A stretch of DNA of 64,000 nt, from positions 12,524,001 to 12,588,000 of the forward strand of contig OX597826.1 of NCBI GenBank assembly GCA_951406725.2. Reading direction: 5' to 3'. Position 1 is the first letter of the stretch; every line of letters begins with the position of its first letter. A program made the position numbers and the translations under genes. Positions 1 to 64,000 of this stretch are shown piece after piece. The notes under the pieces were generated by a model, which worked only from the letters and a program-made list of their open reading frames with translations, did no database searches and was not told where the DNA came from. Source of the DNA: Octopus vulgaris. Its lineage: Eukaryota.

Positions 1-1114
1 AGCGAAGTCTATAGCCAGAGTTGCAAGACTCACAATAGTTCTCTGTTTAAAAATCAATATTTTTGGTTTGGGATTCATCTAGCAGGAGAATAATACATCA
101 AACGTAAACAAAACCGTAGTATCAAGAGATTTTATGATTGTTACTTGGTAGATGTAAGCTAGGGTGTCGGACATTTCCAACCTCTCGTATAGAACACGAC
201 AGATGACCAACATATGAGCTACCTTTAGCGAATTCGATTGCTAGAACGACACAAACACGTCAATGACAGTTATGTATTAATAAAGACATAATCAATAAAA
301 ACAAGGGGATAATTATCATCATGCGTAATTAAATGCGTAACCGGAAAACATCACTGATTATTTGTAATTAATTACGTGCGTTTCAAACCACAGGCCAAGA
401 TATCTCGTATAGAACATCGTTATACGTGAACTTGAACCTCTCCTCTTTCTCTCTCTCTCTCTCATCCTTTCTCTGTCTATACGAGTGTCGGATAAACACA
501 CACACACACTCGCACGTGTATCAATGCACAGTGTACGTGTTTGTGCATGTATGCATAATTGTAGAGTCGAACATCGTTATAAATATACTGATGGATGTTC
601 GACATTTCTGTAGACAATGTAATTCATTGTATTTGTCACAGTTTGCTTGTAGTATGCGAAAATATGGATTGCTCCATTCCGAAAATTGCCAATAATAGAC
701 CAACCAATATATCGATAGACAAATATAAAAGTGTATCTATGTTCAAAACTGATGACTCTTTCATCGATTTATTACTGCAATCTCGTGGACTTATGAAAAC
801 ACACTCGCATACATGTGCACACACACACACACACATATGTATACGTGTGCACTTAAAGGCAATCGTTAAACTCTAAGATATTATTAAAAACCATTATGGT
901 TATGGCTAATTATGCATATGATATTTGCATTTATTAATGGGTTTGTGTTTATATAAATGTGCACTTGTTTGTGTATGAGCAAGCAATAGGTTTTAATTGT
1001 TGTGTCCTGCCAAACGCATGAATGCCGTAAGGAAATGCAAAACCGTTTCATCATTCGCCATTTTGCTTTATGTTTAACGTCACATGTCATGGTAAATACT
1101 CGTCTATCATTCAT

Positions 1115-1315
1115 CTTTTACTTGCGGCCATGCTGGGACCATGCTTGGACCATGCTGGGAAACCGCGCTGGCGAGTTTAGTCGGAGAAATCGACTTTTTA
1201 ATCTGGTACTTGTTCTATCGTTCTCTTATACCGAACGGCTAAGTACGAGGACATAAACAAACCAACATTAGTTTTCAACCGCTGTGCGGACAACCATAAA
1301 ACATGCACACACGCG

Positions 1316-1354
<39 letters not shown>

Positions 1355-1550
1355 ACACACACATTCTCACACATGCGCACACAAATATGACAGATTACTA
1401 CATAGTTTCTATCCAGAAAATTCATTCACGAGGCATTGGTCGACCCGGGGCTGCATTAAAAGACAATTGCTGAAGGTGCAGTGCAGTGAAACTGAACCCC
1501 AAACCCACATGCTTGCAAAACGTGCTTATCCACCTCATAGCCATACCTGC
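1115..1550 (-). mobile_element. Degenerate SINE family B copy with internal (CA)n
   Basis: Matches the reverse complement of the full copies at 29135 and 33099 (gcggccatgctgg tail, gccgaacggctaag, cccggggct..aagac, head atagccatacctgc). Confidence 0.7.
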
Positions 1551-1611
1551 ACTTCTAAAAATAGAATCCAAATATAAGATCAAATGAATACACCCTAGTA
1601 CTTTCTTATTA

Positions 1612-2037
1612 GGATATTTTCGGTTTGAACGGCAGTTTTTGCTAAAGGTGTCATATGAAATTGCCACCCATAATTATGACTCTAGAATCGATCTAATGCA
1701 TTTCAATGTTTTAGGGTTAGGGTTAGGGTTAGGGTTAGGGTTAGGGAAGGGTATCTTTTTTTCTTCACAAATGTAAATAAACCCAATCTGTTTCTTAAAC
1801 GAGGGATATACTCATACGGCACAGAATGTTTTTTTACCTCAATAGACGTCAGTGATTGGTTGAAATTGCAGAAATTGAAGAAAAACAACAACAAATATCT
1901 TTCAAACTATAGAATATTCTCAATAAAGCCAAGAGATAAATATGTTTTATAAACACATTCTACCAGTATACGAAGTTGAAAAGTATTTAATTACCTAGAA
2001 ATTATGTTAAAAACTGCCGTTCAAACCGAAAAGATTC
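1612..2037 (+). mobile_element. Non-autonomous TIR element (MITE-like) with internal (TTAGGG)6, copy 1
   Basis: 29-bp TIRs GGATATTTTCGGTTTGAACGGCAGTTTTT / AAAAACTGCCGTTCAAACCGAAAAGATTC; TTAGGG x6 at 1711-1746; flanking TATTA at 1607-1611 and 2038-2042; homologous copies at 3809 and 36184. Confidence 0.9.
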
Positions 2038-2208
2038 TATTATGTATTTTAACAATGCCTGATCGATCTTGGTAATATTCGATGAAGGAATGTGTAAATA
2101 TCCGCCTATGTACCGGAAGGCATTTATCTCCATCTTCTAAAATGTATACCACACTGCTATTCTTCCTTTAAAATATAAGTTAAGCTAATATCTATTAAGA
2201 GAAAATAG

Positions 2209-2424
2209 GTCGTCGCACTGGCTGAACCGTTGGCACAGCGAGAAAATGCTTTGCTGCCTTGCATCTATCTTAACGTCTTGAGTTCAAATTCTACCGAAGT
2301 CGATTTTGGCTTTCGTCTTTTTTGGAAGCGTTAAAATAAGTACCAGTTGAATACTCGGGTCGAGGTAGTCGATTTACCCCCTACACCTCAAATTTCTGGC
2401 CTTGTACCAAAATCTGAAGCCAAT
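2209..2424 (+). mobile_element. Old SINE family A copy
   Basis: gagttcaaattctaccgaagtcgattttggctttc...aaataagtaccagttg...gggtcga core, shared with the cleaner copy at 39779-40000. Confidence 0.7.
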
Positions 2425-3808
2425 ATCTAATTCAAAAGCATTTTTAGTGCTGGAATTCTTTAATATAATATGCAATGCTTCGATGTGTGTTTGAAAGGAA
2501 AGGTGTAGGCTAGAAGTCGGCTGGGGAGGAAGCAAATATTTTTATGTGCAAGCAACCAATACATCGGCATAAATATAAAGCAATTAGTGATTTCCTCATA
2601 TAAATACAATCTCGCTTTTTGAGAATTATGGTAAGAATTAAAATGCCCATTTATTTATTGGCTGTGCACATATCAATCAATCGATTGGTTGATAGATAAA
2701 CCAGTTAAATATTCAACTCGTGATCTCTGTACGCTCAGCACGTGCAGAGAATTGGAAAAACAAAAAAAGTTTAACTAGCATTTAGGGAAAAGCCTGTATT
2801 TCTATTTATATCCGTATTTATATCCCGACATAATGGATTTTCATTCAATGTAACTGTTACTCAAGGCTAACCTCTCTGACGGACTTTTAAATGTCGATTA
2901 ATTACATACCAAACTAGTATGGTGACTATTGATCTAAAGTTGTTGTTTTTTTATCAGCTTCATTTAACCGAATACGTCTTTTTGAAAGGCTATTAGAAAG
3001 ATTAAAGAAGGCAATATTTTATAGCGGAACCTCATATCATTCAGAGTTGTACTTTCTAAAGAAATCTTTGAATATCCTTAGAGCTTAACTCCAACCTCCA
3101 AATCCAATAATGTAATATCAGCTAATATTTTTTCTTTTTGTGTGCTTGTGTGTGATATGAGGTTCGCGTTAAATGTTTTTAAGAGAAGATGAAGGCTGCA
3201 ATATATTTATTGTGCTTGATCACTCGACCGGCTTCAAATGACACCCAAATATTCTTCAAATTACAAGTTGCTATTTTAATAATGAAGAAAACGTTGAATA
3301 AAATTGTCCTATATACAGTGTTTCAAGAAGAAAAAAAAGAAAATGCTAGATTACCATCATTGGAATCTTATCTATCATAGATCAACTGGATTATGAGCGA
3401 GCTGGGACTAAACAAAAGCAAAAGATAAACTTATCTAGAAACTGGAGGATGAACAGCGAATTAAACACGGCTCAGCCGATCTTCAGTGCCATAATGGCAC
3501 ACGATTAAGAATATGTTAGAAACCTTGGATGATATCTAATCAACAGACATTTGGAATAACATTTTTGAAAGTGTAGTGTTAGCACTAGATATTCGAAGAT
3601 ATGGTAAACCATAGGAATCCAAGAAAATCAATAAATTAGAAAATTGGTTTTAAAATATTTTCGAAGACAGAGTCATAAATAATAGTAATAAAATATGTTG
3701 GTCCCTGCATTTTTTGTTGTATATCTATATAAAGTAACAATAATCCTCTCTTGCGAATTTGAAATATTCTATAGCTTATAATTTCTATTCTCCCTCCCAA
3801 TAAACATA

Positions 3809-4235
3809 GGATCTTTTCGGTTTGAGGTTTTAACATAATTTCTAGGTAACTAAAAAATTTTAAACTTCGTATACTGGTAAAATGTGTTTATAAAACATCT
3901 TTTTCTCTTGACTTTATTGAGAAAATTATATGGTTTGTAAGATATTTGTTGTTTTTTTTTCTTCAATTTCTGAAATTTCAACCAATCAATGACGTCTATT
4001 GAGGTAAAAAGAAAACATTCCGTGCCATATGAATATGCCCCTCGTTTAAGAAACAGATTGGGTTTATTTACATTTGTGAAGAAAAAAAGATACCCTTCCC
4101 CCACCCCTAACCCTAACCCTAACCCTAACCCCAAAACAGATTGAAATGCAATAGATCGATACTAGGGTCATAATTATGGGTGACAATTTCATATGACACT
4201 GCTAGAAAAAACTGCCTTTCAAACCGAAAAGATCC
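3809..4235 (-). mobile_element. TIR element with internal (CCCTAA)4, copy 2 (inverted relative to copy 1)
   Basis: Reverse complement of 1612-2037; termini GGATCTTTTCGGTTTGA...TCAAACCGAAAAGATCC; CCCTAA x4 at 4105-4128; flanked by a 24-bp duplication at 3785-3808 and 4236-4259. Confidence 0.9.
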
Positions 4236-4650
4236 CTATACTCCCTCCCAATAAGCATATCTAACTGTATTCTACTAAATACTAGGAAATACAGTATATT
4301 TATCAATGATTACTAAATAAATGTTTCTGTGATTTTTGAGGATTTTCCTTTTATCACAATTTATATACATATGAAGTTTGCAGTAAAAAAAAAAAAAGGG
4401 TTGGGTTAAATATTCGCTTTAAATAGTTCAAACACTATTACTTAGTGTTATGGTAAACTAAATGAAATTACTTCTACAATAAACGGCGAGCTTTAATCTG
4501 ATGCACTTTGATTTTCGTACATTCCATGCATCACGTGTCAATTAGTTGTAATGTTGTAATTACAACTGTTTGACTTGTGATATATAAATCAGGTAATGAT
4601 TCAAATTTCACATTACTAAAATATTATACTAATAATTATACTAAACATTA

Positions 4651-4755
4651 AGGCGGCTAAATGCTTCACGGCATTTCGTCCGTCTTAATATTCTGAGTTC
4701 AAATCCTGCCACGGTTGACTTTGTCTTTCGGGGTCGATAAAATAAGTACTAGCTG
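4651..4755 (+). mobile_element. SINE family A fragment
   Basis: aaatgcttcacggcatttcgtccgtc...ttctgagttcaaatcctgcc...ggggtcgataaaataagtac. Confidence 0.65.
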
Positions 4756-5387
4756 AAAAAACATGAATATTTGAAAATACATTCCGAAAAATAAATGAAT
4801 AAATAGCATAAAGTAAAACGATCAAAATGTTTTTCCCTTGAAGTCAGGAATTTTTTTTTTATTCCTTGGACTAATTCAGTTGAACACTGTAAAATATCAA
4901 GACGACATTCATATAGATTTACATATACATGTATGTAAGCATGAGTGTGTGTTGGTATACATATGCATGTATGTATTCCTGATTGTATGTACGGGTTTTG
5001 TTTGAGTTCTGTTCTTGAGAATGTTCAAGCCGTTCGCTAACAAAGCGAGAAAACTTTTTGATTTGATAGCGTTCCTAATGCTTAAGTTGTTGTGTTGTTT
5101 GAACTATCTATGCATACATCCAAGTTTGTGCATTTATTCACATAAGAATCTAAAATAGAGGACTTTTGGCATGTCTTACAAATCTTCACTGTGCCACTAA
5201 CAGATGATAGTCAGTTTCTTTCGCTGTTTCTCAGTGAAACCGAGTTTTTCTAGATTTTTATGCAAATGTATGTATGTCATTATTCAGTTTTCTTTCAAGA
5301 TTTCTTCCCAGTAGAGAAAGAGCTGCCTTCTCACCTAGATCCAATGTTCCTTCATTGGAATTTCAACGTCAACAACAGAGTATTTTT

Positions 5388-5432
5388 GTATGTATGTATG
5401 TATGTATGTATGTATGTATGTATGTATGTATG

Positions 5433-5489
<57 letters not shown>

Positions 5490-5520
5490 GTATGCATGTA
5501 TGTGTGTATGTGTGTATGCA
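5388..5520. repeat. Compound microsatellite (TATG)n-(TA)n
   Basis: Directly visible. Confidence 0.95.
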
Positions 5521-5877
5521 TATTTGCCTCTGCCGAAGAATTTCGCTCAGTATTTACAGCAACGTGGCTGGAAAAGCTCTTAACATACAACTACTATAAA
5601 GATACTAATCAATGATTAGATTGATTAGAAGAGCGGTTTTCAAATGTGTCTTATTCTTTCTTACATAAAATGCCCGAATTTGAATATATCTCTCGCACTA
5701 AATTCATCGACGCAGATAAAACTGGAAAAAGAGAAATATTCAGAAAGAATACATTCAGATAACACAAGAAATCCTCTGGCATATTCATACCCAGTTACAT
5801 TAAAATATCAGTTCCTAACCTCTAGAGTCTGAAATATAAAGTACTATAGCCACAATGGCAATAGAGTCATTCTTAGC

Positions 5878-5884
5878 AATAATG

Positions 5885-5957
<73 letters not shown>
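5878..5957. repeat. (TAA)n microsatellite
   Basis: Directly visible. Confidence 0.95.
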
Positions 5958-5959
<2 letters not shown>

Positions 5960-7242
5960 GAGAAATACTAGGAAAATTATAATAGTGGAAATACTAGATA
6001 TAATACTACGATAGCTTCGATGTGATTTTTTCCTTTCTTTGTTATATTTCTTCTTTGTATTTTTAAGTCGTGAGGAAAGCTTTACAGAAAAATATTGAAT
6101 GTGCTGAAATGCCAAGCACACTCTGTAAATGAATGCTAAAGAGAGAAGGAAAAGCAACAATACAAATCAGCCTCGAGTAGCTAAAGCGCTGAATCAATTC
6201 CTTTCGAAGCCTCAATGCAAAATAACTGTTGTCTCTCATCGTCACCATTTATGTTTTCCTTAAAACACATATTTTTTTAGCAAACCTACACATGACCATA
6301 TTGAATGTAACCATACAGCAAATGTATAAGGTTTTTCTCATTCAATCTCAGTTATTCTAAATCTAAACATTGAGTACAGAATACATAAGCGACATTTTTA
6401 AATCATATAATGTCAAGTTACTATGCACGTATGTATTCGAATGTTCTCAATTGTTTTGAATTCTATCAACATTCACACGTCCAAGCAATGCTCTCTATAT
6501 CTAAATATTATTATTAAGAGAACCATTATATCTGTTATTAGCTCCTATTAGTATCCTCTCAATTACAAAGCATCACTCCACTCTCATTTCCGCTATCACT
6601 CCCGTCTCCATTATCACAGCAATTTTCTTTACCATTAATTTCGTCGTCTGCTCGATCGGCTGCAACGCTATCATTTCTGTCGTCATTACTATCTCTAGTC
6701 TCATCATTACCCAAAAACGCCAGTGTTACCATATTAATTATTCTAGCCAGCAGTATAATCTACTACTGCCATAATTTCTACTCTTACAACTATTGCTATC
6801 ATCCTTCCTCAAAAACTAAGACCGCTGATTTTTTATTACACGATATTGGTTTCAACGTCTATTCGATCAATACAAACATTTTGAAAAATAAATAAATAAA
6901 TAAATAAATAAAACATCGGGCCAAATAAAATTAAAAAGAAGTAGCAACAACTAAGCATAGCAACGGCGCCAACAGCGTTAAGATCTCTTACAACGTCCAA
7001 TGCACTTTTTGTTTATTACAGGAGTTTACGTTTTGTTTCACCGGCACTGAACAGTAATTTTTTTATTACATTTTTTTTGCTGTATCATAAACTTCATCTA
7101 TCTCAGGACTTCACAAAAAAACTTCACGTATTTATTCCGAAAGGACGACTAGTATATTCAGATAAGGTGAGATTTGAACACAGGACGTAAAGAAAAGAAA
7201 ATATAAACGGCATCAAAATTTAGTTGAAACCCTACGAGTTCT

Positions 7243-7667
7243 TATTTCTTATTTCTTTATTGCCCACAAGGGGCTAAACATAGAGAGGCCAAACAAGGAC
7301 AAAAAAAACGATTAAGTCGATTACATCGACCCTAGTGCGTAACTGGTACTTAATTTATCGACACCGAAAGGATGAAAGGCAAAGTCGACCTCGGTGGAAT
7401 TTGAACTCAGCACGCAGCGGCGGACAAAATACCTATTTCTTTATTACCCACAAGGGGCTAAACATAGAGGGGACAAACAAGGATACGCAAAGGTATTAAG
7501 TCGATTACATCGACCCCAGTGCGTAACTGGTACTTAATTTATCGACCCCGAAAGGATAAAAGGCAAAGTCGACCTCGGCGGAATTTGAACTCAGCACGCA
7601 GCGGCGGACGCAATACGGCTAAGCATTCCACCCGGCATGCTAACGTTTCTGCCAGCTCGCCGCCTTA
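7243..7667 (-). mobile_element. Tandem SINE family A dimer (full copy 7433-7666 plus 5'-truncated copy 7243-7432) inside one TSD
   Basis: Two near-identical units; 17-bp TSD gaaaccctacgagttct (7226-7242) / gaaaccctatgatttct (7668-7684). Confidence 0.88.
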
Positions 7668-9182
7668 GAAACCCTATGATTTCTGCTAATCCACTGCTCT
7701 TTCATTATAGCATAATTACATTGTTGTCAGAATGTCAGAATCTAACAATACGCCCCTTTATTGGGAATTAGCACAAGTGCTTATAATTTAGGAATCTGAG
7801 ACGATGACAATATACATGTCTTATTCGTATAATAGAGTAATAATTTCCCAAGCGACATTAACTCAATCACTACAAACTGTGTGAATGAATTTCATGGGAA
7901 AGTGTTTAACTTTATTTCATGCAAATCCTTATGTTTGAATGTGATTAGCATCAGATGTAGTGAGACTTATACCATTCAAGAGACCGACAAATAAGTATGC
8001 GTCATAATTTCACTGAATTAACTATTGAGTCAAGGTGCTGAATATTTTTCATTCTATACATTAAAAAACAACGTTATTCTTATGAATATGTACAATGCAA
8101 AACTTTCTTATATAAGAGGTTATTTAACTTAATCAACCGTAGTATATCAATGATACTAATTTACTCCAAATAAGACTGATCAAACGTAGAGTTAATTTTG
8201 TTGGATTGCTGTATACTTTGTAAGTAGGTTCAAAGGCTGCGCATTTTAGGAGAGGATGGTACGGTAAACTTGATGTTCATGACTTTCCGACAGCATTATG
8301 TCCTAATTGAAATAATGGGATTTCGAACAGTAATAGAGAGTATGCATGCCTATGCCTTTTGAACTCACTGAAATTCCATTTGTTGTGCCATATCACTTAT
8401 CGCCCTTCGATGGGAATATGGAATTGTTAATTGGGTGCAAATCAGTAGCCATGTAGGAGAAGATAATACATTTTGCAAAGGGGTAAGTGGCATAAGTGAT
8501 GTGAAATAACTACAGTTATGCATCTAAAGTTCAGTTTCATATGTACGTAAATTACATTAGAGTTAGAACAAATCGGTTATTAAATATTGCATTGGAATAA
8601 CGGGAAATTGAACGCATACAATTTTCGTTAGTTTCGATTTCCTATTGGGGCTAGTTAACTTCAATTACGTCTCAAATGCCTTTCGCAAAATCATCAAAGA
8701 TCATAACTTCCAATTTTCCCATTTCTCGCAGCCAATAATATTAAGAAGCCATTTGTTAGATATTGCTGATTACATATACTAAAGCAAGCAATCAAATATC
8801 ACACCTGAGTGTAATAGGGAAAATAGCATGTTCATTGACAGATATTACATATTCAAACGCTTCCTTGACAACATTAATATTCACAAACGCTTTTTTATTT
8901 TTATAAAAGATACTGCCACAGTTTATAACCAAATTAAGAATCTTCACAAAGTACATTTTCACATCGCCATTACTACTTTTAAAACCTACTTCGTTTTTGT
9001 TGTCAATATAATGCCTTCAAAAAGATTTCATTCATAAAGTTGAATGTGTAAAACTTGCCGAGTAGAAGGCTGGTTAAAGGTTTTTTGCTTATAGAACTAC
9101 TAGATCAGCCCAAACTGGAACAGCGGGAACAAGAGTACTTCCAAAACAATCGAAATATGTTGCACCGTTACTTTACTTCTGT

Positions 9183-9445
9183 GGAGGCGCGTGGCTTAGT
9201 GGTTAGGGTGTCAGAATCATGATCGTAAGATTGTGGTTTCGATTCCTGGACCGGGCGATGCGTTGTGTTCTTGAGCAGAACACTTCATTTTCACGTTGCT
9301 CCAGTCCACTCAGCTGGCAAAAATGAGTAACGCTGCAATGGACTGGCGTCCCATCCAGCCTGGGAACACATACGCCATGGAAACCGGAAACCGGGCCCAT
9401 GCGCCTGGCTAGGCTTTAAAAAGGGCGCATTTTTAATTTTTTTAT
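9183..9445 (+). mobile_element. tRNA-derived SINE family D
   Basis: Pol III A box (tggcttagtgg) and B box (gtttcgattcc), ttgagcagaacact core, gactggcgtcccatccag...gaaaccgg tail; about 15-bp TSD ttactttacttctgt / ttactttactactat. Confidence 0.85.
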
Positions 9446-11644
9446 TTACTTTACTACTATGAAAGATCACCATGAGTATCCTATTTTCCTATTTACGTAA
9501 TCTTACCTATGCGCTACATCCATATATGTGTGCATGCGTAAGAGGGAATTTTTTTAACCACTATGTGGAAACCCTTATGCTAGAAGAAGATCCGCTATGG
9601 TCTCAACCACTACGAATTGTTCTCCAGAAAATTTAGCACACTAGAAACGTAAGCGAGCAAGACAAATGAAAAGTAACAAAAATATAGATTAATCATGAAC
9701 AATTGTTTCAGTATCAATAAATTACGTAATTTTACTTACACAATTTAACTGTAGATCGTCAGTGTGATCCTCTTTGCAAGATATAATTTGTAGAACTTCA
9801 CGCGAGATATCAACACGAGGTCGAAAATGCATGTAGTTCCACTTATTATATTTGCGGTTATTTTCAAAAGTCTTCGTTTAGGCGCGCCAAATTACCGGAA
9901 ATACCCCTCATTTTGATTTTAATTATATATATATATATATATATACATATACCTACCTACATGCATACATACATACATATATACATACACACACACATAT
10001 AACCGATAAGAAATGGAGCAATAATTAACAATGAGCTGTCGATCATTGGTGTTTTAAAGTCATTGTTTTCAAACACCAATGATCCACTGCTCATTGTTGG
10101 GAAAATATAGGGTGAGCAATTTTGATCAGGTACTCATATTGATAGATAGAGTCAAATGCTTTGTTGATGTGGAAAGTGACAACATTGATTTCACTAAATA
10201 TCTCAAAAGCGAGAACTCTTTGGTTTGGCCACAAGTTGATCTGATTCTACAGAAACCAATCATATGGTTTTTAGGGAATAGCTAATAGATGTTTCCTTTA
10301 CCGTAAAGATATTATAAGGGAATGAATAAGGTGACACGAAAGTGTGTGTGAACGTGTGTGTATGCGTGCAATTGAGTGGGCGTATGTATTTCGAATTTAG
10401 GATGGATAAATAATCAGCACATCGATCATGTCGTATTTCGTGGATGATAGCTCAAGTTTACGCTGCTGTGGCTTTGCTTTTCATCCTTTTATTTTCTCGA
10501 AGTTGATAACATGAACAGCAAATTCCTGGAGTCGATACAATCAACAGGAACTGTTGAAAGTGATGCTTCAACATGACCGTGTTTACTAAATTAAACGAGT
10601 ACAGGAGTAAGAGAGTACTAGTGGTACCTGTAAATACTTCGGGGTAACTTTGAAAACTAGACGATTAGAAAACATGCTAGATAAGAGATGCCTTTCTTTC
10701 TAAACTCTGTTTCTCTGAAACGGTTTTCGTGAGATGATACAAGGCTCATATAAGTAGTCCGGAAGTTACAGTCTTAATAAAAAATAATATTAGAGAATTC
10801 TTTTGAATTATAGAATTTTTACAGGTGGGTAAATGCAGCAAAAGTTATGACACTGGATTGTCGGAATGTTAAAGCATCGTGCAAGGAGAATTGCTGTTTG
10901 TGTTTCGTATGTCGTGATCGGATTTAGAAGTACCTAAGTTTGTGGCCGAGTTTTGCAGTTGATTATATTCATAGCCTTACAGAAAAAATACGAAAGCACT
11001 TGCTGGTTGAGTATACTTAAGCAAACCAAGATACACGCACACACAAGCACACATACATACACACACACTTCACACACATGCACACTTCACGCACATACAC
11101 ACTTCACACACACACACGCTTTTCACACACACATATTTCACATACTCACACACACAAACAAACACACACATATACAAACATGTACAATTCACAAGCATAT
11201 GCATCCACACATACACACATATACACACTTCGTACATACACACGCACACACAAACGCATAGAACCATACACATATGTATAACTTGACTCATGTGAGACAT
11301 AACGGTTTAGTTGACATTGCTTCAAGATATTAAGAGCTGTGTCAGTATATATGTGTGCACGCTTGTGCATAGGGTGTTCTATTTGCTAATGACTTACTAC
11401 AAAGTGTTAAGGGGGACTAAATAACAGGACACAATATCATTTGAAGTAAATTTTCTTGGAGAGGTCCTTGTTTCTCTGGGTTGATATATGACATCACATT
11501 ATCAATTTGCTCTGAACAGAAAAATGGAAACGAAAGCAAAACAGTAACACAAAAATAGAACACGGCTTTGATTGGTCAATAATTCATAAGAAACTAGAAG
11601 AAACAGAGACACGAACTCTGCGAAGTGGCTTAAAAAACTTTTAT

Positions 11645-11786
11645 AGGCATAGACGTGACTGTGTGGTAAGAAACTTCCTCCACAACCGTATGGTTCCGGG
11701 TTCCGTACCACTGCGTGATATTTTGGCCAAGTGTCGACCAAAGCCTTGTGAGTGGATCTTGTCGATGGAAACAGAAGGAAACTCAT

Positions 11787-11820
<34 letters not shown>

Positions 11821-12540
11821 ACACACACATATATATATATACATACACATACACACGTGTGGTAAGTAGCTTGTTGACGAACCACATGGTCCCGGGTTCA
11901 GTCCCACTGCGTGGCACCTAAGGCAAGTGTCTTCTACTATATCCTCGGGCCGACCAAAGCCTTGTTAGTGGATTTGGTAGACAGAAACTGAAAGACGCCT
12001 GTCGTATATATGTGTATATATATATAAATATGTTTGTATGTCTGTGTTTGTCCCCCCAAAAATCGATTGACAACCGATGCTGGTGTGTTTATGTCCCCAT
12101 AACTTAGCGGTTCGGCAAAAGAAACCGATAAATAAGTACTAAGCTTCCAAAGAATAAGTCCTGGGGTCGAATTGCTCGACTAAAGGCGGTGCTCCAGCAT
12201 AGCCACAGTCAAATGACTGAAACAAGTAAAAGTGTAAAATGTAAGTGTATATACATACACATATGCGTGTGTATGTGTGTATGTATGCGCGCGAGTATGT
12301 GTACGTATGTGTTTGTCGTTGGGAATATGTTTGTTCCCCACCACCGCTTGACGATCGCTTTTGATGTGTTTATCCCCCTTGCATCTAGCGGTTCGGCAAA
12401 GCAACCGATAGAATAAGTATCAGGATTAAATAATTAAATAAATAGATAAATACATAAATAAGTCCTGGGGCGATGCATTCGACTGACCATTCAAAGCGGT
12501 GCTCCAGCATGACCTCAGTCTAATGACTGGAATAGCTAAA
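11645..12540 (+). mobile_element. Cluster of SINE family B pieces: 5' half (11645-11790), full copy (11857-12237), 3' half (~12320-12540)
   Basis: Repeated head gtgtggtaag...gggttcagtccc and tail aggcggtgctccagcat...aatgactgaaacaag; pieces are joined through CA/TA microsatellites. Confidence 0.85.
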
Positions 12541-12859
12541 GGTGATAGAAGAGAAAAACGTGTCGTAGGACATTTCGTATATCCTTGTCATATCCTCACA
12601 CCAGGAGCTGGTTTAATGCGACGTATATGACCGGAGAGGTGCTCAACAGTTACTTAATGTCAACTGAGAATATGAGTGCTATAATAATCTACACGATCAT
12701 CAAAATTTGTAAACGTCTACATATATATGTATGCGTGTATAACTATGTTTGTGTGCTTAGATTAAATGTATAAATACTAATGTATATGTAAGAACAAGTG
12801 GGTGTTTGCCATCTCTGCATCTTTCAGTTTATGCGAATATACTTACATGTATGAAATAT

Positions 12860-13209
12860 GGTTACATATATTATATACTATATAATATATATATGTATGT
12901 ATGTATATGTGTGTGTGTGTGTGTATGTATATATACATACACACACTTATTTTCGTATATATGTTTATTATATTAAGGGAATTATATATATATATATATA
13001 TATGTATGTATGAGTGTGTATATGTATATATACATACACACTTATATACATATATATGTTTATTATATTAAAGGAATTATATATATATATATATGAAACA
13101 TGGTCACATATACTATATACTATATAATATATATATATATGTATGTGTGTGTATATGTATTTATACATACACGCACTTATATACGTATATATGTTTATTA
13201 TATTAAGGG

Positions 13210-13250
<41 letters not shown>
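12860..13250. repeat. Tandem triplication of a ~100-130-bp microsatellite-rich unit
   Basis: Anchor tatatatgtttattatatta(a)agggaattatatat occurs three times (~12956, ~13051, ~13186). Confidence 0.8.
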
Positions 13251-13254
<4 letters not shown>

Positions 13255-13697
13255 TACGCCTCACTTACACACGCACACTCACCCACACACATAGTTAAGT
13301 ATGTCTGTGTGTACGTTTCCATAAATAACTATGTATATATATAACAGCTTGAATCGTCGATATTGCTGTATAAGCATCCATAGGTGAGGATATGTGAAAC
13401 GTTTCTTCTTCTTGTTCTGATGAAAACCGACGCCGCCGTTCTCATTATCAGTTCAGTATATATTTAGTAAAAGAATCAAATCACAAAGAATCCTTAGATA
13501 AACTTCTTCAGATGATTTATGATTTCTCAGAGAAACAATTATCCGCCTACCGGAGTCTTTAAATCACAGATCTTTAATCTTCGTTGAAGCACATGATTGT
13601 ATTCGTTCTGTTCACAAACAGTGATTTCGTGTATGAGAGAACAATTATGTGGTCGTTCAGCTTACTGAAAGTAGCAGCTAAATTTCCTTAAGCTTGT

Positions 13698-14080
13698 TTC
13701 TCATACACATGGGTCTGGGTTCGGTCCCACTGTGTGACATCTTTGGGCAAGTGTTGTCTTCTGCTATAGCCTCAGCCAGACCAGAGCCTTGTCAGTGAAT
13801 TTGGTGGACGGAAATTGAATGAAGCCCGTTCTATGTATGTTTATGTATATATATATTGTATCTTCGTGTCTGTGTTTGTCCTCCCACTACCACAATTTGA
13901 CAACCGGTGTTGGTGTCTTTATGTCCCTGTAACTTAGTGGTGTCGGCAAGAGAGATAGAATAAATAACAGGCTTTAAAAATAGTACTAAGGTCGATTCAT
14001 TCGACGAAAAATTCTTCAAGGTGGTGCCTCAACACAGCCGCAGTCTAAAAACTGAAACAAGTGAAATATAAAAGATAAAA
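13698..14080 (+). mobile_element. SINE family B, older copy lacking its extreme 5' end
   Basis: gggttcggtcccactg...tttgggcaagtg...gacaaccggtgttggtg...ggtggtgcctc...actgaaacaag. Confidence 0.8.
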
Positions 14081-14770
14081 GATTAATATGAAATGAACAA
14101 TAGGATAATTCTATACTAGTACTAGAAGGGGCGTAATTAAAGGGTCGCTTAATCAGGCTTGACCTAAGGTTAAACAAATTTATCAAAACTTTGGTTAAAA
14201 CCTTTTGAAAATACATTCTTCGCTTAAGATACACATGAGTTTTAATCCTAAAAACTTTATTCAAAAAAAGATTGGTGGCAAAAGATCGAACAATTTCATG
14301 AGGCTTTCAGTAAATAGTCTCTAATGTTTCTGGATAATTTCTTGATTAAAATAATCATATCATAGGGCATGAAACAGCTGCAAAAGCTAATTAGGAAATT
14401 GTTATTTATAATAAGATTTGTGACAGATTAGTGAGACTGTTGCCGTCATTACAGCTTTCCCGCTTTTCGTTACGCTCACGTCCATCTTTCTTTATTTCTC
14501 TCTTATCTTTTCTCTTTCTTTCACACTTATTTCCTTTATCTTTCGCACTGTCTTCCACTCTCTGAAATGTAAAATTTCCAATTTGAGAAAACTCTAAGCA
14601 GACAATAAATATATATAAAGTTTACTTAATATATATCAAAACTGAAAGCAATATTTAATTTCCATATTTCTAATAATTGTTCTATATTGTTGACACTATG
14701 AATGCGATATTATGGACTTCTTATTCTAAGATTTAACCGCACAAATATACACATCTACATATATATACGT

Positions 14771-15076
14771 GGAGGCACATGACCTAGTGGTTAGAACAGC
14801 GGATTCGCGGTCGAGGGATCGCCGGTTCGAATCTCAGAGCGGACGATGAGCGTGTTTATGAGCGAAACACCTAAGCTCCACGCGGCTCCGGCAGAAGGTA
14901 ATGGCAAACTTCAGCTGACTCTTTTGCTACAACTTTCTCTCACTCTTTCCACCTGCATCTTGCAGCTCACCTGCGACGGACCGGCCTCCCATCCATGTGG
15001 GGAACCTATACGCCAAGGAAACCGGGAAACCGGCCCTTATGAGCCAGGCGTGGCTCGAGAAGGAACAAACAACAAC
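14771..15076 (+). mobile_element. tRNA-derived SINE family E, full length
   Basis: A box (tgacctagtgg), B box (ggttcgaatct); homologous to 59529-59830; (AAC) tail. Confidence 0.88.
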
Positions 15077-15355
15077 ACATATATACATGAGTCTCTATGC
15101 ATTGTACAATTTATCCTTCCTTGTTAATACATTTACGTTGTCATTCTAGGCGACTAAGTTTTTATTTCTAGTCGTCCAGAGATTATGCGGACGTTGCGTC
15201 AGTAGTTTCTCCTCGTTGGTTGTCTGAGTGGGTGTCGCCATCTCCGTAAAAATTGTAGAGCCCGTAGCCATATTTGGGTCTCGTATGAACTTGAAGACAC
15301 CGAACCACTAAAAACATAGATGAGAAGAATATTTATGACACTTCTATATATGCCA

Positions 15356-15640
15356 GGCGAAGGCGCATGTGTTAGAGGTTATGATATTCGGTTTGCGATC
15401 GTAAGGTCGTGAGTTCAATTCCTAGCCATGTGTTGTGTCCTTGAGCAAGACACTATTTCATGTTGCTCAAGTCCATTCAGTAGGCAAATAATGAGTACGC
15501 TGAATCTCCCCGAGGACTACGTTAAGGGTACACGTGCATGTGGAATGCTCAGGCGCTTGCACGTTAATTTCACGAGCGAGGTGTTCCGTTGATGGGATCA
15601 ACTGGAACCCGCGTCGTCGTCACTGATAGAGTGCCAGCAG
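15356..15640 (+). mobile_element. SINE with D-like head and the same tail as the C element at 32272-32500
   Basis: gagttcaattcc B box, ttgagcaagacact core; tail ttaagggtacacgtg..gtggaatgctcag..ttgcacgttaatttcacgagc..gatcaactggaaccc. Confidence 0.75.
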
Positions 15641-15885
15641 TATATATGCCTGGTAACGTTGAAATTTCTCGATATAAGGATGGTTTTGATGTAATTGCAC
15701 ATGGCAGAAAAAATCTGATGACATGGTTCGAAAACAAATGTCTACGTTGTATGTTAGGTTCCCATACACTGCTATATATACAGCATTTGCTAAAATCGTC
15801 CTTTCAATAACATCCAAATATCAGAGTAGTATTTTCTAGATGGCAACTCTTAATTGCCGTATCTCAATGGCAGTTGGATACATAA

Positions 15886-16080
15886 TTCTTTTATTCTTTT
15901 AATTGTTTCAGTCATTTGACTGCGGCCATGCTGGACTACCGTCTTAAAGTGTTCCTTAGTCGAAGAAATCGACCCTAGGACTTATTCTTTCGGTTTCTTT
16001 TGCTGAACCCTTAAATCACGAAGACGTAAACACACCAACATCGGTTGTCAAGTGATGGTAGGGAGACAAACACAAAGGCA
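15886..16080 (-). mobile_element. SINE family B 3' half
   Basis: tgtttcagtcatttgactgcggccatgctgg...gacgtaaacacaccaacatcggttgtcaag. Confidence 0.8.
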
Positions 16081-16122
16081 CATTCCTACCTCTCTCTCGC
16101 TCTCTCGCTCTCTCGCTCTTTG

Positions 16123-16174
<52 letters not shown>

Positions 16175-16379
16175 TTCATTATTCTTATGAATTAACTCTG
16201 AAATTGGGACCAATACGGTAATAACGGAATTTTTTAGGAATTTCCGTTGGTTTGTTTCGAGGCACGTGTTAATAGTGATACATTATAATGGTTATTGACA
16301 ATTTGTCTATTTTCGGCATATTTGGCATTAGAATTTTTTCTTTTGCCCTTATTTTATAATATATATATATATATAATTT

Positions 16380-17025
16380 GGTTTAAGAGGAGACAAAATT
16401 TAGATAATTATCCTATAGTTAGATTTACATCAACATAATAAATACATACAACACAGCAGATACACCAAGACAGGGAACATATCAATATATCATTTAGAAT
16501 AGAAATAAGAAATACCCGAAGTAGAAATATACGCGAGAGGTATAAATAAATAATGAGTGATACATCGATTGAAAATCCTATTAAATTTAGGCTTTTTAAA
16601 ATGTTGAATTAAGAATAAAAATTTGTAAGATGGCAGTGAGAAGTCTTAATGATGGAAGAGAAATAATAAGGATAAATTTGATTTAAGAGTTCTAAAGAAA
16701 TGTTTATAGAGGGTTATAAAACCATATAGGTATCTGATAAGATAGCCGTCGAATAACATAATGTATGTTAAGCTTACGTTTTCCTTTGTCTCATATTTCT
16801 TCGAACCTTGCTTCTATTTCCTTATTTCCTGACGAAGGGGACATTGTCAGTGTAAAACTAAAGGATTAACACCATGCAGACAAATGGACTCTAGAAACGG
16901 TCGTCGAAATGCATTTTATATGGTGCTATAACCGTCTTTAAATATTGCTTTAGAGCTCTTAAAACAAATTTATCCTTATCATTTCTCTGACTTTTAAATC
17001 CATCATTAAGACTACTCACTGCCGT
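16380..17025 (+). mobile_element. Penelope-like element terminal relic with an inverted partial duplication
   Basis: Inverted repeat between 16632-16728 and 16917-17023 flanking a hammerhead-like motif; bounded by (TA)n. Left boundary uncertain. Confidence 0.5.
16824..16910 (+). ncRNA. Type I hammerhead ribozyme-like motif with extended stem II
   Basis: Stem I ATTTC/GAAAT; CTGACGA (16829-16835); imperfect stem II AGGGGACATTGTC/GACAAATGGACTCT; GAAAC (16894-16898)-GGTC-GTC (16903-16905). Confidence 0.6.
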
Positions 17026-17230
17026 TGATGTATATATATATATACAAATTACACGAACGTGTATAAACAGGAGATACAAATATTACAGGTAGTTCCCCCC
17101 ACACACTAACTAAACATAGACACGCATAGAGGTATACGCATGCGCAAATGAAGACACATACAATAGGAATACAAAATGGCTGACTGTTAGTAAGGAGAGA
17201 CACACAAATAAGAAAGAAGAAAGCAAAGGA

Positions 17231-17270
17231 CCACTGATGAGGTCACAGAAGTGTGACGAAAGAACTCTGG
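17231..17270 (+). ncRNA. Minimal type I hammerhead ribozyme-like motif
   Basis: CCA-CTGATGA-G-GTCACA-GAAG-TGTGAC-GAAA-G-AA-C-TC-TGG: stem I CCA/TGG, 6-bp stem II, 2-bp stem III, CUC cleavage triplet. Confidence 0.65.
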
Positions 17271-17394
17271 CCGAAATAAGATTAAGATTAATGTAAAAAA
17301 TAAATAACGCTGAAGCAAATATACAGTGTGTTTTTATTGGCTAAACTGGCAAAATGACCATTCCGAAATACAACAACATATATATATATATATA

Positions 17395-17551
17395 CATGAC
17401 ATTCTTCTTTCAGTTTCTGCCAACCATGTCCACACACAAGGCTTTGGTCGGCACGATGCTCTAGTAGGAGATACTGGCCTAAGGTGCGACGCATTGGGAC
17501 TGAAACCGGAAAGATGTAGTTGAGAAGCAAGTTTCTTACGACGCAGTCACG
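17395..17551 (-). mobile_element. SINE family B 5' half (degenerate)
   Basis: ttctttcagtttctg...cacaaggctttggtcggc...gggactgaaaccggaa. Confidence 0.75.
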
Positions 17552-17821
17552 ACAAAGTTCAGGAGTCATTTAAATCTTCATTATCCTACAAATTCTGCAA
17601 ATGGTTTTCAACGTTGTTAAATAGAAAGCTGTATTGTAGAACAATCAAATGAAATGAGTATTATCTTTTATTTCCTTCAGTTTACTCTTCTTTGTACATG
17701 GAACAGCAGGGCTAATTTACTCTAAGCCACACACACACAGACGCACCCACAGGCACCCATTCGCACGCACACACACACATACACACAAACACACACACAC
17801 ACATACACACACATATATATA

Positions 17822-17979
17822 TACGACGGGCTTCTTTCAGTTTCCGTCTACCATATCCGCTCACAATGCTTTGGTCGGCACGAGGTTATAAGTAGAAGAC
17901 ACTTGCCCAAGGTGTCACGCAGTGGGACTGAACCCGAGACCATGCGGTTGGTACGCAAGCTACTTACCACACAGCCACA
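17822..17979 (-). mobile_element. SINE family B 5' half
   Basis: acgacgggcttctttcagtttccgtctacc...gacacttgcccaaggtg...ttaccacacagccac. Confidence 0.85.
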
Positions 17980-17990
17980 CAGATACGTAT

Positions 17991-18021
<31 letters not shown>

Positions 18022-18187
18022 CGTATCTGCGTGTGTGTGTGTTTGTGTGTATATATTTTCAAGTACACTTTCATGTACAAATGGGAGTTTGCATTCTGTT
18101 TTATTCATTTGATCGACTATAATTCATTGTGAATCTGCAAATAGTTACTCGCGAATATCTGACCTAAGAGACAACAAAGAGAATGTA

Positions 18188-18324
18188 CGCATACACACAC
18201 ACATACATACACACATACATACATACATACATACATACATACACACATACATATACATATCTACATAATATATATATATATGCATGTATGCATATATGTA
18301 TACGTGCATACATATATATATGTT

Positions 18325-18390
<66 letters not shown>

Positions 18391-18398
18391 TATATATG

Positions 18399-18430
<32 letters not shown>

Positions 18431-18432
18431 CA
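18188..18432. repeat. Compound (CA)/(CATA)/(TA) microsatellite
   Basis: Directly visible. Confidence 0.95.
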
Positions 18433-19539
18433 CCAAGGTGATCTAATTCATACATACGTACTTACATGCACGTGTACATGTGTATCATTGCTTGTGTGTT
18501 AAATCTTCCCGCCAGATATCGAATTGCATCTCTAAGATGAAAGAGGGAATTATTCATAAATATGATTCCTTCCTGTCTCTTACATTTTATAGTTATACCA
18601 ATTCCGATTTCAGCTTCCTCTTGTCACTAAGCTAATTTACTAATTTAAAATACAGCAAAACATTTGTTGCCTTTGATACGCTTAGAAACAACTACAAAGA
18701 CTATATATCGAGACGTATTAACTTATATACCTTTTTATCTGTATAATAATTTAGTTAAATATATTTAAGCCTTTCAAACTGTTTTCTGAATCGCTTGCTA
18801 CTATTTGCTTTCAATTCTTCGTCTTTTGAAAATATCTGGTTACTATTGAAATAGTTACATTCATAAAAATATTTGTACGATAAAATTCAAATATGCTTTT
18901 GATATTCAGCGGAATAATATGAGGCAATTACGGAGAAAACATCTTACCATAATATAGCTTTTATAAAGAGTTGTATGACAATTTTATTCAGTATTCTATT
19001 CAGACGTTATTAAACGATATATTTGAAAACTTCTAACGTTGTGAAGTACACAAGAAACATTGAAGTATACATCAATTCATTTCAATGTGCATAATTCTTT
19101 CCTTATGATCTTATTTTCGTTTTCTGGAATGTTTCCGTTTAGCTATTTCTACTCAAATAAGCAATTTGGTCTGTCTTTTTACTCACTTTAGACACGAAGT
19201 AAAACATGAAAAAAATTTGAAAAATATTTAGTAGTCCTAAGGCGAGAAAAAAATCACTAGATTTCGAATGGCATCACAGCAAACATTTTGACACTTTGAT
19301 GTAAACATTTGTGCAAAAATGTAACAGATACACTTTAATACAAAAGATAACAACAGCTGCATAATACAGAATGATTATAACATAGTATCCTGGCGAATAC
19401 TTACAGTGAAAAATATGGAACTATAAATTTTTTCAATAGATCGACTTTAGCCCCACTCAGATTAGGTTTTAGAAGGAGTCTTGGTTGTCATGCTCAACTA
19501 AAGAATATTTGATTTCTTTGTTCAATGAAGCAGTGCATA

Positions 19540-19710
19540 TTTGGAATGGAAATTGTATTTGGATGAAACCAATAGACGAAGATTAAATCCGAATAGTAAT
19601 ATATCCTCCACAGAAATGCTTGTAGCTACAAATAACAATGAGATTGGCCATTATTGTACAGAAGAAAATGAAGGGGAAACACTACCGATTCTTGGTGTTC
19701 ATTACCATTG
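19540..19710 (+). pseudogene. Possible heavily decayed Penelope-type reverse transcriptase fragment
   Basis: In-frame EWKLYLDET...HYCTEENEGETLPILGV resembles the PLE RT motifs WxRYVDD and FTxExExxxxLPFLDV with similar spacing. Confidence 0.3.
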
Positions 19711-21019
19711 ATAGAACGTGCTTAACATCGAAATCGTTACAATAAAGCTATTTGACATAAACATTCTCATAAACTATTAGTCATGACGTATTCATAGATA
19801 TAAAAGTTCCATTTTTTAAACATTTATTTTTATCCAAACATACTCATTTATATTTGAAAAAACATAACATTATTTTGTACATCTACCATTTTATGATATC
19901 ACGTCGCTATTGATTATCTTTTTTTAACAAACTACTTATGGGGTTTTACAATAAGTCAATGCTTAATATTTACATTAATATTTCCATTTGGTTCTATGGC
20001 TCTTCATTTTGAGTTTAAATAGCACCAAGGTGGATTTCAGTATCAATAAAAATGCTCGTTGTTTAAATACTAGTTGGTTTGGCATTTCGTTGTCAATGAA
20101 ATAATACATTATATTATACAATCAGTATTGTGTATAAAATAATTGCTTTATGGCATCACGGGTGGCATCGTGGTTAAGGCTTTGCACTCACGGTTACTGG
20201 GCGTTGTGATGTGTTCTTGAGCAAAAAAAATAATAATTTGACGCCGCTGTAAAGTAAACGAAGCAATCCTATGACGGACTCGCCTCACGTTCAAGGATCT
20301 GTTGTGACCTTTGTCACATATATACCATCGAAAGCAGAAAACGAATCTTCTGAATGATAGAACTCAGCACAGGGTTCCCGTTTTTAATTCACCACCATTT
20401 AGACCTCAGCTATTACCACACCAAGATTTACTTAACATTTTATCATTTCAACATTGATAAGATAAGCGCTTCTCATGTACTGGAATTGATGCAGTCGGCT
20501 GTACCCATTTCCTTCACAATAATAGCCGAGTGTTATAAAATTTATGCTGGTCATTACATAACTTTCGGTCTCCCATTGTTCATATTTCAAACCCTGTTAG
20601 ATTTTGCTTTCCTGTTTAGGTTTTAGTCAGTACTGATTGGCCAGACGGGACCACAGACATTCCATGCATGGTAATTCCATCATTCTTGTATTCAGTTAGA
20701 TTATACCTGGGACTATAATATAAAATACTTCCATTTAAGACTCGACTCAGTCTTGTGTTGGTATTTTGTTTTTAATAATCAACTAACTTACTACTTGTAA
20801 ACTAACTTAAAACAGGGACTTAGGCATATAGGTGATTTTTCCATGACTTTTGCTATGACTTTTTGTCACGCCGACAGAATGCATAGGAGGCACACCCGCT
20901 GGTTAATTTACTCCTATTGAACCGTGATAAAAGTAATTTATAGTGTTGCCGAATTACTTGAATAAAACCACTTTAGCATATAAATAGGCTAATGTAACGA
21001 TCCAGACGAATAGCTTTAC

Positions 21020-21250
21020 AGTGTAAGTGTTCAACCCGCTAGAAGTAGCAATGAACCAAATAAACCCTCACATTATATCGTGTTGCAGCTTCAAAATAAA
21101 CGGTCATGTAGAATACTGTAGTCTTGCATGCACTATATCTGGAAGTACATAAAAATGAAGAATTAATAAACATGGAGTGATCTTCGCTGGAATGCATTTA
21201 ATTAAAGGCCTCCTCAATCGGGACTGCCTTGGAGCTAAAGAAAAGCAACA
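21020..21250 (+). mobile_element. Old dispersed repeat (family F, probable SINE tail) ending in (AAC)n
   Basis: gctagaagtagc...gctggaatgcattt...ggagctaaa then a CAA tail; related degenerate pieces at ~20610-20740(-), 31095-31200(-), 50150-50460(-), 52080-52330(+). Confidence 0.5.
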
Positions 21251-21669
21251 GCAGCGATAACAGAGACAATGGAAACAATATAACGACATTGAAACAAGAA
21301 CAAGAACATAAACAACAAAAACATCCTCAACAGCAAAAACAACAACAACAACAACCACCATCACAATCACAACAGCGACAACAACCTAATAGGTAATAAC
21401 GTGATATTTTATTATATTTACGCCGAGCTATATTCCTCTATTCCATAATGGCGTATCAAAGGGAAAATCACAACAATCAGCTTCACTAATAACAAAAGAT
21501 AAGAGACTGCGTTCGAAAAGGATGGCACCTGATCCGTGCACTGTTTCTGTGGCTTCAATAGGTAATTGTAGATGCTGAATAGAACGAGAGACACTTATCT
21601 AAAATATCACATTAATTTTAAAGATGTGGCGCTGCTTAATTTAACTACAAGTGCTTGTGGATTTTTACC

Positions 21670-21672
21670 ACT

Positions 21673-21707
<35 letters not shown>

Positions 21708-21860
21708 AACACACACATTTATATATACCCAAACATATATGTATACATACATAGATACATACATACATACATAGACATACACAAATACGCATATGCTTAT
21801 ATGTCTCGTATCTCACTCGCTATCTTTGTCTGTGTCTCTCTAACTATATTTACCTCTCTA

Positions 21861-21911
<51 letters not shown>

Positions 21912-21932
21912 ATATATATATATCTATATATA

Positions 21933-22009
<77 letters not shown>

Positions 22010-22035
22010 GTGTGTGTGTGAGCGTGTGTGTGTAT
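21670..22035. repeat. Compound microsatellite (CA, CATA, CT, TATC, TA, TG)
   Basis: Directly visible. Confidence 0.95.
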
Positions 22036-22305
22036 GTAGGTACATAATACATATACGTACGAAAACACACACATAGGTGTAACGTGTTTGTATATTCGTC
22101 CATACTTACGCACTAACAAATCTCGTCTTGTCTTTTTACTCTTTATCTGACATTCACCAATTCCATATTTTCTCCTCCCCACTTTAACGTTCTTCCATAC
22201 GTGAGTGTGGTGGGGTGTGATACCTGTATCTATTTACCTATGTAGCTATTTATCTACCTGTCTATCTATCTTTCTGTAGGTATAAAAAAATATATATATG
22301 TTTGC

Positions 22306-22355
<50 letters not shown>

Positions 22356-22367
22356 ATATATATATAT

Positions 22368-22483
22368 ATCACGTGATCACGTGACCGACCAGTCCATCAG
22401 ATGTTGTTACACATCGCTGGTCACAATGCGTTCGCATTGTTTTAGCCTTCGAATGACGCCACCCCGCTGGCTAAGCGAGCAGG

Positions 22484-22487
<4 letters not shown>
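22368..22487 (-). repeat. 120-bp structured dispersed element embedded in (TA)n, copy 1
   Basis: Closely similar to 37835-37957 in the opposite orientation; contains hairpins and a TTAGCC/GGCTAA pseudoknot pairing. Confidence 0.8.
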
Positions 22488-22527
<40 letters not shown>

Positions 22528-22679
22528 TTTATAGGTACACCATATCAAACATTCTATAAATACATACATACATGCATACATACATATATATATATACAAA
22601 CATTGTTTGTATATACACATACATATGTATATATGTATATATACATGTATATTAACATTCAACAGTGTATGTAAAGAGG

Positions 22680-24330
22680 TTGTGAAGGTTGTGTAAGGAA
22701 AGAGGAGAATAGCCTGGCTTGGTATGTCAAGGAGACTAAACAAAAAAAATTTTGAAGCAGTGAAAATGCAGGGAACCTTAAAAGTGAACGAAACCGTAGA
22801 TCCAACACAATTTAAGAAAGACCTGAGAGAGCAGATGAAGAAACTTTGGCAGGACAAGAAGATATACCGTCAGTTCTTGAAGAATAAAGATGAGATTGAT
22901 TGGAATAGAACCTGGCAATTGCTGCAGAAAGGAAACTTAAAAGGGCCCACTGAGGTATTAATGTGCAGCGGACAAGAACAAGATCTGAGAACAAACTACT
23001 CCAAATTTCACATTGTTAAAAGAATTGACTCGTCACAGAGTAGGATAGGCTCTGAGAAGGGAGTAAGTATAAGACATATTTGTCAGTGAGTGCTGCAAGC
23101 TCGCACAAAGCGAATACAAAAGGAGACACGACAATGTGGCTAAATATGCCCACTGTCTGTTGTTCAGTGATCTCATCATCCATACTCTCAACAATACGCT
23201 CTTAAATATGGTTTCTGATTACAAATATCTTGGGTCATACATATCATCATCTGAAAAAGATTTTATAACTAGAAAGGGTATGGCCTGGTCAGCCTGTAAT
23301 GATATGCATAAGATCTGGTCATCAAATCTAAGTAGAGATTTCAAACTTAAAATCTTCAAAGCCACAGTCGAACCAATTCTAATATTTGGCTCAGCAACCT
23401 GGACGTTGTCAAGGAAGCTTGAGAGGCGGTTGGATGGAACTTACACTCGCCTCCTTATGAGAGCTCAAAATATCTCGTGGAAGCGTCATCCAACCAAAGT
23501 ACAAATATATCGGAAATTACCACCTGTATCATCTCTTGAGAAAGGTAGAAGAGTCCAGTTTGCTGGACATTGTTTTAGAGCTGAAAACTAGGTAATCTCT
23601 ACTCTTCTCCTCTGGAAGCCATCTGCTCGCGATACCAGAGGGCGTACACTCTCCTACCCTGATGTAATCTCCAGGGATACAGGCATCCAGCAAAAGGACA
23701 TCCGTAATGCTATGATGGACCGTGAAGTCTGGCGTAACATAGTAAATTCCATTGTCTCAACCACGGTCGAACAATGGTGATGATGATGTTGTTCGGTAAA
23801 GCAAACCTCGAGAGAGCCGAACAATGGTAGAACACAAGCCAGAGGGAGTAATGGAAAATGAACATTACAAAATAATCTGGGATTTTAACATGCAGTGTGA
23901 CCAAGTCATGGAGCGAGACGACCAGATATCGTGCTCATACACAAAGATGAAAAAGAAATAAACATAATAGATGTTGCAATACTAGGCGATTCGAAACGTA
24001 AAGAAATTGAAAAGACTGAGAATTACCAGCCACTGGGAGACGAGATAGGAAAGTTATGGTGCATGAGAAAAGTAATGGTGATACCGGTGGTAATCGGAGA
24101 GTTAGGAGACGTTTCGAAGGGCTTTGAAAAACATATTTAGAATATTGGAGCTGCTGTCAGGCACGAGGTGATCCAGAAGACAGCATTGTTGGGTACATCT
24201 CGCATTCTAAGGAGAGTATTGTCTCAAGTCACAGGAGAAGGCACTACCTGAAACCGTTGGTGATTTGTTTTTGCCTGCTTTCAAGTAAAGAATAACCGGT
24301 AATTGAGAACTATCCGAGAGTCTTTCAGAA
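22680..24330 (+). mobile_element. 5'-truncated, decayed R4/Dong-like non-LTR retrotransposon (zinc knuckle plus restriction-like endonuclease), interrupted by an RTE fragment
   Basis: Frameshifted peptides EENSLAWYVK, WQDKKIY, LKGPTEVLMCSGQEQDLRTNY, HICxxCxKLAQSEYKRRHDNVAK, WDFNMQCDQ..RRPDIVLIHKDEKEINIIDVAI, EKTENYQPL, IPVVIGELG, IQKTALLGTSRILRRVL; followed by a trinucleotide tail. Confidence 0.85.
23169..23786 (+). mobile_element. 5'-truncated RTE-clade LINE nested in the R4-like element
   Basis: YKYLGSYI...KIW...VEPILIFGSATWTL...LDGTYTRLLM...RRVQFAGHCFR...LLWKP; (TGA)n tail; 11-bp TSD tgttgttcagt (23158-23168) / tgttgttcggt (23787-23797). Confidence 0.9.
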
Positions 24331-24406
24331 TAACAAAAACAAGAACAAGAAAAAGAAGAAGAAGAAGAACAACAACAACAACAACGACAACAACAGCAAC
24401 AACAAC

Positions 24407-24483
<77 letters not shown>

Positions 24484-24585
24484 TGATGATGATAATAATA
24501 ATAGTAATAATAATAATGATGATAATAATAATAGTAATAATAATAATAATAATAATGAGGAGAAGAAGACGAAGAAGAAGAAGAA
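24330..24585. repeat. Compound trinucleotide microsatellite GAA/CAA/TAA/TGA/GAA at the R4-like 3' end
   Basis: Directly visible. Confidence 0.95.
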
Positions 24586-25218
24586 GGCACATGTATTACA
24601 CTCAGAATAGTGCCTCCAATTTCGCTCTTTTTGGATGTAAATTTAATTCCTTTTTTAATATACATTTCATTGTAGTTTCGTTTAATCTACCACCTAGCTT
24701 CAAGCTTCGATCTAATTTCAGTGATCTCTCTGTTATGTGTATTTTACCATATATGGAAGACATAGAAAATGCTTCTAAACACTTTTGTAACGAGCTTTGA
24801 AACATTTTTTGTATAAGGCTTCGTTAGCAGTTGGTTGTTTAATCAATGTGCTTAACGTAACGTGTTTAACGTGACAATTTCACTTTTTACACGTACGTAC
24901 GAATTTCGCTGTCACATTAAGTGGCGTGGAAGAATCTTTGTGAAACCCTTTCTATAGTAACTATGTATTACCATTACTTCATTATTTGAAGTGGATAAAT
25001 AAACCCAAGGGGTTGTAAATTGGAATGCTGTATAAAACATGTGCGCAATTCGCAGTTGTCAACTCAGAATATAGAGCTAACTAGACATTTCTCATAATTA
25101 CTTCAATACATATTCGCCGGCGACAAACACTTTTCTCTGTACCGAGACCGTGTCATCGACGAGTGCACAACTTCTCTTTGTTTGATCAAGACCAGACATT
25201 GTTGTAGACCTGTGTTTA

Positions 25219-25626
25219 GTCGTTGAGCTGGCAGACACATAAGCACGCCGGGCATGATGCTGAGGCAGTATTTCGTCTGTCTTTACATTCTGAGTTCATA
25301 TTCTACCGAGATCGACTTTGCCTTTCATCTTTTCGGTGTCGATAAATTAAGTACTAGTTGTGTGCTGGGGTCGATCTAATCGACAGGCCTCTCCCCCAAA
25401 ATTTCGGGCTTCGTGCCTAGAGTAGAAAAGAAACGTTAGCACGCCGGACAAAATGTTTAGCAGCATTTCGTCCGTCTTTACGTTCTGAGGTTAAAATTCC
25501 ACCGAGGTCGTCTTTGCCTTGCATCCTTTCGAGGTCAATAAAATAAGTACCAGTTAAACTCTAGGGTCGATTTAATCGACGTATCCCCTCCCTTTTGCTG
25601 CCTTGTGCCAAAATTTGAAACTATTA
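25219..25626 (+). mobile_element. Two tandem or nested SINE family A copies
   Basis: Two agcacgccgg...ttctgag(t/g)t...gccttt(c)atc...aagtac units, 25219-25430 and 25431-25626. Confidence 0.8.
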
Positions 25627-27944
25627 TAAACCTGTGTTAAAATTGTTAAAATATGACTGTAACTTTGTGTATATTATACGACCTTGTAAACTTTTGTTCA
25701 TTGCAAACAATGTTCTGAAAATTATTTGAAAGTTATCATAAAACATTTAAAACATTACTAAGATTTCAGTTCCTCTAAATCACCTAACAGTTACAATGTG
25801 CTTCATCTACTATATATCCTTTATTCAAAGCTGCATATAATTCATGAAAGAAAAATATAAAATCGGATAATTATAAAACGCAAGATAGTTCTAGCTTCAC
25901 TTAGTTGACATTTCATATATACTAATGACTAAAGAGTTCCTCGATTGTAAATCGCATATACGCATATCAGGAAAATATTTATATTTTTAAAATTTATTTT
26001 GTAATTTCATATTAAAATATAGTTTTATATTTAGATATTTCATTACTTTCCACTTCGTAGATTTAGATCTTGTCAGTTTCTACATTTGAGGAAATTCAAC
26101 TCCATTTGAATATTTTCTTTTCACAACAATGCTACCGAATACTAACAAACAGAAACGGAACTTGCACAGCATATACAAAATGTAAATAAAATCAGATCTT
26201 AGAAATGTATAAGAATAGGTATCTAAAAATGTACAAATCAGACCTTACTCTGAAGGTGGAAATAAAAATATTTCCCAAGAATAGCATATTCTAGTATAGA
26301 AAGTGCTTCATAATCCTTTCTATGGTACCTTTTATAAAAATAGACACCAACATCAAAATTACCAAATTAAATGAAATCTTATATGCAGCATCCACCGCAG
26401 GTACAAAAGAAAATGCGCAAATATTTTTTCATAGAAGAATAACAATACCCAAGCAAAATGCCGTGCAAAACACGTAGACAATAACAGACAGAAAATATGA
26501 AAGATTTTTCAATTTATAACGAAATTAATAAAGAATTAACAAAACCGAAAAAGAGAAGAATTCCATAAAATACTAAAGATTTATAACGATAAAAGTAGTC
26601 TCTGACATCAAAGAACGGCCGAAACATGTGAAGGCAAGATCAAAGCTAATCGATGAAATTTTGCGGTCAAGGATCACTGGGAAAAGAAATATCGAAGTAT
26701 CATTCCCAACAGATGATAATGTATCTCCCAGAGAAATTAGTTTGATACAAAGATCTGGGGTACTTAAGAATCAAATCAAATAGACAGTGTGAGAGTATGC
26801 ACAAATGAAAGCAAAGATTACGAATGAATGTTATAATATTATTCTAGTGAAATATTATGGAAAACTAATATAAATAGTTACACATCACGGAAAAAGTATC
26901 AGAAAAACTATTTTCTGTCTTCAACAAAGCCAATAAATACAAAATGCAGACTATAAAAGCATGTAATAAAAGAGAAAACCAACAGAAATGAAAAATAGGC
27001 TAAAATTGGTGCTAATTGCAGAGAAATGTATATGGCATCAGTTCTTTAGCTGTCTCAGTGAAAATGCAGAAACCGAAAGAGAATGATTCCTAAAATAGTA
27101 GGTGCCTTAGAAATGAATAATAATACACACGAAAATACGTTTTCGAGATCGCAAGACTTAAAAGTTTTCACAACACAGACAATAGAATCACTAGTCACAG
27201 AACATACGTAGTACATACAGTAATTTCAATGAAATGGAAGCAACGAATCCTCGCCAAGGAAACTACTCGTACTCAAAATATACAGAACTGTGTTCCATTG
27301 TCCGCTGATTACCCGTAATATAATTAAGACTAGGGAATAACAATAACAACAAAAATAGCAACATAAAAAACAACAACAACGACAACAATAATTTGAAGAA
27401 GAAGAAGAACAGCAACAAAGCATCATAGAAAATAAAAACGACAATAGAAGGCTCTAGCGAGGTTAAATATGTTTGGTAGCTACCAGGCGAAATATAAACT
27501 CCATTACTAACGAAATAAGCAATAAGCTCACAGAACCAAAATGAATAAAGATAATTGTATAACTAATACACTAAATAACTTTCAAGTTTATTGAACTTTA
27601 TCTCATACAATGTATTACAAACATTCACACTCTTAAACTTTAGGGTACAACATGTAAATAGATTAACAATGCACCAATCCAATTTAGCATTTTTAAAAAC
27701 TAACGTAGCGTCAGAATTATATATTACTGACTTCGCAATCTAATAAATAACAAAGAATACCAATAAAAATCGTACCATTTAGCTGAATATTAAAAGAGAA
27801 ATATGTGCCCCAAATTTTATACGTAAAATTACGAAAATAGGACGAATGAAAGTCGACATCGACAGAAAAAGAGGAGCCGGCAACCGACGGAAATGCTGAT
27901 GATCTATATAAGGATTTTAGGTTTTCACTTACGGGTGTAATATT

Positions 27945-28181
27945 TAATTCTTTATTGCCTACAAGGGGCTAAACATAGAGGGAACAAACAAAGACGGACT
28001 AAGGGACTAAGTCGATTACATCGACCCCAGTGCGTAACTGGTACTTATTTAATCGACCTTGAAAGGATGAAAGGCAAAGTCAACCTCGGCGGAATTTGAA
28101 CTCAGAATGTAGCGGTAGACGAAATACCACCAAGCATTTCGCCCGGCGTGCTAATGTTTCTGCCAGCTCGCCGCCTTCAAG
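27945..28181 (-). mobile_element. SINE family A, full length
   Basis: 12-bp TSD gggtgtaatatt (27933-27944 / 28182-28193). Confidence 0.9.
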
Positions 28182-28366
28182 GGGTGTAATATTGGGAGAG
28201 AGAAGCATAAGCGATTTGTTCGACTCCTAGACAAATTTCACGTTTCCTCTTCAGAGTCGCACACAAAATAGAATAAGCATGAAGAGACACAAGAGAAACA
28301 TGTTACTATCGTACATGCATATTGTTTTTGTTTTTTTTTACGGACACTTTACTTAAGAAACATATA

Positions 28367-28787
28367 TACTCTCTTTTACTCTCTTTTTACTCTCTTTTAC
28401 TTGTTTCAGTCATTTGACTGCGGCCATGCAGGAGCACCTCCTTTAATCGAGCAACTCGACCCCGGGACTTATTCTTTTGTAAGCCCAGTACTTATTCTAT
28501 CGGTCTCTTTTGCCGAACCGCTATGTTACGGGGACATAAACACACCAGCATCGGTTATCAAGCAATGCTAGGGGGACAAGCACAGACGCACAAACACACA
28601 CGCGCATATATATATACATATATACGACAGGCTTCTTTCAGTTTCCGTCTACTAAATCCACTCGCAAGGCTTTAGTCGGCCCGATGCTATAGTAGAAGAC
28701 ACTTGCCCAAGGTGCCACGCAGTGGGACTAAACCCGGAACCATGTGGTTGGTAAACAAGCTACTTACCACACAGCCACTCCTGCGCC
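28367..28787 (-). mobile_element. SINE family B, full length
   Basis: Head ggcgcaggagtggctgtgtggtaag, tail (gagtaaaa)n; near mirror of 29135-29540. Confidence 0.92.
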
Positions 28788-29134
28788 AACATTTCCGTAT
28801 TAAATACAGAGAATTTATCTCACATCTAAACGTAACTTTGGACCTTTACAACTAACTAAATTAAGATGTGATTTAAAGCAACCAAGATATCAGAAATCGA
28901 AATAGGGCAAATTAATAAATGCAGTAAACGCTGAAATGGCGATTACAAACCATACAACAAAATTTAAAGCATTTAAAATATAAACCGTGACCATAGACCG
29001 AAAATAAACAAAACAAATAAAGTAAGAATGATATAACACGGGAAACAGCTTTAGAACAATTCCGTAGAGGAGATGAACGAAAACTGACCTAAATAACAAA
29101 TAGAAATAGAAAGGAAAAACGAGATTTAAGAATA

Positions 29135-29540
29135 GGCGCAGGAGTGGCTGTGTGGTAAGTAGCTTGTTAACCAACCACATGGTTCCGGGTTCATTCCCAC
29201 TGCATGGCATCTTGGGCAAGTGTCTTCTGCTATAGCCTCGAGCCGACCAATGCCTTGTGAGTGGATTTGGTAGACGGAAACTGAAAGAAGCCTGTCGTAT
29301 ATATATATATGTGTGTGTATGTATTTGTATGTCTGTGTTTGTCCCCCTAGCATTGCTTGACAACCGATGCTGGTGTGTTTACGTCCCCGTCACTTAGCGG
29401 TTCGGCAAAAGAGATCGATAGATTAAGTACTGGGCTTACAAAGAATTAGTCCCGGGGTCGATTTGCTCGACTAAAGGCGGTGCTCCAGCATGGCCGCAGT
29501 CAAATGACTGAAACAAGTAAATGAGTAAAAGAGAGAGAGT
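29135..29540 (+). mobile_element. SINE family B, full length
   Basis: A box tggctgtgtgg, B box gggttcattccc, cttgggcaagtg core, central TA/TG microsatellite, conserved tail. Confidence 0.92.
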
Positions 29541-30234
29541 AACTGGATTCTTTGCAGGTAGAAATCATAAGCACGAGAAGATTCTAAACCTCAAAATAAT
29601 TAAATTAAAATTAATTGGAGACCACCTTACAAATCAAGAACAGCGTATTCCAAAAATAAAACTTATCTATGATATACCAACATCTATAAAACGAAGCTAG
29701 GTATCTCAAGCTTACAGAATATAGACATGAGCACGAAGCTAAATGAAATAATAATATTTCAGTAGCTATAGTAGTTATGAAAGAAAATTTCATCAGAACT
29801 ACTCAAATAAGCATCACAAAAACCGAGTAAACGATATCGAAAGCAAATATACGAAAAAAGAGAAGAAATTGTGAATCTTTTATGAAATAAATAACACGAA
29901 GAAAATTATTAACGACAAAAATATTACATAAGAGAGAGAAAAATAGAATAAAACAACCCAAATGAAAGAAAACCATAAACAAGAGTTCTTTATTAAAGAA
30001 AGCACTTCGATTGTAACCTGAGACAATTTTATCAAAAACTAGATGAAAAAAGAGAACGTAATCAATATAAGAACAGCAGGAAGAATACAAAAAAATTGGT
30101 CGAAGTGTGGACAAGAAAGGGATTGCATTGGATGGAAAAAATGTTCAAAACAACTAACGAACGCAGCGACTGAGCTGAAAAGTTTTTTGCACACTAGAAG
30201 CCAAGAAAATAATGGTGGAGTGGAAATCCTCAAG

Positions 30235-30590
30235 TAGTTGACCTCAGTACTTGACTCCTTTGGTACCAGGGCACTTAGCAGGACTATGGGTTACAACTGA
30301 TCGCATTTTGTATCCAACCAAAAACTCCACTGAGAACCTGGAATGCATCCTGTAACTTGAATGACTCGATTTTCCGAATACGATCCTGCTTGCAATGTTC
30401 TTTCCACTGAGATTGGGTCGACGGCTTATGTTGGTCGACCACATGCCCCTTGACCACAGCAGATGAGGAAGTATCCTGAAGAGATGGGGACTGACAGGGA
30501 CTCTGGTCGAAGGATCGCCCCGGGAAAGTATTGTCAAATTGTGAATGCAGCAATGCACTGCAACGGCGCATGCGCCGACATCTGAACCTA
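30235..30590 (+). mobile_element. RTE-clade LINE 3' fragment (second RTE family)
   Basis: With stops and frameshifts reads LDSFGTRALSRTMGYN*SHFVSNQKLH*EPGMHPVT...DPACNVLS...GRPHAP*PQQM...EMG...YCQIVNAAMHCNGAC, a typical RTE C-terminus. Confidence 0.8.
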
Positions 30591-30653
30591 AACTTGGGGT
30601 TTCAATAGAGGGGAAAATCTCAGCAGGTGCACAAGGTACTAGAAAGAAAGAGT

Positions 30654-30684
<31 letters not shown>

Positions 30685-31880
30685 ACAGACAGACAGACAG
30701 ACAGAGAAGGGGGAGACAGGAAGATGGTGGAGGAACGGAGAAAGCGACAGAAGCATTAAAATGTCAGATGGTAAATATGTCAGCGTGGAATCAGCGACGC
30801 CAAATAGCATAAAAATTGCTATCGAAATGCGTTTTGAATAAATTTAAATATTCTCGTTGAAAATAAACCCCCCATAAATTTTCCGCGTGTATAGTAGAGC
30901 TTTTCTTTAAACGAGTGTATATTCTCAAGTGTAAATTACATTTCAATTTCCCACCAGTTTCCTCCCTAAATCTTAGGAACAACAACGTCTCTCCTGATAA
31001 GGTTCTATATAGATTTTTTATCCAATATTTTTCAGGTTGTCTGTTTGTTTTGAACAGGAGATATACATCACACAATTCAAAGATCGAATATTCTGTTGTT
31101 GCTTAGCAACATATGAAACATCTTCGAGCTGTCCATGATCAAAAGCAATCCAGCCATGTCCATCCTACTCTGTGGTTTAGATGTGTGTATACTGTATTTA
31201 AGGTTGTTTGTGTATGTGCGTAAGTGGGTATTATGTATTATATATGCCTATGTATAACAATTATACACACATGCACTCACACACACACGTACATGCGCAC
31301 GCACACTCACACACACACACATATATATATGTAGATACATATAGGGAGAGAGAAAATGAGAATGAGAGAAAGAAAGAATGAAAAAGAGAGATAGAGAAAG
31401 AATATTTCGTCGATAGAGAGAGATGCAGAAGTGGTATTACTTATACAGGAGGGAAGTAGAAAGAGTGTGGGAAGAAGAAATAGAACATGAAGCATAAAGA
31501 CAGAGAAATAAATTGAAATGTTTCGGAAAGGTCAACTGCTGTTACCGAGAGATGATTACAGAGCTTAAGATACAACGTAACATGGCTAAATGGAAATACA
31601 GATGACGTATTGCATGATCACATGGCATTTCAAACAATCACGTGATAAGAAAAGGAAGAATATTGCTATTCTCTATGTTACTTATATTTTCATGATACGA
31701 CATATTCGGTTCTTCATTTTGATATTAAGTGTATTAAACATATTGAAGAAAAAGCCGAGAAACAGAGAGATGTGCTTGTCCAATTTTGACAAGTGTGTCT
31801 AGAATATGTTAGTATATGCGTGCACATGTCTGCGTATAGGGTGTGTGGTTTTGAATATGTGTATATATGCGTGCGTGTGT

Positions 31881-32500
31881 GGAGGCGCAATGGCTCAGTG
31901 GTTAGGGCAGCGCACTCGCGGTCGTAGGATCGCTGTTTCGATTCCCAGACCGGGCGTTGTGAGTGTTTATTAAGCAAAAACACCTAGTTCCATGAGGCTC
32001 CGGCAGGAGATAGTAGCAGGCACTTGCCCAAGGTGCCACGCAGTGGCGCTGAACCCGGAACCATGTGGTTGGTAAGCAAGCTACTTACCACACAGCCACA
32101 CCTGGTATGTATGTATGTATGTATGTATGTATGTATGTATGTATGTCCGTATGTATGAGTCTATGCAACTATATATAGTTTATAGGCACAGGCTTGCTTT
32201 GTGATAAGAAGCTTGCTTACCAACCACATGATTCCGGGTTCAGTCCCACTGCGTGGCAACTTGGGCAAGTGTACTCTTTCACTACAACTTTCTCTCACTC
32301 TTTCTTCCTGTTTCTGTTATACGTGTATTTCAAAGGGTCAGCCGCGTCACACTGTGTCACCCCGAATCTCGCCGAGAACTATATTAAGGGTACACGTGTC
32401 TGTGGAGTGCTCAGCCTCTTGCACGCTAATTTCATGAGCAGGGGTTCCGATGATCGGATCAACTGGAACCCTTGTCGTCGTAACCACGTAGTGCCACAAT
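31881..32500 (+). mobile_element. SINE family C interrupted by a 251-bp insertion (32021-32271)
   Basis: Head ggaggcgcaatggctcagtggttagggc..gtttcgattccc; body resumes at tgtactctttcac (32270). Confidence 0.85.
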
Positions 32501-32595
32501 GTGTACGTGTGTATGTTGGCACGTTGAAGTCCTAATCCTTGTGTATGATGCGAGAAATTTAGTCTTACATGTGTAAATACATATATCTTTCACCA

Positions 32596-33029
32596 TTTTA
32601 TCTTTTACTTCTTTCAGTCAATTGACTGCAGCCATGCTGGAGCACCGTCTGGAGGAAATTTTAGTTGAATGATTCGACCCCGTCCGTACTTATATTGTGT
32701 TAAGCTTGGTACTTGTTCTATCTCTCTTCTTTGCCGAACCGCAAAATTCCTGGGACGTAAACACACCAACACCGGTTGTCTAGTGCTATGGGAGGAGAAA
32801 CACAGATACAAACACATACACGCACACACACACACACACACACGCGCGCAAACACACACACACACACACATACAGGCATTCAGGACAAGGCTCCGTCAAC
32901 CACATCCACTCACAAAGTTGTGGTCGGCGCAAGGCTATAATAGAAGACACTTGCCCAAGATGCCACACAGTAGGACTGAACCTGGAACCATGTGGTTGGT
33001 AAGCAAGCTTCTTATCACAAAGCCAGCCT
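32596..33029 (-). mobile_element. SINE family B, full length (head-to-head with 33099)
   Basis: Tail ttcagtcaattgactgcagccatgctggagcacc through head cttatcacaaagccagcctgtgc. Confidence 0.85.
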
Positions 33030-33098
33030 GTGCATATAAACTATATATAGTTGCATAAACTCATACATACGGGCATGCATACATATATAAATACATAC

Positions 33099-33239
33099 CA
33101 GGAGTGGCTGTGTGGTAAGTAACTTGCTTACCAACCACATGGTTCCGGGTTCCCTCCCACTGCGTGGCACCTTGGGCAAGTGTCCTCTACTATAGCCTCG
33201 GGCCGACCAAAGCCTTGTGAATGGATTTGGTTGACGGAA

Positions 33240-33276
<37 letters not shown>

Positions 33277-33481
33277 TGTGGCTGTGCCCCCCCCCCCAAC
33301 ATCGCTTGACAAAAGATGGTTGTGTGTTTACGTCCCCGTAACTTAGAGGTTCGGTAAAAGAGACCGATAGAATTAGCACTAGGCTTACAAAGAATAAGTG
33401 CTGGGATCGATTTGCTCGACTAAAGGCGGTGCTCCAGTATGGCCGCAGTCAAATGACTGAAACAAGTAAAACAGTAAAAGA
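33099..33481 (+). mobile_element. SINE family B, full length
   Basis: caggagtggctgtgtggtaag...(TG)n...aaatgactgaaacaagtaaaa. Confidence 0.9.
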
Positions 33482-33580
33482 ATTTTAACCACAGAGATAT
33501 GTTTACTTAATATTATGGCTAAATATCATATCAACAAAATGTTATACTAGTTATAAATGATATGGACTTGTAAAGACACA

Positions 33581-34010
33581 GGCGCTGGAGTGGCTGTGTG
33601 GTACGTAGCTTGCTAACCAACCACATGGTCCCGGGTTCAGGCCCACTGCGTGACACTTTGGGCAAGTGTCTTCTACTATAGCCTCGGGCTGACCAAAGCC
33701 TTGTGAGTGGATTTGGTAGACGGAAACAGAAAGAAGTCCGTCGTACATATGTATATGTATATATATATTTATATATATATATGCGTGTGTGTATGTGTGT
33801 GTTTTTGTGTCTGTGTTTATCCCCCCAACATCGCTTGGCAACCGATGCTGGTGTGTTTACGACTGCGTAATTTAGCAGTTCCGCAAAAGAGACTGACAGA
33901 ATAAGTACCAGGCTTACAAAGAATAAATCAAGGGGTCGATTTGCTCGACTAAAGGCGGTGCTCCAGCATGGCCGTAGTCAAATGACTGAAACAAGTAAAT
34001 GAGAGTAAAG
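33581..34010 (+). mobile_element. SINE family B, full length
   Basis: ggcgctggagtggctgtgtgg...aaatgactgaaacaagtaaatgagagtaaa. Confidence 0.9.
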
Positions 34011-35449
34011 AGACAAACAACATTTGCAATAGACTCTCTAACTGTTTTTATAAACACGGTGGTCATATCTAATTGAATATTAAATATAGAAATAAAGGCA
34101 ATTCGTGGCAAAATTTTGCTGCCACCTTGAAGGCAAACAGCTGAGCACAACGTTAGGGGTTTATAAGGTCGGTAATGCAAGGAAGCTTAAGAATGAGTTC
34201 AAAATATTTAGGTATTTTTCATTTTGGTATGAAGCTACAGATTTCTGTGAAAGGATTATAACTAAATGAACCAAATCGACTATTTATGTGCATCAATTTA
34301 CGTAACTAAATATATTTGATTCTAAAACGCAGAAGGAAGAATTTTATCGTTCAAAGGCGTAGCTTGATGGCATACTAACACTTCTAAATGATCGAAGTTT
34401 CAACAGAGAAAAATATTTTTATTAAAAAAACAATCTTTCATGAGAATAATATCCTACATTAACCTACATAGAGAGAACCATTGTGCAAAAACTCTGTTCT
34501 TCATTAAGATCATTATTATTATCACATCATATTTACCATTCTTTGTTTTATTACTCTACATAATATTTTCATAAGCATTGAGCTCTTATTTGATATATTA
34601 CTGCAGAATGGTCATTCATTAAGTCATTACGAGGCTTTCCTTGTGTACTTATCGTTACTTCTGTTTATGGTTAGAAAGTTTGCATTCTCATAAGTTTATT
34701 ATATATCATTAGAGTAATTTTGTATTATTAATGTACTGTTATTGTATTGTACTTATATGTTAGCGGGAGCTTTTTACGAGTTTGTTGTTACAAATGTATC
34801 TATTGTTAGAATTTTTGCTGCAAAGAATTATTTGTCGTATAAATACAGTAGCATTTCTTTTGTAACTTACCGAACAGACACGCACGTAGTCACCATGCAG
34901 AGTTTATATGTCTATATTCTATAACTATTGTATGCCTGTATCTATATTTATCTCTCTCTCTACAGGCACACAAACTCACACCCGTACGCACGTACACACA
35001 CACATGAATGTAATGAGTTCAGGCAGTACAATTTTAGCTTTCATTAGCGATATTTTTAACCACAGAGAGTGTATGACATCTGAGCACGTGGTCGCTGCTG
35101 TGTGGATATTGTATAACAACTCTGGAAACTAGCTCTATGTTATCAGGTGATGAAAAATACGGAATATTTATTGCATGTTACCCCACGGGTATGTTGGTGT
35201 ATCGGCGATAATTTAACTCGTCAGTCAATGTTGAAATAAAATAACTGCTTATCATTCAACTAGACATCATATATCAGTTGTTGGCATCGGAAGTGGTTAG
35301 TGCATAAATTCACCATGTAATGTATATTTAATAAATAAACATTTAGTGTCACCATGTAAATAAATCCTCTAGTTAAACTTCGGCAATTTTTGATGCGGGA
35401 AACTAAATGAGATAATATTATACGAAGGAATATAAATTTATTTACAACG

Positions 35450-35538
<89 letters not shown>

Positions 35539-35583
35539 GTCTATCTATCTGTCTGTCTGTTTGTCTGTCTCTCTGCCTATCTG
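35450..35583. repeat. (TATC)n/(TGTC)n microsatellite
   Basis: Directly visible. Confidence 0.95.
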
Positions 35584-36183
35584 TATAAGAAGGCATTCCA
35601 TAAAATGTTTCTCACAGTATCCATTCTGGTTTGAAATTAATAGCAATGGATGCCATCACCAAAATCTTTTCTCCATAGCATTATAGCATGGCCAATTGTA
35701 ATAACTTAAGAAACTCAACTTCGGGTCTACATGAGTTGCAGATCGGGCTTCAGCTAGCTTTCCAAGGCATTTATTTGGCTGAGAGAAGACGTGTTTAGTA
35801 AATGGATTACTAGAACTTAGCAGTCATAACTCGAATTGTGCAGCAGATCTATGAGAAATGAAGCTCGTGCCGAAGAACATGTCGCACCATACGTTCGGAG
35901 TAAAGCTCATACATCTTAGTAATCTGGATGCCATTATCTTCAACGAGGAAATAAGACGTTTTGTTTTGGTGCCTCCTATTTGATGCTGCTGATTCGAAGC
36001 TGACTTTGTTATCAGATATTTTAATGCTTCTCTCTTTCAATCGTTCCCTCTCTCTGAATCTACCCCTGTCTATCTACCTGTTTGTCTCTGTCTCTCTTTT
36101 TGTATGTACGCTAGAACCTAGAATTGTTCATTGTATATGTAACGTCTCTCTCACCGCATTCTTCTCTATGCGTATATTTCTGC

Positions 36184-36599
36184 GGATCTTTTCGGTTTGA
36201 CCGGCAGTTTTTTAAAATAATTTCCACGTAACTAAACACTTTTAAACTTCGTATACTGGTAGAATGTGTTTATAAAACATCTTTTTCTCTTGGTTTTATT
36301 AAGAAAATTCTATAGTTTGTAAGATATTTGTTGTTGTTTTTCTTTAATTTCTGCAATTTCAACCAATCAATAACGTCTATTGAGGTAAAAACATTCTGTG
36401 CCGTATGAATATGTCCCTCGTTTAAGAAACAGATTGGGTTTATTTACATTTCTGAAGAAAAAAAGATACCCTTCCCCCACCCGTAACCCTAAACCTAAAA
36501 CAGATTGAAATGCAATAGATCGAAACTAGGGTCATAATTATGGGTGACAATTTCATATAACACCGCTAGAAAAAACTGCCGTTCAAACCGAAAAGATCC
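36184..36599 (-). mobile_element. TIR element with degenerate telomeric tract, copy 3
   Basis: 30-bp TIRs with 1 mismatch; CCGTAA-CCCTAA-ACCTAA at 36481-36498; 8-bp TSD atttctgc (36176-36183 / 36600-36607). Confidence 0.92.
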
Positions 36600-37266
36600 A
36601 TTTCTGCTCGCCTCTACATACGTGCGTTCATGTTTGTAGGTACAGTGTGTGTATCTGTCTGCATGTTTGCTTCCAGTGGGACGACATACACCGACTAAAA
36701 CGAACTTAGTGCCCGGTCAGCTGCGCCAGGTACCCAGCTTCCATGCGCACGCGTCAAACTACCCGATTCCGCTTCAGCACTAAGCAAGTTGTCTTCTTAT
36801 GACGAAAGACAAAATCCAATGAAAACAAGTGTAATGACTTCTGAGCAATAATACATTATCGATTACATTTTCATTATCATTCGTAAATTTTCATTTTAAA
36901 TAATTGTTGTATCTCAATTGGTATAACTGTTTTAATTCTATTTTATATTTTAAAATGTAATCAATTTTAGTTTTGAAATATTTCCATTAAATACAATCGT
37001 TTATGCTACATTAGCATACTCAGACTATGTAATTCAAATTTGCAGCAACAAAATACAAATATGAAGAGGTGTGTAGGTGTGTGGGTGTGTGGTTGGGTGG
37101 ACATGTGTACATATATATATATATATATGTATGCGTGTATGGACATATATAAATATATATACACTCATATATATATTACCTATACACACACACATATACA
37201 TATATATATACACACACACGTATCCATATATGTATAAAGAATATATATATTTATGTGTATGTATTC

Positions 37267-37316
<50 letters not shown>

Positions 37317-37322
37317 ATATAT

Positions 37323-37452
37323 TTTATTATATAGAAGGAGCTTCTATAGGACTAGTACTGTTTCATTCAAGAGAAATCTTCAGGAAGCTTCCTGAAGATT
37401 TCTCTTGAATGAAACAGTACTAGTCCTGTAGAAGCTCCTTCTATATAATAAA
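37323..37452. repeat. 130-bp loopless palindrome containing a hammerhead-like core (probable Penelope-like fold-back tail)
   Basis: 65-bp arms centred on AAGCTT (37385-37390), one mismatch (37347/37428); CTGAAGA (37392)...GAAAC (37411)-AGTACTA-GTC. Confidence 0.9.
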
Positions 37453-37518
37453 TTAATTTTACTCTGCTATGTATTGAGTACCTTACTTACTGTGGTTAAC
37501 CCCGAATCAACCCGGGAC

Positions 37519-37555
<37 letters not shown>

Positions 37556-37800
37556 CATATAATATAAAGAATTTATATATATATATATATATATACATAC
37601 AATATAAAGAATATATATATATTCATATAATATAAATAATATATATATATACATATAATATAAAGAATATATATATATACATATAATATAAAGAATATAT
37701 ATATATATATATACATATAATATAAAGAATATATATATATATATATATACATATAATATAAAGAATATATATATATATATACAAATATAATATAAAAAAA
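37556..37800. repeat. Minisatellite, 8 units of CATATAATATAAAGAAT plus variable (TA)n
   Basis: Anchors at about 37556, 37595, 37624, 37652, 37680, 37714, 37750 and 37782. Confidence 0.9.
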
Positions 37801-37834
37801 TATATGTATATATATATATAAATGCATATATATA

Positions 37835-37957
37835 TTGGTCTGCTCGTTTAGCCAGCGGGGTGGCGTCATTTGAAGGCTAAAACAATGCAAAGCACATTGT
37901 GACCAGCGATGTGTAGCAGCATCTGATAGCCTGGTCGGTCACGGTGATCACGTTGAT
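37835..37957 (+). repeat. 120-bp structured dispersed element in TA-rich context, copy 2
   Basis: Reverse complement of 22368-22487 with scattered differences. Confidence 0.8.
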
Positions 37958-38017
37958 ATGCATATATATATATATACATACATATATCTACATACCTACA
38001 TATACATGCATATATCG

Positions 38018-38215
38018 GTACACGACGTCAAAAAAAAGTGAACAAAATGAAAAACGAGAACATAAAAAATCAAAAAACATGGAAAACGTCCCCTGTTTTA
38101 TCTCCTCCGCCTATCTCGGTTCTCTATTTGGTTCTTTCGTTGTTCGAAAATAAAAATTCGTTTTCCATGTTCTTGTTTTTCATTTTGTTCACGTTTTTTT
38201 TTTGACGTCCTGTAC
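38018..38215. repeat. Fold-back element with ~55-70-bp imperfect inverted arms
   Basis: gtacacgacgtcaaaaaaaagtgaacaaaatgaaaaacgagaacat..ggaaaacg versus cgttttccatgttcttgtttttcattttgttcacg(t)ngacgtcctgtac. Confidence 0.75.
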
Positions 38216-38299
38216 ACATATATGAAACTATATATACATATATGTATGTTCTTACAGCTATGTATATATGAATACATATAAAATACATACCTGTGTGTG

Positions 38300-38345
<46 letters not shown>

Positions 38346-38346
38346 T

Positions 38347-38400
<54 letters not shown>

Positions 38401-38821
38401 CATAGCTGAAATTATATTAGAAATGATATCTGAAAAATTTATGTGAAAAAGGAGATGAAAAATCTAGCAAAGAAATTGAAAAAGTTAGTTGAAACTATTA
38501 TCCTTGTATTTTGAAATTTCGTCGTTAAAACCCTTCTTTATTAAACGAGATTAAAGAAATGTAAAAATATGCCATCACTAGTAAAAGATACTATCTCGTT
38601 ACCAAGAAATGCACCGGAAAGAAGTTTGCCACTTTCATCCATTCTCCTTCAGTATCAAGATATATTGAATTATACGTTAAGATGTAAAATGTGCTACCTA
38701 CTACCGTTTTTTACTCCTTACGTTCACAATTGCGTCGTGCTGGTATTCTGCATTCCGAAACAGTATCTCACAGTAATCTATATGTATAGTTTCTATTTTC
38801 TATACATATATTTTTTTTTTT

Positions 38822-39035
38822 TTTTTTTTTGTACTTGTTTCAGTCATTTGACTGCGGCCATGCTGGAGCACCGCCTTTAGAGTGGTGAAAGAGTACAGCA
38901 GGGATCACCACCTCCTGCCGGAGCCTCGTGGAGCTTTTAGGTGTTTTTTCGCTCAATAAACACACACAACGCCCGGTCTGGGAATCGAAACCGCGATCAT
39001 CCGACCGCAAGTCCGCTGCCCTAACCACTAGGCCA
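38822..39035 (-). mobile_element. Chimeric SINE: family C head and body joined to the family B 3' tail
   Basis: On the minus strand: tggcctagtggttagggcagc...tgctgtactctttcaccact|ctaaaggcggtgctccagcatggccgcagtcaaatgactgaaacaagta. Confidence 0.85.
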
Positions 39036-39510
39036 TATATATATATATAATAGAAATATGTTACAAAAAGAAAATAGAAACTACATGTGGAAATATAAAG
39101 GGAAAGAAATGCACACCAATCAGTGTGCATTCAAAGCAATGATTAATAAATTCCGGTATGCTTTTAAATACAAAACCGGTATGCTTTTGAATCTTCTTTA
39201 ACAATTCACGATAATGACTTTTATTACTTTTATTCCCACCTCAGTTCATCTAAATGTATATACATCTATCGTTACTTTTCATAAAAAGCCTTTACTTGTT
39301 TTTTATTTCCAATGTGCATTTTCGCTAATTTTTTCTTCTTACTTTCTTCCCTGCAAGTTCCGAGTGTATCAGGCGTAAGTGCCAACGCATAAACATCCCC
39401 GAACTGAACTCACTCTGTTACTTCTTCTAAATATTAATGAAAAATATACGTATACTCATATTCCGGGTTTTATTCTTCATGTTTGCATCAACACACACAC
39501 ACACACACGC

Positions 39511-39543
<33 letters not shown>

Positions 39544-39778
39544 TGTATGTATATTATATGTGCAAAATATATAAATACGTACGACGCTATTGTGTAAAAA
39601 ATATATATTTATCATATTTGAGATATAAAAAAGAAATGATCACACATCCCTTAGTATTGATTATATTCATTAGTCGATTGGGCCGGGAATGAGATTGAGA
39701 AGTCGTCCGCTATTAACCTCAATCTAATAATGTGTACAATCGATTACTCTGTCGATTGCACGAAAATATTTCATCCAC

Positions 39779-40000
39779 ATGGCAGTGAGCTGGCAGAAAC
39801 GTTAGCACGCCGGGCGAAATGCTTAGCGGTATTTCGTCTGCCGCTACATTCTGAGTTCAAATTCCGCCGAGGTCGACTTTGCCTTTCATCCTTTCGGGGT
39901 CGATTAAATAAGTACCAGTTACTGACTGGAGTCGATGTAATCGACTTAGTTCCTTTGTCTGTCCCCTCTATGTTTAGCCCCCTTTAGGCAATAAGGAATT
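39779..40000 (+). mobile_element. SINE family A, full length
   Basis: Perfect 15-bp TSD aaatatttcatccac (39764-39778 / 40001-40015); B box gagttcaaatt. Confidence 0.93.
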
Positions 40001-40028
40001 AAATATTTCATCCACTGATCATATATAT

Positions 40029-40070
<42 letters not shown>

Positions 40071-40137
40071 TTGTCTGTCTTTATGTATATATATATACAT
40101 ACATACATACATACATATATAGGACGGTGTGGTGTAT

Positions 40138-40199
<62 letters not shown>

Positions 40200-42834
40200 A
40201 CGCCGTTCTTTCCGTGTACCACAATGTGTGAGATTCCTAAATTTTTTTTTTTTTTACCAGAAACTCCAATTAACTTCTAGAAACACAACGTACCACACTT
40301 TGCACACATTCTCGTCCCAATTAAGTTTCTTCGTGCATCTACTGTATAGGTGAATACCCTTAGATATATATTCATCAGATTCCATTGTTTTCCATTCTTT
40401 TCTTCCTTTTGCTGCACTTATTTTACATATTTATTTTAATGGTCTTGCATTTTATTATAGGTGTTGTTTTCCCGTGTCTTTTGTCTGGCTCAATAGCTTA
40501 TTGTTCACGAAAGCTTACTGATACGTGAATCGATTTCTGTGTCGCTATGTATGCATGGATATATCGTTGCTTCCATTCCAAAAACTCTGTTAATTATTTT
40601 CGTCTCTCTTCAGAACTTTAGAATAAAAACGTGTGTATTGCTGTTTTATACCGTATAAAAACCTTTAAAATTCATTCCTAATTATGTTTTTATATATAAA
40701 TAGGTTGCACACATATAAGAGCTGATTAATATTAAACTCTATTCACTTTAAATTCTATTAGATATGAATTCGTGTCTTGGTTTGAATCAATTCACCTTAA
40801 TTATGACTATGTTGCTCTCACGAATACTGTTAGTTACAATGAATTAAATTGTACTGATTTGATAACACACTCACATACAAAACAAGCCCACACACATAGA
40901 CACACTTACCAAACATGCATATAATCATATATTAATATATATGTGTGTGTACGTACATATGTAACGTATTGTTCCGTTATTGGTGTGATAAACAAAAATG
41001 TATTCGATCCAGCGAGATATAAATGCTTAATATATGCAGAATATAAATTCGAACAACTATGATTCAGCTGACGATTCAAGCTTGTCCGACAATCGTGATT
41101 TTCGCAGTCTGAAACTATTAGTAGCTCGAATTTAAAACCTGTACACACACACACTCACACACACACAAACACACACACACTCACACACACACAAACACAC
41201 ACATTCACACACACAAACACACACACACACACACTCTCTCGCTCTCGTTCTCTCTCTCTCAAACACACACGCGCGCACATACTCCCACACATTCATGCAC
41301 ACTTACATGCACACACACATACAGACGTATGTATGTGTGCATGTATGTGTATATGATTTTGATATAACAAGTATGGTAGTGGTTGTGGTATGATTCGTAA
41401 GGGACTGAGTTTGAAACCCTTTTTCCTTACTAGGACCAAGCTCCTGAAATTTCCAAAATATTTTAGGTGCAAAATAATTAGATACCAGTTATAAAACTGC
41501 TCAAATCTTTAAAAATATGTTCATTCTAAATCAAAAGAAGGCATCTTATAAGTGGAATATTAAATGATGTTCTTCATACAGAAATCAGAATACTAATCTT
41601 TGTTCCCCTTCTTTTTTAAGCGTTTGATCATAAATTGTGTTTTAGTATTTCTTAAATCTACCTCATAAGAGTATAAAGTCGACTTTGACAAGAAAATAAA
41701 TGCCTCTTAGCAATGTGTTGTGTGGTGCAACTTAGATTTCGATCTGTTGTGATTCAATGAATCCAGCGTATGAAATATTTCTCATTCAGCTGGAAGCAAT
41801 CATTTAATAGATAAATAATTGCACTACTGACTAATGCCAGGAATATAAACTACAAGAACATATTATAGCTCAGATGTTTGCCTTATGTGCGTATTGAATG
41901 TACGATATGATAAATTTTGGAAAAAGACTCTTTCGAATGATATCTCCCGAGGCACTTCCTTTATACTAGGAAAGAAGAAATATAAATGTTTATATGTTGA
42001 ATTCGTATCATTAAATGCTGCTTCTATCATATCTGATTTTCTTAAAGTCCTAGAATTGATCATTATTGATTTGTTTTCACCGGGCACATAGCCAATAATT
42101 ATATATAACATATAGTCAATTTAGTAGAGACCACTAACAATGTATGGTTGTGAATACACATATCTTTAAAATATGTTTTGTTACATCTCCCTAGGTTTTG
42201 AATTTATATCCCTTCCTGCATCATTCTTGAATTTCTATCACCGTAAAGGAAGCCGTCTGTTAAGCGTTAATAGTTAACAGTTGTTAAATTATAACCATTT
42301 TGACCCCAGCTACATTATTAGATCTGCTCTGCTGAAGTGATTGATATCTCTCTCACTTTATACTTTTGCAGTAATATACGAATGTTTCTATCATATCTAA
42401 CATGAAAGCAGCACAAGAAGACATGTATGGAAATTAACAGGTGTTAATAGGAAAACTGCGACACATGTTAATCCATAAATATAGACTTAGAGGATGTAGC
42501 AGTTTTAATCGTAACTTCAAAGCTTTCTAAATTTGGTAGACGGCCAAACCTCCTCTGAGAGACTTATATTCAACTCGACTTCATTAGTACAGTGGCACAT
42601 CGATCTCAGAAGAATGAAGGTCAAATTCTATTCAACATTCGTACACGGGATGTACAGTAGCTAAATACCGAATTAATATTTCTACCATAACAGAAATAGA
42701 ACTGGCTTTTCCATCGCATCGTTATGTTAATACATCTGGTTTATCCTACACCAACTTCTCCATAGAAGTCCGTCTAGAACACATGGTGTTAGCGAATCTT
42801 CTTTTGAATTTTGAATACACCAGGTAAAAAGAAA

Positions 42835-42866
42835 TAATAATAATAACAGTAGTAGTAGTAGTAGTA

Positions 42867-42917
<51 letters not shown>

Positions 42918-42941
42918 ATAATAATAATAATAATAATAATG

Positions 42942-43033
<92 letters not shown>
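42835..43033. repeat. (TAA)n/(TAG)n microsatellite
   Basis: Directly visible. Confidence 0.95.
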
Positions 43034-43034
<1 letters not shown>

Positions 43035-43780
43035 TGTAAATAATCTGATGCGTCGTCTTAATTGAGAATCTATTTATGAATGATTGTTTTGATGAAAGCA
43101 ATTTAAAAAAGGCTATGATATGAATTTAAATAATTTTTTCCTAAACTTCGAATATCTGGCTAGATTTCCATACACAATAGATTCATTACATGAATTAGAG
43201 TGTATCGATTAAAAAAATCTAATTTGGAGACATGTTAATATTTCATCAGTCATCAACAGGAGTAATTGACGAGAAATCTTCACAACTATTGAAATATTGC
43301 AGAAGCGATTCTATTTATAGTTTTAGTTTTTATATTTTTGTTTAGTCCTTTTCTTTTCTTTTAAAACTTTCATTAATTTCTGCGTATCTATAGTCCGCGA
43401 ATTTTCATTGCCTTTCATGTGTGGAACTTCGTATTAGAGCGATAGATAAAAATATGGTATATTCGCAAATAGTATTTTGCAGAAACTGAGTGACGGCTTC
43501 AGAATAATTTATTGTCTGTGTTAAGGGCAGTGTGTGGTGGTCTAACGCCAGATCGAGCAAACGTAATCGTATATATGGCGCACTACAAAACATTTATATG
43601 ATACATTTGTTTATTTTAAATACAATCTACAATTTGTAAACATTGTTAATAGTTGTTTTAAAACAGGACATTTATTCTTATTTGAAAGAAAAACAGCGCC
43701 CAAATTTATCTTATAATAAATGTGAAGGCTACAGAATTTGTATAAGAATAGTAAGAACCAGAAAGGCAAGAGAAGCATCA

Positions 43781-43980
43781 ACTTTATTTAGTTAGTTAGT
43801 TCTTTGGCTCAAAAAGCAAAAAGCAAGGCCATGTAGGGGGACATGGAGTTATGTACAGGGTGGTGTTCAGGTAAAGAGTTCAGGCCACTTGTGGTCAAGG
43901 GAGACGTTGAACCGAGCGGTCGTCGGCATCTTCACCATCTCGTCCGGCAGCTTATTCCACGAATCCGCAACCCGGAAAAG
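43781..43980 (-). mobile_element. CR1/L2-group LINE 3' end
   Basis: FRVADSWNKLPDEMVKMPTTARFNVSLDHKW matches the CR1-group C-terminal RVxxxWNxLPxxxV..FKxxLD motif; short 3' UTR and (AACT)n tail. Confidence 0.8.
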
Positions 43981-44629
43981 GAACTCTAAATGAATTGTAC
44001 AGATTAAAAGTAAACATCCGGTATTTTTCCTTATAAAGACGGGTTTTTCATTGGGTTCAGTGTTATTTTCTTCAGCGAAATTTACTCCTATTAACACATA
44101 AACATATGTAGCATCCTAACTTATAAGTACGGATTATCGTAAACAATAATCTTTAAAAAGAAAGACATTGATAAGATCTGAATGATAAGGCATAAAAGTC
44201 TGTAGTCCTACAGTTTACTGTTTGCAAGCAGCAGATATTGAAACGTCATATTGATTTCATTGCTAAAAACAATTTATATTTTGATAGGTTTTACAGGATC
44301 GGTTGAATGTGATTTTATGACGTCCATGCATCGTGTAACAGCATTGAAAATGAAAATATTGTTGCAAGCACCAGGATGTGTAGGCTTTATGTTGTTTCAC
44401 CTTGAACTTACCTCTAATTTACGATAGTCACATCTGACAATATATAATCCTTCTGGCCAGGCACAACTAACAAGTTTATATGCACGAATCACACTCATAT
44501 TAGTAGCAGCATATTATTAGCAATCGATTTTTTAAATATATAATGCCTGTATGAAAATTTTAATTTTAATTTAATATGCAGTTTGTTGAGATGAAACTAA
44601 ATCTTGTAATGTTTTGCGATCTCCGCTAC

Positions 44630-44909
44630 ATTTTTTTCATTTGTTTGACCGTGATCGAGACAATGGAATTTACCATGTTACGCCAGACTTCACGGTCCAT
44701 CATAGCACTATGGAAGTCCTGTTGCTGGATGCCTGTATCCTTGGAGATTACATAAGGGTAGGAGAGTGTACGCCCTCTGGTATCGCGAGCAGATGGCTTC
44801 CAGAATAGAAGAGTAGAAATTACCTCGTTTTCAGCTCTACAACAATGTCCAGCAAACTGGACTCTTCCACCTTTCACAAGAGATGATACAGGTGGTAATT
44901 TCCCATATA
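44630..44909 (-). mobile_element. RTE LINE 3' fragment, same family as 23169-23786
   Basis: RVQFAGHCCRAENEVISTLLFWKPSARDTRGRTLSYP..., highly similar to 23505-23775. Confidence 0.9.
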
Positions 44910-45929
44910 GTGTTAAATAAGATGGAAAACATTACTATTCTAAAGGCTTTACGACTCAATATAATATTCTGGCATTTAGTTCTCTAGTGTTTTCCAATGA
45001 TATTATGAAATATAAAGTTTAATATTAGCAAAATATTTCTGTAAAGTGTATAATATTAAAATCTGAGTACTTTCACTGCTGTATAATCTGATGCTCTCAA
45101 AATGCAAATCGTTAAAATCTATTTTATTTTCATCACTGCTAATTACTATTTCGTAAAGGGTATGAAATAGATTTAAAGTGCTATTTACTTTTTATTCAAT
45201 TAATAACGGGCCATATATTGCTTGCTGTTTCAATTTTCATTTAGCAGGCGGATGTTCTGAAGCCTGTAACTTCTCAGAATAATAATCACTTTATTTTTAA
45301 TGTTTACGATGATGTTACATTCACGCATTTTCGGAGGCCGGCTTTATTGGATTAAATCTACCTAGAACACGGACTAAATAGCACATTACATTTAGTTTCA
45401 TCCGCTTTGCATTTCAGCTGACAAATATGTCTGAATATAAAATATTGTTTTAGAAGTATTAAGGAGTATTTATATATTTCTCTACATATGCATGTGTAAA
45501 TGCTAACAAAGAATTCGGGAGCAATAATGTCTTTGGATATTGCAAAACATATCAAAGAACTATGCAGTGAGCTTATCGGTACTTTATTGTATTTCGATGC
45601 GTGTGACATATGTCTGTGTATTCGACGATTTAAGTCTTTTGAAGGTTTAATATATAGTCTTGTAATGAGTTAGAGAAATTTGTTTAATGTAAAATCTTAA
45701 ATCAGACGTAGAGAAGGCGTGGAAATACTTAGCAATGCTCGACTACACACAACGCAATTCAGTTATAAAAGCAACAGACGCCTGAATAATGATGGGCGTA
45801 AGATCTCCTTTATTTTAAAGAGTTCTGTTGCAGCAAACGGTTGTAACATAAGTTGTTGGTAACATGGTTCCTGGCAGCATATTCACAGGAGATTTTCTTT
45901 TCCATAGTAGACAGCGCTTCCATTTAGAA

Positions 45930-46215
45930 TATAGTTAAAGTTAAATAGTTAAAGTTGAGACAGTGTCACGTGACAACTTGCTGGGGCTGCCTGCTGGAGC
46001 CTTGCAGCAGGTATTTGAAGGGAAATTCGGCAAGACAGTCAGTCGCCCGCTAACACTCGTTGACGCTACATCGAAGAGGCCAGGGAACAGAAGAAAGGAG
46101 AAAGAAGATATGCACCCAACACCAGAGCTGAAGACACCTCCGAAAAGGAGGGCTACGCCACGTCAAAACGGTAAAGGAGTAGAGGCCGAAACCGGACGTG
46201 GTTCCTCCTGATGAT
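45930..46215 (-). mobile_element. Unclassified GC-richer retroposon 3' fragment
   Basis: GC-rich block ending on the minus strand in a short repetitive aactttaact tail; local similarity (cccaacacc) to the tail of the SINE at 47303. Confidence 0.35.
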
Positions 46216-47302
46216 GTCTTGAGCTAACTGCTGTGGTAGCAGACCACGAAACATGGTTGAAATTCCTTATTGGAAAATATTTTCTAACCTGTTTTGTTTG
46301 TAATGACTTTTAGGTGGGAATGTGTGTGCGCATAAGACTACTTGCAACTGCTGTAATGTATTTGGCTCTTTTGCTTTGGAAATATTAAGCCAATCAATTA
46401 TTAGAAGGCGGTGCGATATCCTGGCCGTTTCATTCATCGGATTGACTTGACTGGAACCTCTCGTCGTAGTAGCCGACAGAGTGCCAGCGAATGTATGAGA
46501 GATTTATTTGTTCCCAGTTGATCTTCCTAGAGGATCTCTCTCAGTATATCAAGCGAAGGTAGATTATGTTTTGTACAAAACAGCTAAAGTTCGATATTAA
46601 ATTTTGCAAGTGCATGTTTTCCCAATGGTTATATTTTGTCAATTTCTGCTTGCCCATTTACCCTTTTTATCTAACTTTGATAAAAATGTTATTCTTATTT
46701 GATGAATTTCGTTTTACTTAGTTGTGAATTGTGAAGTTCCTAGATTTCGTTTCTACATCTCGTTTCAGAAGAAGCTCATTGGTAAATCTCGGCGTATGAC
46801 CAATAGTAGGTAGGGACTAGAATCCCGAGTCAGACTTTTAATGTTTTTTAGCTATAGAATTCTTTTACAGAAAGTTAGATGGAAAAGGGGTACTTTGTTG
46901 TATTTTACACATAGGGTTTGAAAATACTGCCATAAATTTAAAGTTTGGAATATAGCTTGACGCTGATGTGTTCGTAATTTTCTGTCGCTTTACATTTTGC
47001 TGTGTTGATAAAAATGCGTTGACGGCAAGTCGTAGAAAGGGCAAGGAACTTTGCCGTTATGCAAATTGATTTCAAATCTAAAACCACTTTTATGTGACAA
47101 AGGGAATAGAATTTTCTTTTTTTGCATTTCTTTTTTTTGCTTTTTGTTAGTAATTTTGGAATTAGATTTGTATCAATGTAAGGTGTCTGAGATCAATTTA
47201 CTGATATTCGTAACTTGCTTCAGTTGAACATTTCTCACTCTCTAGTGATTTGAGTGTTGATGTCTAACTTTAGTAAGGTGTTAGACTATCGCTGTTGCTG
47301 CT

Positions 47303-47647
47303 TGCTTGTTTGTTGAGCGAAGCGGTCTTCGTCCTCTTGGGAGAAGTCCGAAACGTTGTCCTTTGCTATTCGTAAGACCCGCAGAAGAGAAAGCAGGTCA
47401 ACCCCCAACACCGAGACGGATGGAGGAATGCGCATCCAGGCTCAGCGGTTGCATAGGAAGTCGGAAGAGTGAGAGAAAGTTGGAGCGAAAGAGTACAACA
47501 GGGGTCGCCACCACCCCCTGCCGGAGCCTCGTGGAGCTTTAGGTGTTTTCGCTCAATAAACACACACAACGCCCGGTCTGGGAATCGAAACCGCGATCCT
47601 CCGGTCGCGAGTCCGCTGCCCTAACCGATGGGCCATTGCACCTCCAC
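47303..47647 (-). mobile_element. SINE family C with a third tail type, full length
   Basis: Perfect 13-bp TSD cgctgttgctgct (47290-47302 / 47648-47660); tRNA-like head; (AAC/AAGC) tail. Confidence 0.9.
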
Positions 47648-48499
47648 CGCTGTTGCTGCTAGTGATGACTACTTGTTGACTTATAATCACCCATATCTTC
47701 CTGCCACTGTCACTTGTATTCCACCAACGCTTCTGTCATAAAATCAGGAACCATTTTCTATTCCGTCTATATTAGCTGACTGGCAAACTGCCCTCTCGAA
47801 GCACACTTTTATTCCTTTCTAACCATGAAACTCAGCCTTACTCAGTATTTAGCCTGCTATCACTCTCTTTATCCTAATTAGATTCTTTGACAACTTTTAG
47901 ATATTTCGAATATTCCACTTGTACGACAACTATTACTTAAGAGCCAGATAACGCTTGACATCAGCTGTCTGGACGGAGTTTATCTATTCTATGCGGAAAA
48001 CTCTTGGAAGTATATGTGCTTTAGATTTTGTCTGCGATAGATATTGTACCAAGAAGGTCTTTCTTTTGTATATTTTAGTTCACATCTGTCAAATAGTTAA
48101 ACCTCATAATACCAAACTCGGAAAGGTATTTTATTAGTTGCGTTTCTCTTAGAGAGATTAATGATATAGGACGCAACTTACAGCTGTTCAAGAAGAATAA
48201 GTGTTTGGGTCTCACCGATCTTGGTGGGTCTGCGTAGAACACTGGCGTAGCTTCTTTCTCCTGGACATACGAATACAAAAAAAATATCAGTAAACCAACT
48301 GTCAAAAGTTACTCAGCATCAACTAAAAACTTTATACTACTTTATCATCGGCAGGCAACACTCTAAAAATAAAGAAAAGATACTTATGTGCAGTGCACTA
48401 TATGGCCAGTACGCTGTCTCACATCATAAAGTGCAGCTTGGCCAAATTGTTTGCCCAGAAGTAATATCCTACACATCTAGCCTTGTGCAAAACTTAGAA

Positions 48500-48900
48500 A
48501 ACAAGGCGCCCAACTGGCACAATCGTTATCACATCCAGCTGTACGTTCTGAATTCAAATGCTGCCGATGTCAATTTGCTTTTCATATTCGGATTCAATAA
48601 AATAAAGTACTGATCAGGTACATAACCTGATGTAATCGACTAAGTCCTCTGCCCTCCAAATTGTGACTTTGTACTAATATTTGCTATAAAGGTTACGAAC
48701 CGGTAGAACCGTTAGCACGTCTGCCAAAAATGCGTAGCAGTAATTATTCTGACTACGAGTTTAAAGGTCTCCGAGGTTGAATTTCTCTTTCTTTATTGGG
48801 GGTGAATAAAATAAGAAGCAGGTGAGCACTGGGTTTGATGAAATCGACTTAGCCACTCTGCTAAAAGTTGTTGGCCTTGTGACAAAATCTCAAGCCACCA
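48500..48900 (+). mobile_element. Two old tandem SINE family A copies
   Basis: gttctgaattcaaatgctgccg...aataaagtac and gttagcacg...ccgaggttga...gaaatcgactt...ggccttgtg. Confidence 0.6.
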
Positions 48901-49299
48901 TTTTTATTGCTATCATCATCATCATCATCATCATCATCGTCATCGTCGTCGTCCTCGTCGTTGTCGTCTTTCTGTTAGTGTTATTAACGTTGCGTTGTAG
49001 TTGGATCGTCGAGGACAGCTCACTGTGTTTGTTTCGCCGGAAAATCGCGAAGGTTTTGGTAAAAGTCTAGAAACCTTTTATAAACGGAAAAGTTAATGTA
49101 CTAAATATACCGTTCCGGATCGACAATATTTATTGTATGTATCGGTAATGTATAACACAGTTCGGAACGAAAATAAAGCAGTTAGTATAATAGGTAAGTC
49201 AAGAAACCGAGCATTCATAAGGCCGAAACTTAAACTACTTTTCAGGGTGTATAAATAACTGAAATTACAACATGCCACTCCTGAACGGGTGGGGGGGTT

Positions 49300-49432
49300 A
49301 ATTGAGGGCACTGGAGCAACGTTGAATGAAGTACTTTGATTCAGAAGATAACACAGCACCCAGTCTAGGAAACGAAATCACTATCTTATAATTGTGAGTG
49401 CAATACGCCTGATCACCGTGCCACACGCTCTC
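49300..49432 (-). mobile_element. Old SINE family D-like copy
   Basis: actggagcaacgttgaatgaagt...acacagcacccagtct..gaaatcactatctt..gccacacgc. Confidence 0.55.
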
Positions 49433-49748
49433 AGTCAGTGCAAGATATATTTCAAGTTTCTAAACATGGTATATCGACGATAATATATTCTTCATGATTT
49501 TCTTAATTTTGATATCGATTATCTCGTTGTTCTGTTATAAGACTTTGGAACAAATTTCACAGCAATTTTATTGTCTACGATAGCATCAGACTTACACATT
49601 CGGGCTAATTACGTTCTGTGAAAGATTGAAATTCGTTGATTACCGCAGTTAGGAGATAAGGAGTGACTGCGCTCATGGTTGCTTTAAGTATAGATATAGA
49701 TACATACGTACAAATATACACATAAATATGCATATACATGAATGTATA

Positions 49749-49947
<199 letters not shown>

Positions 49948-52900
49948 TGTGTGTCTAAATATGTTCTATTACATAAGAAGCGATGCTCTCATTCAAGTGC
50001 TCAATGCATCGCATTATACAGAGTTGCTTGATTTATACATACATACTTACATACATACACAAATACGTACATAGACGCACATGCATACATGCGCATATGC
50101 ATTCCCGTGGATACACACATAAACATAATGTGTGTGTGTGTGTAGTCAGTGACATAACAGCTTTGTGATCAACCTTGTCTGAAATGTCCCTATTAATATA
50201 GCTTTTGTGACTCGGACATGTCTTCTGGCTTTTTTTAAGTTTTAACTCAATATTTTGTTGAGAATGCTGTTTTGACCTAATTCAAAATGGGCTCCATATG
50301 TGACTATTCCGGCTTTTGTTTGATCATGTATCTCTCTTACATGGTAATTCCACCTTTATTTAGTTGGCAATTCCTCCTTTATTGAAAAGACAGGTGTAAA
50401 TTGAGGGTTATTTCGATGATAATTCTACTAAATCGAGTGATGACGCAGGAGACTCACTCGTTAGTTTCTGACCTCGTAAGTTACACCTAATTAAATCAAC
50501 AACTTAGATTGTCGTGGTTTTCAGTTTTAATTTCCGTGTTCTATTTTATTACCATCGCTAGTTTGTGATTGGAAATAATGCATTTTATAACCTACTGCAC
50601 AGGTTTCATATTCGAGTAACCTTTTATTCTTCTCTGACTCAATGTGATCTTTTTTCTTTCTCTTCATGCAAAATTTACACTATGTAGTTTATTTATTAGC
50701 TTCATCCATTACATTTAAAATTTTATTTTATTTTAAATTTCATGTACTGTATTATTTGAATACATTTTATAACCTAGTGTTTCTGTTTTTCAGTAGCATT
50801 CCTTTGTTCTGTGCTTCATTTATGCAAGTTATTTTAAAGGTCATTCTGGAAAAGGGTTTTATAACTGAAGGGGCGTGGAACAAAGACCTGTCGGCAATCA
50901 TGACTGTTATTCATACAAGTAATCAAGAAAAACTATCGTGTTTTGAAGCGTGTGGCATTCATTAGGATTTAGAACAAGCTTTCAGCGGCTTATACTGAAA
51001 CATTCGATGCAAAGTCATCTCATCTTACATGAGCTAGACAATGCCAACATCAAAACCGATGTGATTATAAATACATTATCATTCCTTGCCTTACCTGAGC
51101 TCGATTATGTGCTGAGTAAATCCATCATTGGTTGTGAGAAGGAGGTCTGGCTCATTTTGGGCACCAGAAAAAAATCATCGTGTGCCAGATGTTACAAATG
51201 CTGAACTTGACACTCAATATCTCGCTCGTGATAAGTAATGATTTTAAACACAATAGATCTTTAAAGAGAACTCCAATGGACGAAGTAACACAGTTTTACA
51301 GCCTTTCCTAAAGCACATACAGAAAGCACGTTATATTGACAATGTTTGCATTATTCAGCTCCTTCAAACACAAACTTTTAATTTTATTTTCGTTGTGCAA
51401 CCCATTTCCACATAAGCAAACAGTATTTTATGCTATTGTGTAAACACCTCTACCAGACCAAGATAGGTGGTTTCGGAGGTGGAGGAGTAGCATTGAGAGC
51501 GGGAAATGAAAGTAAAATATTGATATCTATCACTGTCTTTCACTTCTGGAGCGATTTCATTTCGCCTAAGTGTGAGATATGCAATACTTATAAAAAATAA
51601 TACGTTTTTAAACGGGTCTCGCCTGAATAAAGTATATCAACTTTTCTATCTTTACTAAGGCACAGACATTGTCTATGTGTATGTATATGTATGTATGTAT
51701 GTATGTTTGTATGTATGTATTATATATGCATGCATAGTTTCCATTACATTTTTATTCTTTTACTCATTTCAGTCACTTGACTGCGGCCATGTTGGAGCAC
51801 CGCCTTAAGGTATTTACGCTGTTATTGTTTCTTTATTGTTTCATTTTGAGCTAAGGATTCTACTGGCTAAACATGGAATTCTTTAACTTACTGTATTTAA
51901 AAATGAACAACGATATTTCCCAAGCTTCTTTTATTTTACTTTGTTATTGACCTATTCTTTCGTATTTGTCATGTGAACAAAATACTAGAAGAATAGTTGA
52001 AGGAAATCTTTCATGAGATAAGTATTACGCAGAAACGCATTCAAATAAAAAACCCACGCGTATGAACGATTGTGTCTCCGGTGATTTCCTGACTTATTAG
52101 AAATATCAGCAAAATCTCTTTCGAATCTTCCTGTATTGTCTTGTATGAGCAAAGTTGGAATAGGTGGTCTAATCTTGGGCAGCATTATGACAGAAAAATA
52201 AAAAAAAAACACAACATGGTCATCGGTGGAATATCATTAATCACAAATCTGTTCGAACAGGGCTGAGGTATAGAAAAACTAAATAAATACAAAGAATTCC
52301 TACAGCAGTAACAACAATAACAACTTCAACAGCAAAGATGTACTTAACCCCACAACAAGGCTATGTGCTGATTGCTAAAAGAATTATACAACCTATACAG
52401 TTTGAATTCATTTAAACATGACCTTGTACCTAATTCAGAAAAAAATATCAATATTTTCTACTTCCTAAAAACATTTATTGCAGTGTTTACAATACAGTAT
52501 TTTTTCGGCATATATATTTATCTCATCAAGTAATATCACGACTCACTTCGCCGCAATTAAAGCAAAGCTTTTTAAAAACTTGATTTGTTTCGTAAACATT
52601 AAAGTTATCTCAATTGATATGTTGAAGCGATTTCACAGTAGTGTAATTTTTATGGATTTTCATCGTTTGTTTTGCTTTGATTGAAGCATAAAAAAGCGAT
52701 AATTTTTTTTTTACGTCAGTGAAATATTTAAAGCGAAAAAAAACATAGAAACATTTTTTTTCTTTTCAGTTATCTGGTCGCATGATATAGAATATTAAAA
52801 ATAGTAACGTATTAAATATATTAGAAAACATTAGCATTTAATGAGGACAAACCAATGTGTGTTGTGATACTTAACCAGGGTACCTTAAATGGTGTGTTAC

Positions 52901-53354
52901 TAACTCGCCAGACAAGTGTTTACTTAACTATCTTCCATTTTATCCGAACTCCAATAGTTGCAATTATTACAGAACCAACTACCATGCCAGGAATTTTACC
53001 TCGACTAGACACCAAACTATCAGGAGCAATATAGCAACACTACAAACTAAACAACTGTATCAAAATAATAGCTTTCCTAAATATATATTTTCAGTTCGTG
53101 AAAATTTATATTCATCGAGATGTGATCAAATAATAATCCTGTTTCATTTTGACACAATGACAGCAATTTCTAGTGGGAAAGATTAGTCGGTAGCACTGGC
53201 ATTAGCGCTTCACTGGTACTTTCTTGGGGAGGATGAAACAAAAAGGCATGCTCAGCGGGATTTGAACTCAAATTCTGATGACTCGAGACCAATATAGCAA
53301 ATCAGTTTTGCCATTTCTGTAACAAGTCTGCTAATTCATCGAGCAAAAGAAATA

Positions 53355-53763
53355 CTCTCTTTACTCTTTACTCTTTTACTTGTTTCAGTCATTTGACTGC
53401 GGCCATGCTGGAGCACCGCCTTTAATCGAGCAACTCGACCCCGGGACTTATTCTTTGTAAGCCCAGTACTTATTCAATCGGTCTCTTTTGCCGAACCGCT
53501 AAGTGACGGGGATATAAACACACCAGCATCGGTTGTCAAGCAATGCTAGGGGGACAAACACAGACACACAAACACTCACGCATACATATACACATATATA
53601 CGACGGGCTTCTTTCAGTTTCCGTCTACCAAATCCACTCACAAGGCTCTGGTCGGCCCGAGGCTATAGTAGAAGACACTTGCCCAAAGTGCCACGCAGTG
53701 GGACAGAACCCGGAACCATGTGGTTGGTAAACAATCTACTTACCACGCAGCCACCCCTGCGCC
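53355..53763 (-). mobile_element. SINE family B, full length, same subfamily as 28367
   Basis: Shares diagnostic tttaatcgagcaactcgacc, agcccagtact and caatgctagggggac. Confidence 0.92.
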
Positions 53764-53814
53764 TATGCAATCATAACTCTTTTTACTATATATGTTTGAA
53801 GTTTCTTTTGGTAG

Positions 53815-53990
53815 AAGGTCAAGCGATTACATGGAACCCAGTCCTCATCTGCTACTTATTTTATCGACCTCCGAAACGATAAAAGCAAAGCCAACCTCAG
53901 AAGAATTCAAACTCAAATCGTAAATAACGAAGGAAGTGTCGCTATGGATTTTGTCCGGCATGCTGCCGATTCTGCCAGCTCGTCGCCTTC
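53815..53990 (-). mobile_element. Old SINE family A copy
   Basis: cgattacat..cccagt..tacttattttatcgacc..gccagctcgtcgcc. Confidence 0.65.
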
Positions 53991-55504
53991 GATGAAGTAA
54001 AGATAACGACAATAGGCCAAACAAATATAACTAAAACATTACTGTATCTATATGACTCATTGTTTACGATGTTATCGAATGTTTTACTGCGCAGTTGGTG
54101 CGAGAAATACAAAGTTTTGTTTGTGAAGAACGACAGGGCAGAAAAATAACATACATTATCATTTTAGTGAATGATACTTTTTATTCTCCGAGATTCATAA
54201 TTATAGCTATAGCAATGCGATTATATTGTGACTATAATACGACTGTCACATAAATGAATGACCCAGGAAAATTTCCCTGAGTTGCCTTCTGCATGAAAAC
54301 CTTTCAGCTAAGTAGAATTAACATACTTAATGTAGTTAGTAAGCCTTCTAAAAATATTTTTAATTAATTAAAGTTACACCCGTATTTAAGGATACAAGTA
54401 TTAACTTTAGAGATAATTGATGTCAAGAAAAGCAAGGGGGTTAACTCTAAAATTCAATTTAATTCAATGTGTGCATGGCGTTTGGTGGGAACGAGTCTGA
54501 TCTTTGGCAAGTAGGGTTAATAACTTCGGATAATTAACGTCTTATTAGAATCTTATTATTTTTATGTGAAAGCTATTCTAACCTGTACGAAACCATACCT
54601 ATGAGGAAACGAAAAATCCCAGCTCTTATCCTGAAAAGGAGAAAATCCATACGGATTTCATGCAACTGGGCGAGAAACAATATTTCCGAGAATTCTAGTC
54701 TATTAAATGACACTAATTACTATTTTATCGAGGGATCTAATTTTCTGCTCGAATTCCAAAAGTCAAGTTAACTATGACAATATTTTAATTAAAATCAGTA
54801 ATTTGACAAATTGTATATATAATTGATTCAATTGGATGCTTTATCACTATCGTCATGAATCAAGAAAAATAATTCCGAATAAAATCAAGTGAAATATTGA
54901 AAGTCTATAATCTCAACGCTTACATATTAAATATTGTTATATTTATGAATATTATTTGAGGACATCATTCCATTGAAGTTTTTCCAAATCACTAAGGTTT
55001 AATGCCCACACACACACACACACACACACACGAGCGCGCGCGCGCATACCATTTCACGGACAATATATTCACGTCTTTGTTTACATGTGGGATTCGTTAA
55101 CTCATGAGATAAAGAATTTTGGACCCAACTGATACTTTGAACATACTACACTTGAGACACGAGTAGAACACATAGCTTAATTTAGCAGTCATCATCGCAC
55201 CTACTCTTATCAATACAGCATTGTATCATTATTATTCATGATTAAAAAAAACATAGGTAGTAATAGCTTGTACTTGTAAAACACTGAGTTTCCATTTAGA
55301 AGCAATTTTCAAACTACGAAAAGCATTGCCGTGAATTAGCATTTATGAGATTTGAAGATATCAAATACTGCTAATAACAAACTGACGAAATATTTCTGTT
55401 AATGTTGTTAAAAAGTATTTCAAATACACCAATGAAAATCTTTTATCGCTAAATTTAATAACAGTAGGCGTTTACCTCCACTTACGTAATTTTTTCCCAT
55501 ATTT

Positions 55505-55828
55505 TTTACTTGCTTCAGTCATTTGACTACGGCAATGCTGGGGGCGCCGCCTTGAAGAAGTTGAATGAATCGACCCAGCGACTTACTATATATCTTGGTT
55601 TATTTGTATCTTAGTTTATATATGAACCAAACCATCATAAATACTTATGTTTAGATAAAAAGAAATCTTTATCTTCCTATATTTAGTTATCAAAATGTAC
55701 TAAACTGATCAATGTTTTGCATGCTGTACGGCTCAAGTCTCTTCGAAGTTACAGGATCGTAACGGCCCTAAACGCTAGTTATCAAGCAGTGGTGGGGGAC
55801 AAACACAGACACAAAGACACACACGTAG

Positions 55829-55830
<2 letters not shown>
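55505..55830 (-). mobile_element. SINE family B 3' half interrupted by a 149-bp non-SINE insertion
   Basis: SINE tail at 55505-55585, insertion at 55589-55737, SINE resumes near 55778 (gttatcaagcagtggtgggggacaaacacag). Confidence 0.75.
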
Positions 55831-55866
<36 letters not shown>

Positions 55867-55967
55867 GTATATGTATACATATATGTATATATGCATGTAT
55901 ACGTATATATATACATATGTCTATACATATATATGTATACATATATGTGTGTGTGTCTTTGCATATA

Positions 55968-56412
55968 TTCTTTTATTCTTTTACTTGTTTCAGTCATTTG
56001 ACGGCAGCCATGATGGAGCACCGCCTTGAAGGGTTTTAGCCGAACAAATAGGCCCCAGGACTTATTTCTTAAGCTTAGAACGTATTCTATCGGTCTATTT
56101 AGCTGAATCGTTGTGTTACGGTGACGTAAACACACCAACATCGGTTGTCAAGTGATGATGGCGTGGTGGTGCAAAAACATGCACAAAAACAAACACACAT
56201 AGATATATACATATCCATGTGTTTGGGAAGCAAGCGTCTTACCACACAGCCACGCACAACGGGCTTTTTCCTGTTTCTATCTGCCAAATCCACTCACAAG
56301 GCTTTGGCCGGTCCAAGGCTATAGTAGAAGACACTTGCCCAAGGTGCCACAGAGTGGGACTGAACAGGGAAACATATGGTTAGGGAGTAAGCTTTTTACC
56401 ACTCAACCACGC
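55968..56412 (-). mobile_element. SINE family B, with an extra head fragment at its centre
   Basis: Tail ttacttgtttcagtcatttga..., extra cttaccacacagccac near 56238, head ends in ttaccactcaaccacgc. Confidence 0.8.
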
Positions 56413-57799
56413 AGATTTTATTAACATTCATCATCCATTCTCTTTCTGATGAACGTCACGCAGTTATAGTTTTGACAAGATATTTCTGTATGGCCATTAA
56501 ATTCTCAAGAAATATCATGCCTTGGTTAATCTTTTCGCAAGACGAAATTAAGTGCCTCAAATCTAGTGGTCTACGAAACCTTATCGTATTTACAACCCAA
56601 TGGATTTTGAATAGGCAAACAATATTTATACAACTACATAAGGGAAATCTGGTTGCCAGTCAGAACGTAATGAGGTATATTAACTATATGGCAGTCAGAT
56701 GAATTTCGTTTACATTTATGAGGATATAAGTTCAATTCTGCTGCATACAGCTTGGTATGTCTTTGAGAGGAAAGTTTAACTACATGTCTTAATTCCCTAT
56801 AAAGAAGGCAAATACATACTAGAATATTCTACCGGTAACTGGTTGATGTTCTACTTTTTGCAGAGGTTTTATCGCTCATCTGCTTAATGCCATCAAACTT
56901 GATGTGCTCACTCCACTCATGACTTCCCTGTGGACTATAACATATTTGCCATGCCATCATTTGTTATAGATAGATTTTTCTTATTTATGACTTAAATATA
57001 AAATATTATATCTTGGTTTATTTGTATCTTAGTTTATATATGAACCAAACCATCGTCAATACTTATTATATTTAGATAAAAAAAAAATTCCTTAATCTCT
57101 GGTCATCAAAACGTACTAAACTGATCAATATATTGTATGCTGTACGGCTCAAGAACAGACCATGTAATATAACGATATACAACTATTTCTCTTATTGATT
57201 TTCTGGAGAAGACCAAGATACAAAGAGAGATATAGTGTTAACAAAAGATTACTGCTCCGACAAGTGTGAATGCATTTAATTATATTTGATCAAATACAGT
57301 GAGTTATAGAGGTCAATTTATTAAATTCTGTGAGGAAATCACAGCTGGTCCATTTTCTAATTTTCCCTTGAGATTTCATTGAATCTTTTACAAAATGCAT
57401 GTCATATGTTAAAGCGAAAATAACTGAAATTCCAATACATTGTCTTTCAAACTGTAAAATGTTTAAAAAGCATGATGTACATAGAAGAAAGCACTTGCTC
57501 GTAGTACATTCAAGCATCCACACGCTCGCAGATAAACATATGCATATTTTAAATAATATATTTACTCACATTTACTATATGCGTGTGTGTGTGTGTGTGT
57601 GTGTACTGTAACTGGATATGCATATGTTAAATACAATGAAATATCTTTATACAGTCTTAAAGAAATTGAATCAAGTCTCGTGTTAACTACATTTACGAAC
57701 CTCTTGGAAATATCATCTTAATCCATTCATTCATCAGATATTTTTAGATGTGTCTGCTCTCAAATGTGTTCTGTAAAGAATATCGGGTGTGTAATGTAT

Positions 57800-57998
57800 T
57801 ATTTCTTTACTACCCACAAGGGGCTAAACACAGAGGGGACAAACAAGGACAGACAAAGGGATTAAGTCGATTACATCGACCCCGAAAGGATGAAAGGCAA
57901 AGTCGACCTCAGCAGAATTTGAAATCAGAACGTAACGACAGATGAAATACTGCTAAGCAATTCGCCCGGCGTGCTAACGTTTCTGCCAGCTCGCCGCC
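57800..57998 (-). mobile_element. SINE family A with a 32-bp internal deletion
   Basis: The segment between the two atcgacccc repeats present in 7433-7666 is missing. Confidence 0.88.
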
Positions 57999-58628
57999 TG
58001 TACGGTATTATACATCTGCCGGTTTGTTATCAGTGTTATGCGACTTAGATTTTATATTTGCGTGTGGCAGTTATGCATGTGGTGCTCTTAACTATTATGA
58101 TGTGCCATTCAGTAGGTATTCCAGGTAATAATCGCACGATGTTGTGCTGACTAAAAAAGTACCTTCAAAAATTAATTGTACCTTGTGACAACTTTTGAAG
58201 TTCATCAAGGCACGAGATTTCACTCTTGCTTCGATATGAGACTTTTTAAACGTTTGGATATATGGGCCGTTTCAGTCTAACACCTTGCATTACATGCCAT
58301 GCTCAGGGTTATGCAGCTTCAGTCTGTCTGTTATCCTACTTAGTTGCATCCCTCCCATCAATGTACCTGAAGACCTGTTTTCGTGACGTCATGTTGCTTT
58401 CACTTACCTTCAAACATACCAATGCAGTAACGCCGCTCAGGTGTCTTCAAGTAGCACGTGACTTTTAGCATAAAATTTCCTTCATGTTTCAATCGTTTAT
58501 CATTTGTTTATATTTCTTCTCACATTGTCACTAGATTACGATGGTAACCAATAATCTCAGTGAGTAATTTTAATCAAGATTTGAAATTTCTAAATATCTC
58601 AGAGTGATATGAGCGGTGGTGGAACGAT

Positions 58629-58869
58629 AGAGCGGTTGTATACTGTCAACTTAGCGTGACAGTTCCGTAAAGGGAATCACACCACCGCTATGCATGTTTC
58701 TGGATGCAGGCCTAGCTGTTAGGGGTGCTTGTCTCCCCTTCGTAAACATAAGGACACAGGAAATGTGTCAAAGCCGACAGGAAGTGTCGATGCTTCCTAG
58801 GGCTAAATAGCGGTGGTGTGATTCCCTTTATGGGACTTTCACGCTAAGTTGACAGTATACAACCGCTCT
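58629..58869. mobile_element. 241-bp MITE or fold-back element with 63-bp inverted repeats
   Basis: 58629-58691 versus 58807-58869, 3 mismatches; no obvious TSD. Confidence 0.8.
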
Positions 58870-59528
58870 TCATTTCAATCAAGGTTACGTGATTAAAATC
58901 CTCCACGGATTTGCATATATGCAAGCTTCATAAATTAAAAAAAAAAACTAGCCGCCTATGAAACAGTAACGAAAAACAAATAGCTCATGCAGATTTAGCA
59001 TTAAATAAACATTATTCCTCTGTACGGAACAGTATTCACTATTATGGCTTAACTGAAACGCACACATAGGAGAAACAACCCTCCTCCATGTATGTATATG
59101 CATTTGCAGTGAAATGAAATGTCTTGGCAAAATAAAGCCTTCTTCATACTGAAGACGAAAAAGAAAACTTCGAAATCTCATCCAAATTTTGGCCCATTGA
59201 TACTTTCAAAATGAATTTTGTATCGTTCATAAAATTATCTTAGCAACAGCAAGCACTGACAAAGTGGTTTACGAATTTTGATATGTACCGTAACTTTTTT
59301 TTTCCTGAAATTTACGTTTACATTTTACCACGATAAAACAGCAAGCAGTTGATTTTAGATACTATTTCAGAAAATTATGACTCAATAAAAACAAGGTATA
59401 TAAAAACATGGTATATAATTTTAAGTTACTTATTTCATAAAATGGCCTTTCATCAAATTTTTTTCCAGTTATAAATTTAAAATAAATTATATTTGTAAAG
59501 CAATTCCGTAATGCTGTCAGCAAATATG

Positions 59529-59830
59529 TTTGTTCCTTCTCGAGCCATGCTTGGCTCATAAGGGCCGGTTTCCCGGTTTCCTTGGCATATAGGTTCCCCA
59601 CCTGGACGGGACGCCGGTCCGTCGCAGGTGAGCTGCAAGATGCAGGAGGAAAGAGTGAGAGAAAGTTGTGGCGAAAGAGTCAGCAGAAGTTCGCCATTAC
59701 CTTCTGCCGGAGCCGCGTGGAGCTTAGGTGTTTTGCTCATTAACACACACATCACCTGGTCTGAGATTCGAACCCGCGATCCCTCGACCACGAGTCCGCT
59801 GCTCGAACCACTAGACCATGTGCCTCCACA
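59529..59830 (-). mobile_element. SINE family E, full length
   Basis: Perfect 13-bp TSD gtcagcaaatatg (59516-59528 / 59831-59843); homologous to 14771-15076. Confidence 0.93.
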
Positions 59831-61061
59831 GTCAGCAAATATGCTCTTGGGTGGGTAAAATTTAACTCCAAAGGTTAAATCTATTGCAGTTAAATTTGTG
59901 TCAAACTCAGGACTAAATCGGCTGACTGTGGAAGAGTCGAGTTATTCGTTTGTAAGGAAAGGAAGTGACACTTAGTTAATTACCTAATGCACTGAGACAA
60001 CAAGGAAATTACTTCAATTAGCATAATCCGAAGTATATGAATGGCTTATTGTCGTTATTGACTTCCGGAATATAATACAATAACTTTTCCGGTTTTCCAA
60101 TGCATATTACATTAATTATTTACGAAATACCTATAACAAATTGAAAGAGCTTTAAAGACTTGGTTTTTAAGGAACTTACAACTTCATGTCATATATTTAT
60201 TCCAAATAATTGTGCGATGAAACCTTGGAAGTTTTAAGGACTTAAGTGATATTTTGACATGAATTCTTGTCAGATTTATGTTGGCGCACACACAAACACG
60301 CACATGCACACAGATATACACCCATATACGTACACACAGAGATACACTCACACATGTTCACACACATGCACACACACATACATATATATTTAGAATTTTT
60401 GTATAACGCTATTTCCTTCTACGTAATGTCTATTGTAAATAGCTTGACACAAGCAATAGAGACAAGTAAAGGAAATACTCACATAATGAGAAAAGAAGAA
60501 AGCAAAAGAAATCATTTTAAATGAAAAGAAACTGTTTCTTTTTAAAAAAGCTCGTTCGTGTTCTGCCTTCAGCAACCACACAAATTCCGTATTTATTCAG
60601 ATTAAAGGTAAATTTTGTCTAGTTTATCTGTGAGGTAAAATTCACCTTTAATCTTCTCGGGGTTCATAAAGAAAAGTTTTAATACAAGGCGGTGTTTTAA
60701 CAGAACTATGTCCGATCAAAGGCTTCACGATATATATTTAGGCGTTTTTTATTCTGAGTTGAAAATGGCCTACATCAGTGGTATAATCAGTCTTCGCACG
60801 GTTTAACACCAACATCTGACACCTTTGTGACTTTAGCGGAGTGTACAGTGTTGAAGGCATTCAGTTCAGGTTTCCGATTTGAGGATATCATTCTCCCTCT
60901 TTGTCACCAGTCTTGGAGGCCCTGAAACTGATCGTAGAAACGTTTTTATCGTGACAAGAGGAAAAAAAAAGGGTAAAAACTTCTACAGTTACCACCAGAA
61001 ATAATATAAGAATTCCAAGATAAAGTTGTACAAAGGACAGAAATGAAATGAGCTTGACAGA

Positions 61062-61275
<214 letters not shown>

Positions 61276-61342
61276 CAATGTCTGATTGAAAGAAAAATAT
61301 ATCTTAGACTATAATCGAACAAGAAAGAGCGACTCAACAGCT

Positions 61343-61380
<38 letters not shown>

Positions 61381-61877
61381 AAGAGAAGAAAATAACTGAT
61401 CGAAAGGAGAAGTAAGCAAGCGAAAATAGAAGATATGCACACTGTGGACTATAAAAATAAGTTGTCAACAATTGACATTTATATATCGTTAGATACAGTG
61501 ATCGGAAGTATTAATGTCAGTTCGGAGACGCATGATGCCGATTCTGATAACTTAAAAATAATACATTATAAACAAATATAGCCATACATTTATCTATATC
61601 AATGCGCCCGCGCGCGTGTGCTGCGTGCGTGCGTGTATGTGAGTGTGTGAGTTAGACATATTTGTTGACTACGCCACATTCCGACCGACCTGAAAGTAGG
61701 CATAATGGCCCTAAGTGCCCGATAAATAATAAGCAATAAGTTAAGTTATTTACAATTATAGCATTAGTCTGCATTACAGAAATTGAAAAAATCACCGTAA
61801 GCAGGCATATGTGAATATTTGTGTGTGTGTGTGTGTGCCTGTGTATACATACATACATGCATACATGCATACATACT

Positions 61878-61958
<81 letters not shown>

Positions 61959-62066
61959 TAAATATACACTCACATACATTTATATATGCACTTACCATTA
62001 TCAGTTCTCTTCATGTTTAATTTGGAATAATACCACTTATAATTCCATTAAAGCATTAGATATATA

Positions 62067-62126
<60 letters not shown>

Positions 62127-62331
62127 TGCTCAGGCTAACTTACAACGTAAAACACGCACACACACACACACGCATACACACACACACACACTCCCATGCA
62201 CAAATATATATATTCATATTTGTAACTCCTACTAAATGGTATGGTTGAGTGTCTCTTTTTTCCTTTGCCCTACATATATTTACATACATATATACATACA
62301 TATACATATATATATATGTATTTGTATATGT

Positions 62332-62404
<73 letters not shown>

Positions 62405-62886
62405 GGATATATTTCAACATGCAATTACGCATATGCAGGCACTCAGACGCACTGATGAAAGATATGTTTTGTAATTAGTTAATAATTGGCTGCTTTTACT
62501 TCATGCCTTGACGGAACTAAAACTTGAAACTGGGTGCACACAACCAAATAATATTATAACATGGTGCCTCAGTTACCAGAAGTGATCTCTTACTATGCAA
62601 AACGTATTTGCTAAACTATAATAGTGCACCGAATAGAAATACAAGCAAATAGCAAAAGATTGAAGTCGGTGCAGAACAGAATAATGAAAAGAATAAAAGG
62701 AATAAAGAAAATACACTGTTGCACGAACATTATAAATAACTTTCAATAAATGCCATTTTATCTTACGAAGGTAAGTAACATGTCTGTCAATTGATAAGAA
62801 ACCATTTCCCCTGTCACAGGACAGGAAATCTCCTGTCATACCCACTAAAGAATACAGAGATGTGCTCTGATTTGACAGCTTCTAAC

Positions 62887-62956
<70 letters not shown>

Positions 62957-64000
62957 ATGTATGTATATATATGTATGTATTTATATGTATATGTATGTAT
63001 ATATATATCTGTATCTATGTATATATTCACTATAGCACAAGGTCGATTTTGTTGTCGGAGGGGTACAGTCAATTCAATCAATTGAGTTATGCTACTTGTA
63101 TTTATCTTGTCAATTACTGGAGGCTGAACAACAAAGCGGTTTCAGCCTAGAGGTCGGAAACTAAGCATATAATCCAGCGTTTCACCATTTCTCTCAACTT
63201 ACAGACCTATTCATATAATCGTATCTTATATACCATTTAAACCTTTAGTAGTATTTTGCACTAAAATCCAATGAAATCGATAAATGGCCACTAGCCAAAA
63301 CGTTCAACAGATTCCGCTATCTACTCTATTACTGAAATGCCATTTCTACTATCCAGGAATAAATTTGTGATTAGAACCAAAATTGTTATATCATGGATAC
63401 CGAGAGATTCTTAAAAAGATAACTCTTCCGTTATAAAAATCTTAGCATAAGAGCTGCAGAAGTTTCGTATTAATTTGCAATTAAGTGATATGTCAACGAC
63501 CCGTCAACGTTAGTCTCACTGGAGAATCATCATCAACACGAACACATCAGAAACGTTTTAACAACCTGTTTCCTTTCAGTTCACCGCACCAAATATTTTC
63601 TATACGAAATAGTTTTGAATAGATTTCTGTCTTAACTTACCCTTTCATACATTCACCTTGTTAAGGAATAATTTAGAAATTTTCTTCATTCTTTATACCG
63701 AAGATCTGAACTTTAAAATATGAATATTTTACAATTGTTAAAGTGTACTCGTAACTGAACAATGCATTTACAAAGATTATCACTTTATCTATTTTTCATT
63801 CTGCTGTTTGACTCCACACATAAGCAAATACAACAAATTATATTAAATTCCTGTAGTTTTCCATTTTTATTTCACTACTACTGTCGCTGCTATAATGTGA
63901 ATGTAAACAAAATGCTTTCCAATATATGATGCTAGATGATTTATTTGATGTAAAATTAGAAAGAAAATTATTACCCATCTCAAATTCAAGAATCCAAAAG

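What the first reader, a model, noticed from the sequence alone, without database searches (positions are those of the whole stretch)
1607..2042. TIR element family with variable-length target duplications (5, 24 and 8 bp)
Seen: three 416-427-bp copies (1612-2037, 3809-4235, 36184-36599) share 29-30-bp TIRs starting GGATCTTTTCGGTTTGAACGGCAG. Their flanking direct repeats are TATTA (5 bp), CTATTCTCCCTCCCAATAAACATA/CTATACTCCCTCCCAATAAGCATA (24 bp, 2 mismatches) and ATTTCTGC (8 bp). Established: most DDE transposase superfamilies make a near-fixed TSD length, while variable TSDs typify target-primed retrotransposition or a few unusual IS-related groups. Inference: the element is mobilised by an atypical or unclassified enzyme, or inserts at pre-existing staggered breaks.
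Basis: partly seen in the sequence, partly recalled or inferred. Interest (0 to 1): 0.78.

Follow-up and report, generated by a model that had tools for sequence, protein, structure and literature searches.

The report
Merlin-type MITE with occasional long duplications
This is a very common 420-base jumping element, likely moved by a Merlin transposase, that usually duplicates 8 bases where it lands, but about one copy in twenty carries a 21-275-base duplication whose two ends both look like normal landing sites, likely because the element's two ends were joined at two separate nearby spots.

Summary
The three copies and their 5-, 24- and 8-bp flanking repeats are real, but the family is not variable-TSD. 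Of 376 genomic copies, 296 have an 8-bp TSD, 15 have 7 or 9 bp, 18 have long repeats (21-275 bp, median 70) and 47 none clear. GG termini, 8-bp TSD and a target preference shared with a transposase-bearing Merlin family of the same genome point to a Merlin MITE; its own autonomous partner was not found. The 24-bp repeat is a true duplication: a related organism's empty site holds it once. Both ends of the long repeats carry the 8-bp target signature in exact register (0 of 20,000 null draws; a one-end model also fails), so they record two ordinary target captures, not a variable stagger or host breaks. A hAT-like control shows 0 of 62 long repeats (alone p=0.09). The route, uncoupled ends in one insertion versus hybrid-element reinsertion, is unresolved. 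The 5-bp case is a singleton, possibly an eroded 8-bp TSD. The scan earlier noted long-TSD MITEs only in bacteria (IS1634-type).

The parts
1612..2037 (-). MITE copy 1 (426 bp), reverse orientation relative to the consensus
   Evidence: absent from organism C
1607..1611 (.). left copy of the 5-bp repeat TATTA; 1604-1611 (TCTTATTA) would be the 8-bp target if the other copy lost 3 bp
   Evidence: net +5 against the empty site fits both readings
2038..2042 (.). right copy of the 5-bp repeat
1711..1746 (+). internal (TTAGGG)6 tract; 1-8 CCCTAA units per copy across the family
3809..4235 (+). MITE copy 2 (427 bp), left TIR about 6 bp short
   Evidence: absent from organism C
3785..3808 (.). left copy of the 24-bp duplication
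   Evidence: single copy in the empty site
4236..4259 (.). right copy of the 24-bp duplication (2 mismatches)
36184..36599 (+). MITE copy 3 (416 bp)
36176..36183 (.). left 8-bp TSD ATTTCTGC (the family's normal length)
36600..36607 (.). right 8-bp TSD

Best explanation
The element is a non-coding 417-bp miniature inverted-repeat transposon, likely mobilised in trans by a Merlin (IS1595-type) transposase, that makes an 8-bp duplication in about four of five copies, while about one copy in twenty is flanked by a 21-275-bp duplication whose two ends both carry the normal 8-bp target signature, likely because the two element ends of one insertion attacked two separate nearby target sites. Shown: structure, modal TSD, reality of the long duplications, target signature at both ends, same age as ordinary copies. 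Inferred: Merlin enzyme (about 0.85); two target captures (about 0.85); the route, in which one end is joined at site s, the tethered complex re-captures a second site 13-270 bp away for the other end, and host strand-displacement synthesis copies the stretch between (opposite order would give a copy without TSD and a small deletion). The confidence given is for this route against its rivals.
For: Modal 8 bp: 296 of 376. Merlin is defined by GG termini and 8-9-bp TSDs (PMC8101967 passages); PF12762 transposases are abundant here (150 scored of 476 candidates); one family has GG TIRs, 8-bp TSDs and a 301-aa ORF, and its 21 target sites score 1.87 on this family's target matrix against -1.86 random and -1.28 for 60 hAT-like sites (p=3e-5 versus hAT). 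Long repeats are true duplications (empty site, host repeats single-copy for L064 and L176). The half-site away from the junction scores 1.16 bits at the 36 ends of 18 long repeats, against -1.00 +/- 0.26 inside the same repeats and -0.17 +/- 0.29 for a one-end model, 0 of 20,000 draws each, with a single peak at offset 0. The test was set up on 16 repeats and held in 2 fresh ones (44 of 20,000). Divergence from consensus is equal in 8-bp, long and TSD-less classes, 3.2-3.6%. For this route over reinsertion: no excision footprint at any of 18, exact net length at the one empty site tested, nothing between 275 and about 1,100 bp (p=0.002 against a log-uniform spread), and the bacterial precedent of long variable repeats made upon insertion (PMC2266710 passage). 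TSD-less copies with intact ends, 27 of 376, exceed simulated decay of 1.7-3.6%.
Against: No transposase-coding element with these TIRs was found in 50 of the 150 scored Merlin loci. The transposase-bearing Merlin family had 0 long repeats in 27 copies (about 1.3 expected), though 6 lacked a TSD, one of them a complex rearrangement. Long repeats alone do not differ significantly from the hAT-like control (18 of 376 versus 0 of 62, p=0.09); only long plus unclear do (p=0.0004), and that control is younger (TSD divergence 3.7% versus 5.3%). Aberrant copies are enriched where two copies lie close (16 of 54 versus 48 of 320, p=0.017), which suits a second local reaction better. The junction-side half at the left end scored below true sites (-0.16 versus 0.85, p=0.007), unexplained. 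In TSD-less copies only the left end scores clearly (0.62 versus 0.02; two-end model P=0.09, one-end P=0.04). The window's own 24-mer scores only 0.5 and -1.0, so the claim is for the class, not this copy. The replication set held just 2 long repeats.
Confidence: 0.45

Rival explanations
1. Hybrid-element (sister-chromatid) reinsertion: a normally inserted copy is hit again; the left end of one sister and the right end of the other insert together at a new 8-bp site nearby, giving one product with a long flanking duplication and one with a deletion and no TSD.
For: Predicts target signature at both ends (met) and roughly equal duplications and TSD-less copies (18 versus 27 less a few from decay). 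Aberrant copies cluster (L168 has two long-repeat copies within 1.3 kb). The process is described for ends on sister chromatids or homologues (PMC2775673 passages); flanking duplications and deletions at P elements are recalled from Preston et al. 1996, whose title only was seen.
Against: With a sister as target the leftover ends must be rejoined, yet no footprint is seen in 18 and the one empty site is exact; clean joining over the 8-bp repeat could hide it. With a homologue as target a wider size range is expected (recalled), yet none exceeds 275 bp.
Confidence: 0.33
2. Two independent insertions 20-300 bp apart on different alleles or sisters (local hop), then unequal exchange between the two copies, giving a long-repeat product and a TSD-less product.
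For: Also predicts two true target ends and no new chemistry; composite copies with an extra end 26-311 bp from a full copy exist.
Against: Needs two rare steps at the same spot in about a tenth of copies; the composites share one outer TSD rather than two different ones.
Confidence: 0.08
3. One reading: an atypical enzyme cuts with variable stagger, or the element is captured at pre-existing staggered breaks or by target-primed copying.
For: Lengths are continuous from 21 to 275 bp as for IS1549 and IS1634; exact 7- and 9-bp TSDs exist (3 and 6 of 376). A single protomer's contacts could reach across its cut and mimic a full site.
Against: 79% of copies have 8 bp; both ends are precise TIRs with no tail; the signature peaks at exactly 8-bp spacing at both ends, which breaks would not show; no helical phasing as in IS481EU (PMC10045372 passages); no Rfam match for copy 3.
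Confidence: 0.07
4. Ordinary 8-bp insertion followed by host repair or slippage that duplicated one flank across the element.
For: Explains the 5-bp case (3-bp loss in a TCTCT run) and some TSD-less copies; indel rate is 0.21% per site.
Against: Predicts target signature at one end only: rejected, 0 of 20,000. The hAT-like family in the same genome shows 61 of 62 normal TSDs.
Confidence: 0.04

Closest known systems
Merlin superfamily (IS1016/IS1595-related) and its non-autonomous derivatives; PMC8101967 (passages read), PMC10045372 (passages)
   Same: GG termini, TIR within the 24-462 bp range, 8-bp (sometimes 9-bp) TSD, internal tandem repeats; target preference shared with a Merlin family of this genome.
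   Different: No coding partner with these TIRs found. A 5% class of 21-275-bp duplications was not mentioned in the passages read or in searches.
IS1549 and IS1634 (bacterial IS1634 family); PMC2266710 (passage)
   Same: Long direct repeats of continuous, variable length (8-514 bp there) at precise ends; that 2008 paper says no mechanism had been proposed.
   Different: There it is the rule for those elements, here a minority beside a fixed 8 bp; different transposase family and domain of life.
IS481EU of parabasalids; PMC10045372 (abstract and passages)
   Same: A eukaryotic TIR transposon with more than one TSD length inside one family, including 24 bp.
   Different: TGT...ACA termini and discrete 4, 15, 25 bp spaced by a helical turn; here GG...CC and a continuous, unphased tail.
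Hybrid element insertion and alternative transposition (P, Galileo, Ac/Ds); PMC2775673 (passages), PMC3744419 (search listing only), Preston et al. 1996 (title only; content recalled)
   Same: Precise ends with flanking duplications or deletions whose end points are transposase targets.
   Different: Here sizes stop below 300 bp and no footprints are seen; not shown to be a second reaction.

Membership tests
Merlin superfamily | terminal 5'-GG TIRs of 24-462 bp | tested here: met
   29-bp perfect TIR starting GG in the consensus; definition from PMC8101967
Merlin superfamily | 8- or 9-bp TSD | tested here: met
   296 eight-bp and 10 nine-bp of 376 copies
Merlin superfamily | DDE_Tnp_IS1595 transposase in an element with the same ends | tested here: inconclusive
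   PF12762 is abundant but none of 50 loci examined, of 150 scored, was bounded by these TIRs
Merlin superfamily | target-site preference like a bona fide Merlin (supporting, not defining in print) | tested here: met
   Merlin-C sites 1.87, hAT-like -1.28, random -1.86
Merlin superfamily | match to a curated Repbase or Dfam Merlin consensus | not testable with these tools
   no such library is held; supplements of PMC8101967 were not read
MITE | short, non-coding, TIRs, TSD, high copy number | tested here: met
   417 bp; longest stop-free frame 50 codons; 11,066 exact 29-bp TIR matches, reversed control 0
hAT | CAG/TAG-type termini (recalled) and hAT target preference | tested here: not met
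   termini GG; the hAT-like family here prefers T at 4 and A at 5 in 95% of sites and scores low on this family's matrix
MULE/Mutator | long TIRs and mostly 9-bp TSD (recalled); MULE transposase partner | tested here: inconclusive
   29-bp TIR and 8-bp mode argue against; no MULE transposase search was run
IS1634/IS1549 type | long variable repeats as the normal product | tested here: not met
   18 of 376 copies
IS481EU | TGT/TNT termini, discrete 4/15/25-bp TSDs | tested here: not met
   GG termini; no periodicity at 8, 10, 10.4, 10.5 or 11 bp
Target-primed retroelement (SINE) | RNA-gene head, 3' tail, 5' truncation | tested here: not met
   no Rfam match at E<=1 for 36100-36700; consensus has a TIR at both ends and no tail
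Hybrid element insertion product | reciprocal small deletions at TSD-less copies | tested here: inconclusive
   one TSD-less locus tested against organism C, no bridging contig; L252 restores its host repeat with net 0

The most novel reading that the evidence does not exclude
Merlin transposases uncouple their two ends in roughly a tenth of primary insertions, making continuous-length duplications of 20-300 bp or small deletions. This would be a eukaryotic counterpart of the unexplained IS1549/IS1634 long repeats, would supply their mechanism (two standard target captures by one tethered complex), and would have written several hundred local duplications into this genome from one family.
Probability: 0.4. 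Interest if true: 0.65.

Novelty: new variant of a known kind. Interest (0 to 1): 0.45.

Why it matters
TSD length is used to classify DNA transposons and to call insertions; a 5% long-repeat class and a 7% TSD-less class would be missed or misread. The target-signature test at both ends of a long repeat is simple and can be run on IS1549, IS1634 and IS481EU, for which the papers read say the mechanism is unknown. With at least 5,500 copies, 4.8% means a few hundred transposase-made local duplications. The element itself is ordinary.

Tried and rejected
Multiples of 8: suggested by 24 and 40, rejected (5 of 18; Rayleigh p=0.68). Helical phasing: none. Excision footprints at the outer ends of long repeats: best matches had 2-7 mismatches of 8, none convincing; an apparent one in L124 is read as a later repeat insertion. 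Duplications over 275 bp: seed searches in flanks of up to 1.2 kb found none among the unclear copies. Inverted flank duplications: none in the 24 unclear copies then in hand. Autonomous partner: 50 Merlin loci examined without success; a search for long elements by a wide-gap pattern was not possible; other 8-bp superfamilies' transposases were not searched. Deletion test at TSD-less L239: no contig of organism C bridges it, no evidence either way. Six loci (L185, L258, L260, L291, L300, L515) were dropped from the TSD-less count as nested or composite; L124 was left out's end scores but kept. Copies without a second TIR 150-1,500 bp away were never counted. Four window ORFs had no Pfam match. 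Earlier scan notes by sequence and by place: none.

Full report
Observation. They are about 89% identical; copy 1 is reversed. The window is G000:C13:12524001-12588000 in a 2.8-Gb genome of 227 contigs; size and repeat landscape recall an octopod, which is a recalled impression and was not tested. The 29-bp TIR has 11,066 exact matches, its reversed control none, so there are at least 5,500 copies, and by inference from 3.3% divergence about 14,000.

Sample. Copies came from the 30 best matches to copy 1, exact TIR matches from the start of the first contig, exact right ends followed by AG, CT, GT or TG, exact left ends preceded by TG, AC or CT, and bystanders in fetched loci. Only copies with two recognisable TIRs 150-1,500 bp apart were counted. 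This favours intact ends and fixes two flank bases in many copies, but it does not select on repeat length.

TSD distribution. Of 376 distinct copies, 277 have an 8-bp TSD with at most 1 mismatch, 19 with 2 mismatches, 10 were classed 9 bp, 5 were classed 7 bp, 18 have long direct repeats and 47 have nothing clear. Long lengths (longer copy) are 21, 24, 38, 40, 44, 57, 66, 68, 69, 71, 72, 80, 95, 102, 112, 132, 244 and 275 bp; 4.8%, interval 2.9-7.5%. Mispaired flanks gave 0 long repeats in 300 and 2 in 400. Exact 7- and 9-bp overlaps number 3 and 6, exact 5 bp one, the window's copy 1. The family therefore has one modal TSD and a real long tail.

Are the long repeats duplications? Contigs of organism C, about 6% diverged, run from window 3804 straight to 4256 in two runs from two studies, skipping 451 bp, that is the element plus one 24-mer. 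One run also joins 1608 to 2040, skipping 426+5; this cannot separate a 5-bp TSD from an 8-bp TSD that lost 3 bp, a single deletion in a TCTCT run. For L064 and L176 other members of the host repeat hold the duplicated stretch once (3 and 1 supporting pairs). Copies with 8-bp, long and no TSD are equally diverged from the consensus, medians 3.2, 3.4 and 3.6%; the two arms of long repeats differ by 7.4%, 8-bp pairs by 5.3% under a cut-off that biases it down. The long repeats date from the burst.

Which enzyme? GG termini with 8-9-bp TSDs define Merlin (PMC8101967, passages). The genome has many PF12762 matches. One family, here Merlin-C, is 1.6 kb with GG TIRs, 8-bp TSDs and a 301-aa ORF. From 142 perfect TSDs of our family I built a palindromic target matrix, roughly A at -4 and -1, C or G at 1 and 8, A at 2, T at 7, 9 and 12. 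Merlin-C's 21 sites score 1.87 on it, random flank -1.86, and 60 sites of a hAT-like MITE -1.28. This links the family to Merlin chemistry without a partner, which was not found in 50 of 150 scored loci. Membership is likely, not shown.

How do long repeats arise? Their boundaries are set by the TIRs, not by the matrix. I scored the half of the 16-bp site that lies away from each junction. Over 36 ends the mean is 1.16 bits; windows elsewhere in the same repeats give -1.00 +/- 0.26; a model with one true and one random end gives -0.17 +/- 0.29; neither reached the observed value in 20,000 draws. Offsets -4 to +8 show one peak, at 0, at both ends (0.90 and 1.42). The test was devised on 16 repeats and the two found afterwards agree (44 of 20,000). 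Single sites are noisy: the window's 24-mer scores 0.5 and -1.0 and its normal 8-bp site 0.1 and -1.7. The first and last 8 bp of a long repeat are thus each an ordinary target. Host duplication of one flank and capture at breaks do not predict this. A caveat: one protomer's contacts may reach across its cut, so a full-site signature does not prove both strands were cut at each site.

TSD-less copies. After dropping six nested or composite loci, 27 of 376 have near-perfect ends and no TSD remnant. Simulated decay gives 1.7-3.6% at indel rates of 0.3-1%; the measured rate is 0.21%. Their ends score 0.32, between a one-end model (P=0.04) and a two-end model (P=0.09), with the left end carrying the signal. 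They may be the deletion counterparts, but the one direct test was uninformative, and composites of the form TSD, end fragment, foreign DNA, full element, TSD show another way to lose a TSD.

Controls. The hAT-like MITE had 61 of 62 normal TSDs, none long; Merlin-C had 21 of 27 normal, 6 without, none long. Long alone p=0.09, long plus unclear p=0.0004; Merlin-C TSD-less versus hAT 5 of 26 against 1 of 62, p=0.008, after dropping rearranged L108. Aberrant flanks look Merlin-specific here, but the control is younger and small.

Route. Three routes give two true targets. One insertion with uncoupled ends explains clean joints (no footprint in 18; exact empty site) and the size ceiling (none from 275 to about 1,100 bp, p=0.002 against log-uniform), since the stretch between the nicks must be displaced and copied; I give it 0.45. 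Hybrid-element reinsertion has precedent (PMC2775673, passages; Preston 1996, title only, content recalled), predicts the near 1:1 ratio and suits the clustering of aberrant copies (16 of 54 versus 48 of 320), but needs clean rejoining or unusually short range; 0.33. Local hop plus unequal exchange, 0.08. All three are inferred.

Comparison with print. Long variable repeats are known for IS1549 and IS1634, without a mechanism as of 2008 (PMC2266710, passage), and discrete 4, 15 and 25 bp for IS481EU (PMC10045372, abstract and passages). Searches returned nothing that, in listings or the passages read, reports long repeats for Merlin; Repbase, Dfam, subscription journals and all supplements were not seen and may hold this family. 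PMC7023781, PMC3439972, PMC8090852 and PMC2853133 were read in passages and added little. Earlier scan notes describe long-TSD MITEs in bacteria; unchecked.

Verdict. An ordinary, probably Merlin-driven MITE with an 8-bp TSD, plus a real minority of long duplications that carry a readable mechanistic signature. New variant of a known kind; interest 0.45.

Noticed in passing
L300:1071-1535, L291:661-1535, L258:1096-1914: Composite copies: TSD, a fragment of one element end (19 bp, 143 bp, or about 235 bp with an internal deletion), 26-311 bp of foreign DNA, a full element, the same TSD (L258's match is imperfect). Possibly gap-repair filler or co-mobilised neighbours.
   Followed up: partly
L260:227-2334: A 116-bp unit (32 bp of element end plus 84 bp foreign DNA) amplified 11-fold, about 98% identical, inside one TSD: a minisatellite born from the element's end.
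   Followed up: partly
L071:1501-2341; L056:741-3085; L057:501-2603: Palindromic copies made of two like ends, in this family and in Merlin-C; L071 and L056 have TSDs, L057 has none.
   Followed up: no
L108:2041-2204: Merlin-C end inserted in a copy of this family, then folded back as a 164-bp inverted duplication.
   Followed up: partly
L059:434-3332: Another GGATCT-ended element (about 1.1 kb, 8-bp TSD) with a full Merlin-C nested in it; a possible sister family.
   Followed up: partly
L535:540-1947: Two TSD-less copies in the same orientation whose inner flanks are 7-bp inverted repeats offset by one base; may be chance.
   Followed up: no
L168:707-1917; L559:327-1486: Neighbouring aberrant copies: two long-repeat copies in L168, one long-repeat and one TSD-less copy in L559.
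   Followed up: partly
window 1711-1746 and 4103-4132: Internal telomere-like (TTAGGG)n tract, 1-8 units per copy, so the family spreads thousands of short interstitial telomeric repeats; internal tandem repeats are reported for Merlin.
   Followed up: partly
window 22697-23591 and 44626-44931: Two related decayed reading frames (91% over 286 bp) that look like retroelement remnants by eye; no Pfam match.
   Followed up: partly
L331-L430: A 200-bp hAT-like MITE with asymmetric TIRs and a strong target preference (T at 4 and A at 5 in 95%), 1,689 exact end matches; used as control.
   Followed up: yes
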